This document shows, piece by piece, positions 1-64,000 of a DNA stretch of 64,000 bases. The stretch comes from Candidatus Giovannonibacteria bacterium (GTDB lineage: Bacteria; Patescibacteriota; Minisyncoccia; UBA11713; 2-01-FULL-45-33), in assembly GCA_016432405.1 (NCBI GenBank), contig CP066687.1:150281-214280 (forward strand), given 5' to 3'. The position numbers and the translations under genes are program-made. The notes under the pieces were generated by a model that saw only the letters and a list, made by a program, of their open reading frames with translations, was not told where the DNA came from and ran no database searches. Numbering within the stretch: the stretch's first letter is position 1; every line of letters begins with the position of its first letter.

Positions 1-2
1 AT

Positions 3-101
3 TTTATCTCGGAGGTTTTTGATATCGGGAAATGTGTCCATTATTTTGAGGCAACGTACTTTGATGACAAAGCCAAACTGGAACTTCAATTTCCTAATTT
101 A
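3..101 (+). CDS. 3' end (33 codons) of an upstream gene truncated by the window start; product unknown
   Basis: Open frame from window edge to TAA at 99-101 (…FDIGKCVHYFEATYFDDKAKLELQFPNL*); immediately upstream of pilC. Confidence 0.25.
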
Positions 102-230
102 TAATAGATCATGAGCGCAGTGTCACGCGTCGTTGCATTTGGTTATAAAATGCGATCGCCTATTATAGATTAGTAAATTTTAGTAAATTAGTGAAGCAGA
201 AAGCTTTAAAGCGTGATAAAATAAATCCGT

Positions 231-1457
231 ATGCCAATCTATCATTACAGGGCGCGGGATAAGGACGGGGGAGACGTTGAAGGAAATCGCGAGGCGAAAG
301 ACCAATACGTCCTTGCGCACGCTCTCCGCGCCGAGGGAATGACGCCGCTTTTTGTTTCGGAGGCGGCGTCGGCCGGAGCAAAAAAAATCGCGCTCAAAAA
401 TTACATTCCCGCTTTTTTGCAGAGAGTCTCGCTGGAAGAAAAACTGAATTTTACCAGAAACACTGCCGTGATGATCGGCGCCGGGGTCGGCCTTTCAAAA
501 GCGCTGGAAGTGATGGCAAGGCAGGCGCAAAACGAAAAATTCAAAAAAGTCATCGCGGAAATGGGAGAAACCATAAAACGCGGCAAGACCTTCTCGGAGG
601 CGTTAGGAGAGCATCCGGACATTTTCCCTAAATTTTATCAGGAAATGGCCCGCGCCGGGGAAAAATCCGGAAAACTTGAGGGATCGCTGAAACTGGTCGC
701 GCTACAGCTCAAAAAAGATTACGCACTTCGGCGCAAAGTCCGCGGAGCGATGGTTTACCCGATTATAGTCGTCATCGCCATGGTCGGCATAGGAATTTTA
801 ATGCTTCTGTACGTTGTCCCGACGCTGGTTTCCACGTTTGAAGAATTGAAAGTTGAGCTTCCTCTTTCCACCAGGTTCATAATTTTCATAAGCAAGTCAA
901 TTTTAGAAAGCGGTTTTATTTTTTTGCTTGGAGCGGCCATCTTGGGCTACCTCGCCTACCGCTTGGTAAAATCCTCCGGAGGCAAGGCGCGGATAGACTG
1001 GGTTTTCGCGCGCGCTCCGGTAATTGGAGGCATCAATCAAAAGTTCAACGCCGCGCGGACCTGCAGGACTTTAAGCTCGCTTATTTCATCCGGCGTTGAA
1101 ATTTTGGAAGCGATTTCCATAACCAAGGAGGTCTTGCAAAACCATCTTTATCAAAATGTCCTGGAGGACGCGCGCGGCAAGATACAAAAAGGCGAAACGA
1201 TAGCGAAAGCGTTTTTGTCTTCCGGAGACATTTATCCCCCGCTTGTCGGGGAAATGGTGGCGATTGGAGAAGAAACCGGCGAGCTTTCAGGGATGCTTTT
1301 GCGGCTCGCCGCTTTCTACGAAGGAGAAGTCGCGCAGGCAACAAAGGATTTATCAACAATCATTGAGCCCTTAATGATGATTATTATAGGAGCCGTCGTG
1401 GGGTTTTTCGCCGTCGCCATGATTTCCCCGATGTATAATTTAGTCGGAGCGTTTTAA
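231..1457 (+). CDS. pilC: Type IV pilus / type II secretion platform protein (GspF/PilC family)
   Basis: 408 aa, two GspF-like repeats, three TM segments, polytopic membrane protein at head of pseudopilin operon. Confidence 0.88.
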   Translation: MPIYHYRARDKDGGDVEGNREAKDQYVLAHALRAEGMTPLFVSEAASAGAKKIALKNYIPAFLQRVSLEEKLNFTRNTAVMIGAGVGLSKALEVMARQAQNEKFKKVIAEMGETIKRGKTFSEALGEHPDIFPKFYQEMARAGEKSGKLEGSLKLVALQLKKDYALRRKVRGAMVYPIIVVIAMVGIGILMLLYVVPTLVSTFEELKVELPLSTRFIIFISKSILESGFIFLLGAAILGYLAYRLVKSSGGKARIDWVFARAPVIGGINQKFNAARTCRTLSSLISSGVEILEAISITKEVLQNHLYQNVLEDARGKIQKGETIAKAFLSSGDIYPPLVGEMVAIGEETGELSGMLLRLAAFYEGEVAQATKDLSTIIEPLMMIIIGAVVGFFAVAMISPMYNLVGAF

Positions 1458-1459
1458 AC

Positions 1460-1906
1460 ATGAAAGGCGCGACATTGCTTGAACTTCTCTTGAGCATTTT
1501 CGTGGTCGCTGTTATCGCCGGCATTCTGGTGTCGGCCTTTGGCGTGTTCCGCGAATCAAACGATTTGCGCGTCGCGCAAAATACGATTGTTGGCATGCTC
1601 AAAGACGCGCGTAGCCGCGCGATCGCCTCGGAAAGCAATTCCGTTTACGGCGTGCATTTTGAAACGGCCAAATCTGTCCTTTTCAAAGGCGCCGCCTACA
1701 ACGTCTCCGACCCGGCAAACGAAACTTATACTCTCTCGCCCTCGCTCCAGATAAGCAATATAAATCTGGCGGGGGGGACGTCCGACGCAGTTTTTTCGCG
1801 GCTTCAAGGAACAACCACTTCTTTCGGAACAATCACTTTGTCTTCAAAAAACGCTCCGTCAAAAACCCGCGTTATAATCATTTATCAAACCGGCCTGGCG
1901 CAATAG
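1460..1906 (+). CDS. Prepilin-type N-terminal cleavage/methylation domain pseudopilin
   Basis: N-terminus MKGATLLELLLSIFVVAVIAGIL (class III signal: G-T/F-x-x-E then hydrophobic helix). Confidence 0.75.
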   Translation: MKGATLLELLLSIFVVAVIAGILVSAFGVFRESNDLRVAQNTIVGMLKDARSRAIASESNSVYGVHFETAKSVLFKGAAYNVSDPANETYTLSPSLQISNINLAGGTSDAVFSRLQGTTTSFGTITLSSKNAPSKTRVIIIYQTGLAQ

Positions 1907-1924
1907 TGTGCTAAAATAAAACCA

Positions 1925-2407
1925 ATGAAACAGCGCGGGTTCGGGCTTTTGGAAATTGTCATTGCAGTGTCTTTAATCAGCGGGACGATTTTTTCTTTGG
2001 CCTTTGTTTTTTTGTTGGCGAACAAGCTGGAGGTGCGCGCTTCCAACCAGGTCCGAGCAAATTTTTTAGCCGAGGAGGGCCTGGAGGTTCTTCGCTCTTT
2101 GCGCGATAAATCCTGGTCGGACAATTTGGCGTCTCTCAACGCCGGAACCACTTATTATCTTTCTTTCAATCCGGTCAGTTCAAGCTGGAGCGTGACCACT
2201 TCAAACCCCGGGCTTATTGACGGCGTCTACGCCCGTTCTTTCGCCGTCGCCTCCGTGAACCGCGACGACTCTGACAATATTGTAAGCTCGGGCGGGACAT
2301 TGGACCCGAACACGAAAGAATTCCGCGTCAGCGTTTCCTGGCAGGAGCGCGGGGTTTATTCCACGACGACCGTGAGCACTTATTTATCGGATATTTTTCA
2401 AAATTGA
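1925..2407 (+). CDS. Pseudopilin (prepilin-type N-terminal domain)
   Basis: N-terminus MKQRGFGLLEIVIAVSLISG; E at +5 after G, hydrophobic helix. Confidence 0.7.
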   Translation: MKQRGFGLLEIVIAVSLISGTIFSLAFVFLLANKLEVRASNQVRANFLAEEGLEVLRSLRDKSWSDNLASLNAGTTYYLSFNPVSSSWSVTTSNPGLIDGVYARSFAVASVNRDDSDNIVSSGGTLDPNTKEFRVSVSWQERGVYSTTTVSTYLSDIFQN

Positions 2408-2880
2408 TGCCGCGCGGGTACACAATTTTAGAAACGGTCGTCTACATCGGGATTCTCGCCGTAATAGCCGTGCTGGCGCTTGGCGCGATTCTTTCCGTAT
2501 ACCAAAGTTTTGCCAAAACGCAGATTGAAAGAAAGCTGGCCTTAAGCGGAGACGTCGCGCTGGAGACGATGGTAAAAGAGCTGCGCGCCGCCACGACCAC
2601 CAGCCCCGCCGGCGTATTTGGCGCAAGCCCCGGCGCGCTGCAGCTGGGACCGAAAAGATTTTTCATTTCCGGCAGCACGCTTCAAGTAAAAGACGGCGCC
2701 GGAAGCCTGGAGAATCTCACCGCTTCCGATGTCACCGTCTCTGCTCTGATTTTCTATAAAACCGCTTCAACCAACTCCGAGATTGTCAAAATAGAAATGG
2801 CGCTCCAGGCAGGCAGCGGGATATTTTCAAAAACTAAAAACTTTTACGGCAGCGCAGTGTTAAGAGGAAACTATAAATGA
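2404..2880 (+). CDS. Pseudopilin (prepilin-type N-terminal domain)
   Basis: N-terminus MMPRGYTILETVVYIGILAVIAVLAL; 4-nt overlap with neighbours (operon). Confidence 0.7.
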   Translation: MMPRGYTILETVVYIGILAVIAVLALGAILSVYQSFAKTQIERKLALSGDVALETMVKELRAATTTSPAGVFGASPGALQLGPKRFFISGSTLQVKDGAGSLENLTASDVTVSALIFYKTASTNSEIVKIEMALQAGSGIFSKTKNFYGSAVLRGNYK

Positions 2881-4091
2881 AAAAGGGGCAAGCAGCACTA
2901 ATAGCGGTGATTTTGATGCTGATTATAATGCTCTCGGCGGTTTTCGGGGCTTCAGCGGTCGCGCTCACGGAATCGCGCGCCGCCAACAAATCGCTCAATT
3001 CAAGATTTTCCTTTTTTGCCGCGGAAGCCGGGGTGGACGACGCGGTTTACCGGCTAAAGCGCGGCAAAAACCTGCCTTCGTCTTTTACCATTAACTTAAA
3101 CGGCGCCTCGGCCCCGACGACGGTGGCAACCAACGGAGGGGTTAAAGAAATAAAATCAGTCGGGGCGTATTTCGGCGCAACCAGAGCGGCGCGGGCCACG
3201 CTTTCCAATTCAACCGGCGTTTCATTTTACTACGGCGTGCAGGTGGGAGAGGGCGGGCTTGAGATGGAGCAGAATTCGGAGGTCCGGGGAGCGGGCGGCG
3301 CGGCGGGAAGCGTTTATTCCAATGGCAATATTGAAGGCGAGAATGGTTCGACTATAACCGGCGACGCTTTTTTAGCGGGAGCTTCCACGATTTCGGGTGT
3401 GACGGTAGGTGGAAATATTCAAACTGGCCAATCGTCTTTGCCGATGCCGATTCCGGATGCCGTGATTCAAGCCTGGAAAAACGACGCGGCGGCAGGCGGA
3501 ACCATCACTGGAAATTGCGGGGACAACGGCTCTCTGGGATGCAACATCGACAATAACGGCACGCTTCCTTTGGGTCCTAAAAAAATAAACGGCAATCTCG
3601 TTTTAACCAAAAAACAAACTTTAATTGTAACCGGAACGCTATATTTCACAGGCCACTTGGATATGGACAGCTCATCCGGCGCCGCAATAAAATGCGACCC
3701 GTCTTTTGGAACCAATAGCTGTATAGTGATTTTTGACGGCTGGATGCATATTAAAAATAATTCAGTCTTTCAGGGATCCGGAACTGCTGGAAGCTATATT
3801 CTTGTTTTAACTACCCTGCAGAATTGCAACGGACAAGACGGCGCGTCCGGATGCACGCATCACAATGCAGGCATAGATTTGCACAACAATGCCACTGGCG
3901 CGATATTTTATGCCGGAGATTCAATGATTAATTTGCATAACGGCGTAGGCGTTACAGAGCTTACCGCTTATAAATTACAATTGGACAATAACGCCGTCGT
4001 AACTTATGAACAGGGCTTGGCCAACGCTAATTTTTCTTCCGGACCCTCCGGCGGCTGGGATATTACCGGCTGGGCGGAAGTTGTGCCATAA
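2877..4091 (+). CDS. PilX-like large minor pilin with Gly/Asn-rich (beta-helix-like) C-terminal region
   Basis: N-terminus KGQAALIAVILMLIIMLSAVFGASAVALTESRAANKSLN resembles PilX_N; 404 aa. Confidence 0.55.
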   Translation: MKKGQAALIAVILMLIIMLSAVFGASAVALTESRAANKSLNSRFSFFAAEAGVDDAVYRLKRGKNLPSSFTINLNGASAPTTVATNGGVKEIKSVGAYFGATRAARATLSNSTGVSFYYGVQVGEGGLEMEQNSEVRGAGGAAGSVYSNGNIEGENGSTITGDAFLAGASTISGVTVGGNIQTGQSSLPMPIPDAVIQAWKNDAAAGGTITGNCGDNGSLGCNIDNNGTLPLGPKKINGNLVLTKKQTLIVTGTLYFTGHLDMDSSSGAAIKCDPSFGTNSCIVIFDGWMHIKNNSVFQGSGTAGSYILVLTTLQNCNGQDGASGCTHHNAGIDLHNNATGAIFYAGDSMINLHNGVGVTELTAYKLQLDNNAVVTYEQGLANANFSSGPSGGWDITGWAEVVP

Positions 4092-4098
4092 TCAATAT

Positions 4099-5157
4099 AT
4101 GAAAATCCCGATGCCGAATTTTTTAAAGCTCCCCATCTACGCTTTTGAGCTTTCGGACAGGTCGTACAAATATCTGCGGCTTGGCGAAGTGCGCGGAGGG
4201 ACGGTTGTGAACGATTTTGGCGAAGGGGAAATTGCCGCGGGGGTGATTGAACACGGAGAAATCAAAAAAAGGGACGTGCTTGCGCCTCTCTTGAAAGAAC
4301 TTTTTTTAAAAAAGGACATAAGGTTCGTGGCCGTTTCTTTGCCGGAAGAAAAAGGATTTCTGGAAAATGTCCAGTTGGCCGGAGTAAAAGAAGAAGAGAT
4401 CAGGCAAGCGCTTGAGCTGCAGTTGGAGGAGCATATCCCCCTGCCTCCGGGCGACGTCTTATTTGATCACGAGCTTGCCCGCAAAGACAAAAATCATTTT
4501 GATGTGGTCATAAACGCTTTCCCCAGGACGCTCGTGGAAAGTTATCTTGATACTTTTTATTCAGCAGGCGCGCTGCCAACTTTTACGGAGTCGGAGCTTG
4601 CGGCCTCGGCGAGAGCGCTCATTCCGCAAAATTTCAGAGGCACCGCGATGGTTATAGACTGGGGTAAAACCCGCACCAGCTTCTATATAGTTGAGGACGG
4701 GCGCCTTCGCTTTGCCTCCACTATCAACATAGGCGGAGAGTCGCTTGATGCGGCCATCGCGAAAACCTTGGGCGTCAGCCAAAAAGAGGCGGAGAATTTA
4801 AAAATCAAAAATGGGTTGCTGCAGAATCAGGATTCCCTTCAGGTTTTCCAAGCCATCATCCCGACCGTGACGGCGCTTCGGGAAGAAGCGGAGAAATACA
4901 TAAACTTTTGGCAAACACATTCCGAAAACAAAAAATTCCCGGAGAAAATTTTCCTCTCCGGCGGCGACGCCAATATGAAGGGGCTTGCGGAACATTTTGC
5001 GGAAGAACTCGGTGCGGAAACCGCCGTGGCGAATCCATGGGTCAATGTTAAATTTCCAAAATATTATCTGCCGGATATCACCAGGCAGCATGCGGTGCGT
5101 TTTTCGGCGTCAATCGGCCTTTCATTGGCGGCTAAAGAAAGAGAAGAAACGATATAA
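4099..5157 (+). CDS. pilM: Type IV pilus assembly protein PilM (actin-like ATPase fold)
   Basis: Start chosen at in-frame ATG 4099 (MKIPMPNFLKLPIYAFELSDRSYKYLRLGEV…); PilM-like length and motifs. Confidence 0.82.
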   Translation: MKIPMPNFLKLPIYAFELSDRSYKYLRLGEVRGGTVVNDFGEGEIAAGVIEHGEIKKRDVLAPLLKELFLKKDIRFVAVSLPEEKGFLENVQLAGVKEEEIRQALELQLEEHIPLPPGDVLFDHELARKDKNHFDVVINAFPRTLVESYLDTFYSAGALPTFTESELAASARALIPQNFRGTAMVIDWGKTRTSFYIVEDGRLRFASTINIGGESLDAAIAKTLGVSQKEAENLKIKNGLLQNQDSLQVFQAIIPTVTALREEAEKYINFWQTHSENKKFPEKIFLSGGDANMKGLAEHFAEELGAETAVANPWVNVKFPKYYLPDITRQHAVRFSASIGLSLAAKEREETI

Positions 5158-5158
5158 T

Positions 5159-5728
5159 ATGTATTTACTCACGCCGGCTTACGAAAAGGAGTTTAGAAAA
5201 GAAAAAATCGCGAGAGTCTCGGTAAGCTTTCTGGCTATGCTGATATTGGTTGCGGCGGCAGGTTTTATTTTCATGCTTCCTTCTTATTTCGTGTCGGTTT
5301 TTTCAAAAGATTATATTCTGCGGCAACTTAAAGCCGGGGAAGAGGTTTTCGCAAGAAAAGAATTCAAGAGTCTGGAAGAGCGGGTTGCCGGCGCCAACTC
5401 CCTGATATTTGCTTTTGAAAGAAACGAGGCCAAAAGATATCCGCTTTCCCCAATTCTTCAAAAAATCGCCCTCCGGACGCCGCCTGAAATCAGGATTGAC
5501 TCAATTAACTTCGGCCGGGCCGGCCGAGAAGAAAACATATTCAGTTTCGGAATCCAGGGCGAGGCGGACTCGCGCGAAGACCTTTTGAAATATATTGAGG
5601 TTCTGCGGAGCATGGAGGAATTCGCCTCGGTAAATTCGCCGGTCACCAATCTGCTTAAAGAAAACCGCGCGTCTTTTTTCTTGGACATTAAAATTAAACC
5701 GGAGCGCTACAAATATGCAGAGGAGTAA
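5159..5728 (+). CDS. pilN: PilN-like fimbrial assembly protein (single N-terminal TM)
   Basis: Start at internal ATG 5159 (MYLLTPAYEKEFRKEKIARVSVSFLAMLILVAAAGFIF…); position after pilM. Confidence 0.6.
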   Translation: MYLLTPAYEKEFRKEKIARVSVSFLAMLILVAAAGFIFMLPSYFVSVFSKDYILRQLKAGEEVFARKEFKSLEERVAGANSLIFAFERNEAKRYPLSPILQKIALRTPPEIRIDSINFGRAGREENIFSFGIQGEADSREDLLKYIEVLRSMEEFASVNSPVTNLLKENRASFFLDIKIKPERYKYAEE

Positions 5729-6251
5729 AAAATGGTTTTGGGCCGCAGCCGCGCTGGAGACGCTGTTTTTGGCGGCGGTTTTGGGGTTCGGCTGGCTCAC
5801 CTACGTAAAAATGTCCGCCGCTTCAAAAATAATTTCCGAGGCGGAGGCGAAAATGGCGGCTTTGGAGCAAAAAGAGCGGGAATTTGCGGCTTCGGAGGCG
5901 AACATAAAAGAGCTGGCCGGAGACATAGCCCTTTTGGAGAATTCTTTTTTGTCCGAGGGCTCGTTTGTGAAATTCATTGAGCTTTTGGAAGACGCGGCGC
6001 GGAAAACCGGCGTCAGGTTTTCCGCGCAAAACGCCCGCCTTCCATCCTCGGCCAAAGAAAAGGCCAGCATGACTTTTGAAATCACTGGCACCTTCAGAGT
6101 GGTTTTTAATTTCATTTCGCTTTTGGACAAAATACCTTACGCCGGGCTCGTGGAAAGCGCCTCCTTCTCTCCTAAAATAGAACAAGGGCAAAAGCGCACC
6201 GGGGAAATTACCGCCAAAATAAATTACATAATTTTTAACTACAATTTATGA
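5715..6251 (+). CDS. pilO: PilO-like pilus assembly protein (TM + coiled coil)
   Basis: N-terminal TM, coiled-coil segment EAEAKMAALEQKEREFAASEANIKELAGDIALLE; gene order pilMNO. Confidence 0.5.
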   Translation: MQRSKKWFWAAAALETLFLAAVLGFGWLTYVKMSAASKIISEAEAKMAALEQKEREFAASEANIKELAGDIALLENSFLSEGSFVKFIELLEDAARKTGVRFSAQNARLPSSAKEKASMTFEITGTFRVVFNFISLLDKIPYAGLVESASFSPKIEQGQKRTGEITAKINYIIFNYNL

Positions 6252-6526
6252 ATTTTAAGGAATGGATACCAAAAAGACGGGGGCCGATGACCATAGCCGG
6301 CATTTGGACAGCCGGAGTGGTTGCAGCGCTCGCCCTGCTCTCGGCGGCGCTCTGGGCGGATTTTCTGCTTTACAAAAATTTTGTTTCTGAAAAGGAAACG
6401 GCGGCGACGGAATGGAGCGCAGCCGCGCTCAAAAAAATCAATCTGGAAAGGGCGGGCAAAAAACTTCGCGAAGAAAAATCCTTTCTGGACAATCCAACAT
6501 TCCCGTTTGTAGAAAGCCCTTTTTAG
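6248..6526 (+). CDS. Small membrane protein, pilus-cluster associated (hypothetical)
   Basis: 92 aa, one TM (IAGIWTAGVVAALALLSAALWADFLL), overlaps pilO stop. Confidence 0.4.
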   Translation: MNFKEWIPKRRGPMTIAGIWTAGVVAALALLSAALWADFLLYKNFVSEKETAATEWSAAALKKINLERAGKKLREEKSFLDNPTFPFVESPF

Positions 6527-6553
6527 CGCTATAATTTCCTAGTTTGAAATATT

Positions 6554-6625
6554 CCCCTCGTAGCTTAACGGACAAAGCGGCGCTCTTCTAAGGCGTTGAT
6601 GGGGGTTCAATTCCCTCCGAGGGGA
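6554..6625 (+). tRNA. tRNA-Arg (anticodon TCT)
   Basis: Cloverleaf by eye: acceptor CCCCTCG/CGAGGGG, D stem GCTT/AAGC, anticodon loop CTTCTAA, T loop TTCAATT. Confidence 0.7.
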
Positions 6626-6640
6626 CAAGATAAAAATAAA

Positions 6641-6668
6641 AAGCAGGGGAGAATTCCCTGTCTCTCCC
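6641..6668 (-). terminator. Intrinsic terminator oriented for the reverse strand
   Basis: 9-bp stem CAGGGGAGA/TCTCCCCTG with 10-nt loop; U-run (CTTTTTATTTTTA) follows on the reverse strand only. Confidence 0.6.
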
Positions 6669-6856
6669 CTGTGAGTTGATGCGCCTTCAACGAGGCGCCA
6701 TTGTTATCTTTTCAGCCCGGAGTATCTAATTCCGAGCCGCCTTCCTGCCTCCATCCTCGGTCGCCTTTTTGGGCGTGGGCTGGCGGTTTTTGAGCCGTCT
6801 GGTAGCGGCTCGTTACCATACAGGTACGCCAGTGCGACCTTACCCGAACGTGCCCA

Positions 6857-6952
6857 TTACCAGACGGACGCGATGATCTCCGCTTTGTTGACCTTCGCCT
6901 TCTGCGTCAGTGCCAGCTGGAGACACGCGTCGGGTGCGCGTATGCGCTTCAT
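6857..6952 (-). CDS. Small ORF (31 aa, MKRIRAPDACLQLALTQKAKVNKAEIIASVW) with strong SD; part of a GC-rich reverse-strand transcript
   Basis: GGAGGTG 7 nt upstream of ATG; below ORF-track size cut-off; G/C-ending codon usage atypical for this genome. Confidence 0.35.
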   Translation of the reverse strand: MKRIRAPDACLQLALTQKAKVNKAEIIASVW

Positions 6953-6975
6953 AAAATCACCTCCTTCCGCTTTTA

Positions 6976-7003
6976 ATTTTAGCAACTTGCCAGACGCAGT
7001 CAA
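6976..7003 (-). promoter_or_regulatory. Sigma70-like promoter TTGACT-N16-TAAAAT for the reverse-strand small gene
   Basis: Reverse-strand reading: TTGACTgcgtctggcaagttgcTAAAAT, about 25 nt upstream of the SD/ATG. Confidence 0.5.
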
Positions 7004-7058
7004 GTTTGATATCCACAATAGAAATTGATAGAATTTTAATTATTTTGAGCGTGCCTGC

Positions 7059-7130
7059 GGGCCTATAGTTCAGTGGCAGAACGCATCCATGGCATGGATG
7101 AGGCGGGAGTCCGATTCTCCCTAGGTCCAA
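7059..7130 (+). tRNA. tRNA-Ala (anticodon GGC)
   Basis: Acceptor GGGCCTA/TAGGTCC with G3:U70 Ala identity pair; anticodon loop ATGGCAT. Confidence 0.8.
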
Positions 7131-7193
7131 AACAATAATTCTTATATTTTGTCAAGGTGGCGAGATTTTAGCGTCGTGGTATTATAACTAATC

Positions 7194-7778
7194 ATGTATT
7201 TGGAAGCCGAAAGGCCGTTAAATGAAATTCCCGACGAGGTGATTTTAAGAAAATCGCTTGCGAACCCGTCGCTTTTTTCCGTTTTGATTGATAAATACCA
7301 GATTCCTTTTGTAAGGAAAGCGCAGGGAATTGTGCATTCCAAAGACGAAGCGGAGGATATTGTCCAGGAGACCTTCACGAAAATTTATCTAAACGCCAGA
7401 AAATTCAAAAAACAGCCCGGGGTGGAGTTCAAAAGCTGGGCCTGGCGGATTTTGGTGAACACCTCGCTTACCCATTACCGCAAGCTCAAAAAGACCTTCG
7501 GCGACGTTGGGTATTTGGACGAAATTTTATCCGGAGACGAAGAGGCCGAGGCGCTTTTCGCGGTGGAAGACACTCTGGACAGGGACGAAAATATCGCCGG
7601 GGTCAGGGACGCCATTGAAAAAATGCCTCCCGAGGCGGCCGAGCTGCTACGGGCGCATTATGTGCAGGACCGCCCCTACGCCGAAATAGCCAGAAAACAC
7701 GGCATTTCCATAGGGGCATTAAAGATGAAACTTTTTCGCGCCCGCAAGGTTTTAAAGGATGTAATCAAGGAAGTATAA
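7194..7778 (+). CDS. RNA polymerase sigma-70 family, ECF-type sigma factor
   Basis: Region 2 (…EDIVQETFTKIYLNARKF…WAWRILVNT) and region 4 HTH (YAEIARKHGISIGALKMKLFRARKVLK). Confidence 0.85.
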   Translation: MYLEAERPLNEIPDEVILRKSLANPSLFSVLIDKYQIPFVRKAQGIVHSKDEAEDIVQETFTKIYLNARKFKKQPGVEFKSWAWRILVNTSLTHYRKLKKTFGDVGYLDEILSGDEEAEALFAVEDTLDRDENIAGVRDAIEKMPPEAAELLRAHYVQDRPYAEIARKHGISIGALKMKLFRARKVLKDVIKEV

Positions 7779-7791
7779 AAGCATAAATAAT

Positions 7792-8148
7792 ATGGCTGCT
7801 AGCTTAAAAACAAAAATAATGAGGCGGGTTTACGCAATCTGGTTTGTCCGGAGGGTTTTGCCGACCGGTTTTGCCAGCGCGTTTTTCATGAACGTGGCGC
7901 TGAAAAAGACGGCAGAGCGCTTTTTCGTATCGCAGATTTTCGCGAATTTTTACGCCGTGGCGAAGGCGAATATCTGGGCTGTGCCGAATTTTATCGCTTC
8001 CGCTTTCAATAATGTTGAGCCGTCGGTTTTAGTGCTTATCTCCATCGCCGGCCTTCTAGGCTTCAGTTTGGCTATTGAGCTTTGGAGGAGCGTTCGCAGC
8101 GTTGCCGCGGGGGCGCAGCTTGCCGCATTAAGCGCGCGCAGCAAATAA
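7792..8148 (+). CDS. Hydrophobic membrane protein following ECF sigma (possible anti-sigma; hypothetical)
   Basis: 118 aa, several hydrophobic segments; position only. Confidence 0.35.
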   Translation: MAASLKTKIMRRVYAIWFVRRVLPTGFASAFFMNVALKKTAERFFVSQIFANFYAVAKANIWAVPNFIASAFNNVEPSVLVLISIAGLLGFSLAIELWRSVRSVAAGAQLAALSARSK

Positions 8149-8184
8149 CGGCAAAAAATTTAAAAAAGGTCGGTTTAAAATCAG

Positions 8185-8216
8185 AAAACCTCCCCGATGG
8201 GGAGGTTTTCTTTGTT
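8185..8216 (+). terminator. Intrinsic terminator
   Basis: AAACCTCCCC-GAT-GGGGAGGTTT hairpin followed by TCTTTGTTTTATTTT. Confidence 0.75.
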
Positions 8217-8366
8217 TTATTTTAGATTTAGATAGTACCATACTTTTGCTATCGCCGAAGTATGGTCATAAGAAGCAAGGACACATTATTTTAATTTCGG
8301 TAGGGGTGAGATTCCCCGCCTGCCAAAGCTGCGCTTAGGCGTTGCGGGCAGGGAACTCACGATCGG

Positions 8367-8455
8367 GGCGGAGGCGGGAGGATTCGAACCTCCGAGCCGC
8401 TTGCGCGGCTTCCGGTTTTCAAGACCGGTGCCTTCAACCGCTCAGCCACGCCTCC
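8367..8455 (-). tRNA. tRNA-Ser (anticodon TGA)
   Basis: Reverse complement GGAGGCGTGGCTGAGCGG…CTTGAAA…long variable arm…GGTTCGAATCCTCCCGCCTCCG. Confidence 0.85.
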
Positions 8456-8522
8456 GCGCTCCAAACAAGTTTAGCGCGTTTTTCTTTCATTTTCAATAAA
8501 AGCGTTCTATACTCTAAATACT

Positions 8523-9752
8523 ATGCCGTCTTGGTTTTTGGCAAACGCGATTTTTCCCATAACTTTTTCCCTTTGGGGGATAGAGGCGCGGAGCACCCTG
8601 GATATTTTGGTCGTGGCGGTTTTGCTCTACGCAGTTATTTTTCTTTTCAAAAAAGCCCACTCGCTTTTTTTATTCAACGGCGTCGGCATATTGGTTCTCA
8701 TCTACATCGCCGCGCGTTATTTTGACCTTTATTTAACAAGCTTCCTCTTTAGTTTCTTTTTCGGATTTTTCGTGATTATTTTCGTAGTCGTTTTCCAGCG
8801 CGAACTGCGGCGGCTTTTTGAATGGCTCTCGGCATGGGGACACTTTTCCTATTCGCGGAGGGAGCTTGTTCCGGAAGCCGCGGCAAACCAAGTAATTCAG
8901 GCGGTGGAGCAGCTGGCGAAAACAAAAACAGGGGCCTTAATCGTCTTTCCCGGCAAAGAGCCGATTGACGTCTTAACCGAAGGAGGAATTTTGCTGGGCG
9001 GCCGCGTATCCGTTCCGCTGCTTTTGAGCATTTTTGATGCGTCTTCCCCCGGGCACGACGGCGCGGTGATTATTCAGGGAGACCGCGTCCGCGCGTTTGG
9101 AGTATATTTGCCGCTTGCCCTCAAGGCGGAGAAGTTAAAAAGTTTCGGAACCCGGCACCGGGCCGCCCTCGGGCTCGCGGAGCGAGCGGACGCGTTTGTA
9201 ATCGCGGTTTCCGAAGAAAGAGGAACCGTTTCCATTGCCGAAGACGGGGTTCTTACCACATTAAAAAAGCCGGAAGAGCTATCCATTCGCATGCATGAAT
9301 TTTTGCGGGCCAATTTGCTTGAAACGGACCTCCGCAAAAAATACTGGCATCCCTTCGTCAATTTAAGAGAAAAAATCATCGCCCTCCTGCTGGCCTCTTT
9401 TTTGTGGTATGTGTTTGCAGTTCAGCTGGGAGGCGGGACAATCACCCGCAACTTTGACGTTCCCGTGGAGTTTCGCGCTCTGCCTGCGGGATACGTTATT
9501 CAAGACGTAAATCCGATAGAGGCCAACCTTTCTCTTTCCGGAAAAACGCAGGACTTCAATTTTCTCAACGCCGAGCGCCTCAAAGTCGTCGTGAACGTTT
9601 CGGAGGCGAAAGAAGGAAAACAGCGCTTTACGGTAACCAATGAGAGCATCGTGAACGTCCCCGCCGCGCTTTCGGTGGCAAAGACCTCCCCGAAAACAAT
9701 ACAATTTAACATCAAAAAAATCCCTCAAGAAAAAGCAAAAGCGGGGAATTAA
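8523..9752 (+). CDS. cdaA: Diadenylate cyclase CdaA fused to a CdaR/YbbR-like regulatory domain
   Basis: N-terminal 3 TM + DAC domain (DGAVII, RHRAALG motifs); C-terminal TM plus a single YbbR-like domain. Confidence 0.8.
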   Translation: MPSWFLANAIFPITFSLWGIEARSTLDILVVAVLLYAVIFLFKKAHSLFLFNGVGILVLIYIAARYFDLYLTSFLFSFFFGFFVIIFVVVFQRELRRLFEWLSAWGHFSYSRRELVPEAAANQVIQAVEQLAKTKTGALIVFPGKEPIDVLTEGGILLGGRVSVPLLLSIFDASSPGHDGAVIIQGDRVRAFGVYLPLALKAEKLKSFGTRHRAALGLAERADAFVIAVSEERGTVSIAEDGVLTTLKKPEELSIRMHEFLRANLLETDLRKKYWHPFVNLREKIIALLLASFLWYVFAVQLGGGTITRNFDVPVEFRALPAGYVIQDVNPIEANLSLSGKTQDFNFLNAERLKVVVNVSEAKEGKQRFTVTNESIVNVPAALSVAKTSPKTIQFNIKKIPQEKAKAGN

Positions 9753-9772
9753 AAACGAACCAAATTCATTTT

Positions 9773-9859
9773 CGGAAGCGGGAGGATTCGAACCTCCGAA
9801 GCCCTTTCGGACTTACCGGTTTTCGAGACCGGCGCCTTCAACCGCTCAGCCACGCTTCC
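9773..9859 (-). tRNA. tRNA-Ser (anticodon CGA)
   Basis: Reverse complement GGAAGCGTGGCTGAGCGG…CTCGAAA…long variable arm…GGTTCGAATCCTCCCGCTTCCG. Confidence 0.85.
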
Positions 9860-9878
9860 ATTTAAATTATTTTGCCTG

Positions 9879-9951
9879 TCCGCCCAGTAGGAGTTGAACC
9901 TACAACCTTGTCCTTAAGAGGGACCTGCTCTGCCAATTGAGCTATGGGCGG
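9879..9951 (-). tRNA. tRNA-Lys (anticodon CTT)
   Basis: Reverse complement CCGCCCATAGCTCAATTGGCAGAGC…anticodon loop CTCTTAA…GGTTCAACTCCTACTGGGCGGA. Confidence 0.75.
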
Positions 9952-10014
9952 ATTAATTTTTAGATTATACATTTTTTGCCACAAAAATCAAAATATGGTA
10001 AGCTCTTTTACATA

Positions 10015-10491
10015 ATGAATCAGCTGATTAATTTATTTGATAAACACGGCTTTTATTTTTTTCTCGGGCTTTTGGTTTTGAATCTTGCCGCTTTCGCGTG
10101 GGTGTTTGTGTTGCGCAGGAATTTCAAGAAAATCTTCGGCGGCTCTCCAACTGGCGGATTGGATTTGGAAAAAGTTCTGCTGGATTTAAGAGACCGCCAG
10201 AATTCCGCGGATAGAATTTTTGATGAACTAAAAGGCAGGATAAAGTTTTTGGAAGACGCTTTACCGAAAGACATCCGCAAGGTCGGGCTTGTCAGATACA
10301 ACCCCTTTTCCGACGCGGGCGGCGACCAAAGCTTCGCTTTGGCGCTTTTAAACGACAAAAACGACGGCGTTGTAATTTCTTCTCTTTACGGAAGGGAGAT
10401 GAACAGGATTTACGCCAAGCCGATACAGGGCGGCTCGTCGCAGTATCAATTAACGGAAGAAGAACGGACAGCCATACAAAATGCAAAATAG
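10015..10491 (+). CDS. DUF4446-like membrane-anchored protein (hypothetical)
   Basis: Start at ATG 10015 (ORF track begins at a TTG 9976); N-terminal TM; segment LVRYNPFSDAGGDQSFALALLNDKNDGVVISSLYGRE. Confidence 0.45.
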   Translation: MNQLINLFDKHGFYFFLGLLVLNLAAFAWVFVLRRNFKKIFGGSPTGGLDLEKVLLDLRDRQNSADRIFDELKGRIKFLEDALPKDIRKVGLVRYNPFSDAGGDQSFALALLNDKNDGVVISSLYGREMNRIYAKPIQGGSSQYQLTEEERTAIQNAK

Positions 10492-11908
10492 ACCGCCAAT
10501 TGTAGTCGTGATGGGGCACATTGACCATGGCAAGACAGCGCTTTTGGATTATATAAGAAAGACCAATGTTGTGGCCGTGGAATCCGGAGGCATTACCCAG
10601 CACATAGGCGCTTATGAAGTTGAACACGCCGGCAAAAAACTGACTTTTCTGGATACGCCGGGGCACGAGGCGTTTTCCAAAATGCGCTCGCGTGGGGCAG
10701 TGGTCGCTGACATCGCCATATTGGTTGTGGCGGCGGACGACGGGGTTAAGCCGCAAACGGAGGAGGCGCTGGCCACGATAAAAAGCGCCGGCATTCCTTT
10801 TTTGGCCGCCATAAATAAAATTGACAAGCCAGCGGCGGACCCGGAGCGGGTGAAAAACGAGCTTGCCAAAGAAGAAGTGTTTTTGGAAGGGCGCGGCGGA
10901 AATGTGCCCTTCGTTGAAATTTCGGCAAAGCAGGGCACGGGAGTGGACAAGCTCTTGGAGACCATTTTACTAATGGCCGAGATGGAAAACCTCCCGGCCG
11001 ACACCAAAGCGTTCGCGGGCGGAGTGGTTATTGAATCGCACCGCGACCCGAAGCGCGGCGTGACATCCACTTTGCTCATAAGAGGCGGCACTTTGAAAAA
11101 GGGGGAGTATGTCGCCGCCGGAGGGGCGGTCGCCAAGGCGAGGATTTTGGAGGATTTCAAAGGAGACCCGATAGATTTCGCTGGCCCGTCTTCCCCGGTT
11201 TTGGTTGTCGGCTTTGACAAGCCGCCGCAGGTGGGCGCAGAGTTTAAGGCGTTTTTTTCACAAAAGGAAGCAATTGACGCCGCCCGCACCGCCGGAGAAA
11301 AACCCGCGCCCGGTTTCTTCCCGCCGGGAGGTTTTATAGGTCTTGTCATCAAAGCCGATGTTTCGGGCTCGGCGGAGGCGATTGAACACGAAGCGGCAAA
11401 GCTGAAAGATATAAAAATATTGCGCTCGGAAGCCGGCGAGGTGTCCGAAGACGACATCAAGCTTGCTTCCACCGCCGCGAATTCTTTGATTCTGGCTTTC
11501 AAGGTCGGGCTTTCATCAACCCTTCGCGAGCTTGCTTTGCGGCTGGGCGTGGAGGTGGCGCAGTTTGAAATCATATATGAGCTGGCGGATTTTCTTAAGA
11601 AAAAAACAGAAGCGCTCCTACCCAAAGAAGAAATAAATAAAATCCTAGGGCATGCAAGGGTGCTTAAGATTTTCAAGGCGGACGGAAAAACCCAGATAAT
11701 AGGCGGTAAAGTTCAGGACGGCCTAATTCGCCGCGGAGCGGAATTCAGCGTTTTTCGCCGCGAGAAAAAAATAGGCGAAGGGAAAATCGAAAATCTACAG
11801 GAAGGGCGAGTAAACGCCTCCGAGGTTGAAGCCGGAAAAGAATTCGGGGCGCTTGCGAGCTCAAAGATATCAATAGCCGAGGGAGACATATTGGAAATTT
11901 TAGGATGA
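10481..11908 (+). CDS. infB: Translation initiation factor IF-2 (short form lacking N-terminal extension)
   Basis: G domain GHIDHGKT, DTPGHEAF, NKID; 475 aa; followed by rbfA. Confidence 0.9.
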   Translation: MQNRPPIVVVMGHIDHGKTALLDYIRKTNVVAVESGGITQHIGAYEVEHAGKKLTFLDTPGHEAFSKMRSRGAVVADIAILVVAADDGVKPQTEEALATIKSAGIPFLAAINKIDKPAADPERVKNELAKEEVFLEGRGGNVPFVEISAKQGTGVDKLLETILLMAEMENLPADTKAFAGGVVIESHRDPKRGVTSTLLIRGGTLKKGEYVAAGGAVAKARILEDFKGDPIDFAGPSSPVLVVGFDKPPQVGAEFKAFFSQKEAIDAARTAGEKPAPGFFPPGGFIGLVIKADVSGSAEAIEHEAAKLKDIKILRSEAGEVSEDDIKLASTAANSLILAFKVGLSSTLRELALRLGVEVAQFEIIYELADFLKKKTEALLPKEEINKILGHARVLKIFKADGKTQIIGGKVQDGLIRRGAEFSVFRREKKIGEGKIENLQEGRVNASEVEAGKEFGALASSKISIAEGDILEILG

Positions 11909-12252
11909 TGGCGCACCAAGCGGAAAGATTTTCGTCTTTTTTGAAACGAGAACTCAACGGATTTCTGCAGCGGAACGCTCCGCATGATGAAGGAGTGTTT
12001 ATTTCCGTTGCGAAAATTCACGCGCCCGAAAGGTCGGACAAGGCCGAGATTACCTTATCCGTTTTCCCGGAGAAAGCGGCGAAGGGAACCATTAAGTCCG
12101 TAAAAAAAATGGCTGGGGAGGCGCGCAAATATCTTGCTTCGCGCTCGCGCCGCCGGTTTATACCCAAAATAATTTTTTTGGTAGAAGAAGACGCGGAGAA
12201 AACGACCCGGCTTGAAAAATTGCTGGACGGCATGAAAAGTAAAAGCAACTGA
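11905..12252 (+). CDS. rbfA: Ribosome-binding factor A
   Basis: 115 aa, conserved position downstream of infB; KH-like RbfA pattern. Confidence 0.75.
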   Translation: MMAHQAERFSSFLKRELNGFLQRNAPHDEGVFISVAKIHAPERSDKAEITLSVFPEKAAKGTIKSVKKMAGEARKYLASRSRRRFIPKIIFLVEEDAEKTTRLEKLLDGMKSKSN

Positions 12253-12257
12253 TTTTT

Positions 12258-12328
12258 TGCGGCCAGCGAGAATTGAACTCGCGTCTCGTCCTTGGCAAGG
12301 ACGCATTCTACCACTAAACCATGGCCGC
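12258..12328 (-). tRNA. tRNA-Gly (anticodon GCC)
   Basis: Reverse complement GCGGCCATGGTTTAGTGGTAGAATGCGTCCTTGCCAAGGACG…TTCAATTCTCGCTGGCCGCA. Confidence 0.85.
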
Positions 12329-12351
12329 AGAATTATTATTTATTCTAGCAT

Positions 12352-12433
12352 TGGGCAGGGTGGGATTTGAACCCACAACCCTTGCGGGATACGGTTCTAA
12401 GCCGTACGCGTATACCAGTTCCGCCACCTGCCC
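12352..12433 (-). tRNA. tRNA-Leu (anticodon TAG)
   Basis: Reverse complement GGGCAGGTGGCGGAACTGGTA…CTTAGAA…long variable arm…GGTTCAAATCCCACCCTGCCCA. Confidence 0.85.
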
Positions 12434-12446
12434 AAACAGAGTTCTT

Positions 12447-12519
12447 AGGCGCCGGAGGGAATTGAACCCTCGTATAGCGGTTTTGCAGACCGCCGCGTTA
12501 GCCACTTCGCCACGGCGCC
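12447..12519 (-). tRNA. tRNA-Cys (anticodon GCA)
   Basis: Reverse complement GGCGCCGTGGCGAAGTGGCTAACGCGGCGGTCTGCAAAACCGC…TTCAATTCCCTCCGGCGCCT. Confidence 0.85.
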
Positions 12520-12523
12520 GATT

Positions 12524-12609
12524 TGCCCGGGGTGGGATTTGAACCCACAAGCCCGAAAATGGGCCAAGGATTTTAAGTCCTTTGCGTATACCAGTTCCGC
12601 CACCCGGGC
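12524..12609 (-). tRNA. tRNA-Leu (anticodon TAA)
   Basis: Reverse complement GCCCGGGTGGCGGAACTGGTA…CTTAAAA…long variable arm…GGTTCAAATCCCACCCCGGGCA. Confidence 0.85.
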
Positions 12610-12610
12610 G

Positions 12611-12916
12611 TTAGGTTGAGACCGGCGGATTGAGTCCCTGACAGGACGATGGGGAGGGGATTGGGATGGAAGGACTCGTGCCAAAAATGGTCCTGTAAAT
12701 TGCAAACGTGATTCCCCACATTGCCAGCATCGCAAAGAGCCCGACAATCCCGTAAATAATGTATTTTCGCCCTTCCGCCACCTTTTTTTCATCCCCGCCG
12801 GCAATGACATACTGGATTATTCCCCATGAAAAAACAACCGTGGCCACGATGAAAAGCAAGGCCTCCACCTGCCCCAAGACGACGACAATCCTGCAGATTA
12901 TGGTTGTAATAGTCAT
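12611..12916 (-). CDS. VirB2/T4SS-pilin-like two-TM membrane protein (paralog 1 of 5)
   Basis: TM1-LALLFIVATVVFSWGIIQYV; loop IAGGDEKKVAEGRK; TM2 YIIYGIVGLFAMLAMWGIT. Confidence 0.5.
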   Translation of the reverse strand: MTITTIICRIVVVLGQVEALLFIVATVVFSWGIIQYVIAGGDEKKVAEGRKYIIYGIVGLFAMLAMWGITFAIYRTIFGTSPSIPIPSPSSCQGLNPPVST

Positions 12917-13200
12917 TTAAAAAAGTTTTGTAAAACCGTGATAATGGCTTTGGCCGAGGCCATAACGACAAGGCCCAAAATTCCCCAAGTCATGTGTTTT
13001 TTTCCTCTGGCGCGGGTTTTGAAGCTCATTCCTCCGGATGGGCTTGCTTCCCCGGCGGAAGCCCCGGCGATGAACTCCACCACTCCGAAGAGAAATACCA
13101 CGGCGGCCAAAGCAAAAAGCAAAGTCGTTATAGGGTCAATGAGCGACCTTTGCACGATACCAATAATATCATCTATGGTTTTGGCTTCGGCCCGCGGCAT
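12913..13200 (-). CDS. VirB2/T4SS-pilin-like two-TM membrane protein (paralog 2, divergent)
   Basis: Same TM-loop-TM architecture (…LLFALAAVVFLFGVVEFIAG…HMTWGILGLVVMASAKAII). Confidence 0.45.
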   Translation of the reverse strand: MPRAEAKTIDDIIGIVQRSLIDPITTLLFALAAVVFLFGVVEFIAGASAGEASPSGGMSFKTRARGKKHMTWGILGLVVMASAKAIITVLQNFFK

Positions 13201-13209
13201 CGGCGCTTT

Positions 13210-13566
13210 TTAAATCTGTGGCCGAACGTCGCCCGGACCGCCGGGGATTACCCCGCCTCCGACTCCGAATTGCGCGACAATCGCCCTGACCACTCCCCAG
13301 ATGGCTATCATGACGAAAAGTCCGACAAGCCCGAAGATGATAAATCTGCGGCCATCGGCCAATTTTTCCTCATCCCCGCCGGCGGTAACGTATCTGATAA
13401 CGCCCCAAAGAAAAACAATGGTGGCGACTATCATAAGAATCGGGATGACCCGGTTCAAAACGGATTCAAGCTGTGCCAAGATAGAAGTCACGTTCGCCGC
13501 GTAAGCGAAGAGCGGCAAAGCAAAAGCGGAACTTACTGCGATTTGCGTTAGAGTTTTTTTATTCAT
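13210..13566 (-). CDS. VirB2/T4SS-pilin-like two-TM membrane protein with signal peptide (paralog 3)
   Basis: Signal-like N-terminus; IPILMIVATIVFLWGVIRYVTAGGDEEKLADGRRFIIFGLVGLFVMIAIWGVV. Confidence 0.55.
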   Translation of the reverse strand: MNKKTLTQIAVSSAFALPLFAYAANVTSILAQLESVLNRVIPILMIVATIVFLWGVIRYVTAGGDEEKLADGRRFIIFGLVGLFVMIAIWGVVRAIVAQFGVGGGVIPGGPGDVRPQI

Positions 13567-13632
13567 AGTTTTATTTTAATTTATTTTTTAACTTTTAATG
13601 CTTATTGACTTTTTTTTCGACCTTTTTTAATT

Positions 13633-14016
13633 TTAAAGTTTCTTGGCGAAATCCACTATGGCGCTGGCGATGGCGTAAGCGCCCACCAAAAGCGCCGTTC
13701 CGACAATTGTCCAGTAAAAGGTTGATTTGGCTTTTTTGAGCTGTTCGTCGTTGCCCCTTGCCGATACGAAGAGAAACCCAGACCAGACAAGAAACACGGT
13801 TGCTAAGGGAATACCTATTTTAACCATAAGGTCAGCGAACCCCTTGACCACTGCGCCGAAAGACCCAGCGTTAATCGGGTTTTTAAGCTCATAAAACGGC
13901 TCAACGGCCCTCGCCCGGACTCCTAAATTCACCATAGCATAAACAAGGCCGAAAAGGAAGAACTTAGCGCGGTTTAGCATAGGTTTATTATACATATTTT
14001 TAAGGGAAAACCACAT
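13633..14016 (-). CDS. VirB2/T4SS-pilin-like two-TM membrane protein with signal peptide (paralog 4)
   Basis: IPLATVFLVWSGFLFVSARGNDEQLKKAKSTFYWTIVGTALLVGAYAIASAI. Confidence 0.5.
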   Translation of the reverse strand: MWFSLKNMYNKPMLNRAKFFLFGLVYAMVNLGVRARAVEPFYELKNPINAGSFGAVVKGFADLMVKIGIPLATVFLVWSGFLFVSARGNDEQLKKAKSTFYWTIVGTALLVGAYAIASAIVDFAKKL

Positions 14017-14854
14017 GGATGTGGTTTAGCTGTTTAAGCTGGGCTTCCGTAAACGGAGTGCCCCCGTTGCTTATCAAACAACTGGTTTTGCTTGAACGCA
14101 AATCTCCATTCTGGCTTTCGCATATTGCCTCTCTGGATAAAAAACTTGCTCTGCGGCGCAGCGCGGTAAGCGCCGGGATTTCAACCGCGCCGGAACAAGA
14201 CGGTTTAATGTCAACTACCGGCTTGCCTATGCCATGGGTTTGGTGCAGCGCGCCTTCGCCTTCCGTGCCTCCGCTTATGCAAAATCCTCCGGACGTCGCC
14301 AGCGCTTTAAGCCCCGCGGCCGCGCCCAGCGGCAGGCCTTTAAGGTCTGTGCAGTTCGTGGTTTGGCCCGCCGTGCACGGGCTTTTATTAATTTCTATGC
14401 CGGTATTTTGGAAATACGCCCTTGCCGCTTCTTCTGTTTGGAATGTCCCCGCCGGAGGAGTAATGGGTGGCGGAGGCGCGATTGGAGAAGGAGTCACAAT
14501 CGGCGCAGGGCAGGCGTTAATTGACTCCCAAGACCACGTTAGCTTGCCTTGCCCCAATGTGTTTATTATTGTGTTCACTATAAGCCACGCTCCGAAAGCG
14601 ATGAAAATTCCTATAACGCTGGATGTAAGTATATTTTTGCCTTTTTCAATCTGCGCCGGCTTGCCGGAGCTGGTCAGCCACACAATTCCCCCGATTAAAA
14701 GCGCGAGCGCCAAAATCGGAAGCGCAAGCCCTTTGAGCAGAAAATCAACTATGTTGCCGGCCAAATACCAGAGATAGCACGGGTCGCACGCCGGATAATT
14801 CCCGTATCCGCAAGGAACAAGTCCCGCAATTAAAATTTTATTTTTCGTAATCAT
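14000..14854 (-). CDS. Pilin-like two-TM N-terminal domain + Pro-rich linker + C-terminal peptidase M15 (VanY-like)-like domain (paralog 5)
   Basis: N-terminus LPILALALLIGGIVWLTSSGKPAQIEKGKNILTSSVIGIFIAFGAWLIV; linker PAPIVTPSPIAPPPPITPP; C-terminus …ALHQTHGIGKPVVDI… and …LNHIHVVF resembling SxHxxGxAxD / WHxxV zinc-peptidase motifs. Confidence 0.45.
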   Translation of the reverse strand: MITKNKILIAGLVPCGYGNYPACDPCYLWYLAGNIVDFLLKGLALPILALALLIGGIVWLTSSGKPAQIEKGKNILTSSVIGIFIAFGAWLIVNTIINTLGQGKLTWSWESINACPAPIVTPSPIAPPPPITPPAGTFQTEEAARAYFQNTGIEINKSPCTAGQTTNCTDLKGLPLGAAAGLKALATSGGFCISGGTEGEGALHQTHGIGKPVVDIKPSCSGAVEIPALTALRRRASFLSREAICESQNGDLRSSKTSCLISNGGTPFTEAQLKQLNHIHVVFP

Positions 14855-16140
14855 ATCTCTCCCAACCGGCTTTTGGCTTTTTCCAGGGCGTCGCGCAGGG
14901 TCGTAGAGCGGCCAGTGGCGGCGTCCTCTATTAATTCTCTAAAAATAGCGTCGGTTCTCAAGGGATCGGGGTTTGGCCAGATTTGCAGCGCCAAAACGGA
15001 TTCGGCGAAAGCCGACTTTGCGGACTCTCCCAGATAGTTCGGCAAAATGTCGCGGCGGAGCGACACGTTCGCCGCTTTGTCGGCGTAAGCCGCTGAATTT
15101 TCCTGCTCGCTTAAAAATTTTATAAATTCCCAGGATTGCCTCTGATTCCGCGAGGCCTTGGGCACGGCAAGCGCGAAAATCTCGCCGGCGGTTATGTTTT
15201 TGGGGGCGTCGGCAAGCTGCGGCAGGGGGCTTACTCCGAAAGACAGATGCGGATTTTTGTTTGTTATCTCAACGTACTCCGATATCCGCCCAAGATACAT
15301 CGCCAACTTGCCCGCTATAAAAAACTCCTCCGCCTCCGGCAGGGCGCCTGACCATCCTTGAGCGGTTTTTCTCGGGTTTGCGAAGTCCGTCATAAACCTT
15401 AAGGACGATTCCGCCGGCCGGAGAGTCGTCTGCCCGACGTTTAAGGGATTGTTTAAGACAACCTCGCCGGAATTATTTATTATTTTCTCGCCGGATTGGA
15501 GAAATAAAGCCGTCAGAACCAAGGGAGCGTTTTTGATGTTTGTCCCCCTCCCCAAAGCCGCGCCGGAGATAAGGATATTTCCGGAAGAATCCTTTTTTGT
15601 AAGCTTCGCCGCGTCGTCAAGAAATTCGTCCCAAGTTTTTGGCGGGAGCGTGAGCAGGTTTTTTGAAAAAATGTCTTTGTTCCAGTAAAGCACCGCTGCG
15701 TCGGCGTAAAACGGCGCGCCGAGAACCTCTTTTTTATCTCCCAGAAAAACAGCGCCCGCGTCAACATAGTTCTGCCGGATTTCCCTTTCCGTAAAGAGAA
15801 TCGGAGGGGCGGAGGCGAGCTTGTCTTTGTGTTTTTTAAGATAGCCGGCCGGGAAAACTATAACGTCGGGCGAGTTCCCGCTGGCCAGCGCGTTTAAAAG
15901 GTCGTTTTCAAAATTTTCCGTGGTAACCCTTTTGTAGCGCACTTCAAAATTCGGCCTGCTCTCTGAAAATTTTAAAATAAGGTCGCGCATCAAGGCCTCG
16001 TCGCCGAACCCCCACATAACCAAGTTTGCCGCAGTTCCCTCGTCCATGCGCAGGCCCGGCATTGCGCCGGTAAACACCAGAACGACAACGACCGCCAGTA
16101 TCACCGCCCCGCCGATTATCGCTATCTGCAGTTTATCCAT
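14851..16140 (-). CDS. Membrane-anchored extracellular solute-binding protein (ABC-type, family 1, sugar-like); no permease/ATPase partner adjacent
   Basis: 429 aa, N-terminal TM, SBP_bac_1-like length and composition. Confidence 0.65.
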   Translation of the reverse strand: MDKLQIAIIGGAVILAVVVVLVFTGAMPGLRMDEGTAANLVMWGFGDEALMRDLILKFSESRPNFEVRYKRVTTENFENDLLNALASGNSPDVIVFPAGYLKKHKDKLASAPPILFTEREIRQNYVDAGAVFLGDKKEVLGAPFYADAAVLYWNKDIFSKNLLTLPPKTWDEFLDDAAKLTKKDSSGNILISGAALGRGTNIKNAPLVLTALFLQSGEKIINNSGEVVLNNPLNVGQTTLRPAESSLRFMTDFANPRKTAQGWSGALPEAEEFFIAGKLAMYLGRISEYVEITNKNPHLSFGVSPLPQLADAPKNITAGEIFALAVPKASRNQRQSWEFIKFLSEQENSAAYADKAANVSLRRDILPNYLGESAKSAFAESVLALQIWPNPDPLRTDAIFRELIEDAATGRSTTLRDALEKAKSRLGEI

Positions 16141-16142
16141 TA

Positions 16143-16676
16143 TTATTTATTGAAAATTAAGCCGTAATGGTGCGACCCGGCTGCGAATTCCTTGAAAAAT
16201 TGGAAGCCGGCGCCCTCCATATTTTTTTTGGCCTCCTCGCGGCTGATTCTGTGCTCAAGCGGAGGAACGGCTCCGGAGGCGCTGTCTTCCCATTCCACAA
16301 CCATCGCGCTCCCGCCTTTTTTTAAAATTCTGTATGCCTCTTTTGCCACCGCGTTTTTGTCTTCCGCCTGAAAAAGTATGTTCGCGATAAGGACTTTGTC
16401 CGCGCTTTCGTCGCGCAAGCCGGAGCCCTGCGGGAGCTCCAAATCGGCGCGTTGCGGCTCTATGTTGAAGAGGTGGAAAAGTTTTATTTTGGCGCGCGTG
16501 GCCTCCAGCGCTTCCGGGCGGATATCCAGCGCGTAGACTTTCCCCTGCGGGCCGACTCTTTGCCCCAAGGGCAATGAAAAAAATCCCGCCCCGCAGCCAA
16601 AATCGGCGACTTTGTCGCCCGGGCGGATATCCCAAACCCCCAAAACTTCTTCGGGCTTCATAAACCCATTTGGCAT
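16143..16676 (-). CDS. Class I SAM-dependent methyltransferase
   Basis: Motif I VADFGCGAGFFSL; 177 aa. Confidence 0.8.
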   Translation of the reverse strand: MPNGFMKPEEVLGVWDIRPGDKVADFGCGAGFFSLPLGQRVGPQGKVYALDIRPEALEATRAKIKLFHLFNIEPQRADLELPQGSGLRDESADKVLIANILFQAEDKNAVAKEAYRILKKGGSAMVVEWEDSASGAVPPLEHRISREEAKKNMEGAGFQFFKEFAAGSHHYGLIFNK

Positions 16677-16714
16677 GAGTTTATTTTAACAAAAAAACAA
16701 ACCTTTAAGCATAC

Positions 16715-16742
16715 TTGACAATATTGTAAAAAGGAGTATAAT
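16715..16742 (+). promoter_or_regulatory. Consensus sigma70 promoter TTGACA-N16-TATAAT followed by ~120-nt leader
   Basis: TTGACAatattgtaaaaaggagTATAAT at 16715-16742; ATG of downstream gene at 16866. Confidence 0.6.
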
Positions 16743-16865
16743 TGGACAAGATTAAAGTATTGGCAGTTTCGCATGTGCTTACGCGGACACTTAGCGAAAA
16801 TGCCCCCTACAACCTCGGGCAGAGGGAAGTTCCCCGCAGACAGCGGAGGAAAGGAGGATTTAAAA

Positions 16866-17462
16866 ATGAAGTATGGCGAATTGACTCTGGGACAGGTGGA
16901 AGCCATCGTCAACAAGATTGGCGGGGTGGACGGCGTCAGGCGCCTACTGGCAGGAGAGCTATCGGTAAGGGCCACAGAGGAGTCAAAACTTCTGGAGCTC
17001 CTTGGTACCGTGACCATCCCCGCAAGAGCCGAAAGGTTTGTCGTGGCCGAGAAATTCGTGGTGGACACGAGCGAGAACGCCAAAGTGAAAATCTCCTATC
17101 TTGGAGAGAACCTCAAGGCCTTGTTTCTCGGCAAAACTGAGAATCCGATGGGTGAGAGCTCACTTTGCTACCACAAGCTTTGCAGGTACTCGCGGGACAT
17201 TCCTATCATCAGCGAGCTCGGCGAGGAGAAAGCCGAGACCACGCTTGCCGAAATCTACGTTCTCTTGGAGCGGCAGAGAAACGGCAAGAAAGGGGTTCTC
17301 CTTACGAATGGAGCCGCGAACATTTTCTATGTTCGCAACATTCATGGAGACCTCTGCGCGGTCCTTGCGCTCTGCCGTGAGGACGGCTGGCTCGTGAACG
17401 CGTACTCCGTTGGGTCTCCGCGCGTGTGGAACGTTGGCATCCTCGTCTTTTCCCGCAACTGA
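16866..17462 (+). CDS. Hypothetical protein (198 aa), compositionally foreign
   Basis: Start ATG 16866 with GGAGGA SD; ~56% GC with G/C-ending codons (AAG, GAG, CTG, ATC) unlike neighbouring genes; no recognisable domain. Confidence 0.55.
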   Translation: MKYGELTLGQVEAIVNKIGGVDGVRRLLAGELSVRATEESKLLELLGTVTIPARAERFVVAEKFVVDTSENAKVKISYLGENLKALFLGKTENPMGESSLCYHKLCRYSRDIPIISELGEEKAETTLAEIYVLLERQRNGKKGVLLTNGAANIFYVRNIHGDLCAVLALCREDGWLVNAYSVGSPRVWNVGILVFSRN

Positions 17463-17490
17463 TACTTTTTATTCCTTTGACCCCTCCGTT

Positions 17491-17850
17491 TTAGAGCCAA
17501 GTGTTTGCAAGCGCTTGGCTCTTTCTTTTTATCTTGATATTATTACGGATGAACTTTGCTGGCATCTCCGGCCAAGGCTTGAGGTGGCAAAATTCCGGTA
17601 GGAATTTTTTATTCCGCAAAGCGCGCGCGAGTGTTGCTTTTCCGATTTTGAATTCTTTATATCCTTTTTGAATTTGTTTTTGTAGAGAAGCATTATTTAG
17701 TTCAAGAAAATCTTCCATATCTTCAAAATCCACGATACCAGCTATTGGTTTGCCTTGTTTTTCCACCACCACAAAATCGCCGCTTCGTAATTTACCAACG
17801 ATGCCGGGCAATTTTTCTTTTGCTTCTTGGATTGAAAGTGTTTTGACCAT
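17491..17850 (-). CDS. Phd/YefM-family type II antitoxin-like protein (orphan; no co-directional toxin gene)
   Basis: N-terminus MVKTLSIQEAKEKLPGIVGKLRSGDFVVVEKQGKPIAGIVDFEDMEDFLEL typical of Phd/YefM. Confidence 0.6.
   Translation of the reverse strand: MVKTLSIQEAKEKLPGIVGKLRSGDFVVVEKQGKPIAGIVDFEDMEDFLELNNASLQKQIQKGYKEFKIGKATLARALRNKKFLPEFCHLKPWPEMPAKFIRNNIKIKRKSQALANTWL
17493..17530. terminator. Bidirectional intrinsic terminator between convergent genes
   Basis: AGAGCCAAG-12 nt-CTTGGCTCT hairpin then TTCTTTTT. Confidence 0.6.
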
Positions 17851-17886
17851 GCTTTTAGTATAGCGTTAAAAACAACACAGTCAAAC

Positions 17887-19020
17887 CTATTTCCTCTGCC
17901 TGCGGATGAAGGCGGGGATGGAGTCCCAGTCGGAGTCCTCTTCGGACGCTTGGGGAATCACTTTTTTTGCTCCGTTTTGGGAGGATGTCTGTTGGGCGAT
18001 TTTAGGCGCGGCCTGCTGGGTTACTTTCATCGGCCCGAAAAGCGTCGCCGATTTGCCGACATGGTCGTCCGGGAAGCCGGAGGCGATGACCGTTATTTTT
18101 ATGTCTCCTTTTTTAAGCCGTTCGTCCTGAATCGCGCCGAAAATCACTTTGGCGTCTTGGTCTATTGAAGAGGTGATAATTTTCGCGGCCTCGTTTATCT
18201 CCCACATTGTAAGGTCCGGCCCGCCGGAGACGGCGAAAAGCACTCCGCGCGCGCCGTTTATGGAAATATCCAAAAGAGGGGAGCTGACCGCCGCCCGGGC
18301 GGCTTCTTCGGCGCGCGCTTCGCCGCGCCCCAAGCCGATGCCCATGAGCGCGCTTCCTGCGTTTTGCATGACGGCGCGGACGTCGGCGAAATCAACGTTG
18401 ATTACTCCCGGGACGGTTATGAGGTCGGAGATGCCTTCAACCGCGTGGCGTAAAACTTCGTCGCACATGGCGAAAGCGGAAAGAAACGGAGTGCTCTTGG
18501 CGACAATAGAAAGCAGTTTGTCGTTTGGAATTACAATCAGCGCGTCCACCGCTTCGCGGAGCTTGATTAGCCCTCCTTCGGCAATGCGAGAGCGCTCCAG
18601 CCCCTCAAAAGCGAAGGGCTTGGTGACGACTCCGATAGCCAGCGCGCCATCTGCTTTGGCGGCTTGGGCGACTATCGGCGCCGCGCCTGTGCCCGTCCCT
18701 CCGCCCATCCCGCAGGTTATAAAAACCATGTCCGCGCCCTTGAGCGCCTCGTGGATTTCGTCTTTTGTTTCTTCAGCGGCCTGCCTGCCAAGCTCCGCGT
18801 TCATTCCTGTGCCAAGCCCTTTGGTTATTTCTTTGCCTATCCTGATTTTTTTATGCGCCAAGCTTTGGTGCAGGTCCTGCGCGTCTGTATTTACGGCAAT
18901 AAATTCCACACCGCGCACTTTGGAGCGTATCATGTGGTTCACGGCGTTTCTGCCGGAGCCGCCAACGCCTACGACTTTAATTCTGGCAAAAGATTCAATA
19001 TCTGGTTTAATATGCGGCAT
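17887..19020 (-). CDS. ftsZ: Cell division protein FtsZ
   Basis: GGGTGTG tubulin signature, 377 aa. Confidence 0.95.
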   Translation of the reverse strand: MPHIKPDIESFARIKVVGVGGSGRNAVNHMIRSKVRGVEFIAVNTDAQDLHQSLAHKKIRIGKEITKGLGTGMNAELGRQAAEETKDEIHEALKGADMVFITCGMGGGTGTGAAPIVAQAAKADGALAIGVVTKPFAFEGLERSRIAEGGLIKLREAVDALIVIPNDKLLSIVAKSTPFLSAFAMCDEVLRHAVEGISDLITVPGVINVDFADVRAVMQNAGSALMGIGLGRGEARAEEAARAAVSSPLLDISINGARGVLFAVSGGPDLTMWEINEAAKIITSSIDQDAKVIFGAIQDERLKKGDIKITVIASGFPDDHVGKSATLFGPMKVTQQAAPKIAQQTSSQNGAKKVIPQASEEDSDWDSIPAFIRRQRK

Positions 19021-19075
19021 GAATTTTTGGTTTAATAAAACAACTCTATCTTAGCGACGGAGCAAAAATGCGCAA

Positions 19076-19116
19076 GGTTGACCCCCACACCAAAACGTGT
19101 TGGTGTGGGGGTTGAC
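19076..19116. repeat. REP/MITE-like palindromic element (CCCCCACACCAA…TTGGTGTGGGGG) flanked by GGTTGAC direct repeats; copy 1
   Basis: 13-bp perfect inverted arms in ftsA-ftsZ intergenic region; second copy at 52862-52890. Confidence 0.6.
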
Positions 19117-19120
19117 GCAA

Positions 19121-20335
19121 CTACGGTAAAAAGGCGCGGAGCCAGTGGAAGAGCGAACCCGAGCGGCCGCGGAAAAATGGCGAGGTGCTGGAATTTTGGT
19201 CCAAAGCCGTAAGCGCGGCGCCGACAGCGACCGACCAGGCCGGATTTTTAACTTTTTCTTTGAACCCCCCCAAATTTTCCGGCTCGGCGACTCTGGCGTG
19301 GAGCTTAAGCCGCTCCCTCGCTAAAATTTCTATGCCCGGCAAGTTCGCGCCTCCGCCCACGAGCGCCACGCCGGAAGCCAAAAGCCCGGCGCGCTCGTAT
19401 TTTTTTAAATGTTTTTCCGCGAGCTCAAAAATATCGTCCAGCCGCGCTTCTATTATTTCAGAAAGCTTTTTTTTGGAGTAAGCTCCGTAAACTAAATCCT
19501 CTCCGCCGCGCGAAGTTTTTTTGGGCGGCGCGCTTTCTTGGCGCAGAGAACCGTAATTTATTTTTAACTTCTCCGCTTCTTCAAGCGTGGTGCGGAATCC
19601 CGTCGCGATGTCGTGGGTAATATTGGCCGACCCGAAAGGAAGAACCTCCAGCGAATAAGGGAGCCCTTCTTCAAATAAAATGATTGAGGTGGTGTTTGAG
19701 CCGATGTCCATTAGCATCACACCGACCTCTTTTTCCCGCTCGCTCAAAACCGCTTTCGCCGCCGCCAAGGGGCTCGCGATGACCTCTTCTATATTCACAT
19801 CCGCCTCATCAAAGGCCTTTATGGCGTTTTTTAGGGCTTGTGAAAAAGCGGTAACGAACAAAACTTCCGCTTCCAGCCGGATTCCCAACAGCCCCACCGG
19901 GTCGCGCGCCACAATTTCGTTATCCACGCGGTAGATGACCGGGAATTTATGCAGGACTTCCTTATTTTGCAACCTGCTTAAATTGGTTTCGCTCGCCTGC
20001 ACTGCTCTGGAGGCGTCTTCTTTGGTAATCTCGCCGTCGGCGCGCGATACCGCGACCAGCCCTTTTGATTTTTGAAAAGCAAGCCCGGCGCCGCCGATGC
20101 CGATGTGCGCGCCGCGGCTTTTTATGCCGGTTGATTTCTCCAGCGCCCTCACGGCTTCTTTAACCGCCCGCCCTGCTTCCTCCGGCTCGGTGATTGTCCC
20201 TTTTCTGATTCCTTTTCCGAGCGCCGCGCCGACGCCGACTACCCGCGCCGCGCTTTCTCCGGGGACGGTCTCAATGGCGACCGCCTTGACCGAATCCGTG
20301 CCCAAATCTATTCCGATTGCTCCCGATTGGCGCAT
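19121..20335 (-). CDS. ftsA: Cell division protein FtsA
   Basis: Actin-like ATPase motifs IGIDLGT…, 404 aa, upstream of ftsZ. Confidence 0.9.
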   Translation of the reverse strand: MRQSGAIGIDLGTDSVKAVAIETVPGESAARVVGVGAALGKGIRKGTITEPEEAGRAVKEAVRALEKSTGIKSRGAHIGIGGAGLAFQKSKGLVAVSRADGEITKEDASRAVQASETNLSRLQNKEVLHKFPVIYRVDNEIVARDPVGLLGIRLEAEVLFVTAFSQALKNAIKAFDEADVNIEEVIASPLAAAKAVLSEREKEVGVMLMDIGSNTTSIILFEEGLPYSLEVLPFGSANITHDIATGFRTTLEEAEKLKINYGSLRQESAPPKKTSRGGEDLVYGAYSKKKLSEIIEARLDDIFELAEKHLKKYERAGLLASGVALVGGGANLPGIEILARERLKLHARVAEPENLGGFKEKVKNPAWSVAVGAALTALDQNSSTSPFFRGRSGSLFHWLRAFLP

Positions 20336-20694
20336 TATTTTAAGTTAAGTATGTTTAATGTTTTTAATTCTTTCCTCCTCATTATTTTGTATCCTTTCTC
20401 TGTCTTGTGGTTAAAACCCAAGAGATGGAGCGCGCCGTGCGTAAAGAGGCGCGGCAGATTACTTTTCTTAAAATTTAAAAAAATTTCCCCCTTGTTTTTC
20501 TCCAGCAAAAACGAAAGCACGTCCGCGGTTTTATTTTTGTTTCTGTAAATCCTGTTTAGCCGCCGCATAAAGGGGGGAGGGGCGAAGACGACGCTTAATT
20601 CAAAATTTCTGCGCGCGGAGAATATTTTATTGTAAAGCCGTTTCAGAATTTTCGTGTCCTTGTGGGGTTTGGTAAGGTTTTTAAACTCAATCAT
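20335..20694 (-). CDS. ybeY: rRNA maturation endoribonuclease YbeY
   Basis: HGALHLLGFNH metal-binding motif. Confidence 0.8.
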   Translation of the reverse strand: MIEFKNLTKPHKDTKILKRLYNKIFSARRNFELSVVFAPPPFMRRLNRIYRNKNKTADVLSFLLEKNKGEIFLNFKKSNLPRLFTHGALHLLGFNHKTEKGYKIMRRKELKTLNILNLK

Positions 20695-21179
20695 GCCGGC
20701 TTATTGAGCTCTCTCTTGAGCGTTTCGGAGATTCTGTCGCCCGAGGCTTTGTTTTTGAGCGTGGGCATAATTATTTTCATAACCTTTCCGAAATCCGTTT
20801 CGGACGCGGCTCCTGCCTCCCGTATGCCCGCAAGGACAACCCGCAAAAGCTCATCATCCGGAAGCTCCGGCGGCAGGTATCCTTGGAGTATCTTAAGCTC
20901 AACTTCCTCTTTTTTTGCCAAATCCTCCCTGCCGCCCTTTTTGTATTCGGCAATGGAATCTTTCCTTTTTTTGGCTTCGGATGAGATTACGCCCAGCACC
21001 TCGTCGTCGGAAAGGCCGATGTCTTTTTTTCTCAACTCAATTTCTTTGCCGGTTATGGCGGCCGCCAGCATGCGCAAAGCGGAAAGGCGCGCCGCATCCC
21101 CGCCCTTTAGAGCGCTCTTTTGGTCCTCCGCGATTTTACTTTTTAAATTTTCCGCCATCTCTTGTTTTATTTTATACAA
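20691..21179 (-). CDS. GatB/YqeY domain protein
   Basis: 162 aa, YqeY-like helical pattern. Confidence 0.75.
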   Translation of the reverse strand: MYKIKQEMAENLKSKIAEDQKSALKGGDAARLSALRMLAAAITGKEIELRKKDIGLSDDEVLGVISSEAKKRKDSIAEYKKGGREDLAKKEEVELKILQGYLPPELPDDELLRVVLAGIREAGAASETDFGKVMKIIMPTLKNKASGDRISETLKRELNKPA

Positions 21180-21180
21180 A

Positions 21181-21396
21181 TTACTGCACTTTGCCCAGCT
21201 TTCTTAAGCGGTGGATTTCTTTTTCCCATTGAATGCGGCGCAGGGCCTCGCGTTTTTTTTGGTAACTTGACTTAGGCGAGGCGTAGTACCTGCCGGCGCG
21301 GGCGCGCGCCAAAAATTTGCTTTGCTGGATTATTTTCGCAAAGCGCCGAAGCATGCTTCCTGCCGATTCATTTTCTCTTTTTCTTACTTCAACCAT
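21181..21396 (-). CDS. rpsU: 30S ribosomal protein S21
   Basis: MVEVRKRENES…LRRFAK… 71 aa basic protein. Confidence 0.85.
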   Translation of the reverse strand: MVEVRKRENESAGSMLRRFAKIIQQSKFLARARAGRYYASPKSSYQKKREALRRIQWEKEIHRLRKLGKVQ

Positions 21397-21400
21397 AATT

Positions 21401-21721
21401 TTATTTCCAGCCGCCTAAAATATGCAGATGCACGTGGTCTATTACCTGCCCGCCTTCGCGGCCGACGTTAAAGACCAGTTTGTAGCCCGCAAGCCCGAGC
21501 TTCTCCGCGCCCTCTTTAGCGATGTGTATTAAGTGTCCTATTAAGACCTCGTTTTCATGTCCCACTTCTTTAATAGAAGGGATATGTTTTTTGGAAACGA
21601 CTAAATAGTGAATTGGCGCCGAAGGGTGAATGTCCCTGATGATAACAGCGTCCGGAGTTTCCTGCAACACCTCCGCCGGGATTTCCTTTTTTACGATTTT
21701 ACAAAATATGCAGTCATTCAT
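21401..21721 (-). CDS. HIT family protein (histidine triad hydrolase)
   Basis: HVHLHILGG histidine triad. Confidence 0.85.
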   Translation of the reverse strand: MNDCIFCKIVKKEIPAEVLQETPDAVIIRDIHPSAPIHYLVVSKKHIPSIKEVGHENEVLIGHLIHIAKEGAEKLGLAGYKLVFNVGREGGQVIDHVHLHILGGWK

Positions 21722-22011
21722 ACTTTGTTTTTCAAGCGTTTATAAATTTTATCGCGGCGGTCAGCGGCTAGGAGCTGGACAACATGGTCAGAGCGGAATT
21801 TAAACCCTACTCGATAATCGCGTATAATCCGAAAAGAAAATAAACCTTGAAGCGGCGGGCTTAAGGGCTTAGTATGAAGCTGCGCATCAAATGGGTCGTT
21901 TTCAATAATCTCTAAAAGTTCTGCAAGCTTATCTTGGCATTCCATTGGTAGTTTGCGAATATCTTTAAGAAAATCTTTATCATAAACAACCTCACTTTTT
22001 TGATCGGACAT
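21718..22011 (-). CDS. RelE/ParE-family type II toxin
   Basis: …FRIIRDYRVGFKFRSDHVVQLLAADRRDKIY; 97 aa; 20-nt overlap with upstream small gene. Confidence 0.65.
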   Translation of the reverse strand: MSDQKSEVVYDKDFLKDIRKLPMECQDKLAELLEIIENDPFDAQLHTKPLSPPLQGLFSFRIIRDYRVGFKFRSDHVVQLLAADRRDKIYKRLKNKV

Positions 22012-22216
22012 GATTTAAGAAAGATACCCCGTCCGTAAACCGATAAAGGGGGGCTTGGTTTTGCGAACGGCCAAGCATTTTTTTTACGAAAGCGTCTTTA
22101 TACTCGCCTTCAAGGTCTTTCAATGGAGCAAAAAGAAATTGCTTCATTTGCCGCAGATCACTTTTTAATTCTTTGATATCTCCATCAAGTTTTTTAACAA
22201 GAGTTAAAGTAGTCAT
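21992..22216 (-). CDS. Putative cognate antitoxin (74 aa)
   Basis: Small ORF overlapping toxin start; AT-rich palindromic sequence upstream. Confidence 0.4.
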   Translation of the reverse strand: MTTLTLVKKLDGDIKELKSDLRQMKQFLFAPLKDLEGEYKDAFVKKMLGRSQNQAPLYRFTDGVSFLNHVRSKK

Positions 22217-22313
22217 ATTGCATATAGTCTAGCAAATATTAATTATTAATGCAAATGGAGTGTCCACATCTATTTAAAAGCGGGATTATTGAGCGAGTGA
22301 ATATCCACGCGCT

Positions 22314-23690
22314 TTATTTTTTCTTGAGTTTAGCTTTTATTTTTTCAATCAATTTGGTCTGCAGTACCGATTCTTGGATGCCTTCCTCCATGTCGCGGAT
22401 GAGGATTGAGCCGTCCATGGCTTCTTTTTGGCCCAAAATCAAAGCGAGTTTGGCGCCGATTTTGGAGGCGATGTTGAGCTGGGTTTTTAAATTGTCGCGC
22501 GAAATGGATTCTCCCGCTTTGATTCCCGCCGCGCGGAGCTCTTCCATAAGATTGAAGCTCCGCTTCTTGGCCGCGGGGCCGATGTGTATCAAAAAAACTT
22601 TCGCTTCCTGGTGTGGCGCCGGGGCGATTTCCAGCCGCTTCATTTCGTGGATAATCCTTTCCATGCCCAAACTCATTCCGACTGCGGGCAGGGGTCTTTC
22701 TCCCAAAATTGATGCGAGGTCGTCGTATCTTCCGCCTCCGACCAGAGCCGTAGCGGCCGCTCCGGCCGCCGCTTCCGGGCCATCTTGTTTTTTCCCTTCT
22801 TCCAGAAAAATTTCAAACACCGTCCGCCCATAATAATCAAACCCTCTGACCAGAAAGTTGTCCAAAAGGTAGGGGATTTGCCCTTCGTCCAGAAATTCCA
22901 AAACGGATTTGAAATGCGTTTTGCACGTTTCGCAAAGGCGCTCAATCATCTGCGGGGCCTGGGCTTTTAGCTCCGCGCATTCTTTTTCTTTGCAGTCCAA
23001 AATGCGCAGCGGATTGTCTTTGAGCCGGCGCTTGCAGTCCTTGCAAAGATAGTTGAATTTTTTTCGGTAGTAATTTGTAAGCTCTTTTTTGTAAGCAGGG
23101 CGGCAGTTTTTATCCCCTATGCTGTTTATGTGAACTAAAAGGTCATTTTTCCAGCCAGAAGCTGGTCCCTGCCCGTCCGGCAGGCGGGCGTCTTTGGCGG
23201 AAAATCCGATTTCGCGGAGAATAAGATAGGCGATTTTAATGGTAAGCGCGTCCAAAACGGCGTCGTCGCTGCCCAGAATTTCCGCGCCGAACTGGCGGAA
23301 TTCGCGGAATCGCCCGCGCTGCGGCTTTTCGTGCCTGAAAAAAGCGCCTTCATAATAAAGCTTCACGGGCTGCGGCCAAGAGCCCATTCCGTTTTCAAAA
23401 TACGCGCGCACGATTCCAGCCGTTCCCTCCGGCCGGAGCGCCAAAAAATCGCCGCCTTTGGTGCGAAACGTATACATTTCTTTCTCCACGACGTCGCTGG
23501 TTTCCCCCAACGGCCTCAAAAAAAGCCCGGCTTGCTCCAGGTGAGGGGTCTTAATCGGCAAAAATCCGTAAAACTCGGCGATCTCGCGGGCCCTTTCCAG
23601 AATCATCTCCATGTATCTGATGTCTCCGTGAAGGATGTCGTGCATTCCTTTCGGCGAGCGGATGATTTCTCTTTTTGATTTTTTCGGCAT
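22314..23690 (-). CDS. hisS: Histidine--tRNA ligase (with Cys-rich insertion)
   Basis: Class II aaRS motifs; 458 aa; CKDC…CKEKEC…CETC insertion. Confidence 0.9.
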   Translation of the reverse strand: MPKKSKREIIRSPKGMHDILHGDIRYMEMILERAREIAEFYGFLPIKTPHLEQAGLFLRPLGETSDVVEKEMYTFRTKGGDFLALRPEGTAGIVRAYFENGMGSWPQPVKLYYEGAFFRHEKPQRGRFREFRQFGAEILGSDDAVLDALTIKIAYLILREIGFSAKDARLPDGQGPASGWKNDLLVHINSIGDKNCRPAYKKELTNYYRKKFNYLCKDCKRRLKDNPLRILDCKEKECAELKAQAPQMIERLCETCKTHFKSVLEFLDEGQIPYLLDNFLVRGFDYYGRTVFEIFLEEGKKQDGPEAAAGAAATALVGGGRYDDLASILGERPLPAVGMSLGMERIIHEMKRLEIAPAPHQEAKVFLIHIGPAAKKRSFNLMEELRAAGIKAGESISRDNLKTQLNIASKIGAKLALILGQKEAMDGSILIRDMEEGIQESVLQTKLIEKIKAKLKKK

Positions 23691-23691
23691 A

Positions 23692-24288
23692 TTAATTTTG
23701 GTCGGTTACAAATCCGGCCTTGGCTATCGGCCAAAGGCGCAAAAGCGCGCGCCCCATTATTTTATTTTTCGGCAGTGCGCCCCACAATCTGGAATCGGAG
23801 CTGTGGGGACGATTGTCGCCCAAGACGAAATATTCGCCTTCATCAAGTATTATTTTAATGTCAGGAGCGGTTTTAAGCGAATTCTCAAGATACGGCTCTT
23901 CAAAGGCGGCGCCGTTTACGGATATTTTTCCATTTTCTATTTCAACCGTTTCTTTCGGCAGGCCGACGATTCTTTTTATGAAAAATTCCGAAGGGTTCAA
24001 AGGATACCTGAACACTACAACCTCTCCGCGCTCGGGCGGGCGGAATTCGTACGTAAGCTCGTCTATTATCAGATATTCGCCGTTGTGAAAATTCGGCTCC
24101 ATGGAAGCCCCGGAAACTATGAACGGCTGGGCGATGTAGGTGCGCACCGGCAAAACTATGGCCAGGGAGACGACAATCACTTTTATAAATTCCCAAATTG
24201 CATTTTCTTTTCGTTCTTCCATAATATTCACATATGATACGCTTAATTTTGGGCTTAGGCAACCCGGGCGCGGAATACGAAAATACAA
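23692..24288 (-). CDS. lepB: Signal peptidase I
   Basis: SGASMEPN (Ser box) and GDNRPHSSDSR boxes; true start may be internal Met. Confidence 0.85.
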   Translation of the reverse strand: MYFRIPRPGCLSPKLSVSYVNIMEERKENAIWEFIKVIVVSLAIVLPVRTYIAQPFIVSGASMEPNFHNGEYLIIDELTYEFRPPERGEVVVFRYPLNPSEFFIKRIVGLPKETVEIENGKISVNGAAFEEPYLENSLKTAPDIKIILDEGEYFVLGDNRPHSSDSRLWGALPKNKIMGRALLRLWPIAKAGFVTDQN

Positions 24289-24791
24289 GGCATAACGCCG
24301 GCAGAATTGCCGCCCGGCATTTCGCCGAAAAACAGGATTATCCCGAATTTACGTACGATAAAAAATCTAACTCCCTTGTTTCCAAAAAAGGGCGGACAGC
24401 GGTTGCTTTGCCGGAGACATTTATGAATAAATCGGGAAGCGCGGCGGTGAAATTAATCCGGCCAAAAAAGGAGCTAAAAGAACTGGTTGTGATTCACGAC
24501 GACTTGGATTTGCCGCTGGGGCGGTTTAAAATTTCTTACGGCAAAAGTTCCGGCGGGCACAAGGGGGTGGAATCAATCATGCGCGCGCTTAAAACGAAAA
24601 ACTTCGTCCGTATCCGCATTGGCATTTCGCCAAAAAGAAAGCCGGCGCAAAAGGAAGTGATGAAATTCATAGTCGGAAAGTTCAAACCGGCGGAGTCGGA
24701 AATTTTTAAGAAAATAAACAAGCGCGTATCGGACGCGCTCGAGGTTATGGTGAACGGCTCGTTAGAAAGCGCTATGAGCCAATTTAACTAG
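24234..24791 (+). CDS. pth: Peptidyl-tRNA hydrolase
   Basis: LGLGNPGAEYENTRHNAG N-terminal signature. Confidence 0.9.
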   Translation: MIRLILGLGNPGAEYENTRHNAGRIAARHFAEKQDYPEFTYDKKSNSLVSKKGRTAVALPETFMNKSGSAAVKLIRPKKELKELVVIHDDLDLPLGRFKISYGKSSGGHKGVESIMRALKTKNFVRIRIGISPKRKPAQKEVMKFIVGKFKPAESEIFKKINKRVSDALEVMVNGSLESAMSQFN

Positions 24792-25030
24792 TTAACTGCG
24801 AACTCTATTTTGGCGGAATCATGCTGGCTTACTATCAGGATGAAAGTTTTCCTCGCCAGGTTTCTCCCGCGGATTTCCGTGTGATTTCTGTTGTGCTTAA
24901 CGGTCGGCCTCTTTGCCGAAATAAAAAATTCTCTCTGCCCGTTCTTCCTTAATAAGACGGTTTTATACATATTCCGCTCCTTTCCGTTATCGTCTACGAA
25001 ATTCATAGCAATATATTGCAAATTAGTCAA
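24788..25030 (-). CDS. Hypothetical small protein divergent from PaaX-like regulator
   Basis: 80-aa ORF only; no recognisable domain. Confidence 0.3.
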   Translation of the reverse strand: MTNLQYIAMNFVDDNGKERNMYKTVLLRKNGQREFFISAKRPTVKHNRNHTEIRGRNLARKTFILIVSQHDSAKIEFAVN

Positions 25031-25051
25031 TTTCCGGCTATTATTTCTAAT

Positions 25052-25085
25052 TTAACAAACTTGACCGATCGGCATAGTTTGTTAA
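25052..25085. promoter_or_regulatory. 34-nt inverted-repeat element TTAACAAAC-TTGACCGATCGG-N4-GTTTGTTAA (copy 1), overlapping a TTGACC-N17-AATAAT promoter
   Basis: In divergent intergenic region 11 nt upstream of PaaX-like gene; near-identical copies at 25650 and 60398. Confidence 0.55.
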
Positions 25086-25095
25086 TAATACTATT

Positions 25096-25647
25096 ATGGC
25101 ATTTAAAAAAACGAGCGCAAATAAAAAACCCACTTTAACTTTCCTGATTTTAAAAACAATTTTTGATTTGGGTGCCATTACTGTAAACTCATTTTTCCCT
25201 GCAAAATACCCGCAAGCACGAATCTGGAGACAGCTTTTAGGCTTGGATAAATCTTACAAATTTTCCCGTCAATCATTCGCGGTCATTTTAAGCAGGCTTC
25301 AGAAACAAAAATTGATAGCGTGCCAAAATGGCAAGTGGAGCATTACCAGCTTAGGCAAGAAAATAATTGGAGAATCAAAATTTAGACAGAATTCCGAATT
25401 GCCTCCGGAAGATGGCAAGGCGCGGTTATTCATTTTTGATATTCCGGAACGAGAGCGCAAAAAGCGTTTATGGCTTCGCCTTGAGCTTATTTCTTGCGGT
25501 TACAAGCTTTTGCAAAAAAGCGTTTGGGTTGGCTACCGGCCGTTGCCGGAATATTTTTTGAGGGACTTGGAGGATTTTAATCTAAGATCTCATATTCATA
25601 TTTTCAGCATTCATCACAGCGGCACTCTCCAAAAGGAGAATTCTTAA
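25096..25647 (+). CDS. PaaX-like winged-helix transcriptional regulator (short form)
   Basis: N-terminal wHTH; central segment DGKARLFIFDIPERERKKRLWLRLELISCGYKLLQKSVWVG matches PaaX/Cas2-like fold segment. Confidence 0.5.
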   Translation: MAFKKTSANKKPTLTFLILKTIFDLGAITVNSFFPAKYPQARIWRQLLGLDKSYKFSRQSFAVILSRLQKQKLIACQNGKWSITSLGKKIIGESKFRQNSELPPEDGKARLFIFDIPERERKKRLWLRLELISCGYKLLQKSVWVGYRPLPEYFLRDLEDFNLRSHIHIFSIHHSGTLQKENS

Positions 25648-25649
25648 AC

Positions 25650-25683
25650 TTAACAAACTTGACCGATCGGTAAGGTTTGTTAA
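25650..25683. repeat. 34-nt inverted-repeat element, copy 2 (TTAACAAACTTGACCGATCGGTAAGGTTTGTTAA)
   Basis: Starts 3 nt after PaaX-like stop codon. Confidence 0.55.
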
Positions 25684-25782
25684 GTCGTGACACAAATAAA
25701 AAAGCGCAGGGTTATTCAACCAATGCGCTATCGCAAAACTCGAGACGTCGGCTTATGCTCGGGTATGCGTATGGCACTCTCT

Positions 25783-26040
25783 TTATTTAAAGAAAGATAA
25801 AATAATGCCCATAATCATAATCACCAATGATGTCAGTATCCATTTGTTGTTAATTTTCACCGCCAACCTTACATTGGGATCCCGCATGTTAAATCCTTTT
25901 ATTTCGTCATGATGAGGTGGGCGGAAAAGACTGAAAATAAGTATCCCGGCTAATCCCGCAAGGGCTAAAATAAGTCCAAAGTAGTGCATAAATCCTCCTT
26001 TTCTGCCAACAATCTTAGCAAAATTGTATTCCTTTGTCAA
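25783..26040 (-). CDS. Small membrane protein (hypothetical)
   Basis: Two hydrophobic helices; 85-aa ORF. Confidence 0.3.
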   Translation of the reverse strand: MTKEYNFAKIVGRKGGFMHYFGLILALAGLAGILIFSLFRPPHHDEIKGFNMRDPNVRLAVKINNKWILTSLVIMIMGIILSFFK

Positions 26041-28046
26041 TACATGCTAATATTCAACAACTGAAAGATAAGCTAGATAAATTGTTAATAGCAGCGGTTG
26101 CCCCCTCTCTTTTGGAAAAGGGGGTGGGTTGGTTTTCGGAAAATTTTTCTAAAATTGAAAAGTTCAGGCGCGAAAATCCGTTTTGGCGGAGGAATGTTTT
26201 GATTTTTGAAACAGGACAAAATATAAAACTTTCCGAATTTTTAAGAAGCGTCGCCGAGCTGGGGTACACGAAAGTTTGGGAAACAGAGCGCCGCGGAGAA
26301 TTTTCCCAGCGGGGAGGAGTTGTCCATATTTTTCCGATAAACTCGGAAAATATTTTCGCGGTTGAGTTTGGTGGGAATTTTTTGGCAGAAATTTGGCAAA
26401 GCGAGCCATTTTCGGAGCGCGAGGGCGTCGGAGCCCCCCGAGTCCGCGAGGGAGGGTTAAGACCGAGCGAAACGGAAATGGCGAGCCTTTTTCACCAAGG
26501 CGACTATATCGTGCATATTGACCACGGCATCGGTGTATACCGCGGACTTACGCAGACCACAACGCAGAATGACGCGGATATTGTGATAGAATACGCTCCG
26601 CCGCGGGACCGCCCAAACTCGCCCGACTTGCTTTTTGTGCCAAAAAAAGAAGCCAAAAGAATCCAGCCGTATCTCGGCTTTAAAAAGCCGGAGATTCACC
26701 GCTTGGGGACTCCCTTGTGGGCGCTTACAAAAAAGAAGGCAAAAGAAGACATCATCGCTTACGCCAAAGAACTTCTTAAGATTTTTGCTGAACGAAAAAT
26801 GGCGGCGCGGAAACCCTACGAGGCAAATAAAGAATTGGAAGACGAGCTCATCGCGGATTTTCCATACGAACATACCTCCGGCCAAAAAGGGGCGCTGGAA
26901 GAAATTTTTTCCAATATGACGCACCAGGGGCCGATGGACAGGGTGCTGACTGGAGACGTCGGCTTCGGGAAAACGGAAATCGCGCTCACGGCGGCTTTCC
27001 GCGCGGTCTTGAACGGCCGGCAGGTTGCGATTATGGCGCCGACCACTATTTTGGCTGACCAGCATTCGGAAGTTTTTAAAAAACGTCTGGAAAAATATGG
27101 GGTTGAAACCGCGCGGCTTACCCGGCTTGAAAGTCCGGCGGAAATCAGGAAAATTTTGGAAGGAATCAAATCAGGCAGAATAGACATTGTGATTGGGACT
27201 CATAAAATTTTGTCGGCCTCGGGCTGGAAAAATCTGGGGCTTTTGGTGATAGACGAGGAGCAAAAATTCGGCGTGGCCCAAAAAGAAAAGTTCAAAAAAC
27301 AAAATCCGGCGCTGGACATCCTGACTCTCTCGGCGACTCCTATCCCGAGAACTTTGCACATCGCGCTTTCCGGAATTAAGCAAATTTCGTCAATTGAAAC
27401 GCCGCCGGAAGGGCGGATGGAGATAAAAACTTACGTTTTGCCGAAAAACAAGAAAATAATGAAAGAGGCGATTAATTTTGAGCTTGCCAGAGGAGGCCAG
27501 ATTTATTTTCTTGCCAACCGCATCCACAAAATTCCGGCGCTTTTGGAAGAGATTAAATATTTGAAAACCAGTGCCAAAATCAGCGTGCTTCACGGAAGGA
27601 TGCCGGAGGCAAGAATTATAAAAACCATGCGCGATTTTCGCGCCGGGAAAATAGATATTTTGGTTTCCACCACGATTATTGAAAACGGGCTGGACCTTTC
27701 CAACGTAAATACTTTGATTGTTGAAGATTCCACGAAGCTCGGCCTTTCGCAGGCGCATCAGCTCCGCGGCCGCATAGGCCGCGGAGAAAAAGAAGCGTTC
27801 GCGTATTTTCTTTTCACGGCGCAAAAATTAAAAGAAAAAGCCGCGGAGCGGCTTGAGGCATTGGAAAGATATTCCTGGCTCGGCGCCGGTTTGGAGATTG
27901 CTAAAAGGGACTTGGAAATCAGGGGAGCTGGAAATATTTTGGGCCGTGCGCAGTCCGGCGTCGCCTTCCGCGTCGGATTGAATCTTTATTTTGAACTTTT
28001 GGAGGAGGCGATTTCGGAAGCCCGCGGGTTTGACAAAAAAACCTAG
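26034..28046 (+). CDS. mfd: Transcription-repair coupling factor Mfd (short form lacking UvrB-homology N-terminal domains)
   Basis: SF2 helicase motifs GDVGFGKTE, DEEQ-like, C-terminal …LEIRGAGNILGRAQSG TRCF-type motif. Confidence 0.75.
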   Translation: MSIHANIQQLKDKLDKLLIAAVAPSLLEKGVGWFSENFSKIEKFRRENPFWRRNVLIFETGQNIKLSEFLRSVAELGYTKVWETERRGEFSQRGGVVHIFPINSENIFAVEFGGNFLAEIWQSEPFSEREGVGAPRVREGGLRPSETEMASLFHQGDYIVHIDHGIGVYRGLTQTTTQNDADIVIEYAPPRDRPNSPDLLFVPKKEAKRIQPYLGFKKPEIHRLGTPLWALTKKKAKEDIIAYAKELLKIFAERKMAARKPYEANKELEDELIADFPYEHTSGQKGALEEIFSNMTHQGPMDRVLTGDVGFGKTEIALTAAFRAVLNGRQVAIMAPTTILADQHSEVFKKRLEKYGVETARLTRLESPAEIRKILEGIKSGRIDIVIGTHKILSASGWKNLGLLVIDEEQKFGVAQKEKFKKQNPALDILTLSATPIPRTLHIALSGIKQISSIETPPEGRMEIKTYVLPKNKKIMKEAINFELARGGQIYFLANRIHKIPALLEEIKYLKTSAKISVLHGRMPEARIIKTMRDFRAGKIDILVSTTIIENGLDLSNVNTLIVEDSTKLGLSQAHQLRGRIGRGEKEAFAYFLFTAQKLKEKAAERLEALERYSWLGAGLEIAKRDLEIRGAGNILGRAQSGVAFRVGLNLYFELLEEAISEARGFDKKT

Positions 28047-28103
28047 ATTTGCTAGCATAATTGAGGTTTTGACAAAAAATTTTGCAAGGGAAAGGGGAAA
28101 GAT

Positions 28104-28970
28104 ATGAAAGATATAAAAGGTATGGAAGCAGAGGGCAGCGTGGGTATTCTTTTGTGGAGCGAGTGGTTTCATTCTTTTTTCCGAGGTCTGCAACGCCAGA
28201 TCTTGGATTCTTTCAACGGCATCAGCGAGGTGGAGGAAAAGGCGTCGGCAGATTATGTCGGCGAGCTAGACAAGTTTATTGAAAGGCGTCTTTTTGAGTT
28301 TTTGCCAAGGGTGTACGACTATCCCGTTTTAAGCGAGGAAACGCCGAGCCCGTGGCCCCCGGCTTTCAGTAAATTCTGGATTATTGATTCGCTGGACGGG
28401 ACACACAACTTCTTTGCCGGGCTCCCGCTTTTCGGAACCATAGTTGCTCTAATTGTAAACGGAAAAGCGGTGTTTAGCGCGATTTATCTGCCTATGGATG
28501 AGCAGAGTTTATGGCGCGGGCTTTACGTGGCGGCTAAAGGCCAGGGGGCTTTCAGAAGATTGCCTGCGGGGCTTGAGCCTATTCATGTTTCTGGGCAAAA
28601 TGATTTGAAAAAGGCATTTCTTCTATTGGAAGGTCCCAGCAAAAAGCTTTATACCTTTCATCCAGTACAAAATGCTGTTTTTGCCGCAGAACGCGTTCGC
28701 AACGGCCTTTCTTTCGCCTACTCTCTGACTCGGCTTGCCTCAGGCAGTTGCTGGACTAAAGGCGTGGACATCGTTGTTGCTGAAGGCGCGAAGCCATGGG
28801 AAGCGTTTGCGGCCGAACTTTTTGTTGAGGAGGCCGGCGGTAAAGCGACAGATTGGAACGGGAATCAGATATCAATGGGAAATTGCAATCTTCTGCGCAG
28901 TGATCTTCTGCTTTCCAACGGGCTTTTACATAGAAGTGCAATGAGCTCTCTTCATATGACGAGATTGTAA
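28104..28970 (+). CDS. Inositol monophosphatase family protein
   Basis: WIIDSLDGTHNF motif. Confidence 0.8.
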   Translation: MKDIKGMEAEGSVGILLWSEWFHSFFRGLQRQILDSFNGISEVEEKASADYVGELDKFIERRLFEFLPRVYDYPVLSEETPSPWPPAFSKFWIIDSLDGTHNFFAGLPLFGTIVALIVNGKAVFSAIYLPMDEQSLWRGLYVAAKGQGAFRRLPAGLEPIHVSGQNDLKKAFLLLEGPSKKLYTFHPVQNAVFAAERVRNGLSFAYSLTRLASGSCWTKGVDIVVAEGAKPWEAFAAELFVEEAGGKATDWNGNQISMGNCNLLRSDLLLSNGLLHRSAMSSLHMTRL

Positions 28971-28974
28971 TTAG

Positions 28975-29007
28975 CCACCCTCGCTCCGGCGAGGGCCTTT
29001 TTTATTC
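28975..29007. terminator. Intrinsic terminator between convergent genes
   Basis: CCCTCGC-TCCG-GCGAGGG then CCTTTTTTATT. Confidence 0.65.
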
Positions 29008-30201
29008 CGTTTTTTCTTTCTCTTTTTTCTCTTCTTTCGGAGCTGCGGGCACTTCGCCGTTTTTGCCTAAAAACGAGAGGGAGAGTTTTTTGTCTTCCGG
29101 CTTGTAATTTACGATTTGAAAAACGTAAGTTTCTCCGGGCGAGATCACCTCGCGCATTTTTTTCTCCGTTCCGAATTCAGATATGTGCGCAAGCCCGTAA
29201 ATTCCCGTTTCAAGCGTAACCAGCGCCCCGAATTTGTTTAAGCGCAGCACTTTTCCGGGGACGATATCGCCCTTTTTATATTTTTCCTTATGCGTTTCCC
29301 AAGGGTCGGGTTTCAGCGCTTTTACCGAAAGCGAAATTTTGTCTCCGTCCACGGAAATAATCTTGGCTTTTGTTTTTTCTCCGACTTTAAAGAGCGCGTT
29401 TGGGTCTTCAACTAGAGCCCAGTCCAGCTCCGATATGTGCGCGAGCCCTTCCAACCCATCTTCAATTTTTATAAATATGCCGAAATCAACCACGCCGGTG
29501 ACTTCGCCTTCTATTTCGTCGCCGACTTTGTATTTCTCAACCATTTTTTTGAGGATTTCCGACTCCGTGCCCTTTTCTGAAAAAATAAGCTTGTTTTCTT
29601 TCTGGTCAAAGTCCAGAACCGTGACGGCTATGGTTTCGCCGACCAGTTTTTTTAGTTCCTCAAAAATCTTTTCTTTTTCCCCGCCTTCCACTCTGGGGTA
29701 GTGCGAGGCCTTAAGCTGTGAGGCGGGCAGGAAACCTTTGATTCCTTTCCATTCCAGCACCAGTCCGCCTTTATTGGCTTCCAGCGCTTTGAGGCTCAAA
29801 GTTTCCTGCGACTCTTTTGCTTCGTTGATTTCTTTCCAGACAATTTCCGACCCCGCCTCTTTTAAAGAGAGCTCAATCAGCCCGCTTTCATTTTCCAGCT
29901 CAACCACTTTCGCCGCGACTTTATCTCCCGCTTTTAGATTTTTGATGAGCTCTCTCGCGTTTTGGTACTCCCTGCCGTAAATTATCCCCGTGCCGTAGGA
30001 GCCCAAGTCCATATATGCTTTCGCCCCTTCTTTAAACAGAAAAATCCCGTCAACCAAGTCGCCGATTTTAAGAAAAACCTTGGGCTTCGCCCGAAGCAAG
30101 CCCTCCATTATGCTGTTGTCTATTTTGGCCTCCTTTTCCATAACCAACGCCATTGATTGGATTATAGTTATTTTGCTAAAATTGTCTAGTATGGTCATCA
30201 C
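29002..30201 (-). CDS. rpsA: 30S ribosomal protein S1 (multiple S1 domains)
   Basis: Repeated S1 RNA-binding domain pattern (…GxV.G.V…FGaFV…G..GL.H.SE…); start uncertain (internal Mets at 30153/30141). Confidence 0.8.
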   Translation of the reverse strand: MMTILDNFSKITIIQSMALVMEKEAKIDNSIMEGLLRAKPKVFLKIGDLVDGIFLFKEGAKAYMDLGSYGTGIIYGREYQNARELIKNLKAGDKVAAKVVELENESGLIELSLKEAGSEIVWKEINEAKESQETLSLKALEANKGGLVLEWKGIKGFLPASQLKASHYPRVEGGEKEKIFEELKKLVGETIAVTVLDFDQKENKLIFSEKGTESEILKKMVEKYKVGDEIEGEVTGVVDFGIFIKIEDGLEGLAHISELDWALVEDPNALFKVGEKTKAKIISVDGDKISLSVKALKPDPWETHKEKYKKGDIVPGKVLRLNKFGALVTLETGIYGLAHISEFGTEKKMREVISPGETYVFQIVNYKPEDKKLSLSFLGKNGEVPAAPKEEKKEKEKTE

Positions 30202-30828
30202 TTACTACGGACTTTCGTGTTTTAAGATACAGAGCGGGGATACGGTGCTTGCGATTGACCCTTTTTCAAAAGAGTCGGGGCTTACGCCGCCGAGGTTTGG
30301 CGCGGATGCCGTTTTGGTTTCGCATGGGCATGATAATCATAATAATGTTGAGGCGCTGCAGGGCGACATTTTTAAAATCACCGGGCCCGGCGAGTATGAA
30401 TTTAAAAACATCATTGTCCGCGGAATAGAATCGTTCCACGATTCAAAAAACGGAAAGCAGAAGGGCAAAAACACTATTTATGTAATTGAATGGGAAGGGA
30501 TGAAATTGGCGCACTTGGGAGATTACGGAGAGGAAACCTTGCGGAGCGAAACGCAGGAAGCGCTGGACACGCCAGACATTATGTTTTTACCGGTTGGCGG
30601 GGGAGACACCATTGACGGCGAGGCGGCTGCGAAGCTTGTAAACGAAATTGAGCCGCGCGTCATAATTCCTATGCATTACAAAATTTCAGGGCTTAAAGCG
30701 AAGCTGGACGGCGTGGAAGTGTTTATGAAAGAGATGGGAGAGAAAACTGAGCCGGAGGAAAAGCTCACAATCAAAAAAAGCGGTTTGCCGGCGGCGGAAG
30801 AGTCAAAAATAGTTATTTTGAAGACGCC

Positions 30829-30832
<4 letters not shown>
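30191..30832 (+). CDS. MBL-fold metallo-hydrolase
   Basis: Start at ATG 30191 (MVITYYGLSCF…); VSHGHDNH metal-binding motif. Confidence 0.75.
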
Positions 30833-33041
<2,209 letters not shown>

Positions 33042-33062
33042 AACTTGCAAAGTTTTTAATTT
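33042..33062 (+). terminator. Short terminator-like palindrome after ligA
   Basis: AAACTTGCAAAGTTT then TTAATTT. Confidence 0.4.
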
Positions 33063-33199
33063 AGTGCTAGGCCTTTTTATTTTTTCTTGCACTATACACT
33101 TTTGTACGATCGTGAGGTTTTGTATAGTCTGCTTTTAGGGTAGGTAGTTGGTTTTAGCCCTTCTCTTGGGGCTTTTTTTTATGCATTTTTTCAGCTACA

Positions 33200-33505
33200 A
33201 TGGCCTTAATGATTTCCGAAGAAGAAATTGAGCATCTGAAGGATTTGGCGCGGGTTGAATTCGGCAAGACGGAAACAAAAAAACTCGCGAAAGACCTGGG
33301 AGAAATTTTGGGGTACGTTGACCGGCTTAAAAAGGCGGACGTTTCAAGCGCTCTGGAGATGACGCACGCGCTGGAGGGAGTAAAAAATGTTTTTCGCAAA
33401 GACGAAAAAGGCAAAGATGAGGGAGGTCTAGTCCTTACTAAGGATTTAATAAACGCCTTCCCAGAAAAAGAAAATAATTATCTTAAAGTCCAAGCGATTT
33501 TATGA
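33200..33505 (+). CDS. gatC: Glu-tRNA(Gln) amidotransferase subunit C
   Basis: ~100 aa, MALMISEEEIEHLKDLARVEF… typical GatC; precedes gatA with overlap. Confidence 0.85.
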   Translation: MALMISEEEIEHLKDLARVEFGKTETKKLAKDLGEILGYVDRLKKADVSSALEMTHALEGVKNVFRKDEKGKDEGGLVLTKDLINAFPEKENNYLKVQAIL

Positions 33506-34863
33506 CTATTTTAGAATTCCACAATGCCCTGAAAAATAGAAAAACTTCCGCGCGCGAGGTTGTAATTTCTTATTTGGATGAAATTAAAAAGAAAAACAGC
33601 GAACTCAATGCATATTTAGAAGTATTCGAGCAAGCCGCGATTGGGCAAGCAAAAGAAATTGACGAGCGCATCGCCTCCGGCGAAACCCCGGGAGGGCTTT
33701 GGGGAGTCCCTTTGGCGATTAAAGACAATATTTTAATCCGCGGGGAAATTGCTTCGGCGGCTTCCAAAATTTTGGGGAATTATGTTGCGTCTTACGACGC
33801 TTTTGTGATTGAAAAATTAAAAAAAGCCGGGGCAATTTTTTTGGGTAGGACAAACATGGACGAATTCGCAATGGGGTCTTCAACTGAAAATTCTGCTTAC
33901 GGCCCGACAAAAAATCCGCGCGATATCTCAAAAGTTCCGGGCGGTTCATCAGGCGGCTCCGCCGCCGCCGTTGCCGGCGGCCTTGCCATGGCTGCCTTGG
34001 GTTCCGACACAGGCGGCTCAATCCGCCAGCCCGCGGCTTTTTGCGGAGTCGTCGGGCTTAAACCGACTTACGGAGCGGTTTCCCGTTCGGGGCTTATTTC
34101 TATGGCTTCATCTTTGGACCAAATTGGGCCGATCGCGCAGACGGTGGAAGACGCGGAAATTTTATTTAACGTGATTCGCGGGAAGGATGAAATGGATTCT
34201 ACCTCGGTAATATCAAATGTCAAAAGTCAAATGTCAAAAGTCAAAACCATCGGCATTCCAAAAGAGTATTTCAGCGGCGGGCTGGCTCCGGAAATTAAAA
34301 AAAATATTGACGAAACCGTAAAAAAACTATCGCAAAAATACGAAATCCGCGAAATTACTTTGCCCCACACTGAGCACGCGCTTTCCTGCTACTATATAAT
34401 TATGCCGGCGGAGGTCTCATCAAATATGGCCCGGTTTGACGGGATGAGATACGGAAAAAGAACCGATGGGGGTAATTTGATTCAGACATACAAAAAATCG
34501 CGCGGTGAAGGGCTGGGCTTGGAAATCCGGCGCCGCGTCCTTTTGGGCACATATGTTCTTTCCGCGGGCTACTACGACGCTTACTATTCGCGCGCGCAAA
34601 GAATGCGAGCGCTGGTCGCGGAGGATTTTAAAAACGCGTTTAAGGAGATTGACGCCATCTTGGCCCCGACTGCTCCCACTCCGCCGTTTAAATTGGGCGA
34701 AAAATTAAAAGACCCGTTGGCGATGTATCTTTCGGATATTTACACGATTCCGGCGAATCTCGCCGGCGTGCCGGCGCTGACGCTCTCTTCCGGCGCCCAG
34801 CTTATCGCCCCGCATTTTGAGGAAAAAAGATTATTTGAATTAGGAAAATTTTTGGAACGATGA
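33502..34863 (+). CDS. gatA: Glu-tRNA(Gln) amidotransferase subunit A
   Basis: Amidase signature GGSSGGSAAAVAGG…GSDTGGSIRQPA. Confidence 0.9.
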   Translation: MTILEFHNALKNRKTSAREVVISYLDEIKKKNSELNAYLEVFEQAAIGQAKEIDERIASGETPGGLWGVPLAIKDNILIRGEIASAASKILGNYVASYDAFVIEKLKKAGAIFLGRTNMDEFAMGSSTENSAYGPTKNPRDISKVPGGSSGGSAAAVAGGLAMAALGSDTGGSIRQPAAFCGVVGLKPTYGAVSRSGLISMASSLDQIGPIAQTVEDAEILFNVIRGKDEMDSTSVISNVKSQMSKVKTIGIPKEYFSGGLAPEIKKNIDETVKKLSQKYEIREITLPHTEHALSCYYIIMPAEVSSNMARFDGMRYGKRTDGGNLIQTYKKSRGEGLGLEIRRRVLLGTYVLSAGYYDAYYSRAQRMRALVAEDFKNAFKEIDAILAPTAPTPPFKLGEKLKDPLAMYLSDIYTIPANLAGVPALTLSSGAQLIAPHFEEKRLFELGKFLER

Positions 34864-35396
34864 TTGATTTTATAAATTCGGTTTTTGACTTGTTCTTCAA
34901 TCTCGCGGATTTTTTGCTGCGCTATGATTATTCGCAGCCGGTTCCTTTGCTAAAAGCTCTGGCTGTTTACATTTCCATCCCGCTGGTTTGGGGCATAATT
35001 TACAGCGTCTACAAATCCAATCGGATTTTCCGCGCGATGCACGTTTTTGACGAGCCGCAAAGCGCCCCGCCGGAGAACAACGAAAATCTGGACAACTGGC
35101 AGAAAATTCTGTCCCAAGGCGGCTCGGAAAACGAGAACGACAGGAAGCAGGCCGTAATCGGCGCGGATTCTTTGATTGAGAAAATTTTGGCGATGGCGGG
35201 ATACGGCGGCGAAAATTTAGGAGAGAAGCTGAAAAATATTGAGCCGGCGGATTTGGATTCCTTGGATGCCCTTTGGGAAGCGCATAAAATCAGAAACCGC
35301 ATCGCCCACGAAGCCGGTTACTCTCTTCCAAAAGAAGACGCCTCGCGCGCGCTTTCCCTTTTTGAAAAGGTGCTGAAAGAGTTGGAATACATTTAA
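34860..35396 (+). CDS. Membrane-anchored protein with HEPN-like C-terminal helical domain (Rx4H motif)
   Basis: TM LAVYISIPLVWGIIYSVY; C-terminus …AHKIRNRIAHEAGYSL… (R-x4-H followed by Y). Confidence 0.4.
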   Translation: MIDFINSVFDLFFNLADFLLRYDYSQPVPLLKALAVYISIPLVWGIIYSVYKSNRIFRAMHVFDEPQSAPPENNENLDNWQKILSQGGSENENDRKQAVIGADSLIEKILAMAGYGGENLGEKLKNIEPADLDSLDALWEAHKIRNRIAHEAGYSLPKEDASRALSLFEKVLKELEYI

Positions 35397-35497
35397 ATTT
35401 TAAAGGTTGGCAGTTTTAACAGTTAATTTAAAACCTGTTGGGGTAAACCGCCAGCTTTGCCGGCAAAACACAAAAAACATCTAAAAAACGGAGGCTT

Positions 35498-35510
35498 TTG
35501 TTATCCACAG
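35498..35510. repeat. Left inverted repeat / perfect DnaA-box 9-mer TTATCCACA(G)
   Basis: ttgTTATCCACAGg; matches reverse complement at 37210-37222 over 10 nt. Confidence 0.5.
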
Positions 35511-35564
35511 GATATATGATGTAGCGTTGTTGCAACGCGCAGGCGGCTGTGCTAATATAAGTAT

Positions 35565-35906
35565 ATGGAAAAAAATAACGAGTTAGGGCAAATTTTAAAG
35601 GCATACCGGGAAAAGGCTTTCCCTGATCAGGGCTTACGCAGAGTTGCTGCTAAAATCGGGATAGATTATGCGCATTTATTTCGGATTGAATTGGGGCAAT
35701 ATACTCCAGCGGACGAAACTCTGCTTAAAATTTTAGACACTTATGGCATAAAAGATCTCGATGAAAGATTAAAAGTATTTAATTTGGCGCGATTATCACC
35801 AAGTCATCAGGAAGCCATAGAAAAAGTAGCGAAGCAATATGAGGGTAAGCCACAAGAATTTGTTGAAGTATTTTATCGGAAAAGCAGAAAAAATAAATCT
35901 AAATGA
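35565..35906 (+). CDS. XRE-family helix-turn-helix transcriptional regulator
   Basis: Cro/C1-type HTH (LGQILKAYREKAFPDQGLRRVAAKIGIDYAHLFRIELG). Confidence 0.7.
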   Translation: MEKNNELGQILKAYREKAFPDQGLRRVAAKIGIDYAHLFRIELGQYTPADETLLKILDTYGIKDLDERLKVFNLARLSPSHQEAIEKVAKQYEGKPQEFVEVFYRKSRKNKSK

Positions 35907-36595
35907 GTAAAGTTGTTAATAACATTTTGTATTTAAGTAATGAGATGATTGAATCGCATGCAAGCGAGGATCTATTAAAATTTCAAAAAGTAACTGGACA
36001 TCCTCTTGCGTTTCCGATATACCCAGAAGAAGTTTTAAGGAATATTTGGGGCATCCAAGTTGAATATCTGGACAGAGTTAAATCTCTGGAAGGCGAGGAA
36101 GTTCTAGCCTGTTTTATGCCGGGAACCCACTCCGTTCGTTTGAATAACTCAATGCATAGCGTGGAAGGAAGCGTTACGTTCAGCATCGCTCACGAAACCG
36201 GACACGTTTCGCTTCACAATTTTCTATCAGATCTAAAGGAAAAACCAACTTTTTGCGAAGGTTCTATTTTTGGCCGGAAAGCATTAAAAACGATTGAGAG
36301 GCAAGCGGATAGATATGCGTCAGCGCTTTTAATTCCTCAATATGTTCTGATGCCAAAACTAGAATCCATCGGTTGGTCTTTGGGGAAAAAATTAGATTTA
36401 CAACTTCACGGCAGGCCATTAAAAGAATATTTTGGGGTTTCCTTTGAGGCATTAGAGCGTCGGCTTGGATTTTTTGGAATACCTACAATAGGAGGTTTTT
36501 ATAACATTCCATCCAAAAAAATAAAGAATGTTGTTTTTGAAAAAATGGAAGAGGAAAGGGCGAGTTGGGCATTATATGACAAACGACGAGCATAA
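35903..36595 (+). CDS. ImmA/IrrE-family metallo-endopeptidase (DUF955)
   Basis: HEXXH motif IAHETGH; 4-nt overlap with upstream XRE gene. Confidence 0.75.
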   Translation: MSKVVNNILYLSNEMIESHASEDLLKFQKVTGHPLAFPIYPEEVLRNIWGIQVEYLDRVKSLEGEEVLACFMPGTHSVRLNNSMHSVEGSVTFSIAHETGHVSLHNFLSDLKEKPTFCEGSIFGRKALKTIERQADRYASALLIPQYVLMPKLESIGWSLGKKLDLQLHGRPLKEYFGVSFEALERRLGFFGIPTIGGFYNIPSKKIKNVVFEKMEEERASWALYDKRRA

Positions 36596-36609
36596 AAGCA
36601 AAAATTATT

Positions 36610-36882
36610 ATGCCAAATCCTTTAAGAAATAGGGGTTACGAAGAAATTATCAGATTTTTAGAGCATTGTGGATGTAGCCCCGGCCCTATTCACGGCGACG
36701 ATCAAATTTTTTATCATCCAAATAATAAAAATTGGGGCATTAAGGTTAATATAAATCCCACACTAAAAAGAAGCGGTTACCCAATTGGAACGCTTCTGGC
36801 TAACATACGTTCCTTAAGAGCAATATCAGGAATTGAGAAGAAGGAGTGGATTAAATGGTTTAGTGAAAAAAGAAATTTCTAA
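36610..36882 (+). CDS. HicA-like (YcfA family) toxin-like protein
   Basis: …IHGDDQIFYHPNNKNWGIKVNINPTLKRSGYPIGTLLANIRSLRAISGI matches HicA pattern. Confidence 0.5.
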   Translation: MPNPLRNRGYEEIIRFLEHCGCSPGPIHGDDQIFYHPNNKNWGIKVNINPTLKRSGYPIGTLLANIRSLRAISGIEKKEWIKWFSEKRNF

Positions 36883-37149
36883 CCATTTTGCAATGTTCGC
36901 TATAAATGGCAAAACGAAAAATAAAATTCTGTAATTCAATGCCGGTTTTTGATTAATTGCTTTTTCCGACAACTTATTCTCATTTATTGTTTTAAACGTT
37001 GCAATGATTCCGTTGTGAACATGGTTTAAAACATCATCTATTGAATTACCAACATCAACGTAACCAGTTTCGTATGTAATCCCAACATAGCCCTCTTTGC
37101 CACGATAAATGAGGATGTGAAATGTTGCTGATTTTAATGTATTTTTCAT
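36826..37149 (-). CDS. HicB/UPF0150-like antitoxin-like protein (convergent, 57-nt overlap with HicA-like gene)
   Basis: N-terminus …ATFHILIYRGKEGYVGITYETGYVDVGNSIDDVLNHVHNGII resembles HicB N-domain. Confidence 0.4.
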   Translation of the reverse strand: MKNTLKSATFHILIYRGKEGYVGITYETGYVDVGNSIDDVLNHVHNGIIATFKTINENKLSEKAINQKPALNYRILFFVLPFIANIAKWLEISFFTKPFNPLLLLNS

Positions 37150-37209
37150 GTCTATTCTATAATGTCATTATAGCAAACCGGTAACAAAAAATTGTTAGAT
37201 AAAAAGCTG

Positions 37210-37222
37210 GCTGTGGATAAAA
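37210..37222. repeat. Right inverted repeat / perfect DnaA-box 9-mer (CTGTGGATAA)
   Basis: gctggCTGTGGATAAaaat. Confidence 0.5.
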
Positions 37223-37291
37223 ATGACTTAGCGTAGCATAGCATATTGAGCTATTAATTGTCAATGCCAAACCGCCTACAAGACGAGATAT

Positions 37292-37618
37292 TTAAAAAAA
37301 CCAATAAATCACCGCGGCTAAAAAACCGACTATGAGTATGAAACTGGCAGTCCCCCAAATTACCCACTCCCATATTCTTTTTCTCTCTTCCGGCGCTGCC
37401 TCCCTTTTTCCATATATGGTATATAAAATCACTGCTCGGATAACAAAAAGTAATATCAACCATATAAGTGCGTTGATAGCGCTATCGATCAATAGAAAAA
37501 TATTGGGTTCGTGTACTATCCATGGTGCGATAAACGCGCCGACAAAAACCGAAACAGCAACAACTTTAAATATCCGGTACCAAATTTTCTGATTAAGCTC
37601 TTCTGGTTTTGGTCTCAT
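37292..37618 (-). CDS. Small polytopic membrane protein (hypothetical)
   Basis: Start at internal Met (MRPKPEEL…) because upstream part of track ORF overlaps tRNA genes; three TM helices. Confidence 0.4.
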   Translation of the reverse strand: MRPKPEELNQKIWYRIFKVVAVSVFVGAFIAPWIVHEPNIFLLIDSAINALIWLILLFVIRAVILYTIYGKREAAPEERKRIWEWVIWGTASFILIVGFLAAVIYWFF

Positions 37619-37633
37619 ATAGTATGGTTTTTG

Positions 37634-37704
37634 TAGCGGGGGCCGGATTTGAACCGGCGTCTCAAGGTTATGAGCCTTGCGAGATACCACTTCTCCACCC
37701 CGCG
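37634..37704 (-). tRNA. tRNA-Met, initiator-like (anticodon CAT)
   Basis: Reverse complement CGCGGGGTGGAGAAGTGGTATCTCGCAAGGCTCATAACCTTG…GGTTCAAATCCGGCCCCCGCTA closely resembles bacterial tRNA-fMet (C1 unpaired with 72). Confidence 0.7.
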
Positions 37705-37792
37705 ATGTAAAACAAATTTTACTCCGTTTTTTTGAAAAAGCAAGTTTCAAGCTGGCAGAAACTTTAAAAATGTTATATATTAAGTCGTAACT

Positions 37793-37864
37793 GCCGGCGT
37801 AGCTCAGTGGCAGAGCGAGGGACTCATAAGCCCTAGGCCGCAGGTTCGATCCCTGCCGCCGGCA
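37793..37864 (+). tRNA. tRNA-Met or tRNA-Ile2 (anticodon CAT)
   Basis: GCCGGCGTAGCTCAGTGGCAGAGCG…anticodon loop CTCATAA…GGTTCGATCCCTGCCGCCGGCA. Confidence 0.75.
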
Positions 37865-37878
37865 AATGCGAAAATTAT

Positions 37879-37953
37879 GCAGCCGTAGTGTAGCCCGGTT
37901 AACACGCCTCCCTGTCACGGAGGAGATCGTGGGTTCAAATCCCATCGGCTGCG
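37879..37953 (+). tRNA. tRNA-Asp (anticodon GTC)
   Basis: GCAGCCGTAGTGTAGCCCGGTTAACACGCCTCCCTGTCACGGAGG…GGTTCAAATCCCATCGGCTGCG, discriminator G. Confidence 0.85.
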
Positions 37954-38013
37954 CCCCGAACCAGAAAGGAAATATAGTGACTTTATAATTCTATATTAAG
38001 ATTATACCTATAT

Positions 38014-38691
38014 ATGCAGGATACGCCGTTATGCGTAGGAATCATTTTGGATGGAAACAGGCGTTGGGCGAAGGAGCGCGGGCTTCCTTTTTTTGAAGGC
38101 CATCGGCAAGGGCTTGATAATGTTGAGCCGATAGCGCTTGCCGCGCGCGATATGGGCGTAAAGCACCTCGCTCTCTACGCTTTTTCCACGGAAAATTGGG
38201 AGAGGCCCAAGAAAGAAGTTTCCATGCTGATGTCGCTTTTTGAGACGATGGCCAAAGACAAAGCCGACCGGCTCATAAAAGAAGGCGCCAAAGTCCGATT
38301 TGCGGGCCAGCTTTGGCGCTTTTCCGAAAACCTCCAAAAATTGATGCGAGAGGCGGAAGAAAAAAGCCCCGCCGAGCCAAAAATCACGATCTGGATATTG
38401 CTTTCCTACGGCGGGCGGGCGGACATTGCCCAAGCGGCCGGAGCGCTTGCCAAAAAAGGCGAAGCCGCAAGCGAAGAGTCATTGGCGCGCAATTTATGGA
38501 CTGCCGGAATGCCAGACCCGGATATCATCATCCGCACCGGCGGCGAGCAGCGCCAATCCAATTTTCTTTTGTGGCAGGCGGCTTACAGCGAACTTTTTTT
38601 CCCGAAAACTTTCTGGCCGGAATTTACAAAAGAAGAATTTGAAAATATCATAAATGAATACAAAAAGCGCGAACGCCGCAACGGGGTTTGA
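38014..38691 (+). CDS. uppS: Undecaprenyl-diphosphate synthase
   Basis: GIILDGNRRWA…, cis-prenyltransferase signatures. Confidence 0.9.
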   Translation: MQDTPLCVGIILDGNRRWAKERGLPFFEGHRQGLDNVEPIALAARDMGVKHLALYAFSTENWERPKKEVSMLMSLFETMAKDKADRLIKEGAKVRFAGQLWRFSENLQKLMREAEEKSPAEPKITIWILLSYGGRADIAQAAGALAKKGEAASEESLARNLWTAGMPDPDIIIRTGGEQRQSNFLLWQAAYSELFFPKTFWPEFTKEEFENIINEYKKRERRNGV

Positions 38692-38723
38692 TTCAGAACC
38701 TTTTTTGTTTTATATTTTAAGAA

Positions 38724-39176
38724 ATGGCGGAGAAAGAAACCCAGATTTCGCGGCTGATTAAAATTGCCAAAGGATTGGTCGGCAGGCCTTACAAATACGG
38801 CGCGAAGATGAAAGACGCGCCAAGTTTTTTTGACTGCTCCCTTTTTACCCAATATGTTTTTAAGCAAATCGGCGTGGATTTGCCAAGAAGCACGATACTG
38901 CAGGCGGATAATGGGATTGAGGCGAGCTTGGAGGACATAAAGCCGGGGGATCTCTTGTTTTTTCACGGCGAGCGCGGTTTTTACAACAAAAAATTTCCAG
39001 AAGGCATCGGGCACGTGGTTTTATACGCGGGAGATGGCAAAGCCGTTCACGCCGCTTCCGAAAGAATTCAAGAAAACCCGGAAGTCGTTGAGCGCGGCGA
39101 GGTAGAGGAAAAAGGACTTGATTATATAATTGACAAATGCGGACCTCTCATCGTTGTTAAGCGGATAATCAAATGA
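38724..39176 (+). CDS. NlpC/P60 (C40) family peptidase
   Basis: Catalytic Cys in FDCSLF, His in GHVVLYAG…H. Confidence 0.8.
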   Translation: MAEKETQISRLIKIAKGLVGRPYKYGAKMKDAPSFFDCSLFTQYVFKQIGVDLPRSTILQADNGIEASLEDIKPGDLLFFHGERGFYNKKFPEGIGHVVLYAGDGKAVHAASERIQENPEVVERGEVEEKGLDYIIDKCGPLIVVKRIIK

Positions 39177-40321
39177 ATATTGAAATCAAATCGCCGGAGG
39201 AGGCGGAAATGAAAAAATTTCTTGAGGAAAGACACGACGCGGAAGCAAAAAGAATTTTGCGGTTTTTAAATATGCCGGACTTGTCGCGCGCGGAGGGGAG
39301 CCCACTCAAAGAAATAGTTGAGCGGGCTTCAAAGGTTAATAGCCTTGAAGGGTTTGATGTTATACAAATCCCCGAAATTATACCTACCAATATTTTGTTT
39401 GATCTCTTTAATATGCCGCCGGGGCATCCCGCCCGCAGCAAATCAGACACTTATTACATCGGCGATGATTATGTGCTTAGGACCCATGATACGGTGTTTT
39501 GGTACTATTATTTAAATTATCCTGAAATTAAAGAAAGAATCGCCAACAAGGAAATCTTAGGCGTGATTTGTTATGGAAAAGTATACCGAAAAGATGAAAT
39601 TGACCGAAGCCACATGAATGTATTCCACCAGTTCGGCGGGCTCCATATTGGGCCTGACGATAAAAAAACCATAACGCCAGAAGATTTAAAAAATACTCTT
39701 TCGGAAGTTGCCAGAAGTATTTTTGGAGATGTTAACTTTAGGTTCTACGATCACAATTTTCCTTATACGGATCCTAGTTTTGAAATGGAGGCGGAAATTA
39801 ACGGGCAATGGATGGAAATGCTCGGCTCTGGCATGGCAAGGAAAAGCGTATTGGCAAATTTTGGCCTTACTGGTTATCACGGCTGGGCTTTTGGTTTTGG
39901 TTTAGAGCGGCTGGCGATGGCTTCCATGAGCTTACCTGATATCCGGCTTTTGTGGTCGGAAGACCCGCGGATTAAAAAGCAACTGCGCTTGGGAAATAAA
40001 TATATTCCGGTGAGCAAATACCCGCCGATTACACGCGATATATCTTTTGTCGCGGACAAAAATTTTATTCCAAATAATTATTTTGATTTGCTAAGGGATT
40101 TGGGCCTGCCTGCCGGCAAGGCAGGGGGCGATTTGATTGAAGAGGTCGGTTTGATTGATAAATATGAAAACGCCGAAAAATTCGGGGAAGCCAAAACCAG
40201 CTACGCTTACCGGATAGTTTTCAGAAGCAACGAAAGGACTTTAACTTCCGGCGAAGTTGATGAGATAATGTCCAAAATTTACTCCGAAACCGCCAAGCAG
40301 TTTAAGGCGGAGTTGAGGTAA
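39173..40321 (+). CDS. pheS: Phenylalanine--tRNA ligase, apparently monomeric type (PheS catalytic core fused to C-terminal FDX-ACB anticodon-binding domain)
   Basis: Class II motifs (…GHPARS…, …GKVYRKDEIDRSHMNVFHQFGG…, …GFGLERLAM…); C-terminal ~95 aa (…ISFVADKNF…TSYAYRIVFRSNERTLTSGEVDEIMSKI) resembles PheT FDX-ACB; short N-terminus; no pheT adjacent. Confidence 0.8.
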   Translation: MNIEIKSPEEAEMKKFLEERHDAEAKRILRFLNMPDLSRAEGSPLKEIVERASKVNSLEGFDVIQIPEIIPTNILFDLFNMPPGHPARSKSDTYYIGDDYVLRTHDTVFWYYYLNYPEIKERIANKEILGVICYGKVYRKDEIDRSHMNVFHQFGGLHIGPDDKKTITPEDLKNTLSEVARSIFGDVNFRFYDHNFPYTDPSFEMEAEINGQWMEMLGSGMARKSVLANFGLTGYHGWAFGFGLERLAMASMSLPDIRLLWSEDPRIKKQLRLGNKYIPVSKYPPITRDISFVADKNFIPNNYFDLLRDLGLPAGKAGGDLIEEVGLIDKYENAEKFGEAKTSYAYRIVFRSNERTLTSGEVDEIMSKIYSETAKQFKAELR

Positions 40322-40442
40322 TTTAGCCGCTTTAAGTTTTGTTCATTCTAACGCGATCGCGTCAAGTTGGTCAAAAATAAAAAAAGCGCGGTGAGCGATG
40401 TTTTGCTCCCCAACGCATTTTTCTTTTTAGTGGTTATCCGTT

Positions 40443-40649
40443 TTAGTGGAGTGCTCTCATGCGCCTTGGAATGTCGTTGATTTTTTCCTCCAGCGCCTTG
40501 ATTTCTGCCTCAAGGCGTTCGCGTTCTTCTTCGCTGAGTTCGCCGCGAATTGATTTTTTCGCGAGAGCCACACGTTTCTCTGTAACTTCGTTGGTAAGCT
40601 TAAACCCTTCGGCTAAAAGAGCTTTTACCTCGTCCAATGTTTTATTCAT
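40443..40649 (-). CDS. Small coiled-coil protein (hypothetical, 68 aa)
   Basis: Start at internal ATG 40649 with AAGGAGGTG SD; helical, charged (…LSEEERERLEAEIKALEEKI…). Confidence 0.35.
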   Translation of the reverse strand: MNKTLDEVKALLAEGFKLTNEVTEKRVALAKKSIRGELSEEERERLEAEIKALEEKINDIPRRMRALH

Positions 40650-40780
40650 GGATACCACCTCCTTTTCTGATAAATTTACCTTATTATATACTAGCAAATT
40701 ATGGTTATTTTGTCAAGTTTTGGGGTTTGCGCCCTGCGGATTTTTATGCTAAGATTTGGGTATAAATTCGGATAAGATTT

Positions 40781-42745
40781 ATGCCAAAAAAAGCCGGTAA
40801 AATTAAGCCCAAAAATGAGGGGGGGAAAGGGGGGAGTTATACCGCCAAGGACATTTTTGTGTTGGAGGGCTTGGAACCGGTTAGGAAGCGCCCGGGGATG
40901 TACATCGGCTCAACCGGCCCCGACGGCCTTCACCATCTCATTTGGGAAGTGGTGGACAACTCCATTGACGAGGCGATGGCCGGGTACGCCAAAAATATCG
41001 CCGTGACTTTGCTGCCGGCTCACCGCGTGCGCGTTATTGACGACGGCCGGGGAATCCCCATTGAAATCCATAAGCAAACCAAGAAATCCGCTTTGGAGAC
41101 GGTGATGACAATGCTGCATGCCGGGGGAAAATTCGGCGGAACGGGATATAAAGTTTCGGGAGGACTCCATGGAGTCGGGATTTCCGTGGTCAACGCTTTG
41201 TCTTCCTGGATGCGCGTGGAGGTTTGCCGCGAGGGCGAGCAATGGGCGCAGGAATACCAGAGAGGCAAGCCAAAAACCAAAGTTCAGAAAGTTGGCAGAT
41301 GCCCGCGCAACGGCACGGCCGTTACTTTTGACCCTGACCCGGAAATTTTTGCCGGTAAAGACGGTAAAATTCCCGAATCTGACTGGAAAAGGATTTTGGA
41401 GCGCATGCGACAGCAGGCCTATCTTACTAAGGGCATAAAAATTTCCGTGCATGACGAGCGCGCCAAAGACAAAGCGGAGCATAAATCCTACGCTTTTTAT
41501 TTTGAAGGCGGCGTGGCTTCTTACGTCGCGTATCTCAATGAAGGGTTTCAGCCCAAGCACGACACAATTTTTTACACCCAAAAAGAATCAGAAGGGATTA
41601 TAGTGGAAATAGCTTTGCAGTACGTTGATGACCTTCAAACGAGGGAGCTCGCTTTCGCGAATAATATTTTAAATCAGGAAGGCGGCCAGCACGCAACCGG
41701 TTTCCGGACGGCGTTGACGCGCTCTTTGAATTTATACGCGCGAAAAAACGGGTATCTGAAAGAAGCGGAGGAAAATCTGACGGGAGAAGACGTCCGCGAG
41801 GGGCTGACTTCCGTAATTTCCGTAAAACTTAAAAATCCGCAGTTTGAGGGGCAGACCAAAGCCAAACTCGGCAACCCCGAGGCGCGTACGGCGGTGGAAG
41901 ACGTTTTCGGAAAAGCGTTTGACGCGTTTTTGGAAGAGCGGCCGCAGGACGCGCGGGCGATTTTGGAAAAAGTCGTCTTGGCTCTCAAGGCGCGCAAAGC
42001 AGCCAAGGCGGCCAAAGACACTATTTTGCGGAAAGGCGCTTTGGAGGGCTTGGCGCTGCCCGGAAAACTGGCGGATTGCCAGTCCAAAAACGCCGCCGAG
42101 TCGGAAATTTTCATAGTTGAAGGCGACTCGGCCGGAGGCACGGCCAAGCAGGCCAGAGACAGAAGATTCCAGGCAATTTTACCATTGCGGGGCAAAATTT
42201 TAAATGTTGAGAAAGCGCGTCTGGACAAAATGCTGACCTCGCAGGAGATTAAGGCGCTGGTGATTGCCTTGGGCGCGGCGATCGCGGAAAGTTTTGACAT
42301 ATCCAAGCTCCGCTACCACCGCGTTGTGATTATGACGGATGCGGACGTGGACGGCGCGCACATACGGACGCTGCTTTTAACGCTTTTTTACAGATACTAT
42401 CTGCCGCTGGTTCAGCAAGGATATGTTTACATCGCCCAGCCGCCGCTTTATAAAATCCAAAAAGGCAAAGATGTAAAATACGCTTACGCCGAAGAAGAAA
42501 AAAATAAAATGACGAAAGGAATTGACGGGCAAAACATCCAGCGCTACAAGGGTTTGGGGGAAATGAACGCTGAGCAGCTTTGGGAGACGACCATGGACCC
42601 GGGGCGGAGAGTGCTTAAGCAGGTGACGATAGAAGACGCCAAAGCGGCCGACCATATTTTTGACGTTTTAATGGGCGACGAGGTGGAGCCGAGGAAGCTT
42701 TTCATTCAGACCCACGCCAAGGCAGTGAAGAATCTGGACATTTGA
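40781..42745 (+). CDS. gyrB: DNA gyrase subunit B
   Basis: GHKL ATPase N-terminus (…GLHHLIWEVVDNSIDEA…), TOPRIM EGDSAGG, 654 aa. Confidence 0.9.
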   Translation: MPKKAGKIKPKNEGGKGGSYTAKDIFVLEGLEPVRKRPGMYIGSTGPDGLHHLIWEVVDNSIDEAMAGYAKNIAVTLLPAHRVRVIDDGRGIPIEIHKQTKKSALETVMTMLHAGGKFGGTGYKVSGGLHGVGISVVNALSSWMRVEVCREGEQWAQEYQRGKPKTKVQKVGRCPRNGTAVTFDPDPEIFAGKDGKIPESDWKRILERMRQQAYLTKGIKISVHDERAKDKAEHKSYAFYFEGGVASYVAYLNEGFQPKHDTIFYTQKESEGIIVEIALQYVDDLQTRELAFANNILNQEGGQHATGFRTALTRSLNLYARKNGYLKEAEENLTGEDVREGLTSVISVKLKNPQFEGQTKAKLGNPEARTAVEDVFGKAFDAFLEERPQDARAILEKVVLALKARKAAKAAKDTILRKGALEGLALPGKLADCQSKNAAESEIFIVEGDSAGGTAKQARDRRFQAILPLRGKILNVEKARLDKMLTSQEIKALVIALGAAIAESFDISKLRYHRVVIMTDADVDGAHIRTLLLTLFYRYYLPLVQQGYVYIAQPPLYKIQKGKDVKYAYAEEEKNKMTKGIDGQNIQRYKGLGEMNAEQLWETTMDPGRRVLKQVTIEDAKAADHIFDVLMGDEVEPRKLFIQTHAKAVKNLDI

Positions 42746-42779
42746 CATATTTCGCGCACGGAGTATTATTGAAATGTAA

Positions 42780-42798
42780 GAGCCCCGCGGGGCTTTTA
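42780..42798 (+). terminator. Intrinsic terminator after gyrB
   Basis: GAGCCCCGCGGGGCTTTT. Confidence 0.7.
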
Positions 42799-42825
42799 AA
42801 AATGGCAAATTAGTGGATTAGCATC

Positions 42826-43008
42826 ATGTTGGATAAACTGACAAATTATCTCAAAGAAACGAGGATTGAGATGAAAAAAGTGAACTGGCCGACGAGGCAG
42901 GAAACCGTGCGATATACCATTACCGTGATCGCGGTTTCTTTGGCCGTGGCCGCGGTTTTGGGCGCGTTTGATTTTATATTCTCGCGCGTAATCCGGCTAT
43001 TTATTTGA
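42826..43008 (+). CDS. secE: Preprotein translocase subunit SecE
   Basis: 60 aa, single C-terminal TM, immediately upstream of nusG. Confidence 0.8.
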   Translation: MLDKLTNYLKETRIEMKKVNWPTRQETVRYTITVIAVSLAVAAVLGAFDFIFSRVIRLFI

Positions 43009-43020
43009 TTTTTTAAATTT

Positions 43021-43566
43021 ATGCCGAAACAAACATCCGAATTCGGAAAAAATTGGTACGCCGTGCACACCTACTCCGGCTACGAAGACGCGGTCGCAAG
43101 AAATCTCCGCCAGAGGATTGAGTCATTGGGGATGGAGGGCCAGATTTTTCAGGTTGTGGTGCCCAAAGAAAAAAAGATAAAAATCAAAAGCGGCAAGCGC
43201 CGGGTGGTTGAAGAAGAAATTTACCCAGGGTACGTTTTGGTTGAGATGATTGTGACCGACGCTTCGTGGTATGTTGTCCGAAACACCCCGCGGGTCACCG
43301 GATTCGTGGGCTCGGGAACGACCCCGGTGCCCTTGGAGAAAGAGGAAATTGATTCGCTTTTCGCCAGAATGGGCAAGGAAGAGCCGACGCACAAAATTGA
43401 CGTCGGCGTCGGCGAGCCGGTTAGAATCATAGACGGGCCGTTCAAGGATTTTGAGGGCAAAGTCGGAGAGATTGACGAGGCGCGCGGCAAAGTCAAGGTG
43501 TTTGTTTCCGTATTCGGCCGGGAAACGCCCGTGGAGCTGGATTTCCTGCAGGTTAAGAAGTTATAA
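43021..43566 (+). CDS. nusG: Transcription termination/antitermination factor NusG
   Basis: NGN domain [11 protein letters not shown]…, C-terminal KOW ([18 protein letters not shown]). Confidence 0.9.
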
Positions 43567-43573
43567 AAACAAA

Positions 43574-43999
43574 ATGGCAAAGGCGATAAAAACAATAATA
43601 AAAATTCAGCTGCCGGCGGGCAAAGCCACACCCGCGCCTCCTTTGGGCCCGGCGCTTGGCCAGCACGGAGTGAACATCGGCGAATTCGTCAGCAAATTCA
43701 ACGCGGCCACCGCCAAAATGGAAGGCGACATAATCCCTGCGGAAATTACCATTTATCAAGACCGGACTTTTGATTTTAAATTAAAGACCCCGCCGGCCTC
43801 CGACCTTCTGCGCAAAGCCGCCGGAGTGGAAAAAGGCGCGGCAAATTCTCTTGCGAGCAAAGTCGGCAAGGTCTCGCGCGTTAAAATTCGCGAGATTGCG
43901 GAACGAAAAATGGAGGACCTAAACGCCAACGACGTTGAGGCGGCCATGAAAATCATAGAAGGCACGGCCCGCAACATGGGGATTGAAGTGACTGATTAG
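43574..43999 (+). CDS. rplK: 50S ribosomal protein L11
   Basis: Start ATG 43574 ([34 protein letters not shown]…). Confidence 0.9.
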
Positions 44000-44040
44000 A
44001 TTTGTTAAAATTTCTTCAGAGATTCCCGATCGGAGGATAT

Positions 44041-44601
44041 ATGAAAGAAACTCCGCTGTTTGTTGCCATTGAAGGGGTTAGCAGTATTGCCCAGAAAATG
44101 CTTTCGGAGGAGCTGGAGGTTTACTTTGCCGCCCAACTCGGCTTAGGCGTCGTAGCGGTAAAAGAGCCGAGCGACGGGCTTATTGGACATCGTATTCAGA
44201 AGATTATTGACGGAAAACTGCCCGCGCTCAAGACAAATTATGAGTTTCAGCGGCTGTGCGTTGAAGACCGGTTTGAGAATATCCGCCGCGTAATCCGGCC
44301 GCATCTCCAGCTGGGGAACTGCGTGCTCTCCATCGGATATTGGCTTACTACGCTCGCTCACGGGATGTTGGACGGTTCTTTGGAACAATACCTGCAATTG
44401 CACAGAGATATTATCGGCATAGAAATGATTTTCCCGCATCTTTCCATTCTTTTGGACGCGCCAGCGAATTCCCCTCTCCGCGCTAACTATCTTTGGCTTG
44501 CCGAATGCGGACACTTTGGCAACATTCATATAATCAACTCCGCCAGGCCAGAAGACGAAACGCTGTCCTCGGCCGTCGCCGCCATCAAGCCCTTGCTCTA
44601 A
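44041..44601 (+). CDS. Thymidylate kinase-like protein with degenerate (lysine-less) P-loop
   Basis: Start ATG 44041 (MKETPLFVAIEGVSSIAQ…); TMK-like pattern (…VKEPSDGLIGHRIQKII…, …LSILLDAPANSPLRAN…) but GxxGxGKS/T replaced by EGVSSIAQ. Confidence 0.45.
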   Translation: MKETPLFVAIEGVSSIAQKMLSEELEVYFAAQLGLGVVAVKEPSDGLIGHRIQKIIDGKLPALKTNYEFQRLCVEDRFENIRRVIRPHLQLGNCVLSIGYWLTTLAHGMLDGSLEQYLQLHRDIIGIEMIFPHLSILLDAPANSPLRANYLWLAECGHFGNIHIINSARPEDETLSSAVAAIKPLL

Positions 44602-44690
44602 CGGGGCTTGTTTTTTTATTTAAAATTGCTAGGGTTTGGAAAGAGTTCTAACCGAATACCAACGCTACTAAAACAGAGGAGGGATAAGTT

Positions 44691-45629
44691 ATGGAGCAAT
44701 TCTTGAATTTGATTGACACGGTTCTGACCAAAGGGAAGAAAAGAACGACTAGCGTCCAAGGGCCGGGCACTATCGTCTACCCGGGGTATGAGATGCGTTT
44801 TCGGATGGACGATGGCTTTCCGCTTATTACCACAAGGAGCTTGAAGGGTTCATGGAAAGCGGTACGGGCAGAACTGCTTTGGCTTCTCTCCGGTTCAGAT
44901 GACATAGCCGACCTTCATAAAGACGGCGTTCATCTATGGGATTCCTGGGCGACACCGGAAATTTGCGCTCAATACGGACTTCCGCCGGGAAGATTGGGGC
45001 GGATTTACGGCCCGCAGTGGCGGCGATGGCCGAAGCGGGAAAATGATCTGGTTGATAAGATTGCGGATATAATCGCCCGGGTGGAACCACTCAACGGCGA
45101 GAAAATCCGTGCCATAAAAAAGTTGTTAGAAAATCGTCCGCGCGGCGGAGAGACGATTGACCAGATAGCGAACCTTGTCCATGAGATCAAAACCTTCCCC
45201 GATTCAAAGAGGATGAAAGTTACCGCTTGGAATCCGGAAGACGTTGATAAGGTTTTTATCGCTCCTTGCCATGGGGATTTTAAATTCATCGTGGCCGAAG
45301 GAGGCCTTTACTTGATTTTATCTCAAAGAAGCGCGGATCTTCTCGTAGGGGTCCCGTTCAACATTGCCGGATATGCGCTTTTCCTGAAAATGATGGCCCA
45401 GGTAACGGAGTTAAAAGCGGTTGAATTTGTTCACCAACTGATTGATGTGCATATCTATTTCGACCAGATCGAGTACGCAAAGATACAGCTCGAGCGGGTT
45501 CCAAAATCGTTGCCCGGGGTGAAGCTTAACCCCGCAGTGTCCGACCTCTTCCGTTTTCAGTTGAACGATTTCGTTCTTGAAAACTACGATCCGCACCCGC
45601 CCATCAAAGGAATTCCGGTGGCAATTTGA
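44691..45629 (+). CDS. thyA: Thymidylate synthase (ThyA family) with internal insertion
   Basis: …IAPCHGDF… catalytic Cys, QRSADLLVGVPFNIAGYALFL, Asn in FNIA suggests dUMP substrate; 312 aa. Confidence 0.85.
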   Translation: MEQFLNLIDTVLTKGKKRTTSVQGPGTIVYPGYEMRFRMDDGFPLITTRSLKGSWKAVRAELLWLLSGSDDIADLHKDGVHLWDSWATPEICAQYGLPPGRLGRIYGPQWRRWPKRENDLVDKIADIIARVEPLNGEKIRAIKKLLENRPRGGETIDQIANLVHEIKTFPDSKRMKVTAWNPEDVDKVFIAPCHGDFKFIVAEGGLYLILSQRSADLLVGVPFNIAGYALFLKMMAQVTELKAVEFVHQLIDVHIYFDQIEYAKIQLERVPKSLPGVKLNPAVSDLFRFQLNDFVLENYDPHPPIKGIPVAI

Positions 45630-45639
45630 AAGGAGGCCT

Positions 45640-46071
45640 ATGATTATGGGAAAAGATTTTGTTGATCTGCGTCATGCCAAGAGTAAGGACTACTGCGCGG
45701 TGCTGAAGGAAATTAAAAAAGAAGGCAAGTGTCCTTTTTGCCCGGAGAACTTTCGTTGGCATCCGAAACCGATTCTAGAGAATTATCAGAGATGGTTTCT
45801 CACCGAAGCGAATTGGCCGTATGAGAATGCCCGCAAGCATTTTCTAATTATCTGCAAAGAGCATAAAGAGGATTTTTTAACTCTTACTCCGAACGACTTT
45901 TCGGAAGTTTACGAGCTTGTGAGTCAAGCCATTGAGGATTTCAGGATTCGCGGCGGCGCCGTTACGCTTCGTTTCGGAGACACTGCATACACCGGGGCTA
46001 CGGTGAAGCATCTTCACTTCCATTTGATTGTTCCCAAAAAAAGGAAAGTGGTGGACTTTCCGATCGGATAA
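45640..46071 (+). CDS. HIT-like protein with CxxC plus HxHxH motifs (GalT/Ap4A-phosphorylase-like branch)
   Basis: AGGAGG SD 6 nt upstream of ATG 45640; CPFC…; VKHLHFHLIV. Confidence 0.55.
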   Translation: MIMGKDFVDLRHAKSKDYCAVLKEIKKEGKCPFCPENFRWHPKPILENYQRWFLTEANWPYENARKHFLIICKEHKEDFLTLTPNDFSEVYELVSQAIEDFRIRGGAVTLRFGDTAYTGATVKHLHFHLIVPKKRKVVDFPIG

Positions 46072-46079
46072 AAAAACAG

Positions 46080-46120
46080 CCCTGACGCGCGGCGAGGTTC
46101 GCGCATCAGGGTCTTTTTAT
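46080..46120. terminator. Bidirectional intrinsic terminator between convergent operons
   Basis: AGCCCTGACGCGCG-GCGAGGTT-CGCGCATCAGGGTC hairpin flanked by A-run and T-run. Confidence 0.65.
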
Positions 46121-46929
46121 TTGACGAATATCAGTTCAATTCCTCTCGCTTTCAAGATGTTCTCGACGTCAAGATAGGCATTTCCGGAGGCGAAGAAGCA
46201 TCTTTTGATGCCGGCTTCGGCGAGTATGCCGGAACAGGTAATGCACGGAAACACAGAAACATAAATATCAGCTTCTTTTATCCCGCCTCTTGCCGCTAGA
46301 ACCTGCTCCGCGTGGATCGTCGGAGTAATTTCGCTTTGTTTTCCGGCTTCAACGAAATCCCTGATGTTGCCGAAAGCATAAGGCCGGTACTCGCTGATAG
46401 GATCTTTGTTGTATGCTTTTCCAATAACCACTCCATCTTTCACCGCAACCGCTCCAACTTGTCTCCACCAATCCGGGCTTTTCTTGCCTTCTTCTATCGC
46501 TTGGCGCATCAACTCTCTGTCAAAAGGACTCGCAGATTCCCTGTCGTATTTGATGTCTGTGCGCGAAACAATGCTTCGCTCATCCCATCGGAGAAAGGAG
46601 GAATCGTACCAGATATTACAGCCCGGCAGATATTTTACCGCAAAGCGCCGGGTGATGCTCTCGTCCGATGTGATAATATTGCATCCCTCGAGCCGTTGCG
46701 CGGCGGAAGCGTCTAAAATCTCAACATTCTTGAAATAACCGCTGGCCTCCACGAGCTTTTTAGCCGTCGCGGAATCAATGGCCCGGATTTCCCGAACCAA
46801 AAATTTACACTTTTCCACAAACTCATCGCCGAGAATGAAAAGCCCGTCAACCTTCGCGGAGTATTTCTCAAAAAGATTGAGATAGCCCTGATGGATGACC
46901 GGAATGTAAAGCACAAGAAATGTCTTCAT
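46117..46929 (-). CDS. CMP/dCMP deaminase-family protein with ~135-aa N-terminal extension of unknown function
   Basis: C-terminal zinc motifs HAE…PCITC; N-terminal domain unassigned. Confidence 0.6.
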   Translation of the reverse strand: MKTFLVLYIPVIHQGYLNLFEKYSAKVDGLFILGDEFVEKCKFLVREIRAIDSATAKKLVEASGYFKNVEILDASAAQRLEGCNIITSDESITRRFAVKYLPGCNIWYDSSFLRWDERSIVSRTDIKYDRESASPFDRELMRQAIEEGKKSPDWWRQVGAVAVKDGVVIGKAYNKDPISEYRPYAFGNIRDFVEAGKQSEITPTIHAEQVLAARGGIKEADIYVSVFPCITCSGILAEAGIKRCFFASGNAYLDVENILKARGIELIFVK

Positions 46930-47531
46930 GGCTTGCCTCCTCTAGCGTCGAGCAGCGACATCATCGCGGAAAGATTTTTTTTGAGCGCTTCCTGGATTAT
47001 TGCGGTGCTGGAAGTATTTTCCGCCTGCCGCGGCAGAACTACCAGCTTGCGGCAGTATTTCTTTATCTCCCGCTTCTGCTCCGGAGAATAGCTGTCTCCC
47101 TCAACCGCTATGAACACATCCGGCCGAATGCACTTCAAAAGGCCGCATTTCCACCTTCCTTTTTCATCCATATCGTCAAGCAGCGTTACGAAATCCACGG
47201 GGAGTTGGTAACTCAACATTTCCATCCGTTCCTCTTCCGGAATGATGGGGCGGTGCGCGCCTTTTGTCTTTTTGACAATGCGGTCGCTGTCAGTCCCCAC
47301 AATCAGGATATTGCCCTTTTCCTTTCCAGCTATAAGATAGCGGACATGTCCTATATGGAGCATATCCCAGGAGCCAATCGTGAGCACTATTTTATAGCCG
47401 GCCGCGCGGAACCCGTCCGCGATTTTCGCGACGGCGCGGTAATCGCGGACGACTTTTTTCCGAAGCGTGAGCACTAAGTCAGACAGAGAATTATTCTGGG
47501 AATTGGGTTTCTTTTTCTTGTGCATCTTCAT
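46926..47531 (-). CDS. Cytidylyltransferase-like nucleotidyltransferase (HIGH-motif family)
   Basis: TIGSWDMLHIGHVRYL (HxGH), TagD/RfaE-domain-II-like length. Confidence 0.6.
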   Translation of the reverse strand: MKMHKKKKPNSQNNSLSDLVLTLRKKVVRDYRAVAKIADGFRAAGYKIVLTIGSWDMLHIGHVRYLIAGKEKGNILIVGTDSDRIVKKTKGAHRPIIPEEERMEMLSYQLPVDFVTLLDDMDEKGRWKCGLLKCIRPDVFIAVEGDSYSPEQKREIKKYCRKLVVLPRQAENTSSTAIIQEALKKNLSAMMSLLDARGGKP

Positions 47532-48055
47532 TCTCCCTTCCTAAGTTTTCTTTCGAGGCGCCACCAAAGAAAATCGTATTCATTTTTTTCGTCTGCCCCT
47601 ACGCATTTCTGTTCTGCATACTCCCACTCGTCCGCATTCCATTTTGGAAAAAACGTGTCGCCATCAACTTCCGCCAAAACAAGCGTTATGTACATCGTGT
47701 CTGCGTGAGAAAGCGCTAGCTTATATATCTCCGCGCCACCAATGACGAATACTTCTTTTTCGCCCTCGGCCAGTTTCAGCGCCTCCTCCCACGAATGCGC
47801 TATCAGGCATTCGGGTGTATGCCAGTCCCTTTGTCTTGTCAGCACAATGGTTTTTCGGTTAGGCAGGGGCTTGCCGATTCGTTTAAGTATTGACTCGTGG
47901 GTTTTTCTCCCGACTATCACCGCGTGCCCTAAAGTTAGATCTTTGAAGCGCTTAAGGTCAGTAGGCAGATGCCAAGGAATCTCGCCGGCTTTTCCGATTA
48001 CTCCGCTATTTTCTGCCATCGCCACGATTATGGAAATTTTTACGCCCATATCCAT
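47528..48055 (-). CDS. folA: Dihydrofolate reductase
   Basis: Start at internal ATG 48055 with GAGGGGAG SD; ISIIVAMAENSGVIG…IPW…LP.D; 4-nt overlaps with downstream genes. Confidence 0.85.
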   Translation of the reverse strand: MDMGVKISIIVAMAENSGVIGKAGEIPWHLPTDLKRFKDLTLGHAVIVGRKTHESILKRIGKPLPNRKTIVLTRQRDWHTPECLIAHSWEEALKLAEGEKEVFVIGGAEIYKLALSHADTMYITLVLAEVDGDTFFPKWNADEWEYAEQKCVGADEKNEYDFLWWRLERKLRKGE

Positions 48056-48129
48056 TATTTGTTTCTCCCCTCTTTGTAAATTTTCTTCTATTGGCAAATT
48101 AGCAAACTTGCTGTAAATTATCAAGATAT

Positions 48130-49368
48130 ATGAAAATCCGGATTTTGGCTTTAATTATTTTGCTCATCGGTCTCGCCGCAGGATTTTTTGATTTTTGGGG
48201 CTGGAGCCCGTTCCGGCTAGGGCTTGATCTTCAAGGCGGGACGCATCTGGTTTACCGCGCGGACACCTCTTTGATTTCTTCCGCGGAAGCCGGCGAAGCG
48301 ATGGCTGGAGTAAGAGACGTTATTGAAAGGCGCGTAAATCTTTTCGGCGTCTCCGAGCCGATTGTGCAGACGGAGCGGGTTGGAGGAGAGCGGCGGCTCA
48401 TCGTGGAGCTTGCGGGCGTTTTTGACATAAAAGAAGCCATAAAAGCCATAGGGGAAACTCCTTACTTGGAATTTAGGGAATTAAAAGGGGAAGATTTTGT
48501 GACCACGAATCTGACCGGCAGGTATTTAAAGCGCGCTTCTTTGAGTTTTGAGCAAAATTTGGGCGAGCCGCAGGTTTTTTTGGAGTTTAACGACGAAGGC
48601 GCGGAAATATTTGAAAAGATTACCGAAAGAAATGTCGGCAGTCCCGTGGCTATTTTTTTGGACGGCGCTCCAATCAGCGCGCCGGTAGTGCAGGAGCGCA
48701 TCAGCGGAGGTCAGGCGCAGATAACCGGGCGATTCACTCTGGAAGAAGCGAAACAACTGGTCAGGCGGTTTAACGCCGGGGCTTTGCCGGTTCCAATCAC
48801 TTTGCTTTCGCAAGAAAGCGTCGGCGCTTCTTTGGGCAAGGACGCGCTTATAAAAAGTTTGCGCGCCGCGATTTACGGGACGCTCGCCGTCATGCTCTTT
48901 ATGATTTTATGGTACCGGCTCCCCGGCGTAATTTCAGTTTTGGCGCTCGGCGTTTACGGCGCGCTCACTCTGCTTTTGTTTAAATTGATTCCGGTGACGC
49001 TTTCGTCCGCAGGCATCGCCGGATTTATTTTGTCGGTGGGCATGGCGGTGGACGCCAATATTTTGATATTTGAGCGCATGAAAGAGGAGCTCCGTTTTGG
49101 GCGCTCGCTGGATACTGCGATGGCCGAGGGCTTTCGCCGGGCATGGACATCAATACGCGATTCCAATGTCTCCAGTCTGATTACCGCGGTGATTCTTTAC
49201 TGGTTCGGCACGTCAATCGTCCGCGGATTCGCGCTGACCTTGGGGCTGGGAATTTTGGTTAGCATGTTTTCGGCAATCACCGCCTCGCGCTATTTTCTTT
49301 TCTCTCTGCCGCATAAAACACAGACAAAACTCGCACATTTTCTCTTCGGCGCTGGATTTTCTCGCTAA
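48130..49368 (+). CDS. secD: Protein-export membrane protein SecD
   Basis: N-terminal TM, large periplasmic domain, C-terminal 5-TM bundle; 412 aa; no secF adjacent. Confidence 0.75.
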   Translation: MKIRILALIILLIGLAAGFFDFWGWSPFRLGLDLQGGTHLVYRADTSLISSAEAGEAMAGVRDVIERRVNLFGVSEPIVQTERVGGERRLIVELAGVFDIKEAIKAIGETPYLEFRELKGEDFVTTNLTGRYLKRASLSFEQNLGEPQVFLEFNDEGAEIFEKITERNVGSPVAIFLDGAPISAPVVQERISGGQAQITGRFTLEEAKQLVRRFNAGALPVPITLLSQESVGASLGKDALIKSLRAAIYGTLAVMLFMILWYRLPGVISVLALGVYGALTLLLFKLIPVTLSSAGIAGFILSVGMAVDANILIFERMKEELRFGRSLDTAMAEGFRRAWTSIRDSNVSSLITAVILYWFGTSIVRGFALTLGLGILVSMFSAITASRYFLFSLPHKTQTKLAHFLFGAGFSR

Positions 49369-49435
49369 TTGACTCTCTTTATTTGCTATGCTACCTTGAT
49401 TTTAGAAACAAACTTTCGGCGAAAGGAGATTAAAA

Positions 49436-49774
49436 ATGGTTTTGAAGCAATTAGGAAGTAAAAATGGCCATCCGTTGATAGAATGTGATGGCAAGAAAAT
49501 AGCCGTCGGCGATTTTCTTAAGATGTCTGACAGAGCGGACAGGCCGCCTTTTTACGGAGTTGTCACAGAGATTGTTGTTTTTCGGAATGGCCGCAAAATT
49601 AGATCTTGCAATATTCTTCTTGAAGATGAGGCAAAACTTAGGTCTCATTTAATAAGTTTAGGCCCCAACTGTGTTTTGGCAGACAGCATCACGGTGCTAA
49701 CAGCTTCACAGCTTGTCAACGAAATAAACGATCTTCAAAAAAGGTGTTTTGATGCGCTGATGGTGGTTGCATAA
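49436..49774 (+). CDS. Hypothetical protein (112 aa)
   Basis: AAGGAG SD; no recognisable domain. Confidence 0.35.
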   Translation: MVLKQLGSKNGHPLIECDGKKIAVGDFLKMSDRADRPPFYGVVTEIVVFRNGRKIRSCNILLEDEAKLRSHLISLGPNCVLADSITVLTASQLVNEINDLQKRCFDALMVVA

Positions 49775-49813
49775 TATATCGTCAAAAGCCGACTATTAGT
49801 TTTTTGGTTCCTT

Positions 49814-49846
49814 GCGCTCGAGGGAGTAACCCCCGAGCGTTTTTTA
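49814..49846 (+). terminator. Intrinsic terminator
   Basis: CGCTCGAGGG-AGTAACCC-CCGAGCG then TTTTTTATT. Confidence 0.7.
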
Positions 49847-49865
49847 TTGATTGTAAAATTTTATC

Positions 49866-51413
49866 ATGTTAAGCTCATCGGTAATGAACTGGTTCAACAG
49901 GTTCACAGCAAGCCGATGGCGTTTTTTGTTGGCGATGATGTTACTTGGCGGAGCAAATTTTGTCTATGGAGCTTCCGGCGATGTCGCGATTTCCGAAATT
50001 TTATTTGACCCGGCTGGAGGGAATGATACGGGTTTGGAATACGTTGTCGTAAAAAATTTTGGCGCTTCGCAGATAAATCTATCCGGCTGGCATTTATATC
50101 CGGACGGCATTGGCTATTTTGCTTTCCCGGACTTTGTTTTGAACGCCGGGGCGTCAGTTGAAATCCATCTCCGCGCGAGCGGTGCGGACGACGACGCAAA
50201 TTTATATTTTCCGGCTGCCTCCGGCAATATGGGAAATTCCTCCGGCTCGCTTGCGCTTTTTTCAAGCACGACTCATTCTAAAGACACAATTGTTTCTTAT
50301 GTAAGATACCATAATCCCGGGAGTTCCGAGAAAAAAACTTGGGAGACCACCGCCGCAAGCGCTGGCGTCTGGACCGCCGGGACTTTCATTGATATTGCCG
50401 CGGGAGCCGAGGGAAAAATTTTAAAGTTAAACAATTTCAATCAGCGCGCAAGCATAGTCGGCTGGACTATATCCAATCCGGCTCCGGACTCAACGCCGCC
50501 AGCGGAAGAAAGCGACGCTACGGACGCGTCCGTTTCTGAAACTCAAACCAGTGGTTCGGTTGCGCCCAGGCCGGTTGCCCAAATTAAGGCCTACGCGGGA
50601 GAGGACCGCTCGGCGATAGCCGGGGCTACAATATTTTTTGACGGGTTTGCGGAGGGCCTTGCCGGCGAGCCGTTGGACGGCGCAAGATTTTCGTGGAATT
50701 TCGGTGACGGCTCGCCTATTTTAGACGGCAAAAAAATCGGACATGTTTTTCTTTATCCGGGCGTATACACGGTTTCTTTGAATATTTCGTCGGGCGAGTA
50801 TTCTGCGATGGATACGGTCAACATTGCTGTCACGGCGAGCCCGCTCGCGATTTCAGAAATTAAAACGGGGCCGGATGGCTGGATTGAAATCAAAAATAAT
50901 TCCGCGCGGAAAATTGAAATATCAAGATTTGGCCTCTCATACGGAGATAAAGTATTTATATTTTCAGAAAATACATTTGCGGCCCCTTACGCGGCGCTAG
51001 TTTTGGGCACTACTACTCTCGGTTTCTTACTGCCTGCTTACGGAGGAGAAATAAAATTTATTTATCCAAACGGTTCCATTATGTCTTCTTTAAATTACCC
51101 GGTTTTAGCGCTCGCGAAAGGAGAAAGTTTGAATTTCAATAACGGCTTTTGGGTTGCGGCCGCAGCGACTCCGGGCGCAAAAAATGAAGTAGTTAAGGAG
51201 GTTAAAAGCGGCGCTGCTGCGCACCAAGAGCAGCCCAAAATTAGCGGCAATGAAGAGCCGCAACAAAATCAAACTGCTTCCGTAATAAATATTGAAAGCT
51301 CTGCCGGCGCCCGGGCTTTTTGGGGCGGGGATTATTTCTGGCTTTTTGCCGGACTCGGCGCCGGCGTAGTGGCGGCTCTCGTTTTCTTTTTGGGCAAACG
51401 ATATTGGGCTTAG
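49866..51413 (+). CDS. Cell-surface protein with two lamin-tail (LTD) domains, a PKD domain and C-terminal TM anchor
   Basis: Signal peptide; LTD-like DVAISEILFDPAGGNDTGLEYVVVKNFG…LSGWHL and LAISEIKTGPDGWIEIKNNS; PKD FSWNFGDGSP…YPGVYTVSLNI; C-terminal YFWLFAGLGAGVVAALVFFLGKRYWA. Confidence 0.65.
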   Translation: MLSSSVMNWFNRFTASRWRFLLAMMLLGGANFVYGASGDVAISEILFDPAGGNDTGLEYVVVKNFGASQINLSGWHLYPDGIGYFAFPDFVLNAGASVEIHLRASGADDDANLYFPAASGNMGNSSGSLALFSSTTHSKDTIVSYVRYHNPGSSEKKTWETTAASAGVWTAGTFIDIAAGAEGKILKLNNFNQRASIVGWTISNPAPDSTPPAEESDATDASVSETQTSGSVAPRPVAQIKAYAGEDRSAIAGATIFFDGFAEGLAGEPLDGARFSWNFGDGSPILDGKKIGHVFLYPGVYTVSLNISSGEYSAMDTVNIAVTASPLAISEIKTGPDGWIEIKNNSARKIEISRFGLSYGDKVFIFSENTFAAPYAALVLGTTTLGFLLPAYGGEIKFIYPNGSIMSSLNYPVLALAKGESLNFNNGFWVAAAATPGAKNEVVKEVKSGAAAHQEQPKISGNEEPQQNQTASVINIESSAGARAFWGGDYFWLFAGLGAGVVAALVFFLGKRYWA

Positions 51414-51433
51414 AGCGTTATATAATTAATTAA

Positions 51434-53671
51434 ATGAAAGGTGAGCTCAAAAAGCCCGTAATTTTTGTTTTTTCTACTGCCTACTTGCCGTTCATCGGCG
51501 GAGCTGAGGTTGCGATTGAACAAGTTGCGAAAAGATTCAAAGACATGTTTGATTTTGTTATTTTTACTTCCCGGATGCGCGGAGATTTGCCGACAATGGA
51601 AGTCAGAAGCGAGGGGTTGGTGATTAGAGTTGGATTCGGAAATAAATTTGATAAATTTTTGCTTTTGTTTTTTGGATGGTTTAGGGCATTACGAGAGCTG
51701 AAAAAACGCCGCGGTAGAATGATTTTTTGGGTTATGGATTTTTCGTTCGGCGCTGCAGTTGCCGGGTTTTTGAAAATTTTTTATCCCAAGATTCCTCTGG
51801 TTTTCACAATTCAATACGGCTACGGAGAGGAAAGGGTAGCTAGGGGCAGGTTCGGGCTTATGAATTTGGCGTTTCGGCTTATTTTAATGCAAGCGGATTA
51901 TGTCACCGCGATTTCAAATTATTTGCTTGATTTGTGCAAGCAGTACGGTTATATCGGCGAGGAGGCGGTGATACATAACGGGGTGGATTTAAAAAAGTTT
52001 ACGAATCAAGAATCACGATTAGAAAATCGTGTGATAATTTCAACCTCACGGCGGGTTTACAAAAATGGTTTGGATATTCTGGAGAAGGCATTTGAAATTG
52101 TAAAAAAGAAATTTCCGGATGCCGAGTTGAAAATTATTAGTGACATTCCATATGATGAATTGCCTAAGTATTTATGGAAAGCCCATATTTTCGTCAGACC
52201 CTCGCGCTCGGAGGGGATGGGCAACGCTTTTGTTGAGGCGCTGGCAGCCGGGTTGCCGATTGTCGGCACGCCGGTCGGCGGAATTTTGGATATTATAAAA
52301 GACGGCGAGACGGGGCTTTTCGCGAAAGTGGACGACCCGAAAGATTTGGCTGAAAAAATTAAAATTTTGTTGGCGGATAAGGCGCTGGCGCGAAAAATTG
52401 TTGAAAACGGCAGAAAAATGGTTGAGGAAAGGTTTGATTGGAACAAAATCGCGCAAAATTACTCGGATATATTTAATCACGAACTTAATCTTAAAAAACG
52501 TGTTTTAATTGCGACCGGAATTTTTCCTCCAGAAGCCGGCGGACCAGCCACTTACAGCAAAATTCTGCTGGACGAGCTGCCGAAAAAAAACTTTGGAGCG
52601 AGGGTTTTGAATTTCAGGTCAGTTCGGCGCTGGCCGAAAATAATTCGCCATTTTATTTATGGCTTGAAGCTTATGGCTTACGGCAGAAATGCCGATATCA
52701 TCTTCGCGCAGGATCCGGTGAGCGTGGGGCTAGCTGCTGCAATTGCTGCAAAAATTCTGCGCAAGAAATTTTTGCTCAAAATCGTCGGCGATTACGCTTG
52801 GGAGCAGGGAGTCCAGCGGTTCGGAGTCAAGGAAGTTTTAGACGAATTTTTGAAAAATAAACCCCCACACCAAAAATTTTGGTGTGGGGGTAAATATCGG
52901 TGGGAAGTTGAGCTTTTGCGCAAGGTACAGAAATTTGTCGCCAACCGCGCGGAGAAAATCGTTGTGCCTAGTGAGTATTTAAGAAAAGTTGTTAGGCAAT
53001 GGGGTATTAATCATGATAACATTCATGTTGTTTACAATACTTTTGAGTGGCCAACGAACCTTGTTAAACCGGGCTTTAGGGATTACAAATCTGATAAACA
53101 AGATTATTTACAAAATCCAATTAAGTTTAAAAATAAAAAACGAGTTCTTTTGTCGGCTGGTAGATTGGTTCCATGGAAGGGATTTTCTGCACTGATTGAG
53201 ATATTGCCGCAATTGTTAAACGATTTTCCTAATTTGAGATTGATTATTGTTGGTTCTGGTCCGGAAAAGGACAAATTGAAATCCCAAGTTATCAATCAGA
53301 AATTAGAAAAAGAGGCAATATTAACTGGTTCTGTGCCACGCCAAGAGTTATTGGAATGTCTTTCTAGCGCCGATGTTTTTGCACTTAATACTGCTTACGA
53401 AGGGTTTTCTCACTTGATTTTAGAAGCAATGGCGCTTGGTGCGCCCATAGTAACAACAAAAGTGGGCGGCAACCCAGAGATTATAAAAGGCGAAAATGGT
53501 TTTTTGGTTGGCTTTAACGACAAAGAGGCTCTTTATCGAAAAATCTACGAGTTATTAACTAATCCCTTTTTGGCCGAAAAATTTTCAAATAATGGTTGTG
53601 CTACAGTGGCGCAATTGGCAAATAAAGAATTTATGCTTAATCATACAATAAACATTTTTAAAGACTTATGA
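51434..53671 (+). CDS. Tandem fusion of two GT4-family (GT-B) glycosyltransferases
   Basis: Two Glycos_transf_1 C-domains (…PSRSEGMGNAFVEALAAGLPIV… and …AYEGFSHLILEAMALGAPIV…), 745 aa. Confidence 0.75.
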   Translation: MKGELKKPVIFVFSTAYLPFIGGAEVAIEQVAKRFKDMFDFVIFTSRMRGDLPTMEVRSEGLVIRVGFGNKFDKFLLLFFGWFRALRELKKRRGRMIFWVMDFSFGAAVAGFLKIFYPKIPLVFTIQYGYGEERVARGRFGLMNLAFRLILMQADYVTAISNYLLDLCKQYGYIGEEAVIHNGVDLKKFTNQESRLENRVIISTSRRVYKNGLDILEKAFEIVKKKFPDAELKIISDIPYDELPKYLWKAHIFVRPSRSEGMGNAFVEALAAGLPIVGTPVGGILDIIKDGETGLFAKVDDPKDLAEKIKILLADKALARKIVENGRKMVEERFDWNKIAQNYSDIFNHELNLKKRVLIATGIFPPEAGGPATYSKILLDELPKKNFGARVLNFRSVRRWPKIIRHFIYGLKLMAYGRNADIIFAQDPVSVGLAAAIAAKILRKKFLLKIVGDYAWEQGVQRFGVKEVLDEFLKNKPPHQKFWCGGKYRWEVELLRKVQKFVANRAEKIVVPSEYLRKVVRQWGINHDNIHVVYNTFEWPTNLVKPGFRDYKSDKQDYLQNPIKFKNKKRVLLSAGRLVPWKGFSALIEILPQLLNDFPNLRLIIVGSGPEKDKLKSQVINQKLEKEAILTGSVPRQELLECLSSADVFALNTAYEGFSHLILEAMALGAPIVTTKVGGNPEIIKGENGFLVGFNDKEALYRKIYELLTNPFLAEKFSNNGCATVAQLANKEFMLNHTINIFKDL
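52862..52890. repeat. REP/MITE-like palindromic element, copy 2 (CCCCCACACCAAAA-A-TTTTGGTGTGGGGG), inside glycosyltransferase CDS in frame
   Basis: 14-bp perfect arms; shares arms with copy at 19081-19112; flanked by AAATA-like direct repeats. Confidence 0.6.
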
Positions 53672-54723
53672 GGGTTTTCATGATAAGCGGGGATCCGGGG
53701 GTTTTAGAACCGCAATCGGAGACCGGAAAAAGAACGGAAGAATATCGCAAAGCCCTCGGCAAGCTGGATGTTTTGGTTTGCCGCGGAAGTATTTTTAGTT
53801 TTATTTTCGGGTTTTTGGGAGGACTTAAAATACTTTGGCGCAATAAGTACGATGTGATTACGGCGCAAGATGTGGAGCACACGCTTCTGGCATGGGTATT
53901 TTCAAAATTTTTCAAAACCCCGTTTCAAATGCAAATACACGCCGATATTATGAGCCCGTATTTTCGGCGGGAATCGCTTAAAAATAAAATCCGCGTCGCG
54001 CTCGCAAAATTTTTAGTCCCGCGCGCGGATTGCGCGCGGGTGGTTTCGGAGAGAATTAAAAATTCAATTTTAAGGACGTCGGACGTCCGTTCGGACGTCC
54101 GACGTCCAATAATTGTTCTCTCAATTTTCGTTGACACAGAAAAAATCAAAAACTCGCCAATCAAAACCGATTTGCACAAAAAATATCCCGGGCGGTTTAT
54201 AATTTTGATGGCGTCGCGGATAACAAAAGAAAAAAATATCGGATTGGCGATTGAGGCAGTGAAGGGGCTAATAACCCACCCCTTAAACCCTCTACTTCTC
54301 ATTGTTGGAGACGGGCCGGAGATTGAAAATTTAAAATTTAAAACTTACAAGCTGGGGCTGAATGAAAATATCGTTTTTGAGCCGCATACTGACGATTTAA
54401 TCTCTTACTATAAAACCTGCGATTTATTTTTACTGACCTCAAATTACGAAGGATATGGGCGCACTCTGGTTGAGGCCGCTGCCGCGTCAAACGCGGTTGG
54501 CACAGCGGGGGCGAAAATTATATCAAGCGACGTCGGCATCGCGCCGGAAATTTTGGAGCCGGAATGTATTTTCAAAGTCGGCGACAAAAATAATTTAATT
54601 GAAAAATTAAATTCAGTTTTCTTGGGTAACATCAAGACACCGAAACTACTTGTTTCTCAAACAAAAGAGGATTATTTAGGGTTATATAAAAGCAGTTTTG
54701 AGGTATGCGCTCATAAAAAATGA
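53668..54723 (+). CDS. GT4-family glycosyltransferase
   Basis: …TSNYEGYGRTLVEAAAASNAV… Glycos_transf_1 signature. Confidence 0.7.
   Translation: MRVFMISGDPGVLEPQSETGKRTEEYRKALGKLDVLVCRGSIFSFIFGFLGGLKILWRNKYDVITAQDVEHTLLAWVFSKFFKTPFQMQIHADIMSPYFRRESLKNKIRVALAKFLVPRADCARVVSERIKNSILRTSDVRSDVRRPIIVLSIFVDTEKIKNSPIKTDLHKKYPGRFIILMASRITKEKNIGLAIEAVKGLITHPLNPLLLIVGDGPEIENLKFKTYKLGLNENIVFEPHTDDLISYYKTCDLFLLTSNYEGYGRTLVEAAAASNAVGTAGAKIISSDVGIAPEILEPECIFKVGDKNNLIEKLNSVFLGNIKTPKLLVSQTKEDYLGLYKSSFEVCAHKK
54074..54107. repeat. 34-nt perfect GC-rich palindrome (GGACGTCGGACGTCCG-TT-CGGACGTCCGACGTCC) inside GT4 CDS
   Basis: 16-bp perfect arms, built from GACGTC units; encodes RTSDVRSDVRRP in frame. Confidence 0.7.
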
Positions 54724-55718
54724 ATCTTTTAATCCTCACTCAAAAAGTTGATAAGGACGATGATAACTTAGGGTTTTTCCATCGCTGGCTGGATGAGCTT
54801 GCAGAAAGAGCCGACAAAGTGTTTGTCGTGGCGAATTTTGTCGGCGAGCATAATTTGCCGGCCAATGTCCAAATTTTTTCTTTGGGAAAAGAGAGGGGAT
54901 TGGGCAGAATCAGGCGCTATATAAATTTTTATAAATATCTGTTTTCTGCTCTGCCGAAAGCAGATGCCGTGTTTGTGCATATGATTCCGATCTGGGTTAT
55001 TCTCGCTTGGCCTGCGGCGGCGATTTTCGGAAAAAAAATATATTTGTGGTACACTCACAAATCAGTGACATTGTCTTTGCGGCTTGCCGAAAAACTGGCT
55101 GCAAAAATTTTCACGGCCTCACCAGAGAGCTGTCGGCTCCGCTCTAAAAAAATTATGGTCACTGGACATGGCATTGATACCGAGCATTTTAAGCCGAAAG
55201 ATATGCCGAAAACCGAGGCGCTTAAACTTCTTAGCGTGGGGAGGATTACGCCATCCAAAGATTACAAGTTTGTTATTGAAGTCGTTGGTTTAGCAAGCGG
55301 AAATGCGGTTTTAGACATAGTTGGAGAACCAATCACAAAGGTTGACGTTACATATAAAAGGAAGCTGGAGATGCTGGTTTTGGAGAAAAATTTGCGCGAC
55401 AGAGTTATATTTTTGGGCGCAAAGAATCAAGACGAAATGCCGGATATCTACAACGGCCACGATATTTTGCTTCACGCAAGTGAAACCGGCAGTATGGACA
55501 AGGCGGTGCTGGAAGCAATGTCCTGCGGGCTTCCGATAATAACCACCAGCGAAGCGTTTAAAAATCTGCTTGCGGTTTTGCCGAAGGATACCGCCGTGGT
55601 TGCGGGAAAAATTATTCAAGCGGCCGGCGCAGGAAAAAATTTGGCTTTGCGCGAATTGGTTATAAAAAATCACAATCTTGAAAACACGATTGAAACAATT
55701 ATCGCCAATATGAGATGA
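54720..55718 (+). CDS. GT4-family glycosyltransferase (DUF1972-like N-domain)
   Basis: 332 aa; …HASETGSMDKAVLEAMSCGLPII…. Confidence 0.75.
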   Translation: MNLLILTQKVDKDDDNLGFFHRWLDELAERADKVFVVANFVGEHNLPANVQIFSLGKERGLGRIRRYINFYKYLFSALPKADAVFVHMIPIWVILAWPAAAIFGKKIYLWYTHKSVTLSLRLAEKLAAKIFTASPESCRLRSKKIMVTGHGIDTEHFKPKDMPKTEALKLLSVGRITPSKDYKFVIEVVGLASGNAVLDIVGEPITKVDVTYKRKLEMLVLEKNLRDRVIFLGAKNQDEMPDIYNGHDILLHASETGSMDKAVLEAMSCGLPIITTSEAFKNLLAVLPKDTAVVAGKIIQAAGAGKNLALRELVIKNHNLENTIETIIANMR

Positions 55719-56545
55719 ATAAAATACCATGCTCCGTCGGAATACTGACCCTGAACTCCGGAGCCACATTGCGCCGCTGTTTGGATTCGCTCAAGGACTT
55801 CGCGGAAATTGTAATTTGCGACGGCAACAGCACGGATAATACTTTGGAAATCGCCAGCGAGTACGAGGCAAAAATAGTAAAGCAATACGATTCGGACGAG
55901 CCCAATTTGCGCTGCGTCAAAGACAAGGCGAATGTTCGGCAAAAAAACATGGACGCGGCTTCCTACGATTGGTATTTTTTTATGGATTCAGACGATGCTT
56001 TATCCACGGAAGTTATTGAAGAAATTAGAAAAATATCCACGAATCTGCGTCCGGAGTTTTTAGTTTACCGCATGCCCACAAGGATTTTTATAGACGGCAA
56101 AAAAATAAAACGCGAAGCGAGTTACCCTTCGTATCAAACAAGATTGATAAACCGCAAAATCAATCCGTATTTTAAGGGGAGGGTACACGAGCGCCTGAAG
56201 TTTGACCGCGCGAGATATAAAGTGGGCGAACTGCGAAGCTATTACGACTTTCACTGGTCGCGGGAACGCGCCGAAAATTACTGGCGATACTTGAAAATGT
56301 ACGCAAACTGGGAAGCGGAACTTTTAGAATACGGTCCGCTGGGACCGTTTCTTTACTGGTGCGTCTGGCGCCGGCTTCGCATCATCGCCGGGTATCTGTA
56401 TCGGATTCCTAGGATGTATCTGCTTTACGGATTTAAAAATTCCATGCCGGCGCGGATACAGTTTTTGACTTTGTGGTACCATTTTTATCTTTTATATTTA
56501 TTCATAAGAACAAGGATCGCCTATGTGCGCAATAAACGGCTTTAA
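55715..56545 (+). CDS. GT2-family glycosyltransferase
   Basis: …CSVGILTLNSGATLRRCLDSL…ICDGNSTDNT…FFMDSDD (DxD). Confidence 0.75.
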   Translation: MNKIPCSVGILTLNSGATLRRCLDSLKDFAEIVICDGNSTDNTLEIASEYEAKIVKQYDSDEPNLRCVKDKANVRQKNMDAASYDWYFFMDSDDALSTEVIEEIRKISTNLRPEFLVYRMPTRIFIDGKKIKREASYPSYQTRLINRKINPYFKGRVHERLKFDRARYKVGELRSYYDFHWSRERAENYWRYLKMYANWEAELLEYGPLGPFLYWCVWRRLRIIAGYLYRIPRMYLLYGFKNSMPARIQFLTLWYHFYLLYLFIRTRIAYVRNKRL

Positions 56546-58328
56546 TTTCAAAGACGAAGGGCTGATTTTGAAGATGAACCAGGCAACGCGCCACAGAGGG
56601 CCCGACGGCACCGGAATTTTTTTGGACGACAAAGTTTCTCTGGGGCATAACCGCTTAAGCATCATTGATTTAAGCGAAGAGGCCGCGCAGCCCATGACAA
56701 GCGCGGATGGAAGATTGGTGATTACTTTTAACGGGGAAATTTACAATTTTAAGGAATTAAAACGCGAACTTGCCGGCTCCTACGATTTTAAAACGTCAAG
56801 CGATACTGAGGTGATGTTGGCGGCTTACCGGAAATGGGGATATGGCGCGGTGAAGAAATTTAACGGGATTTTTGCATTTGCGATTTGGGACAAATTAAAG
56901 CAGGAACTTTTTTTGGCGCGGGACCACATCGGCATAAAGCCGCTTTATTATTTTTGGGCCCCCTCGACAATCTCGGGGCAGGGCGGCAAATTTGTTTTTT
57001 CTTCTGAAATCAAGGCCATTTTGGAGCACGCCGTCGCTGGAAAATTAAACCGCAAAGCATTTAATATCTATTTTAGGACTCTCTACGCGCCGGAACCGCT
57101 TACAATGTTTGAGGGGATTTATAAATTCCCTAAGGCGCATTACGGCGTGTTTAATGGCGGCCAACTAGCACTAACTAAATATTGGGAGATCTCTGGCGTA
57201 AACTATTTCGATGAGCCGTTTAAGGTCCTGGCGGAAGATTTACGCGAGGAAGTCTTCAAAAGCGTCCGCGCTCAATTGGTCTCCGACCGCCCTGTGGGAC
57301 TTTATCTTTCCGGCGGGATTGATTCCAGCGCCGTACTGGATGCGATGAGCGCGGCCCGCGGGAACATAGACACTTTTTCTATCGGGTTCACTCTGCCCGA
57401 TAAAAATGACGAAGAAAAATTCAACCAGGATTTTTATCTGGCAAAGCGCACCGCCGGGCACTACGGCGCGCGCCACCACGAAGTTTTGCTTGCGGAGGAG
57501 GAAATCCCGGATTTTTTGGAGAAAGCATTTTTTCAATTAGATGAGCCAATCGCCAATCCAACCGCGATTCCGATGATGAAGCTGGCTGAATTTACCAAAA
57601 ACAAAGGGGTGGATGTGGTTTTGGGTGGCGACGGCGGCGATGAGATTTTCGGCGGGTACGAAAGATACCGCTTGAGCCGAATTTTGAGTTTTTTGCCCAA
57701 GTTTCTTTTGCCGAAAGAAGCGGAGAGATTCGCCAGATTTATGTCCCAGAAAGACATGATTTTAGGCGAAGTTCTGCGTGACGAATTTTTTGAGAAAGAC
57801 GCCGCAGCGGATTTTTTCGCGGAAAATTATTTTTCCAAAAACCAATTCAAAACATTTGAGGAGCTTTTCATGTCTGTGGACAGGCAATCCTGGCTTGTGG
57901 ACGAATCGCTTCTGCGTACGGATAAGATGGCCATGTTTTCTGCGGTTGAGGCGAGAGTGCCTCTCTTGGACAAAAATCTTGTTGAATTCGCTGCGAAAAT
58001 CCCCAGAAAATATAAGCTAAACGCGTTTAGTACAAAAATTATCTTAAGAGAAGCGTTTCGCGGCCGGATTCCGGATTTTTTGCTTAACCAGCCCAAGCGC
58101 GGATGGTTCTCTCCGGCGGCTAAATGGTTGAGAAACCCGAAAATTCACGCCATAGCCCAAAACATTCTCTCCAAAAGTTACTGCGCCGAAACCGCGCCGA
58201 TATTTAATTGGGAAAATGTCAGTAAAATTCTAAAAGACCACGTTGAGGGCAGGAGATACAACCTCACGGTTTTGTGGGCGCTGATAAATTTTCAGGTTTG
58301 GGCGAAAATTTATAAAGTAAAATCATGA
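56523..58328 (+). CDS. asnB: Asparagine synthase (glutamine-hydrolysing)-family amidotransferase
   Basis: N-terminal MCAI(NG) Ntn Cys; SGGIDSS PP-loop; 601 aa. Confidence 0.88.
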   Translation: MCAINGFNFKDEGLILKMNQATRHRGPDGTGIFLDDKVSLGHNRLSIIDLSEEAAQPMTSADGRLVITFNGEIYNFKELKRELAGSYDFKTSSDTEVMLAAYRKWGYGAVKKFNGIFAFAIWDKLKQELFLARDHIGIKPLYYFWAPSTISGQGGKFVFSSEIKAILEHAVAGKLNRKAFNIYFRTLYAPEPLTMFEGIYKFPKAHYGVFNGGQLALTKYWEISGVNYFDEPFKVLAEDLREEVFKSVRAQLVSDRPVGLYLSGGIDSSAVLDAMSAARGNIDTFSIGFTLPDKNDEEKFNQDFYLAKRTAGHYGARHHEVLLAEEEIPDFLEKAFFQLDEPIANPTAIPMMKLAEFTKNKGVDVVLGGDGGDEIFGGYERYRLSRILSFLPKFLLPKEAERFARFMSQKDMILGEVLRDEFFEKDAAADFFAENYFSKNQFKTFEELFMSVDRQSWLVDESLLRTDKMAMFSAVEARVPLLDKNLVEFAAKIPRKYKLNAFSTKIILREAFRGRIPDFLLNQPKRGWFSPAAKWLRNPKIHAIAQNILSKSYCAETAPIFNWENVSKILKDHVEGRRYNLTVLWALINFQVWAKIYKVKS

Positions 58329-59422
58329 AAAAACTTATTTACATAGCAAATGCCCGCATTCCCACCGAAAAGGCGCACGGGATTCAGATTATGAAAGTGT
58401 GCGAGAGCATGAGTAAAAATATGGAAGTAAGGTTAATTGTGCCGCGCAGATTAAATCCCATCAAACAAGACCCATTTGATTATTATGGGGTGAAAAGAAA
58501 TTTTAAAATCATCAAATTGCCGACGCTGGATTTCATCACGCTGGGGTTGGGCCAATTCGGGTTTTTCACCGAGACGCTTATATTTTTAATTACCGCGAAG
58601 ATTTATTTATTTTTCAGAAAATATGATATTTTGTACACCCGCGAATGGCTGGCCGGATTGTTTTTTAAAGACATAGCGCTTGAAATTCACTCTTTGCCGG
58701 CGAAGCCGAGTTTTATTCATAAAAAGGCGTGGCAGAGAGCCAAAGCGCTTTTGGTTTTGACGAGTTTTATTAAAAATGAGCTTGTAAAATCGGGCGTGGA
58801 CGAAAATAAAATTCTTGTTTTGCCTGATGCCGTAGATTTAGCAAAATTTGACATAAAAATCTCCAAAAAAGACGCCAGAAAAAAATTAAACTTGCCGCAA
58901 GATAAAAAAATTCTTTTATACACTGGCAGTTTCTATCTTTATTATTGGAAAGGAGTGGATATTTTATTGGAAGCGGCCAAGAATTTCGGAGAAGATTTTT
59001 TGTTTTTACTTGTCGGCGGGTCGGAGGAAGAAATCTCAAATCTTAAAAATATTAAATTAATTGGCCACAAGCCCTATGCTGAAATTCCATATTATTTAAA
59101 ATCCGCCGATGTTTTGGTTTTGCCGAATAAGACAGGACATAAAATGTCGGAGCAGCATACTTCGCCGTTAAAAATGTTTGAATACATGGCTTCCGGACGG
59201 CCGATTGTTGCATCTGACTTGCCGTCTCTTCGTGAAATTTTGACGAAAAAAGAAGCGGCGTTTTTCAAACCCAATGACGCGGCCGATTTGGCGCGCGCGA
59301 TCAAAGATGTTTTATCAAATTCGCAGCTTGCTTCCGAAATCTCCCAAAACGCCTTCCAAAAAGTCCAAAATCACACCTGGCAAAACCGCGCCAAACGCGC
59401 CATTGACTTTTTAACTAGGTAG
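58325..59422 (+). CDS. GT4-family glycosyltransferase
   Basis: 365 aa; …PLKMFEYMASGRPIVASDLP…. Confidence 0.75.
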   Translation: MKKLIYIANARIPTEKAHGIQIMKVCESMSKNMEVRLIVPRRLNPIKQDPFDYYGVKRNFKIIKLPTLDFITLGLGQFGFFTETLIFLITAKIYLFFRKYDILYTREWLAGLFFKDIALEIHSLPAKPSFIHKKAWQRAKALLVLTSFIKNELVKSGVDENKILVLPDAVDLAKFDIKISKKDARKKLNLPQDKKILLYTGSFYLYYWKGVDILLEAAKNFGEDFLFLLVGGSEEEISNLKNIKLIGHKPYAEIPYYLKSADVLVLPNKTGHKMSEQHTSPLKMFEYMASGRPIVASDLPSLREILTKKEAAFFKPNDAADLARAIKDVLSNSQLASEISQNAFQKVQNHTWQNRAKRAIDFLTR

Positions 59423-59450
59423 GCGTATAATTAAGGCGGAGGTAATCTGT

Positions 59451-59891
59451 ATGTGGATGCTAAAAAGTTCTTTGATTTTGGCGTTTTTGGCTTCGCTATT
59501 TTTTGCCGGCACCGCTTTGTCGCTGAAGCTGGTTACAGGAACAGGGCCGCGTTCGGATACAATAATTTGGTTAGGCGCGGCTGTTTTCTCCATCGGTTGC
59601 GTTTGGAAGTTTGTTGAGGGCGGGGCATTTAGCTGGTCTTTGCCGTTCATTAATTATTCAATACTCTGTGGCGCATTTTGGACTCTGGGTATGATATGCG
59701 TACTCTTGGCGTTTGAATTGGGGTCTGTCACTTTAGTTACGCCAATGTATAACATCAACACACTTTGGGTTATGCTCGCCGGTTTGATTTTCTTTAAAGA
59801 GTATGAGAAGGTTTCGGTTCCCTATGCGCTGATCGGAGGGGTACTGATTATTTTGGGCGGAAGCATTCTTGGATTTGCGGAGAGGAGGTGA
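59451..59891 (+). CDS. Four-TM SMR/EamA-like small transporter (possible polyprenyl-phosphate sugar flippase subunit, ArnE/F-like)
   Basis: 146 aa, four hydrophobic helices; context in glycosylation locus. Confidence 0.45.
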   Translation: MWMLKSSLILAFLASLFFAGTALSLKLVTGTGPRSDTIIWLGAAVFSIGCVWKFVEGGAFSWSLPFINYSILCGAFWTLGMICVLLAFELGSVTLVTPMYNINTLWVMLAGLIFFKEYEKVSVPYALIGGVLIILGGSILGFAERR

Positions 59892-59896
59892 TTTGA

Positions 59897-60361
59897 TTGA
59901 AATACGATGTCGTTGTGCCGTTTGCTTTCGGGTTGCCGTCGGAGTTGGGGTCTAACGAAGAAATTCTTAAAAGAGCAGCTCTACTTGGCAAGGAGTCGGG
60001 TCTACCGGTTTTTGCCGAATGTGTATTTTCGACAAAGTATCCAGAAGTGCAGTTAGCTCAATCGGATGGCTGTTATTCCTCCACACTGAAATTGGTCAAA
60101 GCTTTAGCCGACAGAGCCAAGAAAAGGGGCTGGAGAAACGTTTTGGTGGTTGCTCAGCCGCACCATGCCAAGCGATGCATTAGGGATCTCGGAAGATTTG
60201 GTTTTAACGCCGAAGCAGATTGCCATTTTTGCGTTAATGGAATGTATCTGTATGACAAAAAATCCCTGCAGTGGCAAACGCGCTCGGCATGGCAATTTTG
60301 GCTGCGCGAGGCGCCGCTTCGTCTTTTGCCTTGGTGGCTCTATTCCCGAATAGCCGGTTGA
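59897..60361 (+). CDS. Hypothetical protein (154 aa)
   Basis: ORF only. Confidence 0.3.
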   Translation: MKYDVVVPFAFGLPSELGSNEEILKRAALLGKESGLPVFAECVFSTKYPEVQLAQSDGCYSSTLKLVKALADRAKKRGWRNVLVVAQPHHAKRCIRDLGRFGFNAEADCHFCVNGMYLYDKKSLQWQTRSAWQFWLREAPLRLLPWWLYSRIAG

Positions 60362-60397
60362 GTTTGCACACTCTCCGGCTTTTATTTTCTTTTAAAT

Positions 60398-60431
60398 TTA
60401 ACAAACTTGACCGATCGGATGAACTTGTTAA
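60398..60431. repeat. 34-nt inverted-repeat element, copy 3 (TTAACAAACTTGACCGATCGGATGAACTTGTTAA)
   Basis: Between convergent gene ends in glycosylation locus; 29/34 identical to copies at 25052 and 25650. Confidence 0.55.
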
Positions 60432-60442
60432 ATTTTTCTTTT

Positions 60443-61180
60443 TTATCTCTTTTTAAATTTCAGCGCAAATACGACGCGCAAGGAATCAAAGATGTCGCGG
60501 AGGGTGCTTTTTGAAGAGCCGCCGCGGCGCTCTAAAAATTGAATCGGAATTTCTTTTGTTTTGGCGCCCCGGCGCAGCATTTCGTAGAGAAACTGGATTT
60601 TGTAGGCGTAATATTTTGATAAAACTTTGTTTTCATCAAGCGGCAGCAACTCCGCGAAATTTTTTACGCGGGAAAGTTTAAGGCCGGAGGTCGTATCGTT
60701 TACCGGAAGCCCTAAAACAAACTTGGCGGTGAAACCGCCAAGTCGGCTTAAAAATTTTCTCCAAAGCGCCCACTCTTTTGGAATGGAGCCGCCTGGGACG
60801 TAACGCGAGCCGATGATATAGTCATATCCTTTATCAAATTCGGCAACCAGCCGTTTTATGTCTTCTGGATTATGCTGCCAGTCGCCGTCAAATTCTACCA
60901 CAGCGTCAGCACCCAATTTTTCTATCGCGTATTTCATTCCTGCGACATATGCCGCGCCGATGCCGCGCTTTTCTTTTTCTTTGATTAAAAAAATGTTCTG
61001 GTGGCGTCGGGAAGCTGCGGCGACGGCTTCGGCCGTGCCATCCGGTGAGTTCCCGTCCACAACCAAAACTTTCATCTCATGATTTTGAATTGCTTTGAAT
61101 ACTTTTCCGCAAAGCGCTTCCAGAATCCCGCCGACGGATTCTTTCTCATTGTAAGTTGGAATTATTACGACTATTTTCAT
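60443..61180 (-). CDS. Polyprenyl-phosphate sugar synthase (dolichyl-phosphate mannosyltransferase-like GT2)
   Basis: …IVVIIPTYNE…VVDGNSPDGT…; 245 aa; 4-nt overlap with upstream GT-C gene. Confidence 0.8.
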   Translation of the reverse strand: MKIVVIIPTYNEKESVGGILEALCGKVFKAIQNHEMKVLVVDGNSPDGTAEAVAAASRRHQNIFLIKEKEKRGIGAAYVAGMKYAIEKLGADAVVEFDGDWQHNPEDIKRLVAEFDKGYDYIIGSRYVPGGSIPKEWALWRKFLSRLGGFTAKFVLGLPVNDTTSGLKLSRVKNFAELLPLDENKVLSKYYAYKIQFLYEMLRRGAKTKEIPIQFLERRGGSSKSTLRDIFDSLRVVFALKFKKR

Positions 61181-62799
61181 CTGTTGATTTTATATATTTT
61201 TATCTCCGGCCCCAGCTCTTTTAATTTAAATAAATCCAGCGGGTTTGCCAAAAACTGGCTTTCCGCCAAAGACAATTTCGTCTGGCCGCCGCCGAAAGCG
61301 GCAAGCTCTTCGCCTTTTTCCAACATGCTTTGGAAATATTGGCCATTGCGATAGTTCGGCTGAATAATCACGTATTCGTAGTTGTTTTCTTTAGCATAGT
61401 TTTCCAAATTTTCGTAAAAATTTTGATTGTTTGCGTCAAATAAATTCAGGGCGTGAAAATTTTTCTCTCCAAGTTCGGCGTCAGCTAAATCAACTTTTCT
61501 TAAAGATGCAGGGTCAATAATTTTCTGTTCTCTTGCCGCTTCTTTATTCGTCGGGAGCCGCGTGAGTCGCGCGAGAGTTATGATTTTTGTCCCGGCCCGG
61601 AGGTTTTTCTCCGCCCAAGAACGCGCCAGAGCGCGCGAATCGTTTTTTAATGCCAGCCGTCCCAGCTGCAGAACAAAAATCAAAGGCAGCAAAAGTAAGA
61701 GCATAAATAATTTTGATAAAGCGGCGCTAGAGATTCTTTTTTGTATTTCATAGAAACCATACCCCGCGAGAATTATAAATAACGGCAGTATACCCATGAA
61801 AAATCTCGGTTCAAATCGGAAAATCAAATAAAAAATCACGCTGTAGGAGTAGATAAAAATAAAAAAAGTCCAAAAAACATTTCTGGCGCGCCATAAAGCA
61901 AAACCGAGCCCCAAAACGGCAAACAAAATAAGTATCGGCTCGCTGAAGGCTGCCGTTTTTGCAAAAAACACCGGACTGGCCAGCGCGCCCCAGAGCGTTT
62001 TTGCTGATTCGGTGGTGACATCCGCTCTGAATCCCAGGCTCCCCGGATAAAGCAGGTAAGGCAGCGCAGCCAATCCGGCAAAAAGCGCGTAGAGTTTATA
62101 GAAAAATTTGTCTTTGAGCAGATTCAACCAATGTTTTTTTTCGTAGAGAAGGCACCAAAAAGCAATCAGCAGAATTAAAACGGCGTTTATTATTGCAAAA
62201 CCGACTCCCAACCCGGCGCTGAAGACCGCCAGCAAGTATCTTGTTTTATTGGGAAGCGCGGGGCGGGAGAGCCAGAAAAGGACAAGCGCCGTGAAGAAAA
62301 AAACTGAAAGCCAGTGGCGGCTTACCATAGAAAGCGCGATATGAATCAGGCTGGTGGACACAAAAAAGGCGGCAAAAAGAGCGGCGCGAGAACTTTGAAA
62401 AATGCTTTCAGTAATTTTATAGATGAGAAAAACGGACGCCGCGCCCAGCATGAGGTTGATTGCGCGCGCAATGATAAAAAATTGAGAGAGGTCCGTAAGC
62501 AAATAAGACGCGAAGAGCGCGGCGGGACCGCTGTAAAATAGAAATTTTATCCCGACAAGCGCCGCGAAAAACGGCAAATATAAATAAGAAAAATACGGCG
62601 GGTAGTAAAGAACGGTTTTAAAGTCCGCCGGATGGAGAGCAGGAAGCAGGGTTTTTAATTCCAGCATCTTCAGAGACGCTAAAACAAACGGGGGCTCGTC
62701 GTCCACTAACCAAAGCGGTAGCCCGTAAGCGACGCCCGCTATTCTTGTTAAAAGCGCGAAAGTTAAAATTAAAAAAAGCGGTTTCGACAGAGCATTCAT
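61177..62799 (-). CDS. GT-C superfamily glycosyltransferase (ArnT/PMT_2-like, polyprenyl-phosphate-sugar dependent)
   Basis: 540 aa, ~12 TM helices, N-terminal loop with DDEPP-like acidic motif ([10 protein letters not shown]). Confidence 0.65.
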
Positions 62800-62838
62800 T
62801 GCGTTTACTATACCCGATTTTTTGGTTATAATCCAGAA

Positions 62839-63540
62839 ATGAAACTTTCCATTATCGTCCCCGTTTATAATGAAAAAAATACTATTTTAGAGGTTATCAA
62901 AAAAGCGGAGTCGGCGGATGTCGGCGCGCTGGTGAAAGAAGTTGTCGTCGTGGACGACGGCTCAACCGACGGCACGCGCGAAATTTTAAAAAATTTAGAG
63001 AAAAGCGGAAAATATAAAATTTTCTACCAAACAAAAAATCAGGGCAAGGGCGCGGCGCTGCGCCGCGGATTTTCGGGAGCAACAGGCGATTTTATTATTG
63101 TGCAAGACGCGGACTTGGAGTATGACCCGGCTGAATATAAAATTTTACTCCAGCCGCTTTTGGACAACAAGGCAGATGTTGTTTATGGCTCAAGGTTTAT
63201 GGGGGCTTCGGCGCATCGGGTTTTATTATTTTGGCATTATGTCGGCAATAAATTTCTCACTACGCTTTCAAATATTTTTACGGACCTTAATTTGACCGAT
63301 ATGGAGACGGGGTATAAGGCCTTTGGACGCACGGCGCTTTTGAAAATTTTGCCGAAACTCAAAAGCAGCCGGTTCGGCATTGAGCCGGAAATTACAGCCC
63401 GCGCGGCCAAGGCCGGCTTGCGCGTCTACGAAGTCGGCATTTCCTACAGCGGCCGGACTTATAATGATGGTAAAAAAATCAGCTGGCGGGATGGCATCGC
63501 CGCAATCTGGGCAATTATCAGATTTAATTTATTTGACTGA
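62839..63540 (+). CDS. Polyprenyl-phosphate sugar synthase-like GT2
   Basis: …[10 protein letters not shown]…[10 protein letters not shown]…DADLEYD…; 233 aa. Confidence 0.8.
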
Positions 63541-63542
63541 TT

Positions 63543-64000
63543 TTGGGCTGGCTAAAAAATCATAAAACCGAGATTTGGATTTTTCTTCTGGCGTTTGGAA
63601 TAAGATTTGCCTACGCGGTTTTGGTGCAGTTCAAATTCGGGGCGCAGGGGTTTTTGGCCTACTCGGATGCCTTTTCTTTTTATCTTCCTCTGGCGAAGAA
63701 TTTGGTTGAAAATCATGTTTTCAGCATGGGTTCCGTCCAGCCATACGTGCCAGACGCCTATCGCACGCCTCTTTACCCGCTTTTTTTGGCCTCGTTGTTG
63801 TGGTTTAAGTTGCCGATTTTTGCGATTATTTTCGCGCAGAATATTTTGGCTGGATTTATGGCCGTTTTAATCTATAAAATAGGTCTAGAAATTTTTAATT
63901 CAAAAAATATTAGTTTATTCGCAGCTGTTTTAATTAGTGTTGAGCCAATGTCCGTTTACTGGGGTAATCTTTTGATGTCTGACTATTTGTTTGCCTTCTT
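63543..64000 (+). CDS. GT-C superfamily glycosyltransferase (ArnT/PMT_2-like), 5' part; truncated by window end
   Basis: Open frame from TTG 63543 to window end (…IRFAYAVLVQFKFGAQGFLAYSDAFSFYLPLAKNLVENHVF…PYVPDAYRTPLYPLFLAS…); absent from ORF track because no stop in window. Confidence 0.5.
   Translation, partial: MGWLKNHKTEIWIFLLAFGIRFAYAVLVQFKFGAQGFLAYSDAFSFYLPLAKNLVENHVFSMGSVQPYVPDAYRTPLYPLFLASLLWFKLPIFAIIFAQNILAGFMAVLIYKIGLEIFNSKNISLFAAVLISVEPMSVYWGNLLMSDYLFAF

Follow-up and report, generated by a model that had tools for sequence, protein, structure and literature searches.

HicA carries its catalytic histidine in a G-S-H motif, and hicA and hicB normally lie in the same direction within one operon. 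CapP and IrrE sense ssDNA through a GAF domain. ImmR/ImmA-type pairs are described as the induction switches of ICEBs1 and phage phi105. CapH/CapP combines a CBASS-associated HTH repressor with an M78 metallopeptidase that is activated by ssDNA (Lau et al. 2022, bioRxiv 10.1101/2022.04.27.489752; PDB 7t5t). CapH/CapP-like pairs regulate defence operons, DUF3892 operons included, and CapP itself comprises three domains, the C-terminal one a GAF domain, with a cysteine-switch loop in about a third of CapPs (bioRxiv 10.1101/2022.04.27.489752).

Here we describe a locus from a CPR bacterium that recalls each of these systems and departs from all of them. It lies within a 64-kb window, the whole stretch of DNA that was analysed. 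In our judgement the locus is probably an acquired islet of two cassettes, in which a repressor/protease switch de-represses a HicA-like gene, and the two DnaA-box 10-mers that it contains are not its ends.

An islet between a core gene and a tRNA cluster

The segment had been annotated as AT-rich and beside three tRNAs, and both descriptions hold: GC is 0.31-0.42 across 35400-37400, versus 0.45-0.54 in the flanks, and three tRNA genes lie next to it. The inserted DNA, its neighbours and the gene at its right end are:

34860-35396, plus strand: p178, a conserved membrane protein with a HEPN-like Rx4H motif, in the left flank and outside the islet
35400-37632: the islet (inserted DNA), about 2.2 kb, flanked by core gene p178 and by the 3' end of tRNA-Met(-)
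37235-37264, minus strand: promoter-like TTGACA-18-TATGCT with an upstream TG, matching at 10 of 12 positions, the best in the region
37292-37618, minus strand: ORF for a 108-aa protein with three hydrophobic (putative transmembrane) segments, belonging to the insert
37633-37704, minus strand: tRNA-Met, whose 3' end adjoins the islet
37792-37865, plus strand: tRNA-Met, right flank
37878-37956, plus strand: tRNA-Asp, right flank

On the left, gatA and p178 overlap by 4 nt. The p178 gene lies downstream of gatA in about 22 GatA-anchored loci in which it is detectable by tblastn (mostly Parcubacteria/Patescibacteria MAGs), and the motif WEAHKxRNRIAH is invariant in the p178 alignment. On the right, tRNA-Met(-) at 37633-37704 is inverted with respect to the closest relatives, and the gene for the 108-aa protein begins 14 nt downstream of it. 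This membrane-protein gene, overlooked in the initial annotation, occupies the "400 nt" between the right DnaA box and the tRNA; its product shows weak T4SS/ICE pilin-like matches that are below cut-offs, and tblastn found no homologue of it in related loci.

Several relatives carry an empty site. The tRNAs follow p178 within 13-36 nt in L094, L095, L210-L215 and L216, whose p178 proteins are 83% (L094), 67% (L095), 84% (L210-L215) and 80% (L216) identical to that of this genome. The gap is 36 nt in L094, L095, L210, L212 and L215, and in the alignment with these five loci homology is lost about 10 nt past the p178 stop codon; in L216 a tRNA-Met(-) comes 13 nt after p178. The GatA-anchored loci L011-L090 gave no tblastn match to any of the five islet proteins, and for the closer relatives the lack of the islet is read from gene tables rather than from tblastn. 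Because several relatives have empty sites, this comparison supports the earlier proposal of a mobile or acquired islet near the tRNAs: the segment, approximately 35400-37632, is a horizontally acquired, tRNA-adjacent islet.

Ten contigs, each from a different sequencing run, carry the islet with 100% identity, and all five of its ORFs are intact. It has some traits of a tRNA-targeted island (an adjoining tRNA 3' end, absence from relatives and deviant composition) and lacks others (an integrase gene and an att site that directly repeats the tRNA 3' end). Profile searches gave no integrase or transposase family match among the islet proteins, and we found neither a direct repeat of at least 10 nt between the islet ends nor an att-like repeat of the tRNA 3' end. 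With neither enzyme present, the islet is a mosaic whose cassettes travel independently.

A repressor-protease pair with a conserved operator

Cassette 1 occupies the left part of the islet:

35521-35544, plus strand: GTAGCGTTGTTGCAACGCGCAGGC, a conserved 24-nt promoter/operator, near-invariant in 6 of 6 XRE-ImmA modules
35553-35558, plus strand: putative -10 TAATAT, separated by 17 nt from the -35 and by 6 nt from the XRE ATG downstream
35565-35906, plus strand: XRE-family HTH repressor (CapH/ImmR/DdrO-like), 113 aa, matching PF01381 HTH_3 at 31.4 bits (cut-off 23)
35903-36595, plus strand: M78 ImmA/IrrE-type Zn metallopeptidase (CapP-like), 230 aa, matching PF06114 Peptidase_M78 at 44 bits (cut-off 22)

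The pair had been recognised as an XRE gene and an ImmA/IrrE HEXXH peptidase gene with a 4-nt overlap, and this stands, both Pfam matches exceeding their cut-offs. The peptidase motif reads HETGH (H97-E98-xx-H101), with E132 downstream, and all four of these residues are invariant in an alignment of eight family members; their probable roles as zinc ligands follow from the corresponding CapP residues H96, E97, H100 and E129. Cys118 lies in the loop between the HExxH and the Glu, a loop that is present in five of the eight members and deleted in three. The best PADLOC match of the peptidase is capP (55 bits, E = 1.7e-15), and its family profile matches the CapP structure PDB 7t5t (E = 4.5e-9). 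The capP model match ends at residue 188 of 230, which leaves about 42 residues; judged from length only, the peptidase appears to have no room for a C-terminal GAF domain. Among PDB entries the XRE family profile matches ICEBs1 ImmR (7t8i) best and then DdrO, both weakly (E = 0.02-0.2). These matches support the assignment of a genuine XRE/ImmA-type repressor-protease pair to the islet.

The XRE gene is always paired with the peptidase, here and in five other loci with varying downstream cargo. These six patescibacterial or unassigned metagenome loci encode module proteins that are 41-58% identical, and the cargo, co-directional in 6 of 6 loci, is usually a single downstream gene and not phage or ICE genes. 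In L204 it is DUF3892; in L207 and L208 the module lies among small genes, an R-M system, DUF3800 and HTH_17. Homologues on viral contigs are at most 30% identical.

The promoter region is conserved along with the proteins. GTAGCGTTGTTGCAACGCGCAGGC, found once in the window, contains the -35 element TTGCAA at 35530-35535, and its arms GCGTTG and CAACGC form an inverted repeat. All six modules keep the 17-nt spacer between -35 and -10, have 6-8 nt between the end of the -10 and the ATG, and lack a Shine-Dalgarno sequence before XRE. A -10 only 6-8 nt before the ATG implies a leaderless message, and the XRE mRNA is apparently of this kind. The conserved operator, the full-length proteins and the usually single cargo gene suggest a self-contained regulator-cargo unit.

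A probable HicA-fold protein and its convergent partner

Cassette 2 follows directly:

36610-36882, plus strand: probable HicA-fold protein, 90 aa, scoring 19 bits on PF07927 (which falls short of the cut-off, 27) and assigned by profile and Foldseek
36826-37149, minus strand: convergent partner, 107 aa, with homologues in L217 and L218 and weak Foldseek matches to HicB structures
36826-36882: 57-nt 3' overlap of the convergent ORFs, coding on both strands
37167-37175, minus strand: extended -10 TGcTATAAT, 17 nt upstream of the hicB-like ATG, putative and read from sequence

A HicA-like gene with a convergent, overlapping HicB/UPF0150-like gene had been proposed here. The arrangement was borne out, with a 57-nt overlap, but the HicA score falls below its cut-off and the HicB identity was not recovered at the sequence level.

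Six of the 15 members of the HicA-like family match PF07927 (best E = 1.8e-5), and only 14 representatives were found among 1.84 billion proteins. The family profile aligns over 58 residues with HicA 6g26/4c26 (E = 0.001), where the invariant G29-D30-D31 aligns with G-S-(H24A) of 6g26; the catalytic His of the HicA G-S-H is thus replaced. The predicted topology is alpha-beta-beta-beta-alpha (model pLDDT 62), and the top Foldseek matches are HicA 6g26 and 1whz, with probability 0.99 and TM 0.70-0.75 on the target, but with E = 0.07-0.1. An extra C-terminal helical extension carries the invariant residues W80 and W83. Profile and predicted structure together point to a probable HicA fold for the 90-aa protein, with GDD in place of the catalytic G-S-H.

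The 107-aa partner has no Pfam, NCBIfam, PHROG or PADLOC match. Its family of three members has no Pfam match at an E-value limit of 10, in a search in which the HMMER filters drop most matches above about 0.1, and no HicB is among its PDB sequence matches. Its N-terminal half is predicted to be beta-beta-beta-alpha, like the HicB N-domain (model pLDDT 50), and gives weak Foldseek matches to 2yzt (probability 0.90), the HicB N-domain 6g1c (probability 0.80), 3k6q and 4p7d, with E > 0.4. Residues 70-107 match no RHH or HTH domain and form a hydrophobic or low-confidence tail. A HicB-like fold is weakly supported by these models.

Homologues of the partner in L217 and L218 are 54-58% identical and have the same convergent arrangement (three of three loci), the overlap measuring 57 nt here and in L217 and 63 nt in L218. 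Within it, the invariant peptide segment LEISFFTKP of the partner lies antisense to the end of the HicA-like gene (KRNF and the stop codon); no stable RNA structure is predicted in the 57-nt overlap (z = 0.1). The L217 contig is phage-like and carries an SU10 adaptor, and in neither L217 nor L218 is an XRE-ImmA module adjacent to the pair. We read cassette 2 as a presumptive toxin-antitoxin-like pair, whose HicA-like member would be the toxic one.

A candidate switch and its alternatives

In the model that we infer, an XRE dimer would bind the palindromic operator that overlaps its own -35 and keep the leaderless operon low. By analogy with CapP and IrrE, where the stimulus is ssDNA or DNA damage, a stress signal would activate the peptidase, leading to cleavage of the repressor and de-repression of the operon. 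The HicA-like gene begins 14 nt after ImmA, and no terminator-like site was found in 34800-38000. Because of this short gap behind the peptidase gene and the lack of a terminator, de-repression would also raise expression of the HicA-like protein by co-transcription, and transcription entering the 3' end of the partner gene would shift the balance towards the HicA-like protein, presumably through antisense or interference effects. The outcome would be a damage-triggered switch that drives a toxin-like effector.

Individual steps of the model may differ. There is a weak promoter-like site inside the 3' end of ImmA, at 36576-36605, and the HicA-like gene could be transcribed independently from it. 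The coupling of cassette 1 to cassette 2 may be an accident of recombination, since the pairs in L217 and L218 have no adjacent XRE-ImmA. The trigger may be other than ssDNA, since a 230-aa peptidase is too short for the GAF domain used in ssDNA sensing. Finally, the HicA-like protein may be neither an RNase nor a toxin at all, since the catalytic His is missing.

The islet might instead be what is left of a degraded prophage or ICE and now be inert, with XRE-ImmA as a leftover immunity/induction switch and the other genes without a current joint function. We consider this unlikely, although it draws on several observations: ImmR/ImmA-type pairs serve as induction switches in ICEBs1 and phage phi105, the HicA/HicB-like cassette occurs on a phage-like contig too, the 108-aa membrane protein weakly matches T4SS/ICE pilins, the islet adjoins a tRNA 3' end and has no integrase, and the L207 and L208 modules keep company with small genes, an R-M system, DUF3800 and HTH_17. 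Against decay stand the five intact ORFs and the complete identity of the segment across the ten contigs. Across the six loci, moreover, the operator is strongly conserved, the proteins are full-length and the cargo is mostly one gene rather than phage or ICE genes, and the homologues on viral contigs are no more than 30% identical.

A bolder reading takes the XRE/CapP-like cassette as CPR-specific and joins it with the convergent pair into a new damage- or phage-triggered abortive-infection module of ultra-small bacteria. Here repressor cleavage would release a non-canonical HicA-fold effector, read-through would silence the gene of a membrane-tethered antitoxin via the dual-coding overlap, and the DnaA boxes would gate both promoters according to replication status; we give this combination little credence.

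Two DnaA-box 10-mers upstream of the two transcription units

Two copies of a DnaA-box 10-mer lie within the islet:

35501-35510, plus strand: left TTATCCACAG, a perfect DnaA-box 9-mer with an additional G, lying 104 nt inside the insert
37211-37220, minus strand: right TTATCCACAG (reverse complement), 412 nt inside the insert

The initial annotation had the left site as we find it and the right one at 37210-37219, which we correct to 37211-37220; its count of 12 matching positions out of 13 holds for 13-nt arms. Each of the two convergent transcription units has one box upstream of its first gene, and both boxes point the same way with respect to transcription. The left box, embedded in the 13-bp palindrome TATCC-ACA-GGATA, precedes the XRE -35 element by 20 nt and is 42 nt from the putative -10; the right box precedes the hicB-like gene's extended -10 by 38 nt.

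We think it most likely that the TTATCCACAG copies are promoter-upstream sequences of two convergent units, not element ends, and that their inverted relation is coincidental. A functional role, in which DnaA-ATP bound upstream of both promoters would couple both units to the replication-initiation state, seems to us quite improbable. It would fit the common orientation, the similar distances to the putative -10 (42 and 38 nt), the palindrome around the left box and the rarity of the sites: both are perfect 9-mers of the high-affinity type and the only two in 64 kb. Two against 0.17 expected is mildly unexpected, and 1 of 100 shuffles reaches two, but the test was picked post hoc, the consensus applied may not be this lineage's own, and several perfect boxes are expected by chance in a genome of about 650 kb (an estimate from 4^9 and composition). 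Sites with at most one mismatch are not enriched (13 versus 9.4 expected in 64 kb), which agrees with the earlier statement that there is no DnaA-box cluster, and neither an AT-rich unwinding element nor a GC-skew switch of the kind found at oriC occurs nearby. Conservation also argues against DnaA coupling: the five homologous XRE-ImmA modules do not keep the box at the aligned position, and it is absent upstream of the homologous hicB-like genes in L217 and L218.

As an inverted pair the two sites are unremarkable. Within 3.2 kb there are 51 inverted pairs, and theirs ranks only 15th; exact inverted matches 10 nt or more in length arise in 28% of random placements (220-nt versus 660-nt regions, 1.7 kb apart, in this window), and the same flank comparison holds longer ones of 12, 11 and 11 nt. 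The initial annotation's first reading, terminal inverted repeats of a decayed transposon- or MITE-like element at 35498-37223, had in its favour a 12/13 inverted match that brackets four genes and an AT-rich segment, and can be very nearly discarded: the DNA that relatives lack extends past the repeats, by 104 nt on the left and 412 nt on the right, no target-site duplication flanks the arms, there is no transposase or integrase, the 64-kb window has no copy besides these two sites, repeats of this length are at chance level, and both cassettes (five further XRE-ImmA modules and two HicA/HicB-like ones) occur elsewhere without them. A terminal-inverted-repeat element is largely refuted, and the repeats do not coincide with the ends of the present/absent DNA. 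The initial annotation had itself named the finding of these genes without the repeats in related genomes as grounds for refutation, and for the terminal-repeat part the homologous cassettes supply it.

Implications

With the failure of the terminal-repeat claim, the locus provides neither a new class of mobile element nor a new link to replication control. What it documents is gene flux at a tRNA hotspot of a CPR bacterium. It also sets apart a patescibacterial subfamily of CapH/CapP-like stress switches, whose apparently leaderless promoter/operator is unusually well conserved, and a rare family of probable HicA fold, in which the catalytic histidine has been lost and the gene is convergent with that of the partner and shares coding sequence with it. 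Should the two cassettes indeed be coupled, the locus would show how a generic damage sensor can come to control a toxin-like effector in organisms with a little-known defence repertoire. The native host is uncultured.

Comparison with known systems

Like tRNA-adjacent genomic islands, the islet abuts a tRNA 3' end, is missing in relatives and deviates in composition, and nearby sites of the same tRNA cluster hold other cargo in relatives (GIY-YIG and a type III R-M methylase in L094). Unlike them, it has no integrase or att-like repeat and measures only 2.2 kb.

The second cassette resembles type II HicAB (Burkholderia pseudomallei HicAB, 6g26 and 4c26) in the profile, predicted topology and Foldseek matches of the HicA-like protein. 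The partner is predicted to share the beta-beta-beta-alpha order of the HicB N-terminal domain, with weak Foldseek matches, and the two genes form a compact unit that moves between contexts, a phage-like contig included. There are also differences. Neither protein reaches Pfam cut-offs, G-D-D is invariant instead of G-S-H, a C-terminal helical extension with invariant W80 and W83 is added, the partner has a hydrophobic tail and no RHH/HTH DNA-binding domain, and the genes are convergent with a dual-coding overlap of 57-63 nt rather than a hicA-hicB operon.

With ImmR/ImmA (ICEBs1, phi105) and DdrO/IrrE (PprI, Deinococcus), the first cassette shares the logic of a repressor plus an M78 protease, here on acquired DNA next to a tRNA; ImmR and DdrO are also the best, if weak (E = 0.02-0.2), PDB matches of the XRE profile. 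The similarity is confined to the domain level, and the islet has none of the integrase, excisionase, conjugation or structural genes of an ICE or phage.

With CapH/CapP there are both differences and likenesses. The differences are that the 230-aa peptidase has some 40 residues past the peptidase/linker, apparently too few for a GAF domain; that the cargo lies downstream and co-directional, whereas described CapH/CapP pairs are upstream of, and divergent from, their target operon; that the operator overlaps the regulator's own -35 and the mRNA is apparently leaderless; that no CBASS or other recognised defence system adjoins the islet; and that the host is a CPR bacterium. The likenesses are that a small XRE HTH gene is followed directly by an HExxH M78 peptidase gene, that the peptidase matches CapP best in both PADLOC and PDB, that a Cys lies between the second His and the putative Glu ligand in a variably present loop, the cysteine-switch loop of CapP being reported to vary likewise, that a conserved operator lies at the promoter, and that the homologous module L204 carries DUF3892, a known cargo family of CapH/CapP-like pairs.

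Acquisition of the islet at a tRNA-adjacent site

The islet lies directly downstream of p178, a core gene that overlaps gatA, and adjoins the 3' end of a minus-strand tRNA-Met. Its features are as follows.

Features of the islet and its borders
34860-35396, p178, directly upstream of the islet; 4-nt overlap with gatA
35501-35510, plus strand, left DnaA box, TTATCCACAG
35521-35544, near-invariant element GTAGYGTTGTTGCAACRYGCAGGC upstream of the XRE gene, common to all six XRE-ImmA modules
35565-35906, plus strand, XRE HTH ORF; PF01381, 31.4 bits (cut-off 23)
35903-36595, plus strand, M78 peptidase ORF with HETGH; PF06114, 44 bits (cut-off 22)
36610-36882, plus strand, HicA-like ORF of 90 aa
36826-37149, minus strand, partner ORF of 107 aa, convergent with the HicA-like ORF and overlapping it by 57 nt
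37175-37167, minus strand, promoter-like site of the partner, TGcTATAAT
37211-37220, minus strand, right DnaA box, reverse complement of TTATCCACAG
37264-37235, minus strand, promoter-like site of the partner, TTGACA-18-TATGCT
37292-37618, minus strand, ORF of 108 aa with three hydrophobic, putatively membrane-spanning segments, inside the insert
37633-37704, minus strand, tRNA-Met, 3' end adjoining the islet
37792-37865, plus strand, tRNA-Met
37878-37956, plus strand, tRNA-Asp

Homology to close relatives stops ca. 10 nt past the p178 stop codon (alignment A2); thus, the genome-specific DNA runs from ca. 35400 to the tRNA-Met 3' end at 37633, a block of ca. 2.2 kb that includes the gene for the 108-aa membrane protein. 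As the initial annotation had described, the segment is AT-rich, with a GC content of 0.31-0.42 across 35400-37400 versus 0.45-0.54 outside, and the three tRNAs beside it are all present; Rfam found these and no other RNA family in 35300-38000. The gap of 400 nt said to separate segment and tRNAs is, however, mostly filled by the 108-aa ORF, which had gone unmentioned.

A GTDB scan with GatA returned species representatives no closer than 56-57% identity, which served to establish ligA-gatC-gatA-p178 synteny but were too distant for defining junctions, and closer relatives were obtained via p178 homologues. The p178 gene follows gatA in ca. 22 GatA-anchored loci where tblastn detects it, mostly from Parcubacteria/Patescibacteria MAGs, with ligA and gatC also kept upstream in many of them; the five islet proteins are all absent from these loci. 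In the closer relatives L094 (83% identity), L210-L215 (84%), and L095 (67%), the p178 stop codon is followed by 36 nt and then by tRNA-Met, tRNA-Met, and tRNA-Asp, while in L216 (p178 80% identical) a minus-strand tRNA-Met, oriented as in the window, begins 13 nt after p178. The comparison between gatA and the tRNA cluster that the initial annotation proposed found the segment missing from all of these relatives. Comparing the insert ends for direct and inverted repeats revealed no att-like direct repeat, and family and profile searches detected no integrase or transposase in the islet. Overall, the islet is a small acquisition beside a tRNA, of an ordinary kind and devoid of mobility genes.

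The tRNA site varies in other respects. L094 (5924-5995), L095 (7574-7645), and L210-L215 (1178-1249 in L210) have the first tRNA-Met past p178 on the plus strand; the window, L216 (2587-2659), and the distant L011 (7923-7994) have it on the minus strand. A single tRNA-Met gene is polymorphic in orientation among these relatives, independently of the islet. Beyond the cluster, L094 encodes a GIY-YIG protein and a type III R-M methylase past tRNA-Asp (6279-6985), L210-L215 proceed directly to nlpC/P60 (L210 1435-1878), L095 encodes a 175-aa protein (7850-8377), and the window carries uppS (38014-38691). Because the far side also differs between loci, the cluster appears to be a gene-flux hotspot in both directions. 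Across the islet, ten Logan contigs of the same strain (L001-L010; ten sequencing runs) match the window at 100% identity and are thus uninformative on conservation of the boxes; several stop within the second tRNA-Met (window ca. 37822) or tRNA-Asp (ca. 37926), which suggests co-occurring strains that have the tRNAs in common and differ beyond them.

Two neighboring proteins deserve mention. The 108-aa protein weakly matches two pilin-type families, both below cut-off (PF18895, T4SS pilin, at 18.9 bits; NF045849, Mbov_0395 ICE pilin-like, at 19.6 bits), and has no match among phage records. Its gene starts 14 nt past the 3' end of the minus-strand tRNA-Met and, given this distance, may be co-transcribed with it. 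The p178 protein has a hydrophobic N-terminal segment and a WEAHKxRNRIAH motif (Rx4H, HEPN-like) that is invariant in 11 divergent homologues (P0009-P0128); its HEPN matches in Pfam are sub-threshold only (Swt1-like, 18 bits). A core translation operon here includes a conserved HEPN-like protein.

An XRE repressor paired with an M78 peptidase

The XRE regulator and ImmA-type HEXXH peptidase of the initial annotation, whose genes overlap by 4 nt, were both recovered with Pfam matches above cut-off. Among defense-system models, the peptidase best matches CapP (55 bits, E = 1.7e-15), and a profile of eight family members matches the CapP crystal structure 7t5t (E = 4.5e-9). Residues H97, E98, H101, and E132 are invariant in these eight members (alignment A1); the loop between H101 and E132, which contains Cys118, is kept in five of them and deleted in three. 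Close relatives are rare, at eight proteins in 5.8 billion clusters, and scans of metagenomes and viruses with the ImmA alignment gave only distant matches, none above 31% identity, which were set aside. In all five relatives looked up, the peptidase gene directly follows an XRE gene encoding 110-121 aa.

The element upstream of the XRE gene, common to the window, L091, L204, L207, L208, and L209, includes the inverted repeat YGTTG-TTG-CAACR as well as the hexamer TTGCAA. A second hexamer, TAnnnT, follows TTGCAA at a distance of exactly 17 nt and ends 6-8 nt before the XRE ATG, and none of the six modules has a Shine-Dalgarno sequence before this start codon. From these sequence features we infer an autoregulated promoter that would give a leaderless XRE mRNA, with the predicted operator of the XRE protein (GTAGCGTTGTTGCAACGCGCAGGC, including its arms) overlapping the -35 element. 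Direct control of the hicB-like promoter by the XRE protein via the same site was considered and dropped, since no second copy of the operator occurs near that promoter or elsewhere in the window. The XRE-peptidase pair belongs with the CapH/CapP-like regulators of ImmR/ImmA type, in a patescibacterial subfamily marked by its distinctive conserved promoter.

The gene downstream of the pair varies: a lamin-tail-domain (LTD) protein in L091, L207, and L208, DUF3892 in L204, and the HicA-like gene in the window. DUF3892 operons have been reported with CapH/CapP-like regulators (bioRxiv 10.1101/2022.04.27.489752). The module of L091 (3583-7623), which has the closest ImmA homologue (51% identity), lies near uppS and adjoins the 3' end of a minus-strand tRNA-Ala belonging to a divergent tRNA pair, a geometry like that of the window. 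In L207 (3009-7100) and L208 (2249-6262), a comparable series of small genes without annotation comes after the XRE-ImmA-LTD module, and beyond it lie DUF3800 and an HTH_17 gene in L207 and an NgoPII-type R-M system in L208; these regions may be larger mobile or defense islands.

The other five modules also have a covarying terminator-like hairpin (CCCAG...CTGGG) 3' of the peptidase gene, followed by a conserved leader, ca. 120-170 nt in length, whose long-range helix has 19 predicted pairs, six of them with compensatory changes (alignment A10). The leader ends ca. 30 nt before the ATG of the LTD-domain or DUF3892 gene. The window lacks this hairpin/leader element.

Leader elements in the other modules
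L091, 6700-6849
L204, 5682-5854
L207, 2101-2268
L208, 1346-1509
L209, 4686-4860

A HicA-like protein and its convergent partner

The arrangement first described, a HicA-like gene with a convergent, overlapping HicB-like gene, is present; the family assignments fared less well, as the HicA match is sub-threshold and the partner has no family match at the sequence level. In 1.84 billion sequences, exhaustive HMMER searching recovered no more than 14 representatives of the HicA-like family, and PF07927 (HicA_toxin) matches 6 of 15 family members below cut-off. The family profile aligns over 58 residues with Burkholderia pseudomallei HicA (6g26, 4c26; E = 0.001), and a single-sequence model (pLDDT 62) has the order alpha-beta-beta-beta-alpha, with HicA structures as the top Foldseek matches. 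An invariant G29-D30-D31 aligns to the G-S-H motif, whose histidine, which we take to be the catalytic residue of HicA, is replaced by alanine (H24A) in the 6g26 chain. Because GDD aligns with G-S-H, the protein is predicted to be of HicA fold but to lack the canonical active site. For the partner, a low-confidence model (pLDDT 50) has an N-terminal beta-beta-beta-alpha arrangement weakly similar by Foldseek to the HicB N-domains 2yzt, 6g1c, 3k6q, and 4p7d; its C-terminus is a hydrophobic tail, and the DNA-binding domain is missing.

Homologues of the pair, 54-60% identical and in the same convergent order with 3' overlaps of 57-63 nt, occur in L217, a 37.6-kb contig with a phage SU10-type adaptor gene, and in L218, a short metagenome contig; neither has an adjacent XRE-ImmA pair. 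As a unit, the pair is real and conserved. The partner's invariant LEISFFTKP is the antisense reading of the HicA-like ...KRNF-stop end; therefore, the overlap codes on both strands. RNA folding of the overlap gave no structure beyond that of shuffled controls, and scans of viral contigs with the HicB-like and HicA-like alignments found nothing.

The DnaA-box pair

The left box lies where initially placed, the right box is one base off the figure first given, and the 13-nt arms do agree at 12 of 13 positions. As an inverted repeat, the pair is not more than chance: it ranks 15th among 51 inverted pairs in 3.2 kb, resampling of the window gave a perfect inverted match of 10 nt or more in 28% of placements of two regions, 220 and 660 nt long and spaced by 1.7 kb, and the same two regions around the islet also hold inverted matches of 12, 11, and 11 nt. 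As DnaA 9-mers, the boxes are mildly unexpected, with two perfect copies versus 0.17 expected and one of 100 shuffles reaching two, in a test picked after the motif had been seen. One-mismatch sites are not enriched (13 versus 9.4 expected) and, in agreement with the initial annotation, there is no DnaA-box cluster here, nor a GC-skew switch.

Functional coupling to DnaA would draw on the two perfect 9-mers. The first gene of either convergent unit has one box upstream of it, in the same orientation relative to transcription and at a similar distance from the putative -10 element (42 nt for the left box, 38 nt for the right), a geometry compatible with a shared regulatory site. Against coupling, the boxes accompany neither cassette elsewhere. 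The left box falls in a variable stretch 20 nt upstream of the conserved XRE promoter element and is not conserved at the aligned position in the other five modules (alignment A4), of which L208 alone shows some loose resemblance there, with TGTATCACAG; in L217 and L218, the partner gene is not preceded by TTATCCACA. For this reason, we regard DnaA coupling, as judged from sequence, as unlikely, and terminal inverted repeats as very improbable indeed.

The latter reading is further contradicted by the position of the boxes 104 nt (left) and 412 nt (right) inside the genome-specific block, by the lack of a target-site duplication adjoining the arms, and by the several inverted matches of like length at the insert ends; homologous cassettes without boxes, which the initial annotation had named as grounds against its proposal, were found. 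Accordingly, the junctions in relatives, the box positions, and the absence of att repeats, duplications, and mobility genes make acquisition of the islet well supported and terminal repeats not. An origin of the boxes as relics of long-range stem arms (CTAGCACAGG-like, downstream of ImmA in other modules) was likewise not substantiated, since a match requires gaps and the arm order is reversed. In sum, the analysis upholds the islet, rejects its terminal repeats, and leaves DnaA coupling unproven.

Proposed working of the islet and comparison with known systems

By analogy with ImmR/ImmA, DdrO/IrrE, and CapH/CapP, an XRE dimer would repress its own leaderless operon at the conserved operator until a stress signal activates the peptidase, leading to cleavage of the repressor. 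The HicA-like gene starts 14 nt past the peptidase stop codon, and no terminator-like site was found in 34800-38000; de-repression of the XRE-peptidase cassette should therefore also raise HicA-like expression, and transcription would then reach the convergent partner gene at its 3' end. Should the two proteins act as toxin and antitoxin, such an arrangement would, under stress, shift the balance in favor of the HicA-like protein. This mechanism is weakened by the missing catalytic histidine, the missing GAF sensor domain, and the putative identity of the partner, by the lack of linkage between the two cassettes in other genomes, and by a weak internal promoter-like site at 36576-36605.

The Cys118 loop of the islet peptidase recalls the optional cysteine-switch loop described for CapP. 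In contrast to CapP, which has a C-terminal GAF domain, the islet peptidase, at 230 aa, is too short to hold one, and its cargo is co-directional, whereas that described for CapH/CapP is divergent. The HicA(GDD)/partner pair differs from HicAB in its active site, gene orientation, dual-coding overlap, and partner C-terminus. Because it departs from canonical HicAB on several counts, we call the pair HicAB-like, a variant of the HicAB theme rather than HicAB itself.

What the first reader, a model, noticed from the sequence alone, without database searches (positions are those of the whole stretch)
39173..40321. Apparently monomeric, mitochondrial-type phenylalanyl-tRNA synthetase
The pheS product (382 aa) has a very short N-terminus and lacks the long coiled-coil arm of bacterial PheS. 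Its class II catalytic core is followed by a ~95-aa C-terminal domain. That domain resembles the ferredoxin-fold anticodon-binding (FDX-ACB) domain normally found at the C-terminus of the beta subunit PheT. No pheT follows; the downstream gene is a small coiled-coil protein, then gyrB. Canonical bacterial PheRS is an (alpha-beta)2 heterotetramer. An alpha-only enzyme with a fused FDX-ACB is the architecture of mitochondrial PheRS. It would be a notable streamlining if no pheT exists elsewhere in the genome.
Basis: partly seen in the sequence, partly recalled or inferred. Interest (0 to 1): 0.55.

Follow-up and report, generated by a model that had tools for sequence, protein, structure and literature searches.

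The report
Single-chain PheRS in a CPR bacterium
This ultra-small (CPR/Parcubacteria) bacterium appears to charge tRNA-Phe with a one-piece enzyme built like the mitochondrial one, sitting where related bacteria keep the usual two-subunit genes, which runs against the textbook view that all bacteria use the four-chain enzyme.

Summary
Window 39173-40321 (+) encodes a 382-aa protein with a short N-terminus, a class II PheRS catalytic core (aa 39-270) and a C-terminal FDX-ACB/B8 anticodon-binding domain (aa 281-382). The AlphaFold model (pLDDT 96) superposes over its full length on human mitochondrial PheRS (TM 0.80).

It is not a one-off. At least 266 GTDB species of Parcubacteria carry it at 66-88% identity. 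It is more conserved than the adjacent gyrB, and dN/dS is 0.07-0.12.

No PheT editing/B5/B6-7 region and no second pheS occurs in the window or in 1.3 Mb of related flanks. In a related genome with the normal enzyme the order is pheS-pheT-gyrB; here it is fused gene-gyrB. A fully tabulated canonical-type relative lacks the fused gene. I conclude it replaced pheS-pheT.

Still unproven: whole-genome absence of pheT, the monomeric state, and activity.

- A clade-specific coupled active-site swap, T106D with E155G, in 121 of 121 sequences.
- A detached PheT B2 domain gene directly upstream in 23 of 80 relatives, but not here.
- Relatives of the same architecture in jumbo phages and giant viruses.

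It falls outside the organellar clade and below the pheS_mito and SrmL cutoffs. No description was found in the literature searched.

The parts
39173..40321 (+). Complete gene for the single-chain PheRS (382 aa plus stop)
   Evidence: ORF. Pfam two-domain architecture. Orthologues align from residues 1-3 to 382 in 80 GTDB loci. dN/dS is 0.07-0.12 against L007 and L009.
39173..39286 (+). Short N-terminal region (aa 1-38): two short helices. The roughly 100-aa coiled-coil arm of bacterial PheS is absent.
   Evidence: AF2 secondary structure H8-19 and H23-33. 44 residues precede the core against 107 in E. coli. No PF02912 hit.
39287..39982 (+). Class II PheRS catalytic module (aa 39-270) with the class II signature motifs: HPAR (H85-R88), YRKDEID..H..FHQ (R139) and GWAFGFGLER (A239, R246)
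   Evidence: PF01409 E 1.1e-51. Residue table. E. coli A294 corresponds to A239 and T251 to T199.
39488..39490 (+). Codon for Asp106 (LRTH-D-T). Asp in 121 of 121 tight-clade sequences; Thr, Met or Ala in all other family members and in canonical PheS.
39635..39637 (+). Codon for Gly155 (FHQF-G-G). Gly in 121 of 121 tight-clade sequences, where 95 of the other 99 sequences have Glu or Asp. It is the coupled partner of Asp106.
39983..40012 (+). Short linker (aa 271-280) that joins the end of the PheS-like core to the anticodon-binding domain
   Evidence: Alignment with E. coli PheS, which ends at the equivalent of aa ~270. Pfam domain limits.
40013..40318 (+). FDX-ACB / B8-type anticodon-binding domain (aa 281-382)
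   Evidence: PF03147 E 1.4e-21. Matches TIGR00472 PheT positions 694-798. E. coli PheT residues 696-794 hit this domain in relatives. In the model it is folded against the core as in 3CMQ.
40103..40123 (+). 7-aa insertion (GLPAGKA, aa 311-317) in a loop of the anticodon-binding domain. It is absent from all orthologues examined.
   Evidence: Alignment. pLDDT falls to about 72 in that block. Coordinates.
40781..42745 (+). gyrB, the conserved downstream neighbour and the synteny anchor that identifies this site as the pheS-pheT locus
   Evidence: GyrB matches occur in 71 of 80 related loci and lie downstream of the gene. Canonical-type PMX.50 has pheS, pheT, gyrB as consecutive genes.
38724..39176 (+). 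NlpC/P60 hydrolase gene whose stop overlaps the PheRS start by 4 nt. It is probably co-transcribed. It occupies the position that a PheT B2-domain gene holds in other lineages.
   Evidence: Pfam E 2.2e-19. Also found in the Giovannonibacteria loci L007-L010. Overlap shown.

Best explanation
The gene encodes the cell's housekeeping phenylalanyl-tRNA synthetase as a single polypeptide: the catalytic module of the alpha subunit fused to the B8 anticodon-binding domain of the beta subunit. It took the place of the ancestral pheS-pheT pair at the same chromosomal site, upstream of gyrB. The inferred mechanism follows mitochondrial PheRS. The core binds Phe and ATP and forms Phe-AMP. The C-terminal domain reads the GAA anticodon. 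A swing of that domain from a closed to an open position brings the acceptor end into the active site. There is no B3/B4 editing site, so Tyr-tRNA-Phe cannot be cleared in cis. Shown here: the architecture, the fold, the conserved catalytic and Phe-pocket residues, strong purifying selection, a wide distribution in Parcubacteria, and the shared locus. Inferred: activity, Phe specificity, the monomeric state, and absence of pheT from the rest of this genome.
For: Two-domain architecture. The best solved relatives are human mtPheRS (E 1e-53), while bacterial PheS matches only the core. The AF2 model has pLDDT 96.2 and pTM 0.92. Foldseek gives 3CMQ at TM 0.80 over the full length, against TMq about 0.52 for PheS chains. 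All motif 1, 2 and 3 and Phe-pocket positions are invariant in 121 orthologues, including the equivalents of E. coli A294 and T251. At least 266 GTDB species encode it at 66-88% identity. It is more conserved than the neighbouring GyrB in 53 of 54 loci, 71.5% against 61.4%. dN/dS is 0.07-0.12. No PheT residues 150-690 and no second PheS were found in the window or in 1.32 Mb of flanks. Canonical-type Paceibacteria PMX.50 has the consecutive genes pheS, pheT, gyrB. Canonical-type PMX_810_sub, with all 866 genes tabulated, has one PheS and one PheT and no fused gene.
Against: No complete genome of a fused-type organism could be scanned, so a distant pheT is not excluded. The flanks amount to only about 1-2 genome equivalents, so their silence alone is weak. 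The tight clade has replaced the otherwise near-universal acidic residue of the FHQxE strand with Gly and gained Asp106; the consequence for amino-acid binding is unknown. The protein scores below the curated cutoffs of pheS_mito (210 against 258), pheS (163 against 237) and SrmL (216 against 300). Oligomeric state cannot be read from sequence. In 23 of 80 related loci a PheT B2-like protein is encoded directly upstream, so in some lineages the enzyme may not act alone.
Confidence: 0.75

Rival explanations
1. It is an extra PheS-derived paralogue with another, unknown ligase function, comparable to NCBI's 'PheS-related mystery ligase SrmL'. A normal pheS-pheT pair elsewhere in the genome would then do the tRNA-Phe charging.
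For: The best NCBIfam hit by score is SrmL, NF051887. The clade-specific T106D/E155G swap lies in the amino-acid-binding site. Whole-genome absence of pheT was not tested.
Against: The SrmL score of 216 bits is well under the 300-bit cutoff, and the best score among 97 family representatives was only E 2.1e-81. The gene sits at the pheS-pheT position upstream of gyrB. Canonical-type relatives lack it. It is more conserved than GyrB and under strong purifying selection. The anticodon-binding domain and the aromatic Phe pocket are intact.
Confidence: 0.08
2. It is the PheRS but not a self-sufficient monomer. It needs a partner: either a free-standing OB-fold tRNA-binding protein derived from PheT domain B2, encoded elsewhere in this genome, or a second copy of itself as a homodimer.
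For: 23 of 80 related loci encode a conserved protein of about 117-196 aa (most 130-140) directly upstream. Its best solved matches are PheT B2 domains at E about 1e-13, against 1e-3 to 1e-5 for free tRNA-binding proteins. This is a large family. Most class II synthetases are dimers (general knowledge).
Against: No tRNA_bind gene occurs in this 64-kb window, and none lies next to the gene in the Giovannonibacteria loci. The B2 domain is described as dispensable (title of Roy & Ibba 2006, cited in PMC5370408). Canonical CPR PheT proteins themselves lack B2. The model adopts the closed monomer arrangement of 3CMQ, and human mtPheRS is fully active as a monomer (PMC3275996).
Confidence: 0.15
3. 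Origin rival: the gene is a xenologue acquired already fused from a eukaryote, a jumbo phage or a giant virus, and did not arise from the lineage's own pheS-pheT.
For: The same architecture is found in organelles and on about 40 large viral contigs. The CPR anticodon-binding domain is closer to organellar/viral ones (33% identity) than to PheT B8 domains (26%).
Against: The CPR clade is not nested among eukaryotic or viral sequences. It groups with other bacterial fused proteins (bootstrap 74-97%), apart from the organellar/viral group. It lacks the organellar insertion (17 residues against 40-84). It occupies the ancestral pheS-pheT site.
Confidence: 0.15

Closest known systems
Mitochondrial/plastid monomeric PheRS (human FARS2, yeast MSF1; PDB 3CMQ, 3TUP; TIGR00469; 'PheRS-M' of AARS Online)
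   Same: One chain made of the alpha catalytic module plus the B8/FDX-ACB domain. No coiled-coil arm, no editing domain and no B5/B6/B7. The model superposes on the closed form at TM 0.80. Thr at the ttVal261 position, as in the human enzyme.
   Different: A cellular bacterial gene with no targeting peptide. It lacks the 40-84-residue insertion between motifs 2 and 3. About 36% core identity, no closer than to canonical PheS. Below the TIGR00469 cutoff. Outside the organellar clade. Carries the D106/G155 swap.
Canonical bacterial (alpha-beta)2 PheRS, PheS + PheT (E. coli 3PCO, T. thermophilus 1PYS)
   Same: The catalytic core and Phe pocket are homologous, about 34% identical. The C-terminal domain is homologous to PheT B8. 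Related Paceibacteria place pheS-pheT at the same locus upstream of gyrB.
   Different: The alpha N-terminal coiled coil and beta domains B1-B7, including the B3/B4 editing site, are absent. According to the review PMC3275996, alpha alone is inactive and the heterotetramer is conserved in all known prokaryotes.
NCBIfam NF051887, 'PheS-related mystery ligase SrmL'
   Same: A bacterial PheS-derived protein whose 349-position model aligns across both the core and the C-terminal domain (aa 61-372).
   Different: The score of 216.5 bits is far below the 300-bit cutoff. No paper on SrmL was found, so its biology could not be compared.
Single-chain PheRS genes of jumbo phages and giant viruses (uncharacterised)
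   Same: Same two-domain architecture at about 32-40% identity. Examples: the 340-kb contig L087, the 635-kb LR745206.1, and about 40 IMG/VR contigs.
   Different: These are viral accessory genes. They cluster with organellar enzymes in 'group II', not with the CPR clade, and they keep the ancestral Thr/Glu active-site state.
Reduced CPR PheRS beta subunits lacking domain B2 (Mukai et al. 2017, PMC5370408)
   Same: Another case of domain loss from PheRS in CPR bacteria. The canonical PheT of PMX_810_sub and PMX.50 also lacks tRNA_bind.
   Different: Those enzymes still have separate alpha and beta subunits, with editing, B5 and B6/7 domains.

Membership tests
Mitochondrial-type monomeric PheRS (TIGR00469 / PheRS-M) | Class II PheRS catalytic module followed in the same chain by the B8/FDX-ACB anticodon-binding domain | tested here: met
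   Pfam PF01409 at aa 39-270 plus PF03147 at aa 281-382. Full-length structural match to 3CMQ, TM 0.80.
Mitochondrial-type monomeric PheRS (TIGR00469 / PheRS-M) | Absence of the alpha N-terminal coiled coil and of beta domains B1-B7 | tested here: met
   No PF02912, B3_4 or B5 hit. 44 against 107 residues before the core.
Mitochondrial-type monomeric PheRS (TIGR00469 / PheRS-M) | Score at or above the curated equivalog cutoff (258.35 bits) | tested here: not met
   210 bits.
Mitochondrial-type monomeric PheRS (TIGR00469 / PheRS-M) | Phylogenetic placement within the organellar clade | tested here: not met
   In NJ trees the CPR clade falls in a separate bacterial group (bootstrap 74-97%). The organellar and viral sequences form the other group.
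Mitochondrial-type monomeric PheRS (TIGR00469 / PheRS-M) | Active as a monomer without any beta subunit | not testable with these tools
   Needs biochemistry. The only supporting point is that the model has the closed-state domain packing of 3CMQ.
Mitochondrial-type monomeric PheRS (TIGR00469 / PheRS-M) | It is the only PheRS of its compartment or genome (no pheS/pheT alongside) | tested here: inconclusive
   None in the window or in 1.32 Mb of related flanks. It sits at the pheS-pheT-gyrB position. Canonical-type relatives lack it. No complete fused-type genome could be scanned.
Canonical bacterial PheS (TIGR00468) | Score at or above 237.45 bits, with the N-terminal domain PF02912 | tested here: not met
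   163 bits. No PF02912 hit.
Canonical bacterial PheS (TIGR00468) | Partner pheT gene, usually adjacent | tested here: not met
   Upstream is NlpC/P60. Downstream is a non-conserved small ORF and then gyrB. No PheT match in the window.
SrmL, PheS-related mystery ligase (NF051887) | Score at or above the curated cutoff (300 bits) | tested here: not met
   216.5 bits.
Class II aminoacyl-tRNA synthetase, PheRS subtype | Motifs 1, 2 and 3 and the Phe-pocket residues (equivalents of ttPhe258/Phe260, ttVal261/EcT251, EcA294) | tested here: met
   H85, R88, R139, H147, F151, Q153, F196, Y198, T199, A239, G241, G243 and R246 are invariant in 121 orthologues. Tyr at the ttPhe260 position is called a conservative change in PMC3275996. 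The exception is Gly155 in place of the conserved Glu/Asp.

The most novel reading that the evidence does not exclude
The single-chain (catalytic core plus B8) PheRS was invented once, in bacteria or their viruses. The CPR clade, other bacterial fused forms, the jumbo-phage/giant-virus forms and the mitochondrial/plastid enzyme would then all descend from that one fusion. In that case the 'mitochondrial' PheRS would be a prokaryotic or viral invention acquired by eukaryotes, not a eukaryotic innovation. My trees are compatible with this: all fused cores separate from 7 canonical PheS sequences at 100% bootstrap, and fused anticodon-binding domains separate from PheT B8 at 68%. The canonical sample was only Proteobacteria and Firmicutes, so independent fusions are not excluded.
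Probability: 0.25. Interest if true: 0.85.

Novelty: new variant of a known kind. Interest (0 to 1): 0.62.

Why it matters
Reviews state that PheRS is an (alpha-beta)2 heterotetramer in all known prokaryotes, that alpha alone is inactive, and that the mitochondrial chimera is the only monomeric enzyme with a class II catalytic module (PMC3275996). A large bacterial radiation that runs translation on a roughly 380-aa single-chain PheRS with no editing domain would overturn that generalisation.

It would also:
- provide a compact natural bacterial PheRS for biochemistry and genetic-code engineering;
- raise the question of how these cells tolerate Tyr or m-Tyr mischarging;
- bear on where the mitochondrial enzyme came from.

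There is a practical side. NCBI submitter annotations call these proteins 'hypothetical'. JGI calls the 140-aa B2 fragments 'beta chain'. pheS and pheT are, from my own memory and unverified here, used as single-copy markers. Completeness estimates and phylogenomic marker sets may therefore misbehave for these lineages.

Tried and rejected
1. SrmL membership: rejected on score. A literature search for SrmL returned only unrelated acronyms.
2. Literature on monomeric or mitochondrial-like PheRS in bacteria or CPR. Seven searches found no description. They found only the textbook three-form view and the organellar cases.
3. KO or gene tables in Parcubacteria papers. PMC11188291, PMC9530719 and PMC12281837 had nothing. 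PMC10936435 and PMC9763046 were informative.
4. Obtaining a CPR PheT seed sequence. P0264 was an ordinary Gram-negative PheS without an adjacent pheT. The profile search with the B2 fragments returned only standalone B2 proteins.
5. The idea that the upstream B2 gene predates the fusion (B2 gene-pheS-pheT-gyrB): not supported. PMX_810_sub has no PF01588 protein in the stored table. PMX.50 has only a distant Trbp111-like one far from pheS.
6. The small downstream 'coiled-coil gene' as part of the system: rejected. It is on the minus strand and is not conserved.
It was rerun without that row.
8. Whole-genome scanning of the 1.21-Mb contig CAYYWQ010000001.1 is not possible with these tools, which return only 10-kb flanks.
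9. I could not measure whether Asp106 reaches the substrate amino group, because model coordinates are not returned.
10. The third large protein search was deliberately left unused, since no query could answer the remaining question.

Full report
**What is there**

Window 39173-40321 (+) is an intact 382-aa ORF. [quoted passage not shown] Only 44 residues precede the core, against 107 in E. coli PheS. The PheS N-terminal domain PF02912 is not detected.

The best matches among solved structures are human mitochondrial PheRS (E about 1e-53). Bacterial PheS chains match only the core (E 1e-30 or weaker), and a PheT beta chain matches only aa 275-382.

An AlphaFold2 model built from 83 homologues is very confident (pLDDT 96.2, pTM 0.92). 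It superposes over its whole length on human mtPheRS in the closed state (3CMQ, TM 0.80, E 1e-35). Bacterial PheS chains cover only about half of it (TMq about 0.52).

**Organism and distribution**

The closest named proteins are from Candidatus Giovannonibacteria (88% identity). Others come from many Parcubacteria/Patescibacteria lineages. A scan of one genome per GTDB species found 266 loci encoding a close relative. The best 80 are 66-88% identical over the full length. They are named Giovannoni-, Doudna-, Yanofsky-, Nomura-, Zambryski-, Lipton-, Wolfe- and Sungiibacteria.

The protein is more conserved than the adjacent GyrB in 53 of 54 loci (71.5% against 61.4% mean identity). dN/dS against the nearest relatives is 0.07-0.12. 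That is the behaviour of an essential enzyme.

**Is there a beta subunit?**

- In the window, tblastn with E. coli PheT finds nothing (best E 0.31). E. coli PheS finds only this gene. The ten largest ORFs are unrelated.
- In 1.32 Mb of flanks from the 80 related loci there is no match to PheT residues 150-690 (editing B3/4, B5, B6/7) and no second PheS. This sample is only about 1-2 genome equivalents, so on its own it is weak (my estimate).
- Published gene tables give stronger evidence. Some Paceibacteria keep the normal enzyme. Ca. Yanofskyibacterium PMX_810_sub has a canonical PheS and a full-length PheT. All 866 of its genes are in the stored table, and it has no fused gene.
- Ca. Microsyncoccus PMX.50 has the consecutive genes 00316 pheS, 00317 pheT and 00318 gyrB. 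In the window the fused gene lies upstream of gyrB (40781-42745). GyrB matches occur in 71 of the 80 related loci and lie downstream of the gene.

The fused gene therefore occupies the pheS-pheT position. I take this as good, though indirect, evidence that it replaced the two-subunit enzyme. Direct proof, a whole fused-type genome without pheT, was out of reach with these tools.

**Active site**

Across 121 orthologues every class II and PheRS signature position is invariant. This includes the equivalents of E. coli Ala294 (A239) and Thr251 (T199), and the aromatic pair F196/Y198. A Tyr at the second aromatic position is described as a conservative change, and Thr at the next position is what human mtPheRS has (PMC3275996).

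There is one striking exception. Position 155 in the FHQxE strand is Gly in 121 of 121 tight-clade sequences. Of the other 99 sequences, 95 have Glu or Asp (88 of 91 organellar/viral, 5 of 6 other bacterial fused forms, and both canonical PheS). Position 106 is Asp in 121 of 121, while all others have Thr, Met or Ala. The sister cluster P0121 (55% identical) keeps the ancestral pair.

From memory, the lost residue corresponds to T. thermophilus alpha-Glu220, a ligand of the substrate amino group. I could not verify this in a held paper, nor measure the model geometry. My working inference is a relocated acidic ligand. A change of substrate is the less likely alternative, because the aromatic pocket is untouched.

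**A detached piece of PheT in some relatives**

In 23 of 80 loci an ORF of about 117-196 aa (most 130-140) lies directly upstream of the fused gene. These are mostly Doudnabacteria-type lineages, plus the 1.21-Mb contig L001/L020. The ORF matches E. coli PheT residues about 41-151 at 33-44% identity. Its best solved matches are PheT B2 domains (E about 1e-13), far ahead of free tRNA-binding proteins.

It belongs to a large family, which JGI annotates as 'phenylalanyl-tRNA synthetase beta chain'. It is absent from this window and from the Giovannonibacteria loci, where an NlpC/P60 gene sits instead.

Canonical CPR PheT proteins lack B2, and canonical-type genomes have no B2 gene next to pheS. 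The origin of this ORF is therefore unexplained.

**Relationship to known families**

The protein is below the curated cutoffs of pheS_mito (210 against 258 bits), pheS (163 against 237) and SrmL (216.5 against 300).

An exhaustive search of 1.84 billion representatives found only 191 at E 1e-30 or better. Neighbour-joining trees of the core give three results:
- A tight CPR clade (bootstrap 100%).
- That clade lies within a bacterial group that includes an Oligoflexia MAG and a lineage whose gene does not translate with table 11 (bootstrap 74-97%).
- A second group holds genuine mitochondrial enzymes (amphioxus, chytrids, Euglena, a fern) and short forms of about 340-360 aa.

At least some of the short forms are viral. 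One lies on a 340-kb phage-like contig and one on a 635-kb uncultured phage. About 40 IMG/VR contigs carry the full architecture, many of 200-536 kb, plus giant-virus MAGs.

All fused cores separate from seven canonical PheS sequences (100%). Fused anticodon-binding domains separate from six PheT B8 domains (68%). My canonical sample was only Proteobacteria and Firmicutes, so single and independent origins of the fusion remain open. Core identity of the CPR clade to organellar enzymes (36%) is no higher than to canonical PheS (35%). The protein works like a mitochondrial PheRS in architecture but is not a demonstrated member of that clade.

**Novelty**

The review literature describes three forms of PheRS. 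It states that the heterotetramer is conserved in all known prokaryotes, that alpha alone is inactive, and that the mitochondrial CAM+B8 chimera is the only monomeric case (PMC3275996). Seven full-text searches found no description of a bacterial or CPR single-chain PheRS. The only related remark is that many CPR beta subunits lack B2 (PMC5370408).

I rate it a new variant of a known kind. The architecture is known. What is new is the setting (a housekeeping gene of a large bacterial radiation), the active-site swap, and the optional split B2 partner.

**Verdict**

The main residual uncertainty is the untested whole-genome absence of pheT and the lack of biochemistry. Confidence that this is the sole, self-contained PheRS is about 0.75.

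Noticed in passing
L013, L018, L020-L022, L024, L025, L027, L030, L036, L038, L039, L041-L043, L046-L048, L051, L056, L060, L065, L067 (directly upstream of the central gene); L001:9543-9974: A conserved standalone ORF of about 117-196 aa (most 130-140), homologous to PheT domain B2 (OB-fold tRNA_bind), lies directly upstream of the fused PheRS gene in 23 of 80 related genomes. It is absent from this window and from the Giovannonibacteria loci. Its origin is unexplained, because canonical CPR PheT proteins lack B2 and have no such neighbour.
   Followed up: yes
proteins P0308-P0415; P0003, P0011, P0020: An annotation pitfall. JGI names the 140-aa B2 fragments 'phenylalanyl-tRNA synthetase beta chain'. 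NCBI submitter annotation calls the fused PheRS 'hypothetical protein'. Annotation-based or marker-based surveys could therefore score pheT or pheS wrongly in these lineages.
   Followed up: partly
L087:8001-9047 (340-kb contig); L097:2833-3912 (LR745206.1, 635 kb); L099-L141 (IMG/VR): Jumbo-phage-sized contigs and giant-virus MAGs encode a short single-chain PheRS (core plus FDX-ACB, about 340-360 aa). These cluster with the organellar enzymes and not with the CPR clade.
   Followed up: partly
L090:9463-10833, L091:154-1524 (protein P0131): This fused-type PheRS gene does not translate to its recorded product with genetic code 11. That suggests a recoded lineage (for example Gracilibacteria or Absconditabacteria) that also uses a single-chain PheRS.
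   Followed up: no
window 40103-40123: A 7-aa insertion (GLPAGKA) in a loop of the anticodon-binding domain, unique to this genome among the orthologues examined. Model confidence is lower there (about 72).
   Followed up: partly
window 40443-40697 (-): A small coiled-coil ORF between PheRS and gyrB lies on the minus strand. A promoter-like site sits at 40716-40688, whose -10 element falls inside the annotated TTG start, so the real start may be the internal ATG. It has no counterpart in 80 related loci, and only 37 nt of the intergenic region are conserved with L007.
   Followed up: partly
L096:3613-4665 and 4680-7046 (Ruminococcus phage NatCom_28775, PV036440.1): A 79.5-kb phage record labelled as a complete genome has adjacent ORFs of 350 aa and 788 aa, both annotated 'hypothetical protein'. 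The first matches PheS. I used the second as a PheT sequence on the basis of its size, position and C-terminal end, but did not verify it. Together they would make a full two-subunit PheRS.
   Followed up: no
L039 (labelled Verrucomicrobiia, 8.9-kb contig); L086 (labelled Nitrospira sp., 4.2-kb contig); many loci labelled 'uncultured Candidatus Saccharibacteria': Short contigs that carry a 68-70% identical CPR-type gene sit in MAGs named for unrelated phyla. These are probably binning contamination or generic mislabelling.
   Followed up: no
L029 and L061 (same MAG, JACQLT01, contigs 1 and 3): The same MAG shows the gene at the ends of two different contigs of about 100 kb. This is either an assembly overlap or a true duplication.
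   Followed up: no
window 37633-37956: Two tRNA-Met(CAT) genes lie on opposite strands, followed by a tRNA-Asp that ARAGORN calls at 79 nt and Rfam at 75 nt. The spurious 217-aa ORF at 37292-37945 (-) overlaps them. No tRNA-Phe gene is among the 12 tRNAs of the window.
   Followed up: no
window 10481-11908: IF-2 is only 475 aa and starts directly at the GTPase domain, so it has no N-terminal extension. This may be another example of domain trimming in translation proteins of this genome.
   Followed up: no
L098:489-3121 (sister clade P0121/P0271): In the sister cluster, which keeps the ancestral Thr106/Asp155 state, the fused PheRS gene is immediately followed by a CCA-adding enzyme gene instead of gyrB.
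   Followed up: no
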